A stretch of DNA of 57,757 nt, from contig JARDVH010000157.1 in the NCBI GenBank assembly GCA_030324005.1, forward strand, positions 25,298,444 through 25,356,200. Reading direction: 5' to 3'. The stretch is from Negaprion brevirostris (taxonomy: Eukaryota). The position numbers and the translations under genes are program-made. Numbering within the stretch: the first letter of the stretch is position 1; every line of letters starts with the position of its first letter. Shown one piece after another: positions 1-57,757 of this stretch. The notes beneath the pieces are model-generated. The model was not told where the DNA came from. It did no database searches and worked only from the letters and a program-made list of their open reading frames with translations.

Positions 1-66
1 CATGATGTGAAGATATCGGCGTTGGACTGGGGTAAGCACAGCAAGAAGTCTCACAACATCATGTTA
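1..66. mobile_element. Truncated end of an abundant shark interspersed repeat (probably Penelope-like)
   Basis: catgatgtg-agat--cggcgttggactggggtaagcacag-aagaagtctcacaaca matches a repeat terminus I recall from shark genomes; family assignment unverified. Confidence 0.4.
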
Positions 67-1103
67 TCCTGGTGTCTTTGATCTGGTATTGAGAGACCCC
101 TTACTGTATTTAACTTTTCCACAACTGGCCCAAAGTACATGCATTTCCATTGGTCAGTGCCAGTTATAGATAAATGTTGCCTCTCCCAGAGCGACAGCAC
201 AGAGTGCTGAATCATTCCATTGCGACTATCCAACGTCAGAAAATCTCACTCTGGAGAGCTGCCAATACCTAATAATTAGGTGGCTCTACAATCTAACCAT
301 GTGAATTTATGGTTAAGGTAGATTGTTTCATCCACAAGTCATTTGCTCAATTAGTTGGGTGTGGATCACATCACATATCGCAGTACTCTGTGCCTTAACT
401 ATATTGTTTTTTCCAGTGAGCTAAGAGTTAAACTGCATCTGCTTTTCGTTAGTCTTATTCTCAGAATTCTGCACAGAAGTGGAATTACCATCAGCTTCAC
501 AAGAAAATTCCAGAGCGAGGCCATATGTGAGATATTTAGCTATTGACCCCAGAGGTCGCTGCCAAACCTAGCACAACACTGGCAACAGGCTCAAATACAC
601 ATCCATATCTATACCAATTTACACGTAACAGCTCTCAGCGATGCCACAGGGTGTATTGCTGATGCTTGCAACTCCATCTGTAAGGAAATTAAAAATGGAA
701 AAGGTTGGAAACAAATAACAGATCTACCAGCTTCTGAACAGAGAAAACAGCAAGTTGACTTTTTTGTGTAGACATCTTTTAATCTGAATCAGGGAATCAA
801 AATGAAAAGTAAAGATAATGCTTGAAAAGTTCAGAATTGCTGTTACAAAGAGACACTTATTAGTGCTGAGCTTGCAAAATAGTTCTCATAATTTTCAAAA
901 CATGCACATAAAATTAAAACAAGCAGCAAATTATGAGTGTTGACTTTGAAGATAAAGAAGAATGGAATAAAGCAAATGCTTGCAGCAATTTCCCATCAAA
1001 TTGACATTGTTAACATTATCATGCACAGATGCTGCCATTGTCTGTCGGTGGGGCCAGAATGACCAAGTCAGGTACACAAACTGACACCCCTACTTCAGTT
1101 GCT

Positions 1104-1335
1104 GAAAATAAATAAAAATGGCAAATGCTAGCAACACTCAGCATGCATCCATGGTGAGGCAAACAGCCAATGTTTCAGCTCTGTGATCTTTCTCCAGAAT
1201 TCTGATGAAAGGTTACAGACCTGAAACATTAGCTTGGTTTCTCTCCCCACGGATGCTGCCAGTCATGCTGAGTATTTTCAGCAATTTTTGTTCATTCTTC
1301 TGATTGCCAGCATTCATGGTATTTTGATTTCATAT
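1104..1335 (+). mobile_element. Palindromic Penelope-like/hammerhead-motif element, copy A
   Basis: Inverted arms around cagaa|ttctg (1195-1204); CTGATGA at 1202-1208 and GAAAC at 1223-1227; similar to copies at 5497, 38976 and 49495. Confidence 0.65.
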
Positions 1336-1719
1336 TATTCAAGTTCATCAATGTTCTCACAGTCTGAGAGAGAATGCCGAGTTGTAATACAGTACTCCCT
1401 CATGAGGCGAGAAAGGAAAAAAAAACGTGGTAAAGCCAATTCCAAAGTCTAGACATGGAATATGACCCTTTGGTTCAAGGAGAAGCAGAGTAGCAAAAGA
1501 CAGGAATGAATGAATTAAAAAGAAAAAGAAAAGTACTCATCAAAAAAATACTGCCAATTCAAGAATCATTTCAATAACTTTCTCTCTATTTGTCTATGTG
1601 CCCTTTGGAGTCTGTCGCCCACATTTCTTGATCAACTAGTTACACTACAAGCATCTAGCTGACAAGTGGCTTGTTCACAAAAATCAGAAAAGGGGAAACC
1701 CTTTCTGGTTAATTATCAC

Positions 1720-2910
1720 CCTTTCAGTCTCCTTTCAATCATCAAACAGATGGAAGGCTTTGTTGACAAATATATTCAAGATGCACTTACTCTGCAACAA
1801 CTTGCTCATTGATATTCAGTTTGGGTTCCACCAGGGCTACTCAGCTCTACACCTCAAGATAGCTTTGGTTTAAAAGTGGAAAAAGAGTTAAATTCCAGAG
1901 GAATTACAAGCAGCAAAGGTTGTATATGTGCATAGATCATTGAGCATGGAGAACACAGTTAACAAAGCATATAGTATCTTGAGCTTTATTAACAGAGGCA
2001 TAGAGTACAAGAGCAAGGAGATTATGCTGAACTTAAGACAGTAGATAGACATCAGGTAGAATGTTGTGTCAAGTTTTGTGTGCCACACTATAAGAAGGAT
2101 GCAAAATCACTGGAGCAAGAAGAGCTTTACAAAAATAGTTCCAGGGATGAGAAACTTCAGTTATGAGGATTGATTGGACATGGTGGGACTGTTCTCTTTG
2201 GATAGAAGGTTAAAAGGAGATTTGATAGAGATGCTCAAAATCATGACGGGGCTGGACAGAATAGAAAGGGAGAAATTGTTGCCGTTTGTAAAAGGATCAA
2301 AAATAAGAGTCCACAGATTTAAAGTGATTTGCAAAAGAAGCAAATGTGACATGAGAAGAAACGTTTTCACAGAGTGGTTAAGGTCTGGAATACGCTGCCT
2401 GGAAGAGGCAGATTTAATTGAGGACATTCAAGAGGGCATTGGACGATTACTTGAATAGAAACAACGTGCAGGGGTGCAGGGAAAAGGCTGGGCAATGGCA
2501 GTAAGTCATGATGCTCGATTGGAGAGCTGGTCCAGACATAACGGGGGTCAAATAGCCTTCTTCTGCAGTGTAACAATTCAGTGATTCTATGAGATGAGAA
2601 TGAATGTCCTTGACATTAAAGCAGCATTTGTCTGAGCATGGCATCAAAGCATCCTAACAAAACTGGAGTCGATGCGAATCAGGGGGAAAACTCTCCACAG
2701 GTTTGATCGTTTAGGACAAAAGGGAATTGTGGTTGTCGAATGTCAGTCATTTCAGTTCCTGGACATCATTACATGGGTTCCTCAATAAGCCCAACCATCT
2801 TCAGATGCTTCATCAATGGCCTCCCTTCAAATAAGGTTGGAATTGGCAATGTTTGTCGACGATTGAAGTGTTTAGTACTGGTTGTAATCCTGATATACTG
2901 AAGCAATCTA
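1720..2910 (+). mobile_element. L2/CR1-group LINE RT fragment ('family B'), split by a CR1 insertion
   Basis: cagtttgggttccaccagggc (QFGF..G) at ~1817; resumes at 2591 with cttgacattaaagcagcattt (LDIKAAF) and atgtttgtcgacgat (FxDD). Confidence 0.75.
1902..2590 (+). mobile_element. CR1 LINE 3' fragment
   Basis: ORF 2174..2458 has GLFSL..RRLKGDLIE..KI..GLDR, the CR1 ORF2 C-terminus; ends in a gattctat-type tail. Confidence 0.9.
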
Positions 2911-3159
2911 GCAGCACGTCACGTTGGTGTCACGAGTCTTATGAGTGACCCATGCCCCTACAAATCAGGTTTAGTCCAGAGAATACATTTGGGCTGTAGA
3001 ACACCAAATAGATAGCTGGTGTTAATAATGGTATTGCAAGCAGAATTAAGTGGCAAGTTAAGAGCTTTAGACAAAAAGGCATTTTAAATGAAATTTTTTT
3101 CCCCTATATTTCTTGATATGAATACACTAAATCAAATTCGTAGTATAATTATATCACCC

Positions 3160-4960
3160 TCTGGAGTGATAGGTAGGAATAACCAGCCCAGAGAACCATG
3201 AACAACCAGAGATATTCAGGATACGAGAAGGAAAAGAAAGGCTTTTAAAAAGTACAAGGGGAGCAAATCAACGGAGGCTTTTGTGAGGTATAAAAGATGC
3301 AGGGTGGAGCTTAAGAAAGCAATTAGGAAAGCAAAGGGAGGATCTGAGAAAGCTCTAGCGGGTAAAAGTAGGGAAAATCCCAAAATATTCTGCAAGTTTA
3401 AGTAGAGAAAGAACAGGGCCCATTAGGTACCAAGCAGGCAAACTGTGGATGGTGCCAGAGGACATTGGTAGAGTGTTTAATGAATATTTCTTGTCTGTCT
3501 TCACCCAAAAGGATGAGGACGATGGTATGGAATCCAGGGAGGAAGACTGTGAAGTTCTTGAGCAAATTAACATAGGGAAGGACAAGGTAATGGAGGTGTT
3601 GGCAGCCTCAAAATCCCCAGGTCCAGATGAATTGTGCCCTAGACTGCTGTGGGAGGCAAGAGAGGAGGTTGCAGGAGCTCGGACCCAAATTTTCAATTCT
3701 TCTTTGGCCACAGGAGAGGTTCCAGAGGTCTGGGGAACAGCTAAAGCTTGATCAGGGATAGTCAACATGGCTTCGTCAGAGGGAGGTCATGCCAACAAAT
3801 TTGACTTTTTTGTTTGAGGTGGTGACCAGGAGACGAGGGTAGTGCAGTCGATGTAGTTTATATGGATTTCAGCACAGCTTTGGCAAGGTCTCACATGGGA
3901 AACTTGTAAAGAAGGTAAATTCACATGGGATACAGGGTAATTTAATAAAGAGGATTCAAAATTGGCTCAGTTGTAGGAGATAGAGAGTGCTGACGGAAGG
4001 CTACTTTAGTGACTGGAAGCTGGTGTCCAGTGGCATACCACAGGGATTTATTTGGGCTCCCTATTATTTGTTATTTATATAAATGACATTGATGACTATG
4101 TGGGGGTAGGATTCGTAAGTTTGCGGATGACACGAAGATTGGACAGGTGAGGAATGCCCAAATGGGCAGATAAGTGAAGATAGAATTTAACCCTGAAAAG
4201 TGTGAGGTGATATACAGGAAGAATTCAATAAATGGTAGGACACCAAGGAGTTCTGTGGAACAAAGGGACCATGTTTGTCCACAGATCTCTGAAAGCAGTA
4301 CGGCATGTTAGTAACATGGTGAAAAAGGTATATGTGATACTTGCCTTTATCAGTCGAGGCATAGATTACAAAAACAGGGAGGTCATGTTGGAGTTGTGTA
4401 GAACTTTGGTGAGGCCACAGCTAGAGTACTGTGTACAGTTCTGGACATGATTGCGCTGGAGGGGGTGCAGAGATGATTCACCACAATGTTGCCTGGATGG
4501 AACATTTAAGTCATGAAGAGAGGTTGCATAGGCTTGGTTTGTTTTCGTTTGAGCACAGAAGATTGAGAAGGCGACCTGATTGAAGTATACAAGATTGAGA
4601 GATATGGACAGAGTGGATAAGGAGCAGCTGTTCCCCTTAGATGGAGGGTCAGTCACGAGGGGACATAGGTTCAAGATGAGGGGCAAAGGGTTTGTTGGGG
4701 GGGGTGGAATGTGAGGAAAANNNNNNNNNNNNNNNNNNNNNNNNNNNNNNNNNNNNNNNNNNNNNNNNNNNNNNNNNNNNNNNNNNNNNNNNNNNCACCC
4801 TTTAAAAAGGTATCTGGATGAGCACTTGGCACATCATAACATTCAGGCCTATGGGCCAAGTGCTGGCAGATGGGATTAGGTGGGAGTTTAGGTGTTTCTA
4901 ATGCGTCAGTGTGGACTTGATGGGCCGAAGGGCCTCTTCTGCACTGTATGATTTTAATTG
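3160..4960 (+). mobile_element. CR1 LINE ORF2 remnant (linker, RT, 3' end), internally deleted
   Basis: NEYFLSVFT, KSPGPD, atggatttcagc (MDFS), aagtttgcggatgacacg (KFADDT), LVRPQLEYCVQFW; stops and frameshifts. Confidence 0.92.
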
Positions 4961-5496
4961 TATAAAGAGGGGTCAGGAAAGAAAATACCTTAAGGAATTG
5001 GAGAAATATGAAAAAACAGAACAATGTCAAAGGAAGTCAATCTCAAACTACTTTGCAGAACCATAGATCATAATTAGTAATATGTAAGTTTTGATTCTTT
5101 TACAACAGTTAGGTCTATCCTGGAATCTGACTTGTACTTGAAAAAATGATAACTTAAAATCTGAGTTTCTTTATGACACAAAGCCATGAAAGAAAAGAAA
5201 AATTGGTGTAGAGTAAAATAAAACAACACTAATAACAATACCACACTCAAGTAACTGTAAGCAGACTAATTAACTCCAATGTCTCACTTTTTTTTATCTT
5301 TGAACTACATGTACAATCCTGTTTTCTTTCACCATCAATAATTTTACATGTTTAGCAAATCAATGGCATAGTGCATCTAAACTGTATGACTTAATTCCAC
5401 CACATTACCTCATTGACCTCCATTTCCCAACACCAGTCAGCTAAAGCCAGATAAAGACTGCCTGCCTGGCAACCACATAACTAATCAACATATTAG

Positions 5497-5630
5497 ATAA
5501 AAGCAAAATACTGTGGATGTTGGAAATCCGAAATAAAAACAGAGAATGCTTGTTGAACTCAGCAGGTCTAGCAGCATCAGTGGAGTGAGAAACTGAGTTA
5601 ATGTTTTGAGTCCGTATGACCCGTCTGCAG
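5497..5630 (-). mobile_element. Single-arm copy B of the palindromic Penelope-like element
   Basis: Same arm sequence as the other copies; flanked by atattag at 5490-5496 and 5631-5637. Confidence 0.65.
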
Positions 5631-6098
5631 ATATTAGCTGGTCTATAATCCTGTCAAGAGTGATGCATTGTTTCATGGAGGACTTCAAACATTTCCATGC
5701 CATCTGATGACTGCAGTTACACTCAGAGGCAAACACCACAGCTATAATTTTCTCAAAAGGCACACCACAGCCATGACTGTTTCAAATTAGTGGAACATTC
5801 AGATCTTTGAACATAGCGAAATCCTTTAAAATGGAACACCCAAACAAAAGACGTTTGTAGCAGCAACAAATCACATGATGAATTATCAGCACACAATTTA
5901 TTTGATACAGATATTCTATTCCCTTTCGATAAAACACTGCATTCTGAATTCCTGAAGACAATANNNNNNNNNNNNNNNNNNNNNNNNNNNNNNNNNNNNN
6001 NNNNNNNNNNNNNNNNNNNNNNNNNNNNNNNNNNNNNNNNNNNNNNNNNNNNNNNNNNNNNNNNNNNNNNNNNNNNNNNNNNNNNNNNNNNNNNNNNN

Positions 6099-6338
6099 CT
6101 GGGTTCAATTTCAACCTCGGGTCACTGTCTGCGCGATCTCCCCATGTCTGCATGGGTTTCCTCCAGGTGCTCTGGCTTCTTCTCACAATCCGAAAGATGT
6201 GGTTAGGTACATTGGCCATGCTAAATTCTCCCTCAGCATACCCGAACAGGCGCTGGAGTGTGGCAACTCAGATTTTCACAGTAATCTCATTGCAGCGTTA
6301 ATGTAAGTCTACTTGTGATCAATAAATAAATAAAATAA
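6099..6338 (+). mobile_element. V-SINE with gtaagcctacttgtga...aataaa tail
   Basis: B-box gggttcaattt followed by V-domain ctccccatgtctgcatgggtttcctccaggtgctc; 5' end lost in the N gap. Confidence 0.85.
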
Positions 6339-6522
6339 GTTCCAGGTCTGTGCAGAGTTAGCTGATCTTAACTAGTATGGCCCGACATGCTGAAACTGGA
6401 CTCAGAGCCTCGGAACTAAAGTAAAGTCAATCAGAGTTAATAAAAAAGAATTCTGGGATGGATCAGATTTCCTGGTCCCTTATTGCTTTAACAAATGGTA
6501 GTTAGTAAGGTAAACATCTTAC

Positions 6523-6703
6523 TGCTTGTCCCTCTATGGCTGCTCTCTGTCGCCCCAGGACGTCTTGCAACTGCGCGAAGTTCTGAATAAACGCCACCAC
6601 CTCAGCCTGGAAGCGCTGGGTGTGCACGTACTGCACTGATGCCATTTGAAGACTCACTCTCATGTCACAATCGCGCTTCAGCTTCGGATCTGCTCCACCA
6701 TAC
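6523..6703 (-). CDS. VPS13D: VPS13D exon ~24 (181 nt), YGGADPKLKRDCD...RAAIEGQA
   Basis: aaccag|G acceptor, GCA|gtaaga donor, phase 2-0. Confidence 0.96.
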
Positions 6704-6769
6704 CTGGTTTTGGACATCAAGAATTACCTTACTCATCAAAAACTTGCATTTGGCATTTCTCAAAAGTAC

Positions 6770-7220
6770 TCATGGACAGCAAACCAAAGTCAAAGATAGT
6801 AGGAAGGATGACTTAGCTTGGTTAACAAGATGAGGGAGGTAGAAAGGTTTAGGAACAGAATTCCAAAGCTTAGATCGGAGGTAGCTGGCGGCACTGTAAC
6901 CAATGATAGGGCAAAGGAAGGTGGGGATGATGCACTAGATACCAGAGGAATTGAGAGTTTGGGAATGCATAGTAATGCTGGTGTGTGATACAGAGAAAGG
7001 GAGACAACAAGGACATGAAGGATTTGAACACAAGGATGAGAATTTTAAATGTGTTTAGAACTGGTAACCAAGGTAGTTGAGCAGGGGCAGGGGTGATGGA
7101 TAATAGACAAGTCTAATTTGTTAAGAGACAGAATTAGGGTCAACAATCTTGGATCAGCTGGTGTTTATGGAGGGGGATGGTGGTAATAGCCAAGTTTCGC
7201 AGTTAGGAGGGCATGGGCTA
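6770..7220 (-). mobile_element. L2-type LINE 3' fragment
   Basis: Purine-rich gaaaggtttaggaacagaattccaaagcttag...ggcac...ccaatg pattern shared with 25380-26160 and 40270-41900. Confidence 0.65.
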
Positions 7221-7789
7221 CATACACTTACCAATGCTTTATAGATGCTCAAGGTGTGAAAATTATGAGGTAAGTTATTTTTTAAGTACAATTGCAACAT
7301 TAGACTCCATTCCAGCTGTACTGAAGATATTTTACTTGAGGCAAAAGAAACTCTTAAGATCAGTAGCAGTTTTTTTTAATATACGATGAGTCAATCAGGA
7401 TTTAATAGCAGCTGTATTTTGTCCCCTCAAGCTCTCATGCTCATTACAATCCTCCACCTGCAATCTGCCTTTTACATTTTTTTATTGCCAACACTGTTCT
7501 GGTACAGAACATTGTGTGAAGTAGAATGGGGATGTTTTGATCTCCCTTTTAAACCTTTCTCTTGGACTCTGTACAATGAATGGGACAAACCTTCTAACTT
7601 CCTATGGAATCATGGATATATTACAGTAATAAAGACCCAGAGCTTTGGCCAACAAAATAATATGCCAAAACCCAACTGGAGATTTTTCTTATTTTATTTA
7701 CAAAGAACCCAGAAAAAATACTTATAGCATTCGTTGAGCAAGATAAAAGTCAATACAACAAGTGCGTGCACACACACACAAATGCATAC

Positions 7790-7916
7790 TTGTAAATGTT
7801 GAACACAAGTGCTTCTTTGCCGCTAGTGGTAAAACGTTCCCTGTAAAGCTCTCCATGAGGCGTCAGATCACTGAGGGAAAGACTGCCGAGACTGCCTTGT
7901 AGAGCAAAGTCCCCAT
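7790..7916 (-). CDS. VPS13D: VPS13D exon ~23 (127 nt), DGDFALQGSLGSLSLSDLTPHGELYRERFTTSGKEALVFNIY
   Basis: gtacag|AT acceptor, AA|gtatgc donor, phase 1-2. Confidence 0.96.
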
Positions 7917-8689
7917 CTGTACAATATAAATATAGTCACAATTAGCAAACCAAAGGCAGACCCCTACAGATCGATCAATATAGCAATTCAGAATAGGAAG
8001 AAAATTTGTTCAGCTTCCATCATATATAAACAGAATGGGAAATCAGACACTGAGCACAATAATATTCCATAATCCAACATCCTTCAATTTTCAAAATTAG
8101 GGTCAGAGGGATTTACTTAGGGTATATTTCTCCCAGCTTCCATCCTAGCTATCTAATAATGGATTCAGGACTCCATTCTCTGTCCAGTAACAAAAACCTC
8201 CGGATCAACGCAGCTACCATTAAGAAATGCTAATATTCCCTCCTCTATTTCAAGCATTTTGCTTTTAATTTGAAAAGAAACATTTCTCCTGCTAGCAACC
8301 TTCACGGTGGGCAGAACACATTATCTTCTCATTGTACCATCCCATTGTAATGAAGCACAGACATGGAACTCAATGGAATAGAGACTGAAATTTTGTCCCA
8401 TCATTCTGAGTTGCAGCATACGAGTGTTTCTCATGGAACAAGCAATTCCAAATCAGTGATAACTTTAGTAGAAACGTGACAGACATAAGGAAGTAATCAA
8501 CAATGGATTATTTCACAGTAAATTCATTACAGTGTTAATATAAGCCTTACTTGTGACTAATAAATAAGCTTTAAAAAAGTTAGAAACTAATACTGACTAA
8601 GTGAAACATTGTACATAAAGTTTGCTCCAGAATATTGATGGAGTAATCAAGCTATGTTGTATTTTTATTACATTGCAGAAACCGACAAA

Positions 8690-9000
8690 AGTAGTTCACC
8701 AAATATTAATTACTTGTTTGCACACAGCAAGATTCCTCAAAGATCAGTGAGATGAATGATCAGTTAATCTGTTTTTGGTCATGTAGCGGAAGGAGAAAGA
8801 TTAATCAGGATAATGAAACAACTCCCCATATCTGCCAGAAATAGTGCCACGGGATCTAACTGAACAGCAGACAATGCCTTGGTTTAATGTTTCTTCAGAA
8901 GGGTAACAATGACACTGTAACACTCCTTTAGCACTGCAATAAAGCACCCAACTACCTTACTTGCTCAACACGAGATGAGGCATGAACCCAAAGACTAACT
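8690..9000 (-). mobile_element. DeuSINE-like (SacSINE1/AmnSINE1-type) SINE
   Basis: aaatagtgccacgggatct...cttggtttaatgtttc...cactcctttagcactgca resembles the Deu domain in reverse. Confidence 0.65.
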
Positions 9001-9419
9001 AGTCGTTCATCACATTGTCCTTTGTCAAATCTTCACTATTTGGCCTCGTCCCGAGGCTCTCTAACACAGAAGTCAGAGTCCAGAAAATGCAGTTCTATGT
9101 ACAGGACATTATGCAGCAGCTCAGAGTAATGGGCCAGGAAAAGGTTTGAGCCCTGATAACAACCCAAATGTAGTCCTGAAGATCTGTTCATCTCTATAAT
9201 CTTTTCACTACAGCAATTAAAATAGCATTTACCCAATGCAGAAAATTTCTCAGCCATGCCCTATCTACATGAAACAAATCTAACAGTACCAATGATCACC
9301 CACTAGACTTCTCCAAACCATCAGTGAAATAATGTCAGGAACCATGAAAGGTTTCTGCACCCTAGTACAGGTTCCACCAGAATCACTGAGCTCCTGACTT
9401 CACTACAGTTCAGGCATTG

Positions 9420-10580
9420 ATAAAAACACAGAGTGGTAAGAGCAGCTGCCTATAATATGCAGGCAGCATTTGACCAGTGCACCTCAAAACACAGGTTAAT
9501 GAAGATGAGGGCCAATGGAAAGCTATCCATTAAAATTGGATTGTAACCTGAACAGAAGGTGGTTGCCATCATCATAGATCTGATATTAATGCACTAAAGC
9601 ACAAGTCATTCAGGAAAGCATTCTCAGCCCCATTATCGTCAGCTCTTCAAAAATTACTTTCCCTCTATCCTAATGCCAGGGATAGATCTGCTTATTGATA
9701 ATTCCAGTGTTCATGTTTCTGATAATGAAGCAGCGCATGCTGGCCCAAAGCAGGACCTGGATAATATCCAGATTTGGGCTCACATATTTTACATAACATT
9801 CATACCATGTGAGTGGCAGACAATAATCATCTTGAAGTGGTGGAAGCCCAGTCTTACCCCTCAACCTTTGATGGCATCATCGCTGCTGAATTCACCACCA
9901 ACATTTTGGGAGTCACTACTCACAAGAACATGCAAGTCAGCGATACTCATACTGGGGCTGTGAAAGCAGAGTGGAGGCTGGACACTCTGCAGCAACTAGC
10001 TAGGTTCCTGATTTCTCGAAGCTTGAATGAGTACATGGGAAGATGTTGACATTATGGAATTGTCACTGGACTAGAAACTGATTGTTGTAAAAACCCATCT
10101 GGTTCACAAAGGTCCTTTAGGGAAGGAAATTTGCCACCCTTACCTGGTCTGGCCTACATGTGATTCTAGATGCACAGCAATGGTTGACTCTTAACTGCCC
10201 CCTCAAGGGCAATTAGGGATGGGTAATAAAGGCTGGCCCAAATAGCAACACCCATGTCCCATGAACAAATAAAAGAAGATACAAAATGCCAAGGAACACA
10301 GTGGTTCACATGACTGGTGCCTGTCTATTGCTGGCTAGCAATCTACAGAATGCAAATACAGCAACTTTGAAAACATTGTCCTACCATTGATGTCTATCAC
10401 CAAGACATCAACAAGATCAAAAGCAGCAGGATAATGGGAATATCAACACCTCAAAGTTACTTACAATCCTGAGTTGGACATACAACATTGCTTCTTTATT
10501 ATTCCTGGTGTTCCTTACTTAAATCTATTGTGGAAGCATCCACCCTACAAGATATAATAGTTCAAGAAGATAGGCCACCA
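9420..10580 (+). mobile_element. Family B LINE fragments with an embedded tail-sharing SINE (~10050-10275)
   Basis: QDLDNIQIWA...ITF.P peptide in ORF 9673..9963; SINE core aaaacccatctggttcac...agggcaattagggatggg. Confidence 0.7.
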
Positions 10581-10858
10581 TCAAGTACCAGGGCACACAG
10601 CTTCAAGGTCGAGGGGGAAAGTTTAAGGAGATGTGCAGGGGGTGTTTTCACACAGAGAGTGGTGGGTGCCTAGAACACGCTGCCAGAGGTGGTGGAGGAA
10701 GCAGGCACATAAGAGGCATCTGGATGGGTACGTGAATAGGGAGGGAATAGACGATCAAGTAGGGGCAGGAAATTTTTTTTTTAGTTTAGTTTGGGTATCA
10801 TAATCAGCTTAGAGGGCTGAAATGCCATTTCCTGTGCTGTACTTTTCCTTGTTCTTTG
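10580..10858 (+). mobile_element. CR1 3' end
   Basis: tttcacacagagagtggtgggtgcctagaac (FTQRVVGAWN-like) plus 3' UTR. Confidence 0.85.
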
Positions 10859-11849
10859 ACAACTTCATATGCCAGTACGTCCAGGGATGTCAACAATCAG
10901 AATACTTTTAAAAAAATGTTAAGCCTTGCATACTGACCGATTAGCAGCATTTCAAAGAAACTCATTGACTGAATATTTGATTAATTATTCCAACAACTGC
11001 TACAATTTTCAACCCAAGTACACGAAGATATACCTGAAAGTTCTGACTTTGTATAAACTGATCGATTTTGTTGATGTTTCTACAACGAAAGATCCATTTA
11101 AAGACAAAGCCCTAGATTCTTAGATGCTTAATCACAAATGGGTAAACTAATTGGCAGATTATCATAGAATTATAGAGATTTACAGCATGGAAAGAGGCCC
11201 TTTGGCCCAACTTGTCCATGCCGCCCTTTTTTTTAGTTTAAAACATGAGGACAAAATCTCCAGTAAACTTACAATGATGTAGCCAAAAGTCTTATGGTTT
11301 AATAAAAAAACTATTCTCTGAAGGCACTTGGGGATAGGGATTGTGCTAAAGTACAATTTTTTTTCTCCTTTAATACATTTACTCAATTGGGATTGAAACA
11401 AAGTGGTTGGATGACACCTAGTGGTGGAACATTTCAAACTGAAAACTGCATACAGCATACTCTCATCGTGAAGGCAATGTGCACATAGGCTGCACACTGC
11501 TTCTCGAGAGGAACACAGAGATTGCTTGGCATCAACGTGCCCACACTGATCACCTGAAATACACACTACTATCTGTTTAGTCAGTAGAATGGAGCAAATG
11601 GACAGAACTGACTAATAAACGGTTTGGCGAATGTGGGTTAAGATGATCATGTTGCAGGGATATTTACCCTCCTGGCAGTGGCTTGGGACAGGTGTTGTTT
11701 GAACTTCCTGGAATGGGTGCAGAGATATCCTGTTATTCATCAGTTCTGGTTGGAAGCCAACTGTCTCCCAATTGATTTGGAAATACAGCTGTTTTGGCTA
11801 TATTTGTTGTGGAGATGAACACACACTGCCACTGGGGGTTTGTGGGAGG

Positions 11850-12090
11850 AAATTTTTAAAAATTCATTCAAGGGATGTGGGTAGAATTTATTGTTTATCC
11901 CTAATTGTTCTTGAGGTGCTGGTAAGCTGCCATCTTGAACTCCTGCAAGCCATGTGGTGTAGGTGCATCCACGGTGCTGTTAACAAGGCAATTCCAGGAT
12001 TGCAGTAACAAGGAAGGGATGGCAATATAGTTCAGGATAGTGTGTGGCTTGGAGGGAAACCCTCCAAGTGGTGGTGTCCCCATGGGATGA
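11850..12090 (-). mobile_element. Family B LINE 3' end
   Basis: Minus-strand WNCL.NS.V...TPHGLQ.FK peptide; homologous to 54020-54260. Confidence 0.8.
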
Positions 12091-12465
12091 CAGTAAAAAA
12101 GGAGAACCTACTTTTTCCACAAATAATTTTAAAAACAGCTCCTCTACGCAAGACTTGTGGATTACAATGCATAATTCATGTGCCATTCTAAATTAACTCT
12201 TTCCCATCGTTCAATGAGGAAAATCTACCCCCTCTTAACTAATAGATGTTTGCAGGGAAAATGGCCATTCCGCCCATCAGACCATTAATGGACCTTTACT
12301 AGAACGATCAACTGTCTTTCTGGCCTCCAGTGGAAGTACTCCCATCATCTCAACTTTCTCCTTTCAGGTAGAATCTCATGCTCCCTTGGTATCATCATAG
12401 TGAATTAATACTTTATAATCTCTGATTTTAATATCTTTTCCAATAACAGATCTCAAAATTGCAGT

Positions 12466-13240
12466 TTGGTTTTTAAGTGGAGAAAGATTGCAGAGAACTG
12501 CTGCAAAGGGGGATTTGGGGATCCTCATGCATACATCCCAAAGAAGTAGCATTCAAGTTCAGCAGGTAATAGGGAAGGCAAATGGAATGTTGGACTTTAT
12601 TTCAAAAGGAATGGAGTATAAAAATAGAGAAGTCTTGCTAAAACCAAACAAGGGACTAGTTGGACCACAGCTGGAATACTATGAACAGTTTTGATCCTCT
12701 TATCTAAGGAGATATATACTGGCATTGGAGGCAATCCAGAGAAGGTTCACTAGATTGATCACAGATATGGAGGGATTTTCTTATGAGGAAAGGTTGAGTA
12801 GTTGGGGCCTGTACTCACTGGAGTTTAGAAGGTTGAGAGGTGACCTTGTTGATACAAAGAGGATTCTCAGTGGGCTTCACAAAGTCGATGCTGAGAAATT
12901 GTTTCTCCTTGTGTGTGTCAAGGACCGGACGGCAAAATTGCAGAGTAAGGAGATTTAAGACAAATTTAAGTCATTTAAGACAAATGAGGAAGAATTTCTT
13001 CGCTCAGAGGGTAGTGAAACTATAGAATTCCTTATGCAGAGGGCTGTACAGGCTGGGTCTTTAAATGTGTTCAGGGTTGAAATAGACATTTTTAATCAGT
13101 AAGGGAATCACGGGTTATGGGGATAAGACGGGAAAGTGCAGTTGAATATTATCACACCAGACCAGTTACAATCTCACTAAATGGCAGAGCAGACTCAATG
13201 GACCAAATAGCCAACATCTGTTCCTATGTCCTATGATCTA
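12466..13240 (+). mobile_element. CR1 3' fragment
   Basis: KANGML.FI..G.EYK; IQRRFTRLI..MEG.SYEERL...GLYSLEFRRLRGDL. Confidence 0.92.
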
Positions 13241-13334
13241 GCATTGCAACAATGACATAACTATTTCTTGCACTAAGAGAATAAATTCTGTTTATAAACT
13301 GTGCATCAGACTTGACTTGGTTGTTCGGTACTAA

Positions 13335-13460
13335 GTTTCTATTTCAAGTTCCACAACAGGACTTGAGTTCAAAACTGAAAGCCGATTCTCCAGCATACTA
13401 CTGTGGCAATGCTGCACTGTTGGGCATGCTGTCATCTGGATGAGAGGACAAAAAAGTGTC
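13335..13460 (+). mobile_element. DeuSINE-like fragment
   Basis: ttcaagttccac...gacttgag...atgctgcactgttggg. Confidence 0.55.
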
Positions 13461-13791
13461 TTATTTCTCCTCCAGCTCTTTTGCCAATTATTTTACATTT
13501 ATGAACTCAGATTACAAACCTATTTGCCAGAGGAAATGTTTTCTCTCCAGTTGCTACATCAAAATTGCTGCTACTGCAGAAAGGTTTTAAAAACCTTCAA
13601 TATCTTATGGAATATCTTCTGGCAGTGCTTACACCTACAATTTACTATATACCCTCTATGATATCAGTCACTTCTTCAAAAGTGCCTCTACTTCACCTGC
13701 GAATGTTAACCAAAGTGCCCTGGCTAATACACGCATGTTGAATCCTGCATTCACGTTCTGATATTATATTGCTGCAGGAATCAGTACTCAC

Positions 13792-13882
13792 CTATCAGTG
13801 CAAGATGTGCCACCAGTTTAGACACATTGGCTTTGGCGAGCTCATTTGTCTTCTTATTCAGCACCAGAGACAGTGAGTGAAC
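13792..13882 (-). CDS. VPS13D: VPS13D exon ~22 (91 nt), VHSLSLVLNKKTNELAKANVSKLVAHLALI
   Basis: tctcag|GTT acceptor, G|gtgagt donor, phase 0-1. Confidence 0.96.
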
Positions 13883-14306
13883 CTGAGAGGGAAATAGTCA
13901 TCAACAAATTTATGCCAGTCTATAATTATAGGGGAGTCCAAGCTTTTGCCTTTGAGGGTCACGCATGAACATTAAATTCATTAACATGCCTATACAATCG
14001 TTGGTTGAAACAAGCAGATCCTGGTTTCTGATATAGTTTTTGTCAATTAGCTAACTACTCAGAATTGTCTCTCCAAACTTCCAGGCCAAAGCAGCAATAA
14101 AATTGAGCAAGAAAAACAGAATAGGATTCAATACCCAAATTGCCAGGGCCTAAGGACTGTGCAGTGAATCAGCCACAGCGAAAGCTCCGAACAAATCTCA
14201 CTGCATGAATATAGGATGATACTTTGGGAGAGGCAGCACACTTCCTCAACCACAAAAAAAAACATGTGTGACAGCACTGACAGAATTCAAGGAGGACAGG
14301 CCCAAC

Positions 14307-14530
14307 TGTGTAGAGTTTGCACGTTCTTCCCGTGTCTGCGTGGGTTTCCTCCCACAGTCCAAAGATGTGGGGGTTAGGTTGATCGGCCAGGCTAAAGTTG
14401 CCCGATGAGTGTCGGGGGACTAGCGGGGTAAATATGTAGGGTTAAGGGGATAGGACCTGGGTGGGATTGCAGACAGCGCACAAACTCAATGGGCCAGATG
14501 GCCTCCTTCTGGACTGTAGGGGACCTATGA
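14307..14530 (+). mobile_element. V-SINE (HE1-like) with CR1-type tail
   Basis: gagtttgcacgttcttcccgtgtctgcgtgggtttcctcccacagtccaaagatg...atgggccagatggcctccttct. Confidence 0.85.
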
Positions 14531-14912
14531 CTAGCAGATTAAAATCTCTTGCATTTATTTACGCACTGGGGCATCTACAACCCTTCATGATACCCTTAAA
14601 ATATTTGCAAGATGCAATTGCTGGATACCCACCATTTTTAATGGGCAGGGAGAACGTCTGACAGTTGGTACTTTGGACTGATTCTATCCCACTTTCTCGT
14701 GTTATGGCCATTTNNNNNNNNNNCAAGTGGGAGGTGGAGACAGGGGGGAGGGGGTTTAAAAATTGTTTTACGCAAAATGTGCCCAAAGTCAAACAAAGGC
14801 AAGGAAGATTGTATACGTATGTGTATTTAAATTATGCACAACAGCCAGAACCCCTTTTAATTTTTGTTCCAACATAGTTCATACTCAACAAACAAATAAA
14901 ATGCAAAATAAC

Positions 14913-15947
14913 CTTTAGATCCAACTTTGTATTTATGGGCTCCTGGCCCGCCTCAGATAGAGTGCCTGTTTCATCAGATTTTGTCTGATGCTGGAGCTCC
15001 TCCACTGAGGGTTTCAAGCCATGGTTGTTGGCTGTTGAGCCAATCCCAAAGAAATCCAAGATCATCACCCAAGTTTGAAGTGTGATCAGCACGTCTAGGC
15101 AGTTGAAATCCACATCAACGTTCCTGTTGACGTTGCTGTAACGCGTGGAAAATTCTGGATGCTTCTTGTCTACCAGGAAGATATTAATATGTACAAGTGA
15201 GTCATCAAAATTTGTTCCGGGACAGTGCATCTTGGTGTTTTTCAATGTTGGGGATGGTGGAGGGGTCAGAGGATAGTCTGCGTCTTTGTCCACTTTACGT
15301 TTTCTTCGTGTGCTGGTTGGCCTCTGGTAAAACTGGAAGACATTTTGTGCCTCTTCCATGTGAGCTGGCAGAGATCGTGGCATCTCAGGGTATTCTATAT
15401 TGGAGACAGACGGACAAGACTGGGACAAATATTCCTTGTGTGTGAAACTGGAAGGCTTAGGTGCTCCTCTCGATACCATCAAATGCTTATACTTTGAGTC
15501 TGGGTTCTTTTCCAGCAAATCCTCCATTAGCAACGAACGCAGAGCAATCTGAATTGACAGTGTATGCGGCTGGTCTTTACTGAACTCAACTTCAAAGTCT
15601 TGAAATATCAAGCTAACCAAACCTTGTGATTCCAGAGTGAGATCCCCACACAGTTGAACTTGCAGCTCGGAGATGCAGAAATTAGCATGAATTTGGGTGA
15701 ATGATCTTGACTCTGGAATTGGAAAATCAACCGGAGTTGACGGATAGCTCACTTGGCCAAACAGCCCGCTCCCTTTCCACTCACGTTGGAGGTCAGAGAA
15801 TTTTGGGCTTCTCAATGTTGAAGAGGCACTGCAAGGTTCTGGCGTGGCACCGGTTGAACTGTTTTTGATTTTACTTAGATCCTCACTGTATGTCAGGTTA
15901 TCCAGCGTCTGTAAGACCTGTTCGTAAACGTGTTTTGCTAACATCAC
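14913..15947 (-). CDS. VPS13D: VPS13D exon ~21 (1035 nt), VMLAKHVYEQ...NTKLDLK
   Basis: gtatag|GTG acceptor, AAG|gttatt donor, phase 0-0; within ORF 14832..15947. Confidence 0.96.
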
Positions 15948-16494
15948 CTATACAACAAGAAAACAATCATAGATTATTATATTTGTCTGTCCTGGGGCCT
16001 GGTATTGCATTAAGTTGCAATGTATCAAAGCAGTCCCACTCTGAGGACAGGGTGCCTGACAAACCATCAATGTGAAGTATCGGCCCTCACTTTTCAGAGG
16101 TGTTGTCTGAATGCCTGAATGTTTCCAGCAATTTCTGTTCTCATTATGCTTTTTCGGGATCCACAACTGGGTGAGTGTGTGTGTGTGTGTGGGTGGGTGG
16201 ACTGGTTTGATAGGGTGTTTGACTGAACAAGCACATTACTGAATGTAAAGCATGATGCATTTGAGAATGATTAGTAAATGAATTTGAGAGATTATCAGAG
16301 GAAGACACAAAAATTGTAACAGAGCTCAAAAAGGTAGTGATGGTGTTCCATTAAGCCACAAGTGTGCCTCTACTCTAATTACACAGATCTGGGAGCAGAC
16401 CATTTTATACAATCTTGTATTTATGAGTCTGACTCAATTAGAAAACTACTTACAAGTACAATCTACAGAAACTGGCATGACCATGCTCCTTTAC

Positions 16495-16652
16495 CTTAAG
16501 AGGATTGACGAATTTCCCCTCGATCTTCATCTTACTGGTGGTCTCAAAGGAATCTGGAGAATTTATGTCTGGGAAGGACAATCCTGGATTTGGGTCAACT
16601 GGAATTTTCTCTAAGATGAACTGGATTGTGGTGTCATTCAAGATATGAAAGG
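16495..16652 (-). CDS. VPS13D: VPS13D exon ~20 (158 nt), AFHILNDTTIQF...GKFVNPLK
   Basis: ttccag|CC acceptor, AAG|gtaaag donor, phase 1-0. Confidence 0.96.
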
Positions 16653-17084
16653 CTGGAAAGGGTAATTAAGAATATGAAGGCATACAACATTTTCCAAGTG
16701 ATTACAGTGGTCTTTAACTAGAACTAGGTGTCCGTGAGCGCTACTTGGCATGAAATGCTGACTTCATTGCTCCTTTTTAAAAGGAAACCACAATTATCTC
16801 CCCACTTTTCTATGTAAGTGAGACACTCCACAGTACCTGGAATAAAACGGCCATTCCACGCATCAAAGGCAGTGATTGTCAATGAAGGGAAGGCTCACTA
16901 TCCAGTCTTCCCCTGTGCTCACTCAGTATTTACATGTAGCACAAAACCATGGCTTGAACGTGAGAGTTTCTAAATCTGTAAGGTTTATATCCACAATGGG
17001 TACTGCACTACTCAACCAAGCCTTCAAAGATGTGTGACTACACTCAGATTCATCTTGTTTAAAAACAAAAACGTTTGAACTGAC

Positions 17085-19325
17085 CTTGACCCTTGTGCAC
17101 AGAGTCGAAGAAGTCTTGTCGTGTGAAGTGCATTTCTTCCTGGCTGGAGACACTGGCAGCACCTGAACCTGGCCGAGAGGGTTCACTGGCCTCTGGCCTG
17201 CAGCTACGCATGTTGTTATTTAGGGAATACAGTTTAATGTCCTTAATTTCCACCTGCAGCCGGTTTCTCCCAGAATCGTCCTCACCAGTCACAAAGTTCT
17301 GGATGGAAGTCCGGCCCAAGTGCCCCACCAGCAACTCCGAACTTCCAGGTTTCCGTGGGATTGCGACCACCGGTGACTCAATGTTGATGTTCAAGATTAG
17401 TTTTACTGGGTTCTGCTGAGGAGATTCCATCCCACCATCTCCATCATCTTCAAGTTCAAAACCAAATACTTCCCGTGACTTCCGTGGTTTCTCAAAAAGC
17501 AAGACCATCTCACTGTACTCTGCTGTTTTGTTTACCAGAACAGTGGAAACTTTGGAAGCTGCACTCTTCAACATGTTTTGGAAGTTATCTTCGAGTTCAT
17601 CCATGGATAAAGTGAGCTCTTTAAGAAATTTGGGCGAGTGGTTATAATGTAAAGATGCCATGTGCAAATTCAGCAAAAACTCTTCTTCTGACTGCTCAAC
17701 AAACTTAAAGCTCAGCGCTTCACTGTGGCTCACCTCTGCTTCAGACCTCATGAAGACAGACCGGAAGAACCCGAAGTCACTTACGGCCTCATATGCTTCT
17801 GTATTTCCAATGCTTACCACAAAATGGTTCTTTACTTCATCTTGGGTCAGATCTACTAACTGAAGACAGCCAAGAGACCCATGCATTTCAAATCGGCTGC
17901 CCATGGAAACATTGACCTTTGTGCCATTGATGCTAGCCGTAGCAATTTTCCTCCCCAGTTTCTCACCACTTGCAAGCCCAACAGTCCGGAGGAGCAGCAC
18001 ATTGAGCCGATGGATTTCTACTGCCACCTGCGTGTTCTGATCGTAGGTAGACTGAATGGACTCTCTTCCCTCAAAACTCATTGCTGGGTCAATAAATGAA
18101 GGCTGTGGACTTGCGTCCTCTTTTCCCTTTGGAAAGGACTTTTGCAAGAAACCAATGAGTTCTACCATGGTTTCTGGGTTAAGAATAATGTCCAGGTTAT
18201 TCACTTGCAGGGACATGACCTGTAAGGAGCTGTCCAAGTTCATAGAAGGGCAGTCAGAGCTCACAAATTGATATTCCAGTTTAATCAGGACGTCCTGGTC
18301 CTGAGCAGGAGAGGACACAGGTAATTGTGCTCCCAATGCTGAAGAGTTATGCAATGTGCTTTTATTCTTATCCAGTGAAGTACCATTTACTATTGTAGTG
18401 GCTAAGGGCTGAGGAGAGGCAGGGGATTGTGCTCCACTATCTCGAAGACTACCTGTGGGAACATCAAAACTCAAGTTTTTATGCGAAGCCATCAGCAAAT
18501 CAAAGTCAGAGCCATAAGTCTGGACTGTGTCCACCAGCAACAACCCATGTACAGTTAGCGTCACTTCACTGTCGTAGGGCCTCTTTACAAAGTTGGAGTT
18601 AATGCCAAAAACCTTCAACACAGATATATATCGTCCACAACTCTCAACCCCCAGCTGCATGTAATTAACTTTAAACTCTGCCAGGAGCAGCTTGGACTCG
18701 ACCAGTACCTCACGAGTATGCTGCTCGAGTGACATCACACTCTGTGTCAGGCTCATCTTTGAATCCAGCAGCTTGCCTCGGCTATCCACTTTCTTAAAGA
18801 TTTTTTCTTGTCGCAGACTCTGCTGTTCACCCGATTTCTGCTGTACCTCGGAAGCGGTCACCCTCGACATAAAGTTTCGCAATGCCGTGATTTTATCCTC
18901 ATTTACGTGTATTTTAAGCTCAGGCAAGGTCCCAGAAAGCATGGCGCCAGGGCGATTCGGGTCAGAGGTGTATATTAACCGCCGTTCCAGTTGCAACAGC
19001 ACATTAAATTTCTCTACAACGTGCGTTGGCCCAACCTCACTGTCCTGAGCATGCTTCCAATTGTCCTGCACGCGGCCTACCATGATCTGCATGTCCATAA
19101 AGGACAGTGAGTATTTCTCATAAAGCTTATTGTTGATAAAATGTTGCTGCAGTTGCTCCTCAGTAAATCCTAATGTCAGGAATTCTGGGGTCTTTGTTTC
19201 GGGATCAGCGTCAGGCTCTGGGGGAGGGGAGTTGGGCGGCGTGGCTAATGGCGTCTTGTACTCATCATCACTGATCTCTTCATCTTGGACTGAAAATCTG
19301 ACGTTGGCTTTAGCTTTTGGCTCAT
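17085..19325 (-). CDS. VPS13D: VPS13D exon ~19 (2241 nt, large internal exon), DEPKAK...SVHKGQ
   Basis: ctgcag|AT acceptor, G|gtcagt donor, phase 1-1; within ORF 17059..19407. Confidence 0.96.
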
Positions 19326-19444
19326 CTGCAGATACAAAGAATGAAATTGAAGGTGGTACTGATTCCATTGAGAACTGATAGCAGTTTTCTTGACAGTGAA
19401 TTGACACTGGTTTTAGATTTGCATGTTAATATTGATAAATTTTA

Positions 19445-19650
19445 AAGTTTATTAGTCACAAGTAAGGCTTACATTAACACTGCAATGAAGTTACTGTGAA
19501 ATTCCCCTAGTTGCCACATTCCGGACCTGTTCGGATCAATGCACCTAACCAGCACGTCTTTCTGACTGTGGGAGGAAACTGGAGCACCCAGAGGAAACCC
19601 ACACAGACACGGGGAGAACATGTAAATTGTATACAGACAGTGACCCAAAG
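19445..19650 (-). mobile_element. V-SINE with gtaagccttacttgtgactaataaa tail
   Basis: Reverse-complement V-domain ggaggaaactggagcacccagaggaaacccac. Confidence 0.88.
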
Positions 19651-20189
19651 TGAAGAATAATCACTTCGATGAGGCACCAAATGGCAGCCAACACCCACAG
19701 AACCATATGCAGCGTGAACAAGCACGTTTAGGGAAGAACAATTGAAAGGAGAGGTTCAAAGGCATGCGGGGGGGGGGGGGGGGGGGCGGCGGGGNNNNNN
19801 NNNNGCTCTCTCTGCCAAATCTCCTCACCTGATAACTCCCTCCTGCCATCACTCAGTGGGTCCATGGGAGATCCTAAGACTTGTGTGAATATTGTACCAG
19901 CAACAAACACCCTCCCGAATGGCACTGCTGATCAATGAAGAGCTGGTGGCCTCTGACTGGCCAGCAGCCCTCAGTGTGTGGGACTTTCAAACCCAGGAAT
20001 ATTTGCTGCTGCCCAGTATGTACCTGTTTTGGACTTAATTTGGTGGGCCTTCCCTAAAAGATGTGACGGGGGGAGGGGACTCGCACACACTCTCCAGATG
20101 GTAAGTGAGAACCCTCCTCACCTCCACTAATTATAGTCCATTATCTGACCCGCCACAGGTCTCTGGCTGTACTATGGCAGCAGATGCAG

Positions 20190-20490
20190 AATGGAATCCC
20201 TACAGTACAGGGAGCATTCAGCCCATCGAGTTTGTACCGAACATAATCCCACCCAGACCCTATTCCCATACCATGTCATTTACCTGGCCAATCCCCCTGA
20301 TACTAAGGTCAATTTAACACGGCCAACCAACCTAACTGCACATCTTTGGACCGTGGGAGGAAATTGGAGCACCCGAAGGAAACCCATGCAGACATGGGGA
20401 GAACATGCTGACTCCACACAGTGACCCGAGTACAGAATTGAACCCGGGACCTTGGTGCTGTGAGGCAGCAGTTCTAACCACTGTGTTGCC
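20190..20490 (-). mobile_element. Near full-length V-SINE (HE1-like)
   Basis: tRNA-like head (gtggttagaactgctgcctcacagc...gggttcaattc), V-domain, CR1-type tail. Confidence 0.9.
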
Positions 20491-20628
20491 CCAAGTCAAG
20501 TGGACAGCTCAGAATCTGCTAAAGTGCGCATCCATACACACAATGTTACCACAAATTTCAAATGATTCTTACAAAGGCAAACTTATTAGATACTGTGGTT
20601 AATGATCTCTTCACTGAGGAAAAATTAC

Positions 20629-20761
20629 CTCCAAAATTAGTCAGCAAAATTCGACCCAGATCCACCACTACCAGCACAGAATCTGGGGATTTGAAATCAT
20701 CTGGAAAAATCACCTGAGGAGCAGATATATCTAATTTCATCATCCAGCGCTTGTCATTTTC
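20629..20761 (-). CDS. VPS13D: VPS13D exon ~18 (133 nt), ENDKRWMMKLDISAPQVIFPDDF...LTNFG
   Basis: ttttag|GAA acceptor, G|gtaatt donor, phase 0-1. Confidence 0.96.
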
Positions 20762-21249
20762 CTAAAAAAAAATAAATTTGCTATTAAATTATTTAGATAG
20801 TGCTGTTATCTTCCATTTCCTGCTGCTGAAACCTTACTGAGAGTGTCAATCGTGATGCAAAATTTAAACTGATTAATAATTTAATACCCAATTCTTCACA
20901 TGATCTTCTGTAGCACAAGTTGGATTACCAATTCCTTGATTGTCCAGAAATCCCCCATTATGGAAATTTGGTCTCCTGAGTCCTGCTGCAAAACAATCTG
21001 TATCTTGCAGTTGTAGTTTGTGCCAATCCACTTTCACTTAAGTCAGAAGCTGGTTGAGATTTGGCCAGGAAACCAACAGTAGTACTTAATTCAATTAATT
21101 GGTTCCCTAAAAATAAATCTCTTTCCAGCCCAATCTTATACGATCAGTTCCGTACTATGGTAGCTGCCCCTATCCAGAACTGAGTCATTTTTATAATATG
21201 TTCTGCATGTGTTAACGTAACTGGTACATCCTCACAGAAAAGACATTAT

Positions 21250-21900
21250 GCTGCTAATTTGGAAGGTGCTGTCTAAGGAGCCTTGGTTAGCTCTCGCAGT
21301 GCATCATGTAGGTGGTACTACACACTACTACTACTGTGTCAATGGTGAAGGGAATGAATGTTTGTGAATGTGGTGACAATCAAGCAGGTAGCTTTGTTCT
21401 GGATGGTGTCAAGCTTATGGAGTGTTGTTGCAGCTTCAGTCTTTCAGGTGAAAGAAGAGTATTCCATTACACTTCTGATTTATGCCTTGTGGTGATGGCG
21501 AAAAAGCTTTGGAGGGTCTGGTAGTGAGTCACTGACTGCGTTATTTCCAGCTGCTGACCTGCTCCTGCAGCCACTGCATTAGACCTTCCAGTTATCTTTC
21601 TTGTCAACGGTGACCCCAGCATATTGAGTGGGGTGGGATGGGGAGGTGGGGAATTTGATGATGGTAATGCAAGTGAACTTCAAAGGGAGTTGATTAGATT
21701 TTCACTTAGAGGGCACAAAGGTTGCTCGCCACTGCTGAACCCAATCTTGATAGTTATTCAAGTCTTTTTTTGCGTGGAGGGACAGGTTGCTCAAATAACT
21801 GTGGAGTTGCGAATGGAATTGAAAGCTGTTAAGTAATCAGAATACATCCTCACTTTTGGCCTTGATAGGCAGAAGGTCACTGATGAAGCAGCTTAAGGTG
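21250..21900 (-). mobile_element. Family B LINE fragment
   Basis: Reverse complement matches the RT/3' region seen at 9650-10450. Confidence 0.7.
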
Positions 21901-22499
21901 TTTTACACATCAGCTGACATTTAGAAAGCAGGATGTTAACCTTGCCACTCTTTTTGTTTTAATAACAAATACTTTACTTCCTACCCAGAGTTTGGTTTAG
22001 TCTATAAGATTCCCTCAGCCTTATCAGCAATGTTCTGGTCAACCTAGACTTATCTGCACTGAAGCTGACCTGCACTTGGAAGTGATTTGATAGTCACTTA
22101 ACTTTTAACTATTAAACTCATGGCCACAAATGTTAACCCTGCTCTGAATATCAGGATATAAATTAAGCAGAGCAATGACATCGAACAGGCCATTTATCTG
22201 ACAAAAATGTCCGATTTTGAAAAATGTATTTTATGACCTCAGGTCTAATCAATGTCAGAGTTTGAAGCAGAAACAAAGACTTGTGCAGGTAACATTAAAA
22301 ACTGTGGGGCAATAATGCAATAACATTTGCAAACTATAAGCTGATGTCATACGATCAGATTTGTATGATTGCTTGTTATGTGATCAGGTCTCTGGAAACA
22401 CAACCAACCAAAAGGTGACAGCACAAAGTAAATTATACAGCAACAGCATATGGGATAGAAGATTATTATCGAGAAACTAAGGTGGAAGGCCATGATCTA

Positions 22500-23420
22500 C
22501 ATTGCAGTACATCAGCAAGAATCAATATGATGAAGTTTTAGGATGTCCAATACACGAATCACAAAAAATGCGTATGCAGGTGCAGTGCGGAAAGAGGAAA
22601 GCAAATGCAATGTTGGCATTTATTGAACGGGGGAATGGAGCATAAAGTAGGGGAGTCTTGCTACAACTATACAGGGCATTGGTGAGACTATAACTACAGT
22701 ACAGCACATCATTTTAATTTCCTGACTTGAGGGATTTACCTGAATTGGAGCAAGTTCAGAGAACTAGGCTGCTTTCTGGGATGAAGGGGTTGTCTTGTAA
22801 AGAAAGATTGAGCAGGTTGGTTATTTACTTGCTGGAGTTTAGAAAAATGAGGCGATCTTCTTGAAACATGCAAGATTCTGTGGTTGGCGGGGCTGGGGAA
22901 GGGGGGAGTGCAAAGTGGAAGTGGAGAGGATAGAGAATGTGAGACAATCTAGAACTGGGGACATAGTTACAAAATAAGCGTTCTCCCACGTGAGAGAAAA
23001 GGAGGAATTTCTTCTGAGGGTCATTATCTTTGGAATTCTCTTATCCAGAGAGGAGTTGAGGCAGGGTCAGAGTATATTCAAGGCAGAGGTTGTAGCTAGA
23101 GATTTTTGATTCACAAGGGAACCAAATCAAGGGTTATGTGAATCAAGGGCATGATGAAAAATCACGGCAAGAAAGTGGAGTTAAGGCCNNNNNNNNNNNN
23201 NNNNNNNNNNNNNNNNNNNNNNNNNNNNNNNNNNNNNNNNNNNNNNNNNNNNNNNNNNNNNNNNNNNNNNNNNNNNNNNNNNNNNNNNAGGGTTATGTGA
23301 ATCAAGTGCATGATTAAAAATCACGGCAAGAAAGTGGAGTTAAGGCCACAACTAGATTTCATTGATCTTACTGAAATGAATGGTAGCCTACTCCAAAATG
23401 ACCCACTCCTACTTCTTAGA
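22500..23420 (+). mobile_element. CR1 3' fragment
   Basis: aggaaagcaaatgcaatgttggcatttatt...ggagtttagaaaaatgaggcgatct. Confidence 0.85.
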
Positions 23421-23921
23421 GGCTTAGATATTAGGTGATACTCACCTTGGGTTCAAAAGCCTTGGTAGTCAAGGATAGAAAAAAAAGAGACTTCGCAGCT
23501 TTGAGACTTCGGAAAGAATGGAGATAAAATGAGTCTTTGGGTTAAATTTTACAATATAGTGCTCCTGCAGCAGAAGTTTGCATGATGAGAATGCATTTGG
23601 GAATTCAGGCACGAACCACCATCGATGGCACGATTCAGAATCCATTAATTTTATTCAACTGCAAGCAACGCAGGTTATGAATTTCGAATAACAATTCAAC
23701 TTACAAGGTCTGCTACATGATTCACTAAATCATAAAATGTATCCCTTAATTTCAGAACAATGCGTCCGATGAGAGGAGTTGTGAGGCAGTGTATTTAGAA
23801 TGCAGGTGGAATAATACTGCAAGTAATTACTTAAATTACACAATCCCATTAATTGGTGCAGCAAATTTTAGAAAATTATATGGTTCTGTTCAATCAGGCA
23901 GAATACAACTGTCCAACTTAC

Positions 23922-24052
23922 AATGAACTCGCCCACCAGTAACTGGTCGATGGTTTGTCGGATCTCTGCCTTCGTTTGCATCTTTAGTTTGTTGTACTGC
24001 CGTCGCGCAGCTTCTGCCACCCGTAATTCCAGTTCTGACTGATAGCCAAAAC
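23922..24052 (-). CDS. VPS13D: VPS13D exon ~17 (131 nt), GFGYQSELELRVAEAARRQYNKLK...VGEFI
   Basis: caatag|GT acceptor, ATT|gtaagt donor, phase 1-0. Confidence 0.96.
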
Positions 24053-24129
24053 CTATTGAAGTGAAAAAAATGAAGCCATAACGCGATTTCAAGAGGAAAG
24101 CGTTAAGATATATTTGGGCTAGTCGCAGG

Positions 24130-24412
24130 TCCTATAGAGTCAGGAGGAGGTCATTCGTCCCATTGAGCCTGCACCGATAAAAGAACCAACATATTTACCC
24201 TGCTAAACCGCCTCAACATTAAGGGGCAATTTAGCATGCTGAATTAACCTAACCCGCACATCTTTGGAGTGTGGGAGGAAACCAGAGCACCAAGAGGAAA
24301 CCCACACAAGCATGGGGAAAACAAGCAAATTCCACACAGTCACCCGAGGCTGGAATTGAACCCAGGTTCCTGATTCTGTGAGGCTGCAGTGCTAACTATT
24401 GTGCCACCATGC
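24130..24412 (-). mobile_element. V-SINE (HE1-like)
   Basis: tRNA head at ~24350-24412, V-domain, CR1-type tail. Confidence 0.88.
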
Positions 24413-24449
24413 CATCTATTGCCCAAATAAGTGCACAACTCTAATAAAC

Positions 24450-24935
24450 CATAAGAACATAAGAAGTTGGAGCAGTAGTAGGCCATCTAGCCCTTCAAGC
24501 CTGTCCTGCCATTCAATAAGATCTTGGCTGATCTGAAGTGGGTCAGTTCCACTTTCCTGCCTTCTCCCCATAACCCTTAATTCCCTTGTCTACCAAAAAC
24601 CTATGCACCCGTGACTTAAATATATTCAGTGAGGTAGCCTCCACCACTTCAACGGGCAGAGAATTCCAGAGATTCACCACCCTNNNNNNNNNNNNNNNNN
24701 NNNNNNNNNNNNNNNNNNNNNNNNNNNNNNNNNNNNNNNNNNNNNNNNNNNNNNNNNNNNNNNNNNNNNNNNNNNNNNNNNNNGGCCAACATTCCATTCG
24801 CCTTCTTGATCACCTGCTGCACCTGCAGACTGGGTTTTTGCGACTTGTGCACAAGGACCCTCAGGTCCCTCTGACCGTAGCACGCTGCAGCTTTTTGCCT
24901 TTTAAATAATAATCCCTCCTACTATTATTTCTGCC
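24450..24935 (-). mobile_element. Young CR1 3' fragment spanning an N gap
   Basis: RVVNLWNSLP..VVEATSLNIFK peptide; cataagaa tandem tail; nearly identical to 27705-27960. Confidence 0.92.
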
Positions 24936-25379
24936 AAAGTCCAAAAACAAAAAAAACTGCAGCAATTTTACTGGAAGTACAAAATGGAAAATATCCACAC
25001 TGGTGTTCTGTTTATTCCAAACGGAACCATTTGGAAATTATCTTGGAGTTTCATAGTTAATTACTGCTTTTGGAATTCAGGTCATGGGAAAATACTGTCT
25101 GCATCCTGGCTTCTTCCATTTGCCTTATTCAAAACTCTTCCCATTTCTAAAGCAATGTAAAGACAGGAATCAGACAAAAGACCATTACTACCCCAGACAC
25201 AAACATTTAAAAAAAAGTCTAAAATATAATTTTTTGATTCCAAATTTTCATCCTTCCTTCCGAGGTGTGTACTCTCACTGAGTTATGGTTCTTCAGGTGC
25301 TGGTAATCATATGGAACAAGTGGGCATTGTGTATAAACAACAGCAAATGTTAACAAGATGTAACTAAAGAGGATTGCAA

Positions 25380-26160
25380 CAACAACCACTTGTATTTATT
25401 TTACACCTTTAACCCAAAAGTTCCAGTGTGTTGACACCAAGCCAAAGGAATTATTTGGAGGGGGTAATAAAAAGATTGGTCAGAAGAGTGGGTTTTAAGC
25501 AGGTATTAATGGAAGAAATTCTACAACATATGCCTCTAAGTAACTGAAGGCATGTCAATGGTGGTGAATGGAGAAATTAAGATGCTAAACTAACAAAAAA
25601 ATACAGGGTGCAGTTGTAAAGCTGGAAGTAGTACAGAGATAGGTTGTGAAGGGATTAAACACATTTAAAATGTTCATTCTCGTGAAGCATTAGCGGGCTA
25701 ATAGCAGCGATGGGACTTTGTACAAGAGGATACAGAAAGCAGAAGATTGGGCACGGACAAGTTATGGAGAGTGAGGACATAGCAAGAAGTGCTTAGAATA
25801 GTTGGGTCTGGCGATGGCAAGTCATTTGTGAAGATTTTAGCAGCACATCTGCTAGATTAAGGACTGAGATATTACAGATGTGGAAACAGGTGGTCTTTGC
25901 AATAGGGAGAATATGGGATTGAATGAAACTCTGAGTTGAATAGTTGAGGCTGTTAACGATCAAAGATGATGGCTGGGGAAAAGGCTGAAATCAGTGGCAA
26001 GAATACAGAGTTTACACTGAGGGCCAAAGATAATGGCTTTCAACATAAACAGATTTAGTGAGGAGAAATTGGAATTGATTCATAGCCAGACGTTAAACGA
26101 GGAGTTCAGTGACAAACAGGAGAGTTGAGACAGATGTTGGGTGTTGTCAGATTGTTTGTG
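25380..26160 (-). mobile_element. Old L2-type LINE fragment
   Basis: acaaccacttgtatttat tail; homologous to 40270-41900. Confidence 0.65.
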
Positions 26161-26344
26161 TCTTATGACTAAGCTTTGGTACTGGCCTCACCTTGGGAGT
26201 GGGAAAATTAGCTAACTTTTCCCTTCCCTGGCCGTAAAAGCTCTCAACTGCAAACACAAGTGGTTACTTGTTGGAAAATGTGAAATGTGAAATATTTCTC
26301 CATCTGTCAATCTGGAAATAATTTTGAATTTACTTTTTTCTGAC

Positions 26345-26524
26345 CTGAGGTGTGCACTTTGCCTTTGTAGAAGAAATCTGCAACTTTCTTAATAACTAAA
26401 GGATTATAGATGATGTTCAGAGGTCGAGTGCTGACTTCCAATCTCCTCTCATAGTTACTCCGAACAGGATTTTTCTCATAAATCATTTCAAACACAGGCG
26501 GCATCTTACATAGAGACCCAAAAG
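26345..26524 (-). CDS. VPS13D: VPS13D exon ~16 (180 nt), AFGSL...PVFEMIYEKNP...KGKVHTS
   Basis: ttacag|CT acceptor, G|gtcaga donor, phase 1-1. Confidence 0.94.
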
Positions 26525-27013
26525 CTGTAAAATATAACAAGCAAAATTAGACCAATTGCATAAAAAAGGCCTCGTATTGGGTTTTATGATGCTCACAAAT
26601 TACTTCAAGCATTAGTACTTTCTCCTTTTCGAGGAAATTGGCTGCGTTGGACATGCTGTTCTGAATATCAAGATGCAAAATTCTGAATACAGAAGACCCA
26701 CAACAGCCCCAATAGTCAGGCACTCGTAATACTCCACCACCTTTTAAAAATAGTTGCGAAAAACTAAGAGAAAACCTAACATCAGCATGACAGAATTTTA
26801 GGTTTAAATAAATTTTTTTCCAGATCAGAGTCATATCGTGCTTACTTCATGCACTGATTTTCTTCCCTTAACTTTCCCTCATGACAACTCCCGATGGGAC
26901 ATGTCTAAGTAGGAACCTTCCTGGACTAGGCTTAAATTGGCCATTTCTGATGCTTAGTTCATCTATGTTCCTCAGTAATAAAAGGAAAGTAAATATTCTA
27001 GCATACGCCTCAC

Positions 27014-27089
27014 CTGGATGCATACCAGTTGCATCAGATAACGTGGAGCGCACGCCCAATGTTTGAGATAAACTTGCAGCATCTTTTTC
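27014..27089 (-). CDS. VPS13D: VPS13D exon ~15 (76 nt), EKDAASLSQTLGVRSTLSDATGMHP
   Basis: caatag|GAA acceptor, G|gtgagg donor; phase 0-1 is what is needed to join its neighbours; peptide is only weakly conserved. Confidence 0.88.
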
Positions 27090-27704
27090 CTATTGAAACA
27101 AAGAGGAGTCACAGACATACACACAGATTAGATTCTTCTTGGAGTTCCGGTTCCTCAGCTACAAATCTATGATTCCATTCGGGTAAAACAACAAGGAGTT
27201 AATTCAAATCAGATCAACTATGTCTTGCAGGCGCACTTCATTTCTCTCTTCCAAAAAAAGGACAATCAACATTGGAAATACCAAGGAGGATTATCTTTAA
27301 ATAAAGAACGCCCAAAATGAATGGTCTCATCATTCCATAACATCTTCTGATCCAGTCCCTGAAAAATCAACCCAAGATTGATAAACTCAACATTGCAGTT
27401 ACAACCCACACAGTACAATAAAATCAAGATAAATGATCAAAAGAAGAATACTTTCTGGGACAACTGCAAACATGACTGTATTGTATTAATGTTTTTCTCA
27501 GCTAACCTTCTTAAAATACAGCACGAGACAATAAGTGCACCAATCGTGCGCATTAACCAGAACTTTTATGCATATAGTGACATTAGCATAGTTAAACAAT
27601 CTGAGTCTTATCAAAAGAAGAGGTGCTGACACCAACAGAAGTGGGGAAAAAAATGCAAGTCAGTCAAAGATATTATTACAAATTTAGGTATAAGGGGACT
27701 TTTG

Positions 27705-28310
27705 AACATAAGAAATAGGTGTAGGAGTAGGCCATCTAGCCCTTCCAGCCTGCCCCGCCATTCAATAAAATCATGGCTGATCTGAAGTGGATCAGTTCCA
27801 CTTTCCTGCCTTGTCCCCATAACCCTTAATTCCCCTGTCTATTGGAAACCTATCTACCCGTGACTTAAATATATTTAGCGAGGTAGCCTCCACCAATTCA
27901 ACGGGCAGAGAATTCCAGAGATTCACCACCCTTTGAGTGAAGAAGTTCCTCCTCAACTCCGNNNNNNNNNNNNNNNNNNNNNNNNNNNNNNNNNNNNNNN
28001 NNNNNNNNNNNNNNNNNNNNNNNNNNNNNNNNNNNNNNNNNNNNNNNNNNNNNNNNNNNNNTTTTTTAAACAGCGGCGTAACATTAGCCGTTTTCCAATC
28101 TTCCGGCACTTCCCCAGAGTCCAGCGAATTTTGATAAAATAATTACTAAGGCATCCACTATCACCTCTGCCACTTCTTTCAGAACCCTGGGATGCATTCC
28201 ATCCTGTCCTGGGGACTTGTCCACCTTCAGCCCCATTAGTCTATCAAGCACTACCTCTCTAGTGATAGTAATCGCATTTAGGCCCTCATCTCCTAACATC
28301 CTTCTATCTT
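27705..28310 (-). mobile_element. Young CR1 fragment spanning an N gap
   Basis: LKVDKSPG.DGMHPRVLKEVA, PEDWKTANVTPLFKK, RRNFFTQRVVNLWNSLP. Confidence 0.93.
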
Positions 28311-28399
28311 TAATATCCAAATTTTGAAGATGAGCTGAGATCATTCAAACGAGAAAGTTAGATTAGAATTCCAGACTTGAGGTCGAGATTGTCAAAGAT

Positions 28400-28833
28400 T
28401 CTGCCATTGTTAGGAGGAATGAATTACTTCCTATTGATCAAAATAAATTCAAGAATAGAGATACCTGGGAGTCCACGTGCACAAAGTTAGCAGGGCAGGC
28501 TGAGAAAGCAGTTCCTGGGCCTTATAAACAGTTATGGAGAACAATAGCAAGGAAGTTATGATAAACCAAATATAACACTGGTTTGGTCTCAACTGGAGCA
28601 CAGTGTCCAATTCTGGTCACTATACTTTGGGAAGGATGTGAAATCAATGGAGAGAGTGCAGACTAGATTAACAAGAGTTTATAGATCCCAGGCATGAGGG
28701 GCTTCAGCAATTGTTTGGGAGGCAGATTCAATTGTGGCTTTCCAAAGGACATTGGGTAACAACCTGAAGAAAATTTGCACGGTTACGGGGAAAAGATGGG
28801 GAAATTATAAACTCAAACAGAGCTGACAAGAGT
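28400..28833 (+). mobile_element. Old CR1 3' fragment ending next to the exon ~14 donor
   Basis: ctcaactggagcacagtgtccaattctggtcac...gagagagtgcaga. Confidence 0.8.
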
Positions 28834-28843
28834 TGACACCTAC

Positions 28844-28974
28844 CGGTTTGGTTGAGACAAGGACAGGGAATAAGGATCCTTGTGTAGCCAAGTCTCGCAG
28901 GAACAAGCCTCCCAGTTGCACTGAGAGCAGCGAAGATTCCGTGCGAGGGGAGGACTCCACACCGATTTTCACAC
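28844..28974 (-). CDS. VPS13D: VPS13D exon ~14 (131 nt), GVKIGVESSPRTESSLLSVQLGGLFLRDLATQGSLFPVLVSTKP
   Basis: tttcag|GT acceptor, CCG|gtaggt donor, phase 1-0. Confidence 0.95.
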
Positions 28975-29409
28975 CTGAAATGCGTACAGAAAGTATTGTG
29001 ATGGTTTTTTCCTACCTCAGGATTATACAATGTTTCAGAGCAACGCATTTTTGTACTTTCAAATCAGCAAGAGATTCCTCAACACAAACTCGGTGAGATG
29101 GTTATCTGATGTCCCAATGTATGATTCATCCTTTCCCTCCCCCAGTTTTCTAATCTGAGCTAATAAAATTTGCTTCTGTTTTTAAAATCTACTGTGCTAA
29201 AAACTAAGGGGATGGGAGAATTTTTTTAAAAAGTTCAGAAAAGCTGCATGTCTGGCCTTTCAATCCTGGGCGTGTCACTATAAAGTGGCTTTCCCTTTAG
29301 TTTCTTTCTTGCATTCCTCAGTTTAGATTGCCCTTAGGATGACTGCCTTCTAACACACCCTATCATAACTGATTAGGACATTAGTCACAAAATACCAAGC
29401 AATACTGAA

Positions 29410-30965
29410 CAACACCTAGGAGAAAAGGACTACTGGTACTCATGTGGTCTTTACTTGAGCAGTGCTGCCGCCGGTATTCTGGCAAGCCATGTAACTGGGG
29501 ATGGGATCAAGAAGGCTTTGAACTAAATGGAAGGATGGAGTGAGACATATGTCTTATAATGTGATGTATGAAAGACAGAGGACAAGGCAGCAATAAGGGA
29601 AATAATGATCAGAATGTGATAGGGAGGGACACAGCATATAAACTCATGAGTGCACCAGCAGATCATGCTAGAGGTTGTAGCAATAACAAAAAGACAGAAT
29701 TAAAAGCAAACAGCATTTACTTCGAGGATGAATTGATGGCACAAGTAGAAAGAAAGAGGTATGATCAAATTGCCATTATGAAAATGCAGATGTTGGGTGA
29801 CCAAGGCTGGGAACTAAAAGTTTTAGAATATTTGACATTTAGGGAGGTTAGGCAAAAAGCAGAAAGGATCACATCAGCATATTAGTAAAAGAGGATCTTA
29901 GATCAGAAGTTTAAGCTACAGAATCAGTTTTGGTGGAGCTAAGAAACAGCAAGAGGCAGCTGACATTGGTAGAAGTTGTTTATAGAACACCAAATAGTTG
30001 TGGTAAGGTAGGGCGCAGATAATCAGGAAAATAGAGACGCATTGACAAGGGCAATGCAGTAATCATGGAGGACTTCAACTATATATAGACAGGGGAAATC
30101 TAATCAGCAGTAATGTCCTGGAAGATGAATTCTTTGAATCTATAAACAATGGCTTCCTAAAACACAATGTTGAGGAACCAGCTAGAAAACAGGCAATCTT
30201 AAATCTGGCATTGTGCAATGAGAAAGAGTTAATTATTAATCTTATTGTAAAGGAGCCAGTAGGGAAGAGTGACTATAATATAATAGAATTTCACATGAAC
30301 NNNNNNNNNNNNNNNNNNNNNNNNNNNNNNNNNNNNNNNNNNNNNNNNNNNNNNNNNNNNNNNNNNNNNNNNNNNNNNNNNNNNNNNNNNNNNNNNNNNN
30401 AACTTTGGAAGTAACGTAGTACAATGCAAAACTAGAATCTTAAATCTAAACAAAGGAAACTATGAAGGTATGAGGTACAAATTGGCTTTGGTAGATGGAA
30501 AACTGTATTAATAGGTATAATGGTAGGCAGACACTGGATATCCTTTAAAGAATTAATTTGTTGTTTACAGTACATTTGGGTTTGAGAAACCCCAGCAGGA
30601 AGTTGATCCAACAAGTTAGTTTCAGAAAGGATGTTTCTGCTGGCCGGGGTGTTCAAAACTGGGGGGCAGAGTCTCAGAATAAGAGATAGTCCATTTAGGA
30701 ATGAGATGAGGAAGAATGTTTTCACTCAGAGGGTGGTGAATGTTTGGACTACTCTACCCTCAAGGACTGTGGAGGTTCTGTCATTCAATATGTTCAAGAC
30801 AGGTCAATAGATAACTCTACATGTTAAAGGTAATAAGGGATAAGTATAGTGCACGAAAATGGCATTGAGGTAGATCACTTATGATCTAGATCACTTATGA
30901 TTTAGTTAAAGGGATGGAGCAAGTTTGAAGGACCACATAGTCTTTTTCTGCTCCTATTTTCTAGG
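29410..30965 (+). mobile_element. CR1 remnant: ORF1 end, APE endonuclease region, then 3' end
   Basis: DGLHL-like and EGLN*-like remnants at 29440-29527; gtaatcatggaggacttcaac (GDFN-like); L.L.LCNE; SDYN (SDHN-like); 3' UTR at 30610-30965. Confidence 0.85.
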
Positions 30966-31270
30966 TTTCTTTTCTCCTTTAATTGGGATTGGTGGCCTTC
31001 ACTCCATGATTAGTGAAATTTACATAGTTGGCAATATTTTAACAGTAAATATACTATATTTATAGAATAATTACACTATAATTGTTTTCCTCTTCTACTG
31101 CCATCCACAAGCTTTAAAACCCAAGCTTGGCATCACATAAGCACTATGTTTACCTTATCCTGGTTTCCTTTCTTCTTTTAGTGACGATATTTGTGGTGCC
31201 CCATACAATGGAAGATTCGCCATAAGTAGCTCTCAAAAATCTTCTCAATCCAAGTATGTTGGCAAATTAC

Positions 31271-31453
31271 CTGAAAACTCCAGTTCCACAAAAGTTGTCT
31301 CTGTCTCAGCAAGGCCCATCTCCTTGTCATGTTTGAGCAAACTGACAGTCCCACTTTGTAGCAGAAAGTTCAGTTTAACAAACACATGGTCCCTCCTTGT
31401 AAATGTATTCATGCTCGATGTGTCAGTCATTGTGTCAAAGATTTCATCAGTGT
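31271..31453 (-). CDS. VPS13D: VPS13D exon ~13 (183 nt), DTDEIFD...RDHVFVKLNF...ELEFS
   Basis: tgttag|AC acceptor, G|gtaatt donor, phase 1-1. Confidence 0.95.
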
Positions 31454-31579
31454 CTAACAAACAATAAAAAAAAGTTGTCTATTGAATTTTTAAAGAGTAA
31501 CTATGCAACATAATACCAATTATCTCACCATACATTACTCACACAGCCTGTGTTTTCTTTTAAGAAAAGGATCATGACA

Positions 31580-31955
31580 GGTATCATGGAATCCCGACAG
31601 TGCAGGAGGCCATTTGGCCCACTGAGTCTGTACCAACTGTCCGACAGAGCATTTTACCCAAGCTACAACCCCTCCCCATAACCCCACGTATTTGTCATGG
31701 CTAATCCCCCAACTCTACACACCTTTGGACATTAAGGTACAATTTATCATGGCCAATCCATCTAACCTACACATCTTTGGAGTGTGGGATGAAACTGGAG
31801 CATCTGAAGGAAACTAACACAGACATGGGGAGAATGTGCAAGCTCTACTCAGCCAATCATCCGAAGCAGGAATCAAATTATAAATTTAGGAAGCTTTTGA
31901 AGATGGCCTCACAGGTCCCTGGTGCAGTGAGGCAGCAGTGCTAGCCACTGTGCTG
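31580..31955 (-). mobile_element. V-SINE (HE1-like) with a ~33 bp insertion in the tRNA head
   Basis: Head, V-domain and CR1-type tail present; extra sequence at ~31878-31910 interrupts the B-box. Confidence 0.85.
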
Positions 31956-32364
31956 TCTCATGGTGATCAGCCATATTAAAAAGATTTAAACTTTACAATC
32001 ATCAACAGTGCATTTTATTTCTAATTGGTTGTGGTCACACCTATGAGAAACTTAGTCGCTCCAACAGCATTTTGCACGGATATATTTACACTGAACTGAA
32101 AGTAAACTGGTAACAAATAAGAATATATAAAGATTGCCTCTAGTGCTATTTAAATTGTTATGAACATCTAGTTTGTGTAAAGGTATCATGCATGCAAATA
32201 CCTTCCCAATTCAATCACAACTTTTTGAGGCTTGAACCAGAATCATTTTATCAATAAAGACCCAAAACTGGGGCATGCAAAAATAAAATGGAACATAAAT
32301 GCAGATGAACAGCAACTCCCCCTTCCATTTGCCCCCCAGGAGAATAGCTATTAAATGCAACAGG

Positions 32365-32640
32365 AAGTTTTTAATTATTTCATGGGATGTAGACATTGCT
32401 GGCAAGGCCAGCAGCACTTGTTGCCCATCCCAAACCGCCCTTGAACTGAGTGGCTTGCTGTGGCTCTGGAGTCACATGTAGATCAGACCGGGTATGCGTG
32501 ACAGATTTCCTTCCCTAAAGGACATTAGTGAACTTGATGGATTTTTACAATCAATCAACAGTCTCATGGTTACTACTAAACTTGTGTTTAATTCCAGATT
32601 TTATTCATTGAGTTTAAATTCCACTATTGCCTTGGACAGC
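32365..32640 (-). mobile_element. SINE sharing the family B LINE tail (partial + copy at 33480-33640)
   Basis: Reverse complement of 10050-10275 (cagatttccttccctaaaggacattagtgaac). Confidence 0.8.
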
Positions 32641-34482
32641 TGAGGTAAACAGACAGGAAAATTCTCAAATCCTATCTCCACCCTGAACTCAGTTTGCTGA
32701 CCTCACCTGGACAGCAAAATTTAGGATTTGGGAGAAAATGGATCCTTACCCTTTATTGTTATGAGGGCATGTTGAAATTGACATTTAACATCTGACATCA
32801 TCTGTGGGATTCATCTTTTGAAAAAGGGCAGTTTCAACCATTAACATAAAAGTGGACTTAAGGTGGCTATCAGAGGTCACTTAACTGTCTGTAACTGCAG
32901 GTTAGTCAAGTTTCTGGAAATTTCCAATGTGACAACAACTAAAATACATCCAGGAAACTCTCCTGTGGAATTTCACACCTGCTGATGTCAAAGATTATTT
33001 CAAAGGGGAAGCGGCCACTATTTGCATCACTATAAAAGCTACATTCCATTCTGTTAAGAGTCTACAGAGGCAATGGGTTTGTTGGAGATGTTGATATGCT
33101 CTTCGTAGCTCATTAAATGGGAGGGGGAGTCAAGCAGAGTATCTTGGACAAAAAAAAAATCACCTAAGGTACAACACAATAGTCAAGGCTTGTCCAGGCA
33201 TGAGCTAATCAATTACCTTTTGTGGAACACTCAATTAATACAGAGATAGAGGTTAAGTGATTGGGATCAACTTTCTTTCAATATCTTTTATTATAAAGCT
33301 TTGAAGCACAATAAAAACTGATCCTTTATTCTTTTAAGTTCAAAGCCTGTCAGATTGAGTTATTTATAATCAGCACACAATCAGTACATTCATCCTTATA
33401 GCTTTCAAAAAACCCTCTTATAATCAACCAAGGAATAGGGAAAAGAGGGGGAGCCCTTGTACCCATCCACATTCACAAATATCCTTTCCAGAAGGAAATC
33501 TGTTGCCCTTACCTGGTCTGGTCTATATGAAAGTCCACAGCTACAGCAATGTGATTGACTCTCAAGTACCCTCTTAACATAGACAATAAATGCTGGCCAG
33601 CCAGCGAAGCCCGTGCCCCACGAATATATGAAAAAAAAACACTATCCAGTGACAGGTTGTACAGCGATAGGTGAAAAAAAATGAGGGCAATGTTTGGGCT
33701 CAGTTGTATTCCCTCTCATGGTCAATAAGGCCCTTAAGCTTACAACTGAGAAATGACTCCTTGAGAGGGACCAAAATAGCATCAGTCATCTGTGGAAGAA
33801 GAATTACAGAACTAGAGTCAAAGGATACATGGGGTAGCCAAGAAAGTGGAGTTTCGGCCACAATCAGATCATGATTTTATCAAATGGCGGGGTGGGCTTG
33901 AATTGTGCTCAAGGCCTGATGTCTTTGCACATCAAATTTGGCAAAGATTGATAGAATCATTAGCAACCTTTGAGTCAATTCAATAATTCTTATTCCTCCA
34001 GATTTCTGGAGTCCTGGATTTGCGTAGCTATTGAATATTAGATTTAAAATGTCATATTGTCTATTTCAGAAAATTTCAGCTATGAACTAGGAGAGATATA
34101 TACAGGTGCTGGTTCCAACTGTTTTCCTGCCTGTTCGGAGTAAAAAGGAAACCCACCTCCAGTATCAAGAGCTTAAAAGGAGATAATGAAGATTACATAT
34201 TTTATAAAATTCATATTCATTGGGTAGATTCAATCTAATCAAAAAATTCTTCATTTCTAGTGGTAGAAATCATCATTTCAATGGTGAAAACATGACTGTG
34301 AATGGAGATATGGAACTATCGTACGGGAGGCACCCTGGTTAGATTTTTAAGTATAACATTAACTGAATAGAATTTCACAAAAATGCAAAATTCCAACAGA
34401 AAGCAAGGGCAACTCAAACCACACCTACAGTCACTCGGCTGCTCATTGTGAAGGAATTGAACAAACAGGAGTCCCATCGTAC

Positions 34483-34702
34483 CTAGCTCCTCTTCTGAAT
34501 TCCACCGCTGCTGCTCCTCTGCTGTGAGACCCTCCACCCTTATATTCTGCTCCATCTGCTGAGGATTCTGGGAGTAGCCGTACCAGCCGCCCCATCCAGG
34601 GAACCAGGACTGCAGGTACTGGATCATACCACTGCGATTTCCATGCATAGGTTCGGAGCGTGAGGAAGAACCCAGAGGTTCCGTTGGTGGCTCTCGCAGG
34701 CT
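34483..34702 (-). CDS. VPS13D: VPS13D exon ~12 (220 nt), SLREPP...QYLQSWFPGWGGWYG...SEEEL
   Basis: tgctag|AGC acceptor, G|gtacga donor, phase 0-1. Confidence 0.94.
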
Positions 34703-35988
34703 CTAGCAGAATGATCAAAAAGAAGGCGTGTATAAACCTCTGATGATTTCCAAAAGTATTTCCTGTGTGAACTTAAAGCAGCCCTAAAATGATGGACAAT
34801 TATATAATTGGTATGGACAGCAACTTTAATTTTTGTTACATGCCATAAATATAAGCAGTATCCCACTTGTCAGCCATTCTAAGAAATGCTTCAACACATT
34901 GCACCATGGTAAAATGGGGCTGCACTACAGCTCCACACATGCCACACTCCTGATTTCAAATTGGCTCGTTCCAGCAGCTTTCATGTAAACTCCTGCATTG
35001 CCAATTCTAGGACCAATGTTTCTACTAAAGCTCGATGTTCTAGTTTGAATAGTTCATTCCATTGCTATTTGCATGCTCCTTCTTTCACTTCCTCAACAGT
35101 GAGGAAGAAAAGCGCTGAATGTGAACTTTGATCATGGGATGTTGCCATCCATGAACGGAAGACCGCAGGAACAGAGAATGTATAAATCAAGGTTCATATA
35201 GTTAATACAGTAGCCAGATAACCCTGCTTCCAAGTTTCACCGGTTGCTCAGTGTACAAGAGCCCTGGACTAATGCACATATTTTGCTTCGCTGTTCCCAA
35301 CTCCAGCAGGTAGGCATTATTCTCACCATTTGCTGGAATGTTGATGGCAGCACCTTTTTATCTAGAAGATCCACCATCAAGATTAACAGTCTGTAGAACA
35401 AGATACTGAAAAATCTAATTTGCTGCATGTGATTGCCCAATACAGACTGCACAATTTCTAATTTCATTGCTGTGTTAGTGCAAGCCTAATTGGGACAATA
35501 ATAAATAAGATATTTCTACTCAAAATCTCATACCCATGTCCAGAGAGCTTAGGAACATATCGAAAAAGCCTCGGTTCAGGGACCTTGAAGGGTACTGCTC
35601 AGTATTACTCGATAAAACTGCACAGCTTACCACAATTGGTAACCTTCTTGTTGCTTGGCTCACTGAGGTAGGGTTCTCAAGCCAAATGGGAAAGACCCAA
35701 GACAAATCTACCCCTCCCAAGATGCTTTAGTGAAGCAGGTTGGATGGTCAATTACAAACAGTACTTTGTAATACTGAGAACCTTCATGGCACAGGTATTG
35801 AATTATTAAGTCTATCACTCAAGAACACGATCTTGATTTTCATCTTGGAATGATACAGGTCCCAACTGAGAGACACCGCAACTTAGCCATGGATGGATGG
35901 AGTTACTTCTTTTTTTTTTTATTATACATTAGTTTAATCCCAAAACACAAACATAAGTAAAGGAGAATCTTTACTCCCAAATCCTGAC

Positions 35989-36087
35989 CTCTGCAAGCGT
36001 ATCTTGCTTCTTGAACTGCTCATATACAATCTCTCGCAGGATTTTCAACTCCTCAAAGGTCTGTTCATCCTCAATTCGCTCCAACTC
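35989..36087 (-). CDS. VPS13D: VPS13D exon ~11 (99 nt), ELERIEDEQTFEELKILREIVYEQFKKQDTLAE
   Basis: taacag|GAG acceptor, GAG|gtcagg donor, phase 0-0. Confidence 0.95.
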
Positions 36088-36382
36088 CTGTTAATTAAAA
36101 GCAGCACAATACCAAACTACTTAGTCAGAATGAGATGAGGGGGATAGGGCCTGAAATATGATTTTACTAAGGCTTCCCTCAACCATTTCCACTTGCCTAC
36201 CACATATAAAACGAAGCATTTCATCAACTTGACAAGGTCATGAATACCAAAGCACAAAATCCTAGCAACTTTTAAAAAAAAAAATTGGTAATTATCAGGT
36301 CTTCAATGGGAGTAAATTAATTGAGATGCATAACAAGTGGTTGATCTGGTACCACCAGATCCTGCAAAGCACACCTCAAAGG

Positions 36383-36672
36383 GGATAGTTTCCTTGAACA
36401 GTGTGTGTTGGAGCCGACAAGGGAGTGAGCTATCTTGGATCTGGTGTTGTGTAATGAGGCGGGTAGAATTAGGGACCTTGTGGTGAAGGATCCTCTNNNN
36501 NNNNNNNNNNNNNNNNNNNNNNNNNNNNNNNNNNNNNNNNNNNNNNNNNNNNNNNNNNNNNNNNNNNNNNNNNNNNNNNNNNNNNNNNNNNNNNNNATGA
36601 TCTTATTGAATGGTGGGGCAGGCTCGAAGGGCTGGATGGCCTACTCCTGCTCCTATTTCTTATGTTCTTATG
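36383..36672 (+). mobile_element. Young CR1: endonuclease region and 3' tail joined across a 100-N gap
   Basis: ILDLVLCNE....RDLVVKDPL before the gap; 3' UTR matching 24450/27705 after it. Confidence 0.88.
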
Positions 36673-37118
36673 TCATCACTAGCAGTGCCATGTGCAAAGA
36701 CAGGACATTTCCATTATCCCTTCAGCAGCACTCAACAGAAATGCATCTGCATTGCACTGCTGGTAACAAGCAGATTGTCCTTCTCCGAACCAAAATAATC
36801 ACCCACATTCCAGCCCATAAAATCAACCTAATTGACAATGAATGCTGGGGAGTTCAATGTGTTGGCCAAGTCCCCCTTTATCCCTTACTTACACACTAAA
36901 CAAACTCATATTCCCAATGGAAGACAAACTACACCTGACAACACCAGCCCTAGCACAAACCCTCTGCCTGACATACAAGCTTCACCTCCCCTTCAAACAA
37001 ACCAACGTGTGCCCCAAGCAAGCCCCAAGCACTGTAACTGCTGTCCCTAAATTTCTAAAATATTGGAGTTGTTAAACTAATGAAATTAATGGGAAATTCC
37101 CACATAAGATTGTGTCAC

Positions 37119-37287
37119 CTCATCTTCAAAAGAATTCAGGCTTCCTTTCAGCTTATGATGGTATTTTTCCGTATACAATACAGCATCTCTTGCTCGTTGC
37201 AATAAAAACGTCCAGTTTAATCGTCTCCTCTGTTCACGGATCTCAGCGAGATTTGCATTCAGGGCGAAATTCCACCATTCCCGTGAA
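37119..37287 (-). CDS. VPS13D: VPS13D exon ~10 (169 nt), SREWWNFALNANL...SFEDE
   Basis: aaatag|T acceptor, GAG|gtgaca donor, phase 2-0; VPS13 WW motif. Confidence 0.95.
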
Positions 37288-37419
37288 CTATTTACAAGGG
37301 AAAATGAATGTATAGAATAGAATTTTACAACAACATTATCAAAGTCCTTTACCAAGAAACCTTTCAGAACGAATTCTACTTAGGCATACATAAAATATCA
37401 CAGTATCACTGCACACAAG

Positions 37420-37560
37420 GAGTGGAATTTTGAGTTTGGATGGTAGTGTAAAATAGACATTGTCAGATCTTCAATAGGAATGTAAATCTATTGAGATGCT
37501 AATGGGTGGTTGATCTGGTACGACCAGCTTTACACTACACCTCAAAGCAAAATTATATCC
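37420..37560. repeat. MITE-like imperfect inverted repeat; partial second copy at 36300-36382
   Basis: aattttgagtttggatggtagtgtaaa...gatc versus gatc...tttacactacacctcaaagcaaaatt. Confidence 0.6.
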
Positions 37561-38264
37561 CCTCCCTGGGAGTCAAGATCAAGAGTAACTTTCAGATAAT
37601 GGAGGGTTAGAAAAGAAAACGTGCCAGAACGTGCAGATGAAAAGCCATACACACTGTTGTTACTTTATGCTTTAAATTACTATGACCATTTTTGTAACAC
37701 AAACTGCCTTTGCAAATAAATCATGCTGTAGTGACACCCTCTTAATAATGGTAACATTGCAGAGGCAATTTCCACTATAATTGTGGCTATAGGAATTTAT
37801 ATGGAAAAGAAATGATGGCAAGAACATGCAGACTCAAGATAGAATAGATTGGATTGTAAAAAACTGAATTCCTCAGTGAGATGCAACAGTCAATTAGACC
37901 CAAGTGGCCATTCTGAGTAGCACAAGGCAATGAGATCTCCTCAGATGTGGTATGTTGACGGACAACTATAAGCCAGCCAGCATCAGGCACTGGCGTGCTT
38001 CATATCCTCCATCACTCCAGTCTATCCAGCCTGAAATAGCTGCCAACTTGGGATTTAAATAATAAAAACTGGAATGTAGAAGAATCTCCATAAGTAACTA
38101 CTTACCACTTGTAATCTCCAGTTATTGTTCACTACTTTTCTTTCTTCTCCCAAAGGTGCAAAACTCACACTGGAGCATAGTCCTATGAGCACCATTAGCT
38201 GTCCAGAATGAGTACTTTTATGTACACATCTAGATTATGGGTGTCAGAAAACTGTTTGACTGTG

Positions 38265-38520
38265 GGGGCATCAAAGCCAAGCCCAATCTAGGTGTCATCT
38301 GACATCCACACACTGCAGAAATTAATGGATATCAGTCAGGAAGACAAACCTTGAGTGATCTACGTCACTGCAAGTTCAAGGCAACTAAGGCCAATTTTAA
38401 AATCCTGAAGTCTGCTGTCACTGCTGAGGTCCATTAACCTCAGCATAGTCTGGCTACTGAAACTTGTATCTTCCTGGTCTATTACGGCTCAGTACTGCAG
38501 CAATGTGTTTTTATTCACAG
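38265..38520 (-). mobile_element. Ancient unidentified SINE-like family (related pieces at 6340-6480 +, 32640-32800 +, 49870-50070 -)
   Basis: Shared motifs agccaagc--aatc, gccaatt, gctgag, ctcagcatag between copies; highly diverged. Confidence 0.45.
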
Positions 38521-38975
38521 ATGACTTGTTGGATACAATGATGTTTGCAATTTGTAATTTTACAATGAAGAATCATTACACTTTACTTTTCCACAGACTT
38601 TCAATCAGCTATTTTGGTGCAATCTACGGGAGACCTGGAATATGTGTGAGCAGATCAGACAACTCTATCTCCTTAATTAGCCAATTTGAAGAATCCTTAC
38701 TAAGTCATGCAGTCCAAACTAGGAAGTATGAGCTAAAATAGTTAATTCAAAGCTTAGTCACGTATAGAAACTGAAATAAAGACAGGGAAAGAAATATGGG
38801 ATGAAGAAACAGAAATAAGAGATGGGGGGAAAGAAATATTTTTAAAAATCTCCAACGATAATTAAGGCTGAAGGAATGGGACTTTGCACCCGTAGAAGTT
38901 AATTCTCAGTGGCAGAAAGGTTGTTTGACAGTAATTAAGACTTACCATGCAGCTAAAACATTACTAATGCTGAAA

Positions 38976-39205
38976 CCAAAAGAAAAAACGCTGCAAAATC
39001 TCAGCAGGCCTAGCAGTATCTGTAAGGAGAGAAAAGAGCTGACGTTTCAAGTCCAAATGGCCCAATGCCAAAGCTTTGACAAAGGGTCATCTGGAGTCGA
39101 AACGTCAACTCTTTTCTCTCTTTACAGATGCCGCCAGACCTGCTGAGATTTTCCAGTATTTTCTCTTTTGGTTTTAGATTCCAGCAGTCACAGTAATTTG
39201 TTTTT
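38976..39205 (+). mobile_element. Palindromic Penelope-like/hammerhead-motif element, copy C
   Basis: ~100 bp inverted arms around caaag|ctttg (39069-39078); flanking direct repeat 38960-38975 / 39206-39221 (15/16). Confidence 0.75.
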
Positions 39206-39980
39206 ATTACCAATGCTGAAATGGACATGTGCTAACTTACTCTGATGATTTTGCTGGCTATTACATTAATACAGCCAAGTTCACATGTTAATGTTGAGTT
39301 TCTTGGTAAACTACNNNNNNNNNNCTGACTTCCACGTTTAATTGCGTGCGTGCAGTTGCAGTTATGTTCTTTACACTTTAAAAGCTGACAGTGCTGACGG
39401 CCTCATTGTTATATTACTGCCCGCTCCAGACCACTTCTTAAAATTTCATTACACGTTTCTGTGCTAATCAAAGAATTGAAAAGTGGTGCAATTTCTATGT
39501 TGGTGAAAGGGGTATCTAAACTGATTTTTCCGGTTGTTTTGAGAACAAAATAACTGCAGTATGTAGGAGCAGATTGTAACAATTGTAGCAGGGAGCAACA
39601 CAATTCTGTAAACCACAAGGGAAAAAGCTCAACTATCTATTGAAATCACAGACGCCTACATGAAATTACAACCTTGAAAACACTTGGGTGTTACATTTCC
39701 CCACAGTGTCGCTCACAAGCCGAGGAATGCATTTAAACTGAACAGCTCATCTTTTGTTTTCATTTGCATTTTCTTGGGACAAGGAGGCAGCATCGTACTA
39801 GTTTTGCTCATGCTTTCAAGTTTCTACACACAGATCACCACTGATGCCATTCTAAGTGTGAGAGTTAACATATTTCCTCCCCAGGGAACAAGATCACACG
39901 TGACTGCAGAAGCAGTGAAATAAGTCAATTCACTTTACTTACAGAAGTCAAAAGAAATATTAATCAGAAGGGAGATTTAC

Positions 39981-40081
39981 TTTGATTTAATGGGAACTTT
40001 CGGTCTCCATTTTCTTAGCTGGAATTGTCGCTCTTTCCTTTCTGTTTCTTTCAGGAATGTCATCAATTGCTGGTACTGTAC
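39981..40081 (-). CDS. VPS13D: VPS13D exon ~9 (101 nt), VQYQQLMTFLKETERKERQFQLRKWRPKVPIKS
   Basis: gcccag|GTA acceptor, AA|gtaaat donor, phase 0-2. Confidence 0.95.
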
Positions 40082-40269
40082 CTGGGCACACAAAAGGAGG
40101 ACACTAAAATAAGCAATCAGCTCAAAGGTATATCCAAAAGAGGTAAAAGGACTGTTTGTAAAAATGGAACACCATTCACAAGCTACATCTCTGATTTTGT
40201 TTTAAAACAGTAGATTGTACTTCACGTGAGATGTTGATCGCCACTATTACCAGGCTTTACAATTAAAAA

Positions 40270-41900
40270 CGTATTACTATGAAGCATCTTTAACATCCCA
40301 AAGGACTGATATCAAACAGACGTTAGGGCAAGTGACCAAATGTTTGGGCAGAAGGGTGGATTTTAAGGAGTCTTTTAAAGAAGAGAGGTGGGCAAAAGTG
40401 AAGAAAACTCAACAGCTTAGCACCTTGGCAGCTAAATGCATAACTGCCATGGATGGGGTGATTAAAATTGGGGATGTGCAAGACATCAGAACTGGAGGAA
40501 CACATCCATCTTGGCAAGTTATAGAGCTGGAAGATGTAGGAAGGGGTGAGGCCTTGAAAGGATTTATAAACAAGGATGAGAATTTTAAAATCAAGGCATT
40601 ACTTAACCAAGAGCCAGTGTAGGGTCAGCAAGCACAGAGATGAACATGAACGGGACTGGAGTTAAGTTATGGACTGCAAAGCTTTGGAAGAGTTTAAGTT
40701 TATGGAACATGGAAAACTGATGAAGAATACATTAAAACAGTCAAGAATGAAGATTACAAAGACATGTAATCTTTGGCAGATGAGTCTGCTGCAGGTGCAG
40801 AGTCAAGCAATTTTATGGAAATACATTTAGACGAACTTAATGATGGTGCTGTTATAGTGGAGGAAATTCCTGCTCTTCCATTACTGGATGACAGATAAGC
40901 AGTCTAACAATTTACAGCCAGTGGAGACAGCAAGAGAGGTGGTGAGTGTATCTGGCTGCCTGAGTGCTTATGCAAAACAGAAAGTTTGTTGCTTTTAGAT
41001 GAAGTCACTGAGGCACAGCATTTGGATGACGAGTAGTAGGAAGCTGATATGCCCTGGTTGTTGGTGGTGAGGCAGAGGGCTTTAGGGAATCACAGGTAAC
41101 GGTGCAGGAGTGAGAAAAAAAAAAGCTACTGCGGGTGATTCTCTTGTGTCCTACTGGATAGTTAAGAATGGGAATCAAGTGGGTCCAGTTCCATCCAGCT
41201 GGATGACAGAAGAGGCACTGGAGAAGGATTGTTCAGTCGCCCTTGTGAAAGATTGCAGACAGGTCAAGAAAGATGCAGAGGGGGAGTTTACCTTCNNNNN
41301 NNNNNNNNNNNNNNNNNNNNGGCTTTGAGCTGAGGTGTTCTGGCACAATAGGAGGGCAGAAAATCTGATTGGAGCCATTTATAAAAATGGAATTCCTAAA
41401 GATAATCACAGATTTGGGAAGTAACAGAATGGTCTAGAGCCTTGGAGAAGAAAGGACAGTTGTTTGCAAGGACAGAGGGAACATGGGATCATGGGTTGAT
41501 CTTTAGATTAGAGGTTAATAATGGTAGAGTTGAAGAGAATGGGGAGGACAACTAACAACACCAGCTAACATGGAGGCCATGAATCGAATTAGAGTAGACT
41601 GCAATTTATTGGAAATAACAGTAGAGGAAGGTGGATTTCATGGACGAGGTGAGCTTAGAGATGAGGGCATGAGGGGAGATAGGAAAGAAACTAAATAAAT
41701 ATGCACGTTCGGGATTATGCGATGGGGGATCCTTATAGGAACTTTGGCCTGGTGGGCAGCTGAATAGTTGGTCTTAATTTTAGTGACAACGCCCATAAAA
41801 TTGTTATATTTGTTGGAGGTGAAGGTGGAGGAGACAGGGAAGAGAGGTTTAAGACANNNNNNNNNNGTTTGCAGTACAGAAAAGAAAATTAGCAACTACC
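40270..41900 (-). mobile_element. Old L2-type LINE, long fragment
   Basis: Minus strand gives PILITPSMAVMHLAA (L2 C-terminal-like, frameshifted); long purine-rich + strand typical of antisense L2. Confidence 0.7.
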
Positions 41901-42648
41901 TGAGTTTTAAATACTCAGCGCAGACCCAAATGCACTTTCAACCCAGAATTATGTCCCAGGCCGAAATGGCAGGCCAGCCTTAATGCTGTCAATTCCCTAC
42001 ATGCACAAACCACCCTGCAAACAAAATTAGCCAACCAACAAAACATATCTCTAACAATACAATTCTGCTCAATCTAACCAGGATGAACAGACAGATAAAA
42101 ATTTATGCTTTCTCGCACGAGGGATGGTGTGTTATGCTACATGCTTTTAAGTCTCCATCTAACAGTTAGTATTAATCCCACTTCGGTCTTGATTTTCTTA
42201 ATTTTTCTGGTTCTCCTGCATTGCATCTATGCCATCCATCATGCATCCTTGTCACTGCATCCTCATCACATCATGTCATTTTACAGACATGGCTTCCTAG
42301 AATGTCCAACCTGGAACTCTGTCTCCCCAGTCCCTTCAAGTTACTAGTTTTAAAAGGAAAGTTTGGCATCACCTAGTTGTTACTTTTTGAGCTACCTTAT
42401 CTTTTCTCCTACTCATTAGACTTTGATCCTTCACGCATGAGGTTGTCATTTTAAGGGGTGTATATCAATGGTGTTCCTGTTGGTTACACTGTGTCACACC
42501 AAGCTCTAAGGACAATATTGCCCCATCTTTACAGCTGGGGCACAGTAACAAAGCACAGATGATGAACAGATCATCTTGCCTGTGGATATTTTAGCCAATT
42601 TTGTTAAAATTCCAAATGCTTCCCTAGTCTCTGAACTTCGTGACTTAC

Positions 42649-42819
42649 CTGTGATAGTTTTAATGGAATTGTCTTTAGCTTGACATCACACTCAATGCGT
42701 GGAGTGTTCCGGGAGCGCAAGGGTTCTTTGGTTCCATTCCTCTTTAACAGCGCAGAGGCACAGACTGGTTCCAGTATGTACTTGTGGTCTCGGTTTTCCA
42801 GGAAATAATCCATTGCTTC
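42649..42819 (-). CDS. VPS13D: VPS13D exon ~8 (171 nt), EAMDYFLENRDHKYILEPV...IPLKLSQ
   Basis: ttccag|GAA acceptor, CAG|gtaagt donor, phase 0-0. Confidence 0.96.
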
Positions 42820-43379
42820 CTGGAAAGTCAAAATAATATACGAGGTGTAAAAATATTAATTACTTTATTCCAATATCATTCAGACCTTAGTCACAGAAAT
42901 TCTTATTAAAGTTATATTTTTACTCAATAAAGAAAAATCTGACAATTATTTATTCAAGCCATCATCCATTTTTACAGAAGAAAATATTAGCTTCAGTCGA
43001 ATTTTAATAATGTCTCTCCCCAATTTTCTCATCCGTGTGGAAACCCTTAGCAGTCACCAAGATAGACAATGAAGGAGACATTGAACCACTACCATTCTGG
43101 TGTAGATTCATTTTAAGAGGACAAAGATAATTGAAAACTAGCCTGAAAGCCATAAGATCCGAGAAATTATATTACCAGTGAAATCTGCATTTAGTGGATG
43201 GCATCTAAAGCAATGCACCCCAATATGGGTCAGCATCTTCAGAGGAGAGAAGGAAACGCAGAAAAACTTTTGCATAAATATCAATACTAATATTGTGAAC
43301 TTACAAAGTTATAAGCCTACCACAATGCACACTTCATTTTTATCTATCCCTTTAAGGCTGTTATAAATATTACAATGTC

Positions 43380-43676
43380 TTATTATCGCAAGTAGGCTTA
43401 CCTTAACACTGCAATTAAGCCATTGTGAAAATCTCCTACTTGCGCACTCCAGCACCTGTTCTNNNNNNNNNNNNNNNNNNNNNNNNNNNNNNNNNNNNNN
43501 NNNNNNNNNNNNNNNNNNNNNNNNNNNNNNTTGGACTGTGAGGGAACCAGAGCACCCAGAGGAAACCCACGCGTTCACAGGGAGAACATGCAGACTCTGC
43601 ACAGATAGCGACCCAAGCCAGGAATCAAGCCCAGGTGCCTGCTGGTGTGAGGCAGCACTGCTAACCACTGTGCCAC
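43380..43676 (-). mobile_element. V-SINE with gtaagcctacttg tail
   Basis: tRNA head ggcacagtggttagcagtgctgcctcaca, V-domain, tail; internal N gap. Confidence 0.88.
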
Positions 43677-44574
43677 CTGTTTAGTCTAGCACTGGAAAAT
43701 TTCATTCATTAAGCCTAACCTACATGAGTTTTCCAATGCACAGCTCACTGTTAAAGAAGGTGTTCTCTTGCCTAGTCAGCCAAACCATTCCTCATGATTA
43801 ATTCAGTGACAGACGATGCAACCAAATACATTGCACAGCTTCACCCAGCTGTAACGTCACAATAGGAAGGTCATCAGCAAATAACTGCAAGAGTGTTCTA
43901 GCAAAGAACTGTTGCGAATGCCATCGATTTTATGGTTTTGTGACAATATTCAATTGGAAAGGGTTTTTTTTTACCATGACACTTTTTACGAATAAAAAAA
44001 AATCATTGCTTTAAAGATATCTATTCAAATGTTTTTACCCTACAATTATTTGTTTGTTTGAGAATACAGGTCAAGCCTAACAACGTAAAACTAAATTAAT
44101 AATCATTAAATTGAAATTACACATGCTGAGGTCAGAGCAAGTTATATTCATAATTCAGTCCATCCACATTGTTAATCTTAAAACTTCCTTTCAACCAGTT
44201 CGCTTTTTGTCCCTTTTAATTAACATTTTTTGTCTAAACAAAAATTAAGAAGTGAACAGGTTTGAACGAACAGATTTTTAAAGGCTGGTGACCCTTGAAT
44301 AATGAATTTTAAAATGACACGGTAGGTGGCTCTTACAATCTCAGATTCTTTAAAATGCCAATTTCAGTTGGATGCCCAGGACTGTGGAATATTTACATAC
44401 TGCATTAATGAAACAAATCCAAGTCACAATATACTACTCTTAAATGAAATATAATCTCTGATCCCCAAAGACCAGGTGATAATGTGACTCTGCTGATTGT
44501 TCATATACTAACAAGGGTGTCAGAACGTGCAGTTCAACTGATTTATTAAACTTCTGAGTAAATAAACTTCAAAC

Positions 44575-44679
44575 CTGGAGTTCAGCAGTAGTAATGTCCC
44601 CCAATAGCTTACAATCTACATCCCAGTAAATGCTGAAATCCTCAATCTGTAGTCTCTTCTTTCTTATCGACTTTTCAAC
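44575..44679 (-). CDS. VPS13D: VPS13D exon ~7 (105 nt), VEKSIRKKRLQIEDFSIYWDVDCKLLGDITTAELQ
   Basis: ttgcag|GTT acceptor, CAG|gtttga donor, phase 0-0; FSIYWD motif. Confidence 0.95.
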
Positions 44680-45409
44680 CTGCAAGGTAAAAAGAATATG
44701 ATTAAGTAAAGCAGCAATGTTAATGTTGCAGGATACCTGCAACATTATAGATTTAAGTTATAGATAACAGAACATTTCTGTTAAATGAACTGCTNNNNNN
44801 NNNNCTATCCCTTTCCAGTGCCCTTTCACAACATTACATAGAAATCCATACAAACCTTTTGCAAAGTGCCACACTGTGAACTTGCACAAATGCATGATCT
44901 TTTTTCTGCAAGGGATTATAAAGCTGCATTATCCTGATCTGTATATTTGCAAAAGTAAGCACACTGTGATATGGTAGCCCTTTAATATCACAGGTAGCGA
45001 AACAGGGCTTATCAACCAACAACATATAGATAGGGCAAATTTTTGTGCGTTGGAGTTATTGGTGTGTTCCATTATCATATATTCTACAACAGGACAGCAT
45101 TAAGTGCAGCACACTTGGTAACTGCAGGAAGTCTATTTCCAGTACTTAATTTGTAAACTAGTGTTTCCCAAATGCTTTCTCCACTGGGACTCCAATTTGA
45201 GAATAATAAATTGCTAATTAATAATTGTATCTTTATAACNNNNNNNNNNNNNNNNNNNNNNNNNNNNNNNNNNNNNNNNNNNNNNNNNNNNNNNNNNNNN
45301 NNNNNNNNNNNNNNNNNNNNNNNNNNNNNNNNNNNNNNNNNNNNNNNNNNNNNNNNNNNNNNNNNNNNNNNNNNNNNNNNNNAACCTTTCTTTAAGACGA
45401 GAGCTCCAG

Positions 45410-46625
45410 AAAGCATTTAAAGTTCCTCATATAGATTAAAACTGAACAACATTGGAACTAAAGGCAGATTATTGACTTGGTTAGGTGATAGGCTGAGCAG
45501 CAGCAGCAGTCAGGGTATGGATAAGGCACATGTACTCTAATTGTCAGGATTGACCACTGGTGACCTCCTCAAGAATGTGTTTGACTCAACCCTTCTGCAC
45601 ATTTATTAACAACTGGGAGATAAAAAGCCATGTATCCAAATTTGCTGAAGACACAAGCTTTGATGGCATTGTAACCAATGTGGATGGGTGCATAAANNNN
45701 NNNNNNTTTGGTAGCAATAACAGAAAGACAGTTTATTTTTTGAATAGATGTAAATCGAGAAAGGTAGATATCATCAAAAGCTTGGTTCCCTCATGCATCA
45801 GTAAGCACGCTGGCAGTAAAGAAGACAAATGGTATGTAGGTCTTCACTGCAAGGGGATTTGAGTATAGGGATAGGGGTGTTTTGTTGCAATTGTATAGGG
45901 TTCACCATGGTAGGCTTCTGCAGAAAATGCAGATGTATGGNNNNNNNNNNNNNNNNNNNNNNNNNNNNNNNNNNNNNNNNNNNNNNNNNNNNNNNNNNNN
46001 NNNNNNNNNNNNNNNNNNNNNNNNNNNNNNNNNNNNNNNNTGTTGCAATTGTATAGGGTGTTGGTGAGGCCACACCTGGAGTATTGTCTGCAGTCTTGGT
46101 GTCCTTATCCGAGGAAGGATGTTCTTGTCATAGAGGGAGTACAGTGAAGATTTACCAGGCTGAAAGTCTGGGACGGAAGGTCTGTCATATGAGGAGAGAC
46201 TAAGTCAGTTAGGATTATATTCACTGGAGTTTAGAAGAGTGATAGGGGACCTCATAGAAACTTATAAAATTCCAACAGGATTTGACAGGGTAGAATCAGA
46301 AAGAATGCTCCCAATAGTGGGGGAGTTCAGAACTAGGGGTCATAGTTTGTGAATAAGGAGTAAACCTTTTAGAACTGGGGTGAAAAGAAATTTCTTCACC
46401 CAGAAGGTGGTGAATGTGTGGAATTCACTACCACAGAATGTAGTTGAGGTCAAAACATTGATTTCAAGAATAAATTAGATTTAGTTCTAGGGGCTAAAGG
46501 GATCAAGGGATATGGGGTGGGGGAAGGTGAGATCGGAATATTGAATATGATAATTAGCCATGATCAAAATGAATGGTAGAGCAGGCTTGAAGGGCGAATA
46601 ACCTACTTCTGCTTCTAGTTTCTAT
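45410..46625 (+). mobile_element. CR1 RT-to-3' fragment with a nested insertion
   Basis: SKFAEDT; ttggtgaggccacacctggagtattgt; ttcttcacccagaaggtggtgaatgtgtggaattcactacc. Confidence 0.9.
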
Positions 46626-46689
46626 ATCAATAGATTTATCAAATGAATCTCAATGCATGCCTGTGCAAGGTTAGCTACTGTGGACCTAA

Positions 46690-47410
46690 AAAGGATAGAA
46701 CACAGAGTACTTTCTAATTGGTGAAAAGCTAGAAACAGTGACAGGCTAAAGAGACTTGGGTCGATGCACATAAATTATTAAAATGATAGCTACAGAAAAT
46801 AATCAGAAGGCTAATGGAATGCTGCCCTTTAAAACTAAAGAACTAGATCCAAAGTCAAAGCTATGCATAGGTCTAGCTAAACCACACCAAGTACTGAGCG
46901 CTGTTCTGGGCACAATACATTGAAGGGACAGCATTGTAATTTACCAGAATAATACCTGGACTTCAAGGGGGTTAAATTATAAAAGTGAGATTGCACAAAC
47001 TAGGGTTTCATTCCTGGGAATTTATATAGTTAGGGAGCTATCAAAGTTTAAGATAATATGAGAAACTGAGGGAACACAGACAGAAACTATTTCCACTGGT
47101 TGAAGTGTCTAAGATTAGAAGGCATATTCTAAACTGATGTTCTTTCAGGATTTGCAGCATTTTGCTTCCACTCCAGGAGTGAAGTTGAGAAACATTTTTA
47201 CATGCAAAAGGATGGTAGAAGTTTGGATTTCTCTTACCAAAACAGCAATTAATGCAAAGTCAATTGCTCAGTGTATATCTGTTTTTGCTAGCCAAAGGTG
47301 TTGATGGACAGGGAGAAAACGTAGGCATAGGAAGTTAGGTCACAGATCAGTCTGAATTCACTGAATAGCAGAAAACCCTTGAGGGATTAAGGCCTACTCC
47401 CGTCCCAATG
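46690..47410 (+). mobile_element. Old CR1 3' fragment
   Basis: gaaggctaatggaatgctg...ggcctactcc. Confidence 0.75.
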
Positions 47411-48056
47411 TTGAAAAAAGATCTAAAGCACTGTGCATTCTCTGAAACTGCTGGCCACCAAGAAAGCTATCTTATTTGCAGTTGCTCCTGTTTATATCAA
47501 TGGTCCAGACAGAAATCCGATGATTATTTATTTAGCAAGTGGATATGACTAGTTGACATTAAAATATGATTGGATCAGATTGGTATATTGGACAAATATT
47601 GAATTCAATGCCCCTAGCTCTTCATCTTAAATTACTAATTTTAGACTGGCTTAGAAAAGTAATTCTGATTTACAATTTTCATTAATAGATGGGAAAATTA
47701 AACAGCTCATGGCACTATATTTATAGCAGGCAACAGCATGTATATATAGTCCACTCAGTTTTAACTTCCATTACATATAGGATGGCCTACAGCATGCACG
47801 CTTCACTGTACTCGAGGTATGTTTGGAATTAACAGTTCCTTCACTGTCACCAACTCAGAAATCTGGAACTTTTTCCCTAACAGCAATGCGAGTATATATG
47901 GAGTGCAGCAGTCAAGTAGTGCCTCACTGCCACATTCTCTCGTACAATTAGGGACGGACAATACGTACTGACCTTGCAAGTGGCGCTCACATCACAGGAA
48001 CAAATAAAAACATCAACACAAGTACTGCCATTCACTACCTCAATGTTGGAACTTAC

Positions 48057-48173
48057 CATCTCGTCTTCTGCATTTTGCACAGACACACTCTTGATACAGA
48101 CCCCAAATGCAAATGGATGGTCAGGATTGGTAGTGTCATCTTCAAAACGTAAATGGACATTTCGCACCTTCAG
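48057..48173 (-). CDS. VPS13D: VPS13D exon ~6 (117 nt), LKVRNVHLRFEDD...QNAEDEM
   Basis: atctag|CTG acceptor, ATG|gtaagt donor, phase 0-0. Confidence 0.96.
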
Positions 48174-49494
48174 CTAGATGGGGGAAGAAACACAGGCTCA
48201 ATGTCCATTGTATTATTTAGGTCTAAAATCATGCTGCTAGTAAATCCCCCTAGAATTGTGTCTGCACACCAGTTTCTGAATTTCAAAAATAACTCATTGC
48301 CTGTAAAGCACTTGGGATATCCCAAGATATGAGCTACATAATATAAAAACAAGTTTCTTCTTGTACCGCAGTCAACATCAATTCAAATGTGCAATAATCA
48401 CCCATCATTAAGTGGTGCAGAAATGCATTACACATTCAGTATTAAACCTATAGTTATGTACTAAATTTGACACGTACAATAGTTTTTATGCTGATTTCAT
48501 TTAATGGAAGCAATAGCAACCATTAATCGGCTGGCTATGTCCAACAACACTTGACTTAACCCAAAACTTCAAAGACCAATATTAGTACTAACACTCCCAT
48601 CTTCTATCACAATTTTCCCCTTCCATTTCTAAAGGTCGTATTTCCAAGTTACAATCTGACAAGGAAAAGCCACTTCCAGTAACATATCCAAGTTGCCATT
48701 CTTCAAATTAGCTTAAATGGGGAATGTCAAATAGTTGACTATCAATATTTTAAAATCATATGAGCTACTTCCCAATACTCTGTTTGAGTTCTCTAAAAAT
48801 TCATAAGCAAGCCCACACTTCCTATGAATTAAAACCTGAATCACAAGTGAACTTTGAGCCCTTGTTATTGTGGTAAATATCTGAAATAGTAAGAAATGTG
48901 AAGGAATACTTCTGAATGACACCAGACTGACAGATTATGTAACTGAAGTTTAAAAAAAAACCACTTATTGTCACAGATAAATTATACAGGGGAAAACAAG
49001 AAATCAGAAGATTAGACATAATTACCCTTCACAGATACATTAATATGTATATCGTTTCATCATAATTTACTGACTGTGATGATATGATGTACATGGGCTT
49101 CGAGCACCAAGTTCCAGCCTACTGCTGTGATCCAGAAGATTGATTAAGCATTTGAGCTAGCAACTGGCAATTTGCCACAGTATTTATATCTGGCTTGACT
49201 GACAATCAAGACATACATCAAAAACATTTCTCTAAAATACAAGATTTCAAGTATATTCTGACAAATCTCATTCAAAGCTAAATTTTGTCAGTGAAAAATG
49301 GCCTTTCTGAATAGACAACTGTTACAGATAGGGGCTCTGATAGTTTCTTGCAATAGCAAACTCACATTGAAGAACTTATCAAACCATTTTGCACTGACAG
49401 AAGAATGCTTACACACAGTCATACAGTGACATAACACCTCCCCAAACTCCTTTTAAAAGTCACACTTACACTCGAGAGGTTTCTAGATTCCTCA

Positions 49495-49709
49495 GATAAA
49501 AGTAAAATTACTGTGGATGCTGGGACCTGAAACCAAAACAAAAGATACTGGAAAATCTCAGCTGGTTTGATAGCATTTGTGGAGAAAGAACACAGCTAAC
49601 ATTGAGTCTGGAAGACCCTTTGTAAGTCCAGACTTGAAACGTTGGTTCTCTTCTCTCTCCACAAATGCTGTCAGACTTGCAGAGATTTTCCAGCATCTTT
49701 TGTTTTTGC
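49495..49709 (-). mobile_element. Palindromic Penelope-like/hammerhead-motif element, copy D
   Basis: Inverted arms with a central deletion at ~49620; flanking direct repeat 49481-49494 / 49710-49723 (12/14). Confidence 0.7.
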
Positions 49710-50308
49710 TTCTATATTCTTCACTGTCCCCTGTACAAACGCAAAGTTCTCTTAAAAGTGCTGTTAAAGAAAGCCCAGTTTAAAACTGCTCAAACTACAT
49801 GGCCTAGCCATAAATTCTTAGAGATAAAATAAGTAATTTATTCTGGATTGATCCTGATTTGTATCATAGGCAGCTCAGCCAAGCTTAATCCTGTTCTCAC
49901 AGGACACCACGCATAAAAATGAACCTAATCACACAAGTCACTGGATAATGATTAGAAGCAGAAACACAAGCTTGCTGAAGCCAATTACAATACTCGACTT
50001 TTAATTCAGCTGAGATGAAAGAACTCCACAGACCACAATCTGACCTGAATTATGCCTCTAGCCACACCAGGCAATTGGAAGGATTCTAAATTTAATAGAC
50101 ATGTTTAACTCATACATATTAATCAGAAACAATGAAGGATGGTACTCCCCCCTCATATCATAAATACAGAGATACAATACTTCAGAATTAAGTCAGATTT
50201 TCAAAGGTGACTGCAGCAGAAACCAGTGTTCTGTAAACAAAAGCTTGAACTTGACTATGTTTTTATATAAAAGTGAAGACTATTATAATTACCATTTTTC
50301 CAACTCAC

Positions 50309-50389
50309 CTCCACATTTTCCACAATTCTGGTTACCATGGAAGCAGTAGCCGAGTACCAGTAGGATTCCCCTTTCTGCTGCTGGTTACT
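50309..50389 (-). CDS. VPS13D: VPS13D exon ~5 (81 nt), SNQQQKGESYWYSATASMVTRIVENVE
   Basis: tttcag|AGT acceptor, GAG|gtgagt donor, phase 0-0. Confidence 0.96.
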
Positions 50390-51639
50390 CTGAAATAAAA
50401 TTATCAACCAAAACAAACCATTTTAGTGCCAAGGCAGATCGCGAAAGAACTCAGCACAGTATCAACATTAATTGAAATTTCACCCCAGGTCATTGGTACT
50501 GTCATATGTGTGCAAGTGCCAGCTCCATGTTGGAGGTTGTTATTCTAAAGCCAGCTCCTTGTTCTTTCCCCAAAACTTTTAATAGCTTTCCTGAAGCATC
50601 TATCTCTAATTCACTCTGAAATTATAAGCTTCCACAGCTATTTGTAGTAGTGCATTTCTGATTGGAATGACTTACTTCAAAAAGTCAGACCAGTTCCAGT
50701 ATATTTGCAATAATAATCCTCATTTTGTGCTTCCTTGTTACCATTCCACCAAAAGAAATTATGTTTCAAGATTTACTGTCTCAAATCCTTTAAATCCGTT
50801 TGGTCATCCCCTAAATGTCTTGGCTTCAGTGAAATTAGGCCACATCTTCTTCATAATACATCCTGTTTTCATGTTTACATGACAGACAATGACATACATT
50901 GCTTAAACAAATGCAAGCAATTTTAATAGTTCATTAATTTAAAATATATGATTCTACATTTAATCAAATAATTACATGATTAATAGGATTTTGTGGTTAG
51001 AGATTTTACAGAAATAATTATGGTCATTTTTTGCTTTTTAATTGCACACAGGCTTTGAAGTTTGGCTGCGTGAAGGTTACGGTATGGACTCTAAAACGTT
51101 CTTGAGTTTGTAATCTTACCAGAAGCATTGAAATGTTGAATTATGCATTTATTCGTATGATATCTTCATCTCCTGTAATTCTGATTGCAAAGTCTCACCA
51201 AAGTTTCATGAAGCCCATAGCATTAAAGGGTCAGTAACTTTCTGGAAATTAAATTGGCTAAGGGAAAGAAATCAGAGACGATGGGCATGATCTTACTGGT
51301 CATTCATGCCACATTCCCGCTGCAACGGAGTGGGAAAAAATCCCACCTATATGGATGGTCGTAACATTCCGGCCTGAAGGCATTGGGAAAGCTGTGGTTA
51401 TTTTTTATATATGTTGATGACTTGAACTTGAGAATAGGGGCATAATTGCAAAGATTGCAGATAATACAGAACTCAGTGTAGCAAGCAACGAGGGGGATAA
51501 TGGAAAAATAAACATGGGGGGGGCATAAACAAACTGATGAAACGGGCAAACACATGGCAGATCAAATTTAATTTAGAGAAGTGTGAGGCGATACATTTTC
51601 GTAGGAAGAATGAGGAGAGGCAAAATTAAACTAAATGCA

Positions 51640-52660
51640 ACTACCAACCAGGGCTGCATCTTGCTGAGTGCGGTGGCCAGCCACCTCACCAAAGGTGAGG
51701 GAGTTGTCACTAGAGTGAGCCGTAAACGCACTTTACGGAACTTTACACCTACCCCGATTCTGGGGGTGGGCAAGGCTCGGAGAACAGCATTCTCTGTTGG
51801 CCTCGGGTGGGATCATACGAACCTCAGATGGGCCTGCTGGTAAAATTCAGCCCGATATTGCTCAGGAATGGATATCCTTCAAAAAAAAAAGAGAAGAACT
51901 CAATGACCAGTCCAAAGACCCACAGCCATAAACACAAACGAGGCCTAATCAGTAACTGAAACCTGGCAAAGTTGCAGGTTACCACCAAATCTACACTGAA
52001 TTTCTTAAGCGCCTTGGCACAGTGGCAACAAAATAGGTGTCTGTATCCCTGACCAGAACCACCCAAGAGAAGCAACTGACAAAAGATTGTCGGAAAGTAA
52101 AATCATTGCAATCCCCCAGCCTGGCAAGGTTCCTAAAAAAGCTTCCAGTTACAGGTCAATTTCTCTTCCAAGTGTTATAAGCTGCTGGAGATAATGATCT
52201 TGCACCATATCCAACCAACCATGGAGGATACACTATCCATAGACCAAGCAGGATTTTGCAAGGTGTGCAGTATAGAAGACCAAGTATTTGCCCTCACCAA
52301 CCACATTGAAAATGGTTTTCAAAAGCACCTGAAAACTGGGGTAATCTACCTCAATCTCACAGCAGCCTATGGCACTGTTTGACACACAGGCCTACTAGCC
52401 AAGCTTGCTCGGGTCCTACCACCCTGGGTTGCTGACACCATCGCTTCTCTCAAAATAAACTATTGAGTCCATTTGGGGCCCAAAGCCAGCACGTGAAAGA
52501 GCAGCAAAATGGCCTACCTCAAGGATCAGTACTGACTCCCCGACTTGTCCAACCTGTACACGAATGACCTGTCAGCCACATACAGCTGCAAGTTCCTCTA
52601 CACAGATGACAGCTACTGTGCCTACCAAGTGAGGGATTTCAAGGACATTAACACAGCAGG
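51640..52660 (+). mobile_element. Vingi/Ingi-like (I group) LINE RT remnant
   Basis: PGK....SSYR.ISL; DQAGF....S..DQV.ALT.HIENGFQ..LKTG...L.LTAAY.TV; NGLPQGSVL; NLYTNDL; FLYTDD. Confidence 0.7.
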
Positions 52661-52999
52661 GACTAGGATACTTGGATAACTCAAGCAGAAAGCCAGCACA
52701 GGCCAAATGGAATTACTCACTGCTGTACCAGTGGTCTGATAATCATTAACCTTCCTAGCTCAACAAGCTGAATAAAGTTACTAGATTGGTAGCCTGCTCC
52801 ACGTTGTACAGCTTACTGTTTACGATGCTGCACAAAAGATTGTGGCATTGGTCGGCAGATTGTGATTTGGATAGATAAATGATTGCATTCCTGTAGACAA
52901 ACATATTTGTGGCAATGGCTCTGCATGGGAAACAGTATGAATCCAGGAAAGATTAGTTTCTAATGCCTTTGCTCTTCACCTTCTTTACGAACAAAGGCA

Positions 53000-53960
53000 T
53001 TGGGAGAAATGACCAAAAGTTCAAGGGTGATACAAAGGTCTGTGTGGGTGAGGAGTTTCAATAGGCAAAATAGGCAGATCTAGATGCACCAAAGAAAAGG
53101 ACATGTACCTGGCTGGAGTCTATTAATACAAGTGAAAAAATGAGGGAGGGATAACGTCAAGCGAGTGTACACCTTGAAGGTTGTATGCTTAGAACCATTG
53201 AGCAGAAAGAGGATCTGGACACAAGTGTGCAAATTACTGAAGATGTCATGAGGCTATTACAAAAGCATTGAGAACAAGAAATAATATTTTGTCTCGTTAC
53301 CAGAATACAGCATCTGGCTATGTCCCTTACAAGGCAGGCGAAATAGAGGACCTGGAAAATGTTCAGGGATGGCCATTAAATTGGCAGCTAATTTAAGGGC
53401 CCTCAATTACCATAGTAGGCTGAGGGGGTGGGACAGTTACTCCAGAAGAGCATCCTTGACTCTGAAGAGATTGGATTGAAATTTCTAAACTAATAAAAGG
53501 ATTAGACTCAGTCCCTGTGGATAATCTATGCGAGCTAGATGTAAATGACACAAGCTAAGAGTTAGGTTTGATGTTAGGCATTACTTCTCACTTCTGAGAA
53601 CAACTGGCAGGCATGTGCGATAAGTGTGGATTTGCTGCAAACATTCAAAATTTAGCTCGATGTGTTCCTGAACTGCCCAATTTTGCATTAGAGGGTAGGT
53701 GTAAACTGGTGATATGCCTTCTGATCATGGTAGCCTCCTGCAATGTTTTAATTGTCTTTGTGGCTTAGGGAGAAATTTCACATAGTTTTTCTCCAATTTG
53801 GTATGAGGTTCCTCCCATTCTGATTTTCTTTTTTAACTCTCCCAGTACATTGTGTCTCTAGTGGGTGGGGATAGGGAAGGGCAATGATGTGGAGTAGTGA
53901 CACAGCAGTATTTGACAAACTTGTTGGCCCAGATGATTATTTTCTAGTCTTTATTTTGTA
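53000..53960 (+). mobile_element. Highly decayed CR1/L2-group LINE 3' region
   Basis: gaggatctgga, ctggaaaatgttcag, aacattcaaaatttagctcgatg motifs in the expected order. Confidence 0.55.
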
Positions 53961-54019
53961 TGATCACCTTAGTCTAATCATGCTAACTACCGTGATGGTT
54001 ATTATATTTGATGTATCAT

Positions 54020-54262
54020 TTAAGGCTTTTTAAAATTTTTCACAGGATGTGGGTGTTGCTGGCTAGGCCAGCATTTGTTGCCCATCCCTAATTGCCCAGG
54101 GGAAGGTGGAAGGGAGTCACCTGCAACCACTGCAGTCCCTGTTGGTGTACGTACACCCAATGTTGTTTGAGAGGAATTCCAGGATTTTGACCAGTGACAG
54201 TGAAGGAACAGCAATATAATTCCAAGTCAAGGTGTTGTGTGCCTTGGAGGGGAACTTGCAGG
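54020..54262 (-). mobile_element. Family B LINE 3' end
   Basis: ggatgtgggtgttgctggctaggccagcatttgttgcccatccctaattgccc. Confidence 0.85.
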
Positions 54263-54780
54263 TTTGGTGCGTCTACTGTCTTTGTCCTTCTAGGTGATAG
54301 AGGTTGTGGGTTTTTGAACCTTTCAATTCTTCCTGTAACACACCTCAGCCATGAATCAAGCTTTCCAAAGAATGCTCCAATTCCCCCGAAGACATGAGAA
54401 CCAAAAAGCATTGGGATATCTGGGGGAAACACTTAAGGCAAGGTGAGGTTCTTTCCTCCACAGCTTTTAGTGTCAGGCCTTGCATATGAAAATACAAAAA
54501 TTAGAATGGGACATTCACTAGAATAATGCAATAACCTTTCTTTCCTCAAAAAGGATTTGTAAAGCAAAAAATCAAATCGAAGAAAATAATTAAGATCAAC
54601 AGTTCAATATAAAATTGCAGACCAGTGTTAAAGCCATATCAAGCAAAGGTTTGATGAGCTCAGGTTTAATTTAGGTTTCACATGGAAAGTCGTCAGCCTC
54701 AGCAGGGACCTTGATAGGAAAATATCTCATCATATTTAGTTCACGTCAAGCACTTTAAATTATACCTAACTGACACCAAC

Positions 54781-54971
54781 CTTCCATTTAGCCTCCAGAG
54801 CATCCAACAACGCACACTTCCTCTTTCTGTCCAGTGAACGCTCTGTTTCTTCATCAAATTCAGACTGTTTAACTGGTGCACCGATCAGGTAGAGTCCAGA
54901 GATGGATATTACCCATGGTTCCACGTGAGGCCGGTAGAACGGGATCTGCAGCGTTATCTTCCCAATAAAAC
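54781..54971 (-). CDS. VPS13D: VPS13D exon ~4 (191 nt), FIGKITLQIPFYRPHVEPW...LEAKWK
   Basis: tttcag|GT acceptor, AAG|gttggt donor, phase 1-0; within ORF 54766..54996. Confidence 0.95.
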
Positions 54972-55374
54972 CTGAAAAGTTATGCACGTGCCTCACGTAT
55001 GGAACTTATTTTTAATTCAATTTTTTGCACATGGTGTTGTTTGTAAGCCAACATCTATCTTCAATTACAAAATCCCAAAGCTGGATCTAGGAAAACTGCG
55101 TTTAAAAAAAGGGTTTAGCATGCTTTCGTCTCCAGCTTCTTCAAAGGGCAGCAGGAAAGCCCCAAGAATAGAGTTCTCCCCAGCTTTACATTCCCTTCAA
55201 ACATTACAGCCAATATTGATTTTCTTGACACGGGGAGAATACCACTAGAAAATACCACAACATTCAAGACAAACACCACATCTATGCCATGTATTCATTA
55301 ACGGCCTTCACAAACATGATCTCGATACGGACAAGGATGGTGACTGGAAAAAGGTGGTGAGCAATTCAACTTAC

Positions 55375-55452
55375 CTGCTTTCACCTCAAAAGGTAAATCC
55401 AACTCTTTGAGGGCATCTCTCTTCAGTGGGAGGTTTTCCAATTCAACAGCCC
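55375..55452 (-). CDS. VPS13D: VPS13D exon ~3 (78 nt), GAVELENLPLKRDALKELDLPFEVKA
   Basis: gtgcag|GG acceptor, GCAG|gtaagt donor, phase 1-1; chorein-N sequence; too short for the ORF track. Confidence 0.96.
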
Positions 55453-55999
55453 CTGCACAGAAGCAATAAAATAAATTTTAATGTCATGTTATTCTATACA
55501 GCAGCTGTGTTTGTAAAGCTGAGGAACCAGCTGTAACCCAGCAAATAGGTTTGGTTTAAGTGCATTATATGAACAAACACAATATGACTTGCACACCAAG
55601 ATAGATATACATTATTTCCTAATGTATTGTCCTCAGGTCATATGGTATGCCTGACATGTATATTGTAAATATCAAGAGTATCAGAACTGTAATGAAACAC
55701 TTCAGAATGAAAAATGCTGTATGGAAACAAGTCAAATTTTACTGCACTTTCTAATTTTCAAGTGGAAATGTTTTATATTGTACTTTTATAAATTATGAAT
55801 AAACTATATTTTTGAAAAAAAGCATTATGTATTGATCAGTAAAATACCCTTAAGTCAGCAAGATCAAAGAAATTGAAGAAAATTAGGGGCCAATGCCACC
55901 AAGAAAGCAGTCAAAGGGACAAACGTTTGTACTAGGCCCCACTTAAACGCTTAACCAATATGGTGCGTCAGTTGACAGACATTGTGTACCTATGAAGGT

Positions 56000-56295
56000 A
56001 TTCTCTTTTGAAACTCTGGTCTCTTCCACATCCCCAATTTTCATTGCTCCATCACTGGCAGCCATGACTTCTGCTGCCTTGGCCCCAAGCCCTGGAATTC
56101 CCTGTCTAAATTTCTCTTGCCTCTTCTTTCACATCATATAAGAGGCTCTTTAAACCCTCTTTCTTGATAGATCCAGTGCTGCTGATTATCGTTTCATGTG
56201 GTTATGATTAAATTTTCTCTGATAATGCTCCTGCAAGCACCTTGGAATTTTTCGTTACATTAAAGGCACTACATAAATGCAACGCTTTGTTGAAA
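56000..56295 (+). mobile_element. L2-type LINE 3' end
   Basis: ctggaattccct (WNSL)...taaaggcactacataaatgcaa tail. Confidence 0.75.
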
Positions 56296-56555
56296 TTTTT
56301 CCACCCCTCATCAAGTTTCCTACTTCAGCTGGTGTTGATAGAGGATAAGGGTTGTTCTTCTCAAACAGTAGGTGCCCTATCTAAAGGCTAAACTGGACTG
56401 GAATTATAATGAAATCAATTTGCCAAGGTGGAATTTGAACTTACAACCACTGGATTTCCAGTCCAGTATTTTATCACCACATTCCTATACTTGCATTAGG
56501 ATTACAGTTACAAACTAACCTCTAGGAGATAATCTCACACTGCCTAGATCTCACT

Positions 56556-56700
56556 GGGTGGGATTTTCCAGCTACACTCGCTCCGAAACCGGAAAATCCC
56601 ACCCGAGGTCAGTGGAACTTTGCATGGTCGGTACACACACACACACCCCCCCCACCCCCATCCAATGCTTCCGGTGGTGGGCAGGACAGAGCAATTCCTC
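56556..56700. repeat. MITE-like element starting with a perfect 14-bp inverted repeat
   Basis: gggtgggattttcc (56556-56569) / ggaaaatcccaccc (56591-56604); related ends at 51283-51347 and ~51840-51853. Confidence 0.65.
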
Positions 56701-56989
56701 TCACTATGTCCAATATATTTGTACAGAAATATTTGACAACTTAACTTTCAGTATTTATTTTACTATTAACAGAAATCTTGCCTCTCACCTTACATTAAAA
56801 TTTAGCTTTGTATTCAAAATTCTGGTGCGAGTCAGCAATACAACACTGTTAAGACTGCATGCAAGACAGCACAAGTAATACTTGCAAAAAAAATGGTAAA
56901 CCTTTTAAAAAATATAAACTGGATATATTTTGTGCTTGAATTAGGATTCTGCAAAGAAGTGTTTTGCTTCCTGAAACATTTGGTAGGAA

Positions 56990-57490
56990 AAGCAGAATGC
57001 AAAGTATTATTTAAATAGAGAGAGACTGCCGAATGCTGCAGTACACGAGTTTCTAGATGTCCTCATACATGAAACACAAAGTTAGCATGCAGGTATAACA
57101 ATCAGGAAGGTAGATGGAACAGTGCCCTTTTTTGCAAGAGAGATGGATATAAAAGTAAGGAAGCCTTGCTACCACGGCGCAGGACATTGGTGAGACCACA
57201 CCTAGAGTACAATGCACAGTTTTGGTCTCTGTTTAAGAAACGATATGCTTGCATTGGAAGCAGTTCAGAGAAGGTTCACTAGGTTGAATTCTGGGATGAG
57301 GGGTTTGTCTGAGGAAAGGCTAGGTTGGACCTGTACTCATTGGAATTTAGAAGAATGGGACATGCTGCCTTTGAAACATACCAGATTCTGAGGGGATGTG
57401 ACAGTAGATGCTGAGAGGATGTTTTCCCTCATGGGGACATCTAGAGATAGGGGGCACAGTTTCAGAATAAGAGGTCACCACTTAAGATTA
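56990..57490 (+). mobile_element. CR1 3' fragment
   Basis: ttggtgagaccacacctagagtac...gttcagagaaggttcactagg; DAERMF.L.G.SR.RGHS.RIRG. Confidence 0.88.
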
Positions 57491-57757
57491 GGCCAAGCAC
57501 TGAGGACAGGGCAGTCCTTGGGAGTTGGGGGAGGGGCTCCAGTCTGGGAAGGGTGCCAGGATTGCCAACCCAATCCCATTTCCTGCCGAGGCATGAGCAG
57601 GTTGATCTATTGGGCTTCCTCCATCATAGAAACCCTACAGTGCAGAAAGAGGCCACTTGGCCCATCTAGTCCACACCAAACACATGAGCGGTCTACATAT
57701 AGGGGGATATAGCAGGCCTTACTAAACATTGTAGGCTTGGGATTCCGTTTTTACCTC

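Follow-up and report, generated by a model that had tools for sequence, protein, structure and literature searches.

The insertion in the window

The window, that is, the whole stretch of 57,757 nt of Negaprion brevirostris DNA that was analysed, harbours a head-to-head (mirror-image) insertion of 238 bases composed of two back-to-back arms (Table 1). The initial annotation had recognized a palindrome with arms of about 100 bp and a 16-bp flanking repeat, and both are real. The two repeat copies agree at 15 of 16 positions; a 14-mer with ≤1 mismatch was found in 1 of 20001 random flank pairs. This repeat is likely a target-site duplication (TSD). An extension on one arm had also been noted. 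Its one-sidedness holds, but its length is 30 nt instead of about 27 bp, or 28 nt without the two bases common to the right repeat. Folded as RNA, the whole unit reaches -134 kcal/mol (z -15.7), and 0 of 200 shuffled sequences were equally good.

The unit contains neither a TATA box nor a reading frame, and both of its ribozyme cores are damaged. It is a dead by-product, and a transcript of it would form a 104-bp hairpin hiding the ribozyme. The earlier view that this copy is probably inactive stands, albeit through changes other than the one named at that time, namely the substitutions given in Table 1. In the contigs of runs X8 and X12, which come from two other organisms, both unique flanks run into the element, i.e. 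the insertion is present there, too. An empty site was looked for in contigs of other organisms and not found. Because of its presence in these two organisms and the distance of its arms from the family majority (about 7%), the insertion is regarded as old.

Table 1. Positions of the insertion, its parts and further features in the window
Feature	Position	Strand	Remarks
Left copy of 16-bp direct repeat (likely TSD)	38960..38975	+	last 6 nt also match short arm
Short arm, element positions 1-104, inverted	38970..39073	-	12 of 104 positions off family majority
Paired inverted arms	38970..39073 / 39074..39177		axis between 39073 and 39074; mismatches at 18 of 104 paired positions
Central self-complementary AGCT	39072..39075	.	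hammerhead stem I 5' strand and predicted transcription start
Long arm, element positions 1-134	39074..39207	+	10 of 134 positions off family majority
Minimal type I hammerhead	39072..39110	+	stem II disrupted by G39096, stem I by A39108 (one substitution each)
U3-A8 box	39076..39082	+	
Extra A	39083	+	
Stem II	39084..39088 / 39094..39098	+	
GAAA	39099..39102	+	
Predicted cut	after 39106	+	
Second hammerhead copy	39037..39075	-	A6, A9 and C11.1 substituted relative to family majority
30-nt PLE 'tail', positions 105-134	39178..39207	+	one arm only; tail as described in parts of PMC11167929 and PMC8557442
Right copy of 16-bp direct repeat	39206..39221	+	first 2 nt also match long arm
Splice-acceptor-like tracts (by eye)	39108..39130, 39160..39180		pyrimidine tracts ending in AG, near both end clusters
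Exon-like open frames near the insertion	38592..38732, 40770..40898, 42549..42683	+	
Sister-family palindrome	49496..49712		79% to the arm; shortened centre; tail on the long arm; short arm reaches about 102; flanked by an imperfect direct repeat of roughly 14 bp
Older sister-family solo arm	1201..1333	+	canonical C3-G8 box, different stem II
Older sister-family solo arm	5497..5622	-	

The splice-acceptor-like tracts might entail a risk of exonisation if the insertion site is intronic. Seven exon-like frames near the insertion yielded no Pfam matches.

Copies of the family

The search of the shark's own genome yielded 7181 first-look candidates, 40 of which were scored. From 59 loci selected by likeness (BLAST), 46 distinct copies were aligned after removal of duplicates. 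Over 104 nt, their majority sequence is perfectly palindromic, and its long end is fixed at position 134. Direct repeats flank 23 of the 39 gap-free copies of this likeness-selected set, compared to 0 of 150 mismatched flank pairs.

Since these copies had been chosen by their likeness to the query, additional sets were drawn. The unbiased set consists of 90 of 250 places picked by an internal 35-mer, the ORF-selected set of 30 loci picked by the endonuclease frame and the centre-selected set of 87 palindromes. The latter comprises 39 palindromes with the centre AG/CT (the slash denotes the axis) and 48 of the 58 with a shorter second centre, a nested 11-nt quasi-palindrome. Genome-wide, at least 319 AG/CT centres were found at ≤3 mismatches in 34, and the shorter centre occurs at 58 places at ≤2 mismatches in 29. 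Among the 90 arms of the unbiased set, 37 are solo arms, 26 have an inverted partner, 24 share a sequence upstream that contains a TATA box and three face an assembly gap. Such gaps often adjoin palindromes (e.g. at L026, L042, L050 and L082), so that the number of palindromes is underestimated. 

The parent element

Each arm is the ribozyme-bearing front end of a common Neptune-like Penelope element (PLE). The Penelope origin proposed initially is borne out, the arm being the pLTR end of an element with reverse transcriptase (RT) and GIY-YIG stretches. In 22 of the 30 ORF-selected loci, the arm sits 240-540 nt behind the GIY-YIG frame, and a pLTR with hammerhead follows the ORF. Four of the remaining loci end too early and one has only a distant, diverged arm. 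An inverted arm precedes a truncated frame in 8 of the 30 loci. In the ORF-selected loci, the pLTR carries a TATAAAT that starts 30 nt before the A of AG, i.e. 30 nt upstream of the central AGCT, and further upstream of this common TATA-bearing sequence, L064 has a GIY-YIG-like frame. In the other direction, the arm extends past position 134 at 23 places. One of them, L217, continues into the body of the RT-bearing copy L180. L235 has the same body continuation, and both L234 and L235 begin at AG/CT behind an inverted arm. Because the arm follows the frame and also continues into the RT-bearing body, it is the front of the element transcript and, at the same time, the terminal portion of the pLTR.

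The broken copies L180, L181 and L184 contain RT-like followed by GIY-YIG-like stretches; no intact frame was seen in them. Three of seven parent pieces gave Pfam matches, with RVT_1 at E 0.0011 and GIY-YIG at E 0.0038, both below the gathering score, and two long open frames had no Pfam match. A CCHH motif (as defined in a passage of PMC8557442) with two Cys between GIY and YIG can be seen by eye. L064, L180, L184 and L185 carry a C-x4-C-x2-C linker before the endonuclease. As a CX2-5CxxC linker is given as a mark of the Neptune and Nematis clades in a passage of PMC8557442, the parent would be Neptune-like by its linker motif.

The hammerhead motif

The initial annotation had read the parts of a hammerhead in the correct order on both strands, and these readings are present in the sequence as written. 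The assignment to the minimal type I is supported, with a U3-A8 core in which positions 3 and 8 pair. The arm starts with stem I, 33 nt upstream of the predicted cut site. A motif scan of 675 kb revealed 73 motifs, while three shuffles contained none. The Rfam scan of 36000-42000 gave no hammerhead match at E≤10 and only matches to miRNA-type hairpins below the gathering score; the former is unsurprising because the motif lacks loop 3.

The box TTGACAA on the + strand had been taken for a mutated CUGANGA. This has to be revised: it is the U3-A8 covariant of the family and not damage in the window copy. A pattern that left core positions 3, 7 and 8 free had 480 matches. Of 100 listed, 92 are U3-A8, five C3-A8, three U3-G8 and none C3-G8, and 89 contain TTGACAA. 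Among 18 diverged sister arms, 13 have T-A, four C-G and one C-A at these positions, with one C3-G8 arm in this window. In this genome, U3-A8 is therefore the covariant that prevails in a large family, and C3-G8 occurs in sister arms. In L064, a family copy without damage, stems I and II fold, with a z of only -0.5; in the window copy they do so on neither strand.

Hammerheads of metazoan PLEs as described in passages of PMC4209133 share with the motif studied here the U3-A8 core, the extra unpaired base between 9 and 10.1, i.e. before helix II, the pair G10.1-C11.1, the palindromic C-G pair 15.2-16.2, the missing loop 3 and a helix I of 4 bp. In the passages concerned, U3-A8 comes from Schistosoma, with no vertebrate among them. 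Helix II has 5 bp here versus 7-8 bp in the Schistosoma families. The same source mentions pairs of hammerheads on opposite strands at 100-700 bp, but the two motifs in our unit, unlike those hammerheads, share the stem I strand back to back. As the two cores of the unit are located on opposite strands, a tandem dimer of them is impossible. At L024:530, L215:642 and L226:2086, these insertions are adjoined by hammerheads of an unrelated family, which have canonical CTGANGA and different stems.

Ends of the copies

Among 83 gap-free arms of the unbiased set, 42 end at positions 89-110 and 33 at 132-134, which results in two end clusters about 33 nt apart. Loose ends were found at the matching window positions in contigs of three other organisms. 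In the centre-selected palindromes, the tail is present on one arm in 62 of 87 cases and on both arms in none. Their 57 gap-free short arms end at 89-105 (33 arms) or at 22-82 (24 arms), none at 106-126, and the maximum is 105. The tight cluster of short-arm ends at 97-104 in the first BLAST set is partly due to query bias, and the centre-selected sets are broader. Among the inverted copies in the unbiased set, 23 are gap-free; they carry the tail on the direct arm (13), on the inverted arm (7) or on neither (3), but never on both (Fisher p 0.0005). One double-tailed copy, L004, was found in the BLAST-selected set.

TSDs of 9-17 bp (median 13) are clear in 32 of the 87 centre-selected copies. 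Overlap of the TSD with the element appears common at the junctions on both ends, a frequency that local alignment inflates.

At the other end, 17 of 37 solo arms have the dinucleotide AG directly before position 1 and nothing in common further upstream. From these DNA ends and the spacing of the TATA box, we infer that the transcript starts at AGCU. A cap-derived G was not enriched (3 of the 17 solo arms with AG). An intron has been considered, too, as the intron of the D. virilis PLE ends at helix I, but this reading of AG/CT is disfavoured since the 17 solo arms share no exon before AG. In contigs from four runs that might represent RNA, neither a transcription start nor a spliced form was seen. 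The solo arms of L060-L149 show AAAG before position 1 in five of 37 and CCAG in four of 37 cases; these additions may stem from small fold-backs or from jumps mediated by AG microhomology.

Formation of the palindrome

Long inverted arms and a high copy number (7181 first-look candidates) would suit a DNA transposon MITE or a fold-back element. This explanation, which had already been rejected in the initial annotation, can practically be dismissed: the TSDs are 9-17 bp with a median of 13 instead of fixed and short, the ends are unequal, and the arm belongs to an RT element. The target-primed insertion assumed there is supported, as are variable TSDs.

On balance, it appears probable that both nicked target strands prime cDNA synthesis at two start sites on the RNA and that the cDNA ends anneal at AGCT. 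According to this proposal, the element RNA would start at AGCU, and the endonuclease would make staggered nicks 9-17 bp apart. The priming site on the RNA would be about +134 for one target strand and about +100, or a more 5' position, for the other. Two cDNAs extending to +1 would both end in AGCT-3', and annealing of these identical ends could yield a full palindrome as in the window copy. If one of them stops early, a partial inversion or a solo arm might result. The end statistics thereby lead to a model with sense RNA and two target strands, which makes sharp predictions for a published in vitro system. In this system, both strands are cut and extended by a PLE protein, and the two sites at which it starts bound the tail, as reported in sections of PMC11167929.

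Partial inversions were found, too. L100 combines positions 82-134 in inverted with 1-97 in direct orientation, and L060, L128 and L141 are further cases. In twin priming of L1, internal priming by the second target strand on the RNA yields a 5' inversion between the TSDs, and the arms hardly overlap. The partial inversions described here look like the products of this geometry, although later deletions in unstable palindromes could mimic them. In the palindromes, by contrast, the overlap between the arms can comprise all 104 nt, and the arms have preferred start sites. The 24 of 57 short arms that end at 22-82 instead of at the second site speak against priming on both strands; a snap-back with an early stop or a 5'-truncated master would also produce these arms. 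The double-tailed copy L004 and the discordant variant at position 17 described below are further points against it.

In such a snap-back, a single cDNA spanning +134 to +1 folds back with its 3' end, uses itself as a template over a variable length and joins the other target end. The single tail, the variable short arms, the derived bases common to both arms and the short AAAG additions before five of 37 solo arms would be well accounted for. With regard to the derived bases, the two arms of one copy share 33 compared to 22.2 ± 3.8 after shuffling (reached in 5 of 2000 shuffles), and 42 compared to 30.1 ± 4.5 in the mixed set. This fits a single source for both arms or gene conversion, and the excess also counts in favour of priming on both strands. 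A common variant at position 17 was tried as a template marker and proved uninformative. It is present in both arms of one and in one arm of six of 50 listed palindromes; this split does not support a shared template, and background mutation may explain it. On the other hand, snap-back leaves unexplained why short arms accumulate at 89-105 and never exceed 105, both in agreement with the second end cluster seen in solo and ORF-linked copies, and an incomplete tail arm combined with a complete tail-less arm would require an extra deletion. In addition, the nested hairpin should be the favoured fold, but it is found less often than the loop-less AG/CT centre (58 versus 319, at differing stringencies). 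Annealing of two ends predicts either base at the second centre, whereas folding of the tail cDNA predicts that A is always kept; among 32 cases, 19 keep A and 13 T. This mixture agrees with annealing and lowers the probability of snap-back, although slippage deletion would give such a mixture, too. The short-centre class could have been derived from the AG/CT class by such a deletion, so that the A/T split is no direct test of the latter. Altogether, we consider snap-back unlikely.

One or a few palindromes might also act as masters, which would be a weak form of the initial idea. Host promoters would drive their complete transcription, followed by re-insertion in trans with 5' truncation of the short arm. 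A full-length master would fit the ceiling and the pile-up of short arms near 100 as well as the one centre common to at least 319 copies. However, the majority sequences of the two arms are identical over 104 nt, and beyond query bias there is no diagnostic site specific to either arm. Moreover, two centres and many off-centre junctions are found, the same inverted arm caps long ORF-bearing insertions, and the unit lacks a TATA box. Exact pLTR junctions (409) outnumber exact palindrome centres (21), the palindromes being undercounted owing to adjoining gaps. Such a master is quite improbable.

Head-to-head junctions with a palindrome have been explained by self-priming on an antisense transcript for rotifer PLEs in a passage of PMC3846280. 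For the family investigated here, this published proposal is very unlikely: the solo arms begin at the position 30 nt behind the sense-strand TATA box, and the outer ends match start sites on sense RNA demonstrated in vitro for another PLE (sections of PMC11167929).

Priming on both target strands may have a wider role. It is conceivable, though rather doubtful, that convergent priming is the normal way in which PLEs integrate, with both target strands priming at two fixed sites on the RNA, and that a self-complementary 5' end of the transcript has been kept since its annealing closes the insertion without a separate second-strand step. In the family described here, this 5' end would comprise the hammerhead stem I strand and the nested 11-nt hairpin. 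If correct, convergent priming would explain the one-sided tail, the junction palindromes of rotifers and the persistence of the motif although cleavage is dispensable in vitro. The latter is known for PAc, which inserts without ribozyme cleavage in the in vitro experiments described in PMC11167929.

Relation to known systems

The layout with head-to-head pLTR, junction palindrome, one-sided tail and TSD has already been published. Insertions of EN+ PLEs (Pen2a_Av in passages of PMC3846280; others in parts of PMC8557442) share with the unit in the window the head-to-head inverted pLTR piece, the palindrome at the junction, a tail of 30-40 nt at one end, the TSD and the TATA box of the pLTR. 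In contrast to them, the direct part comprises only the first 134 nt here, so that the whole insert is a palindrome. Furthermore, the junction palindrome has 4 nt (or 11 nt when nested), and the TSDs span 9-17 bp instead of the 8-10 bp given in those passages. The origin of tandem and inverted PLE structures is called undefined in the relevant passage of PMC8557442. A literature search, which covered few subscription papers, revealed no paper proposing twin priming for PLEs.

Sections of PMC11167929 on PAc, a Poseidon element of Anolis, describe two end sites bounding the tail as in our family, and for PAc they were shown to be the sites at which RT starts. Both strands are cut and extended in this system, and the target start is of the ATT type, as the TSD in the window starts with ATT. 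PAc belongs to the Penelope/Poseidon clade and has a C3-G8 core and an AC-rich start region, whereas the parent element described here has a CX4CXXC linker and U-rich ends.

Non-LTR retrozymes, as presented in part of bioRxiv 10.64898/2026.07.22.740005, are also non-coding, derived from a PLE pLTR and equipped with a type I hammerhead. They are head-to-tail tandems with one hammerhead per unit, while the unit here is head-to-head. The initial proposal of a retrozyme-like unit had to be abandoned: the insertion is not a tandem, cleavage sites do not delimit it, one core is on the + and the other on the - strand, and the arms represent the end of an RT/GIY-YIG element. With the locus itself being an old, dead insertion, the value lies in the family as a data set.

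Among L216-L238, many copies consist of an arm with 50-250 nt of the body, joined to a short pLTR piece and a second arm ending near 100. This structure resembles template jumping into partial tandems.
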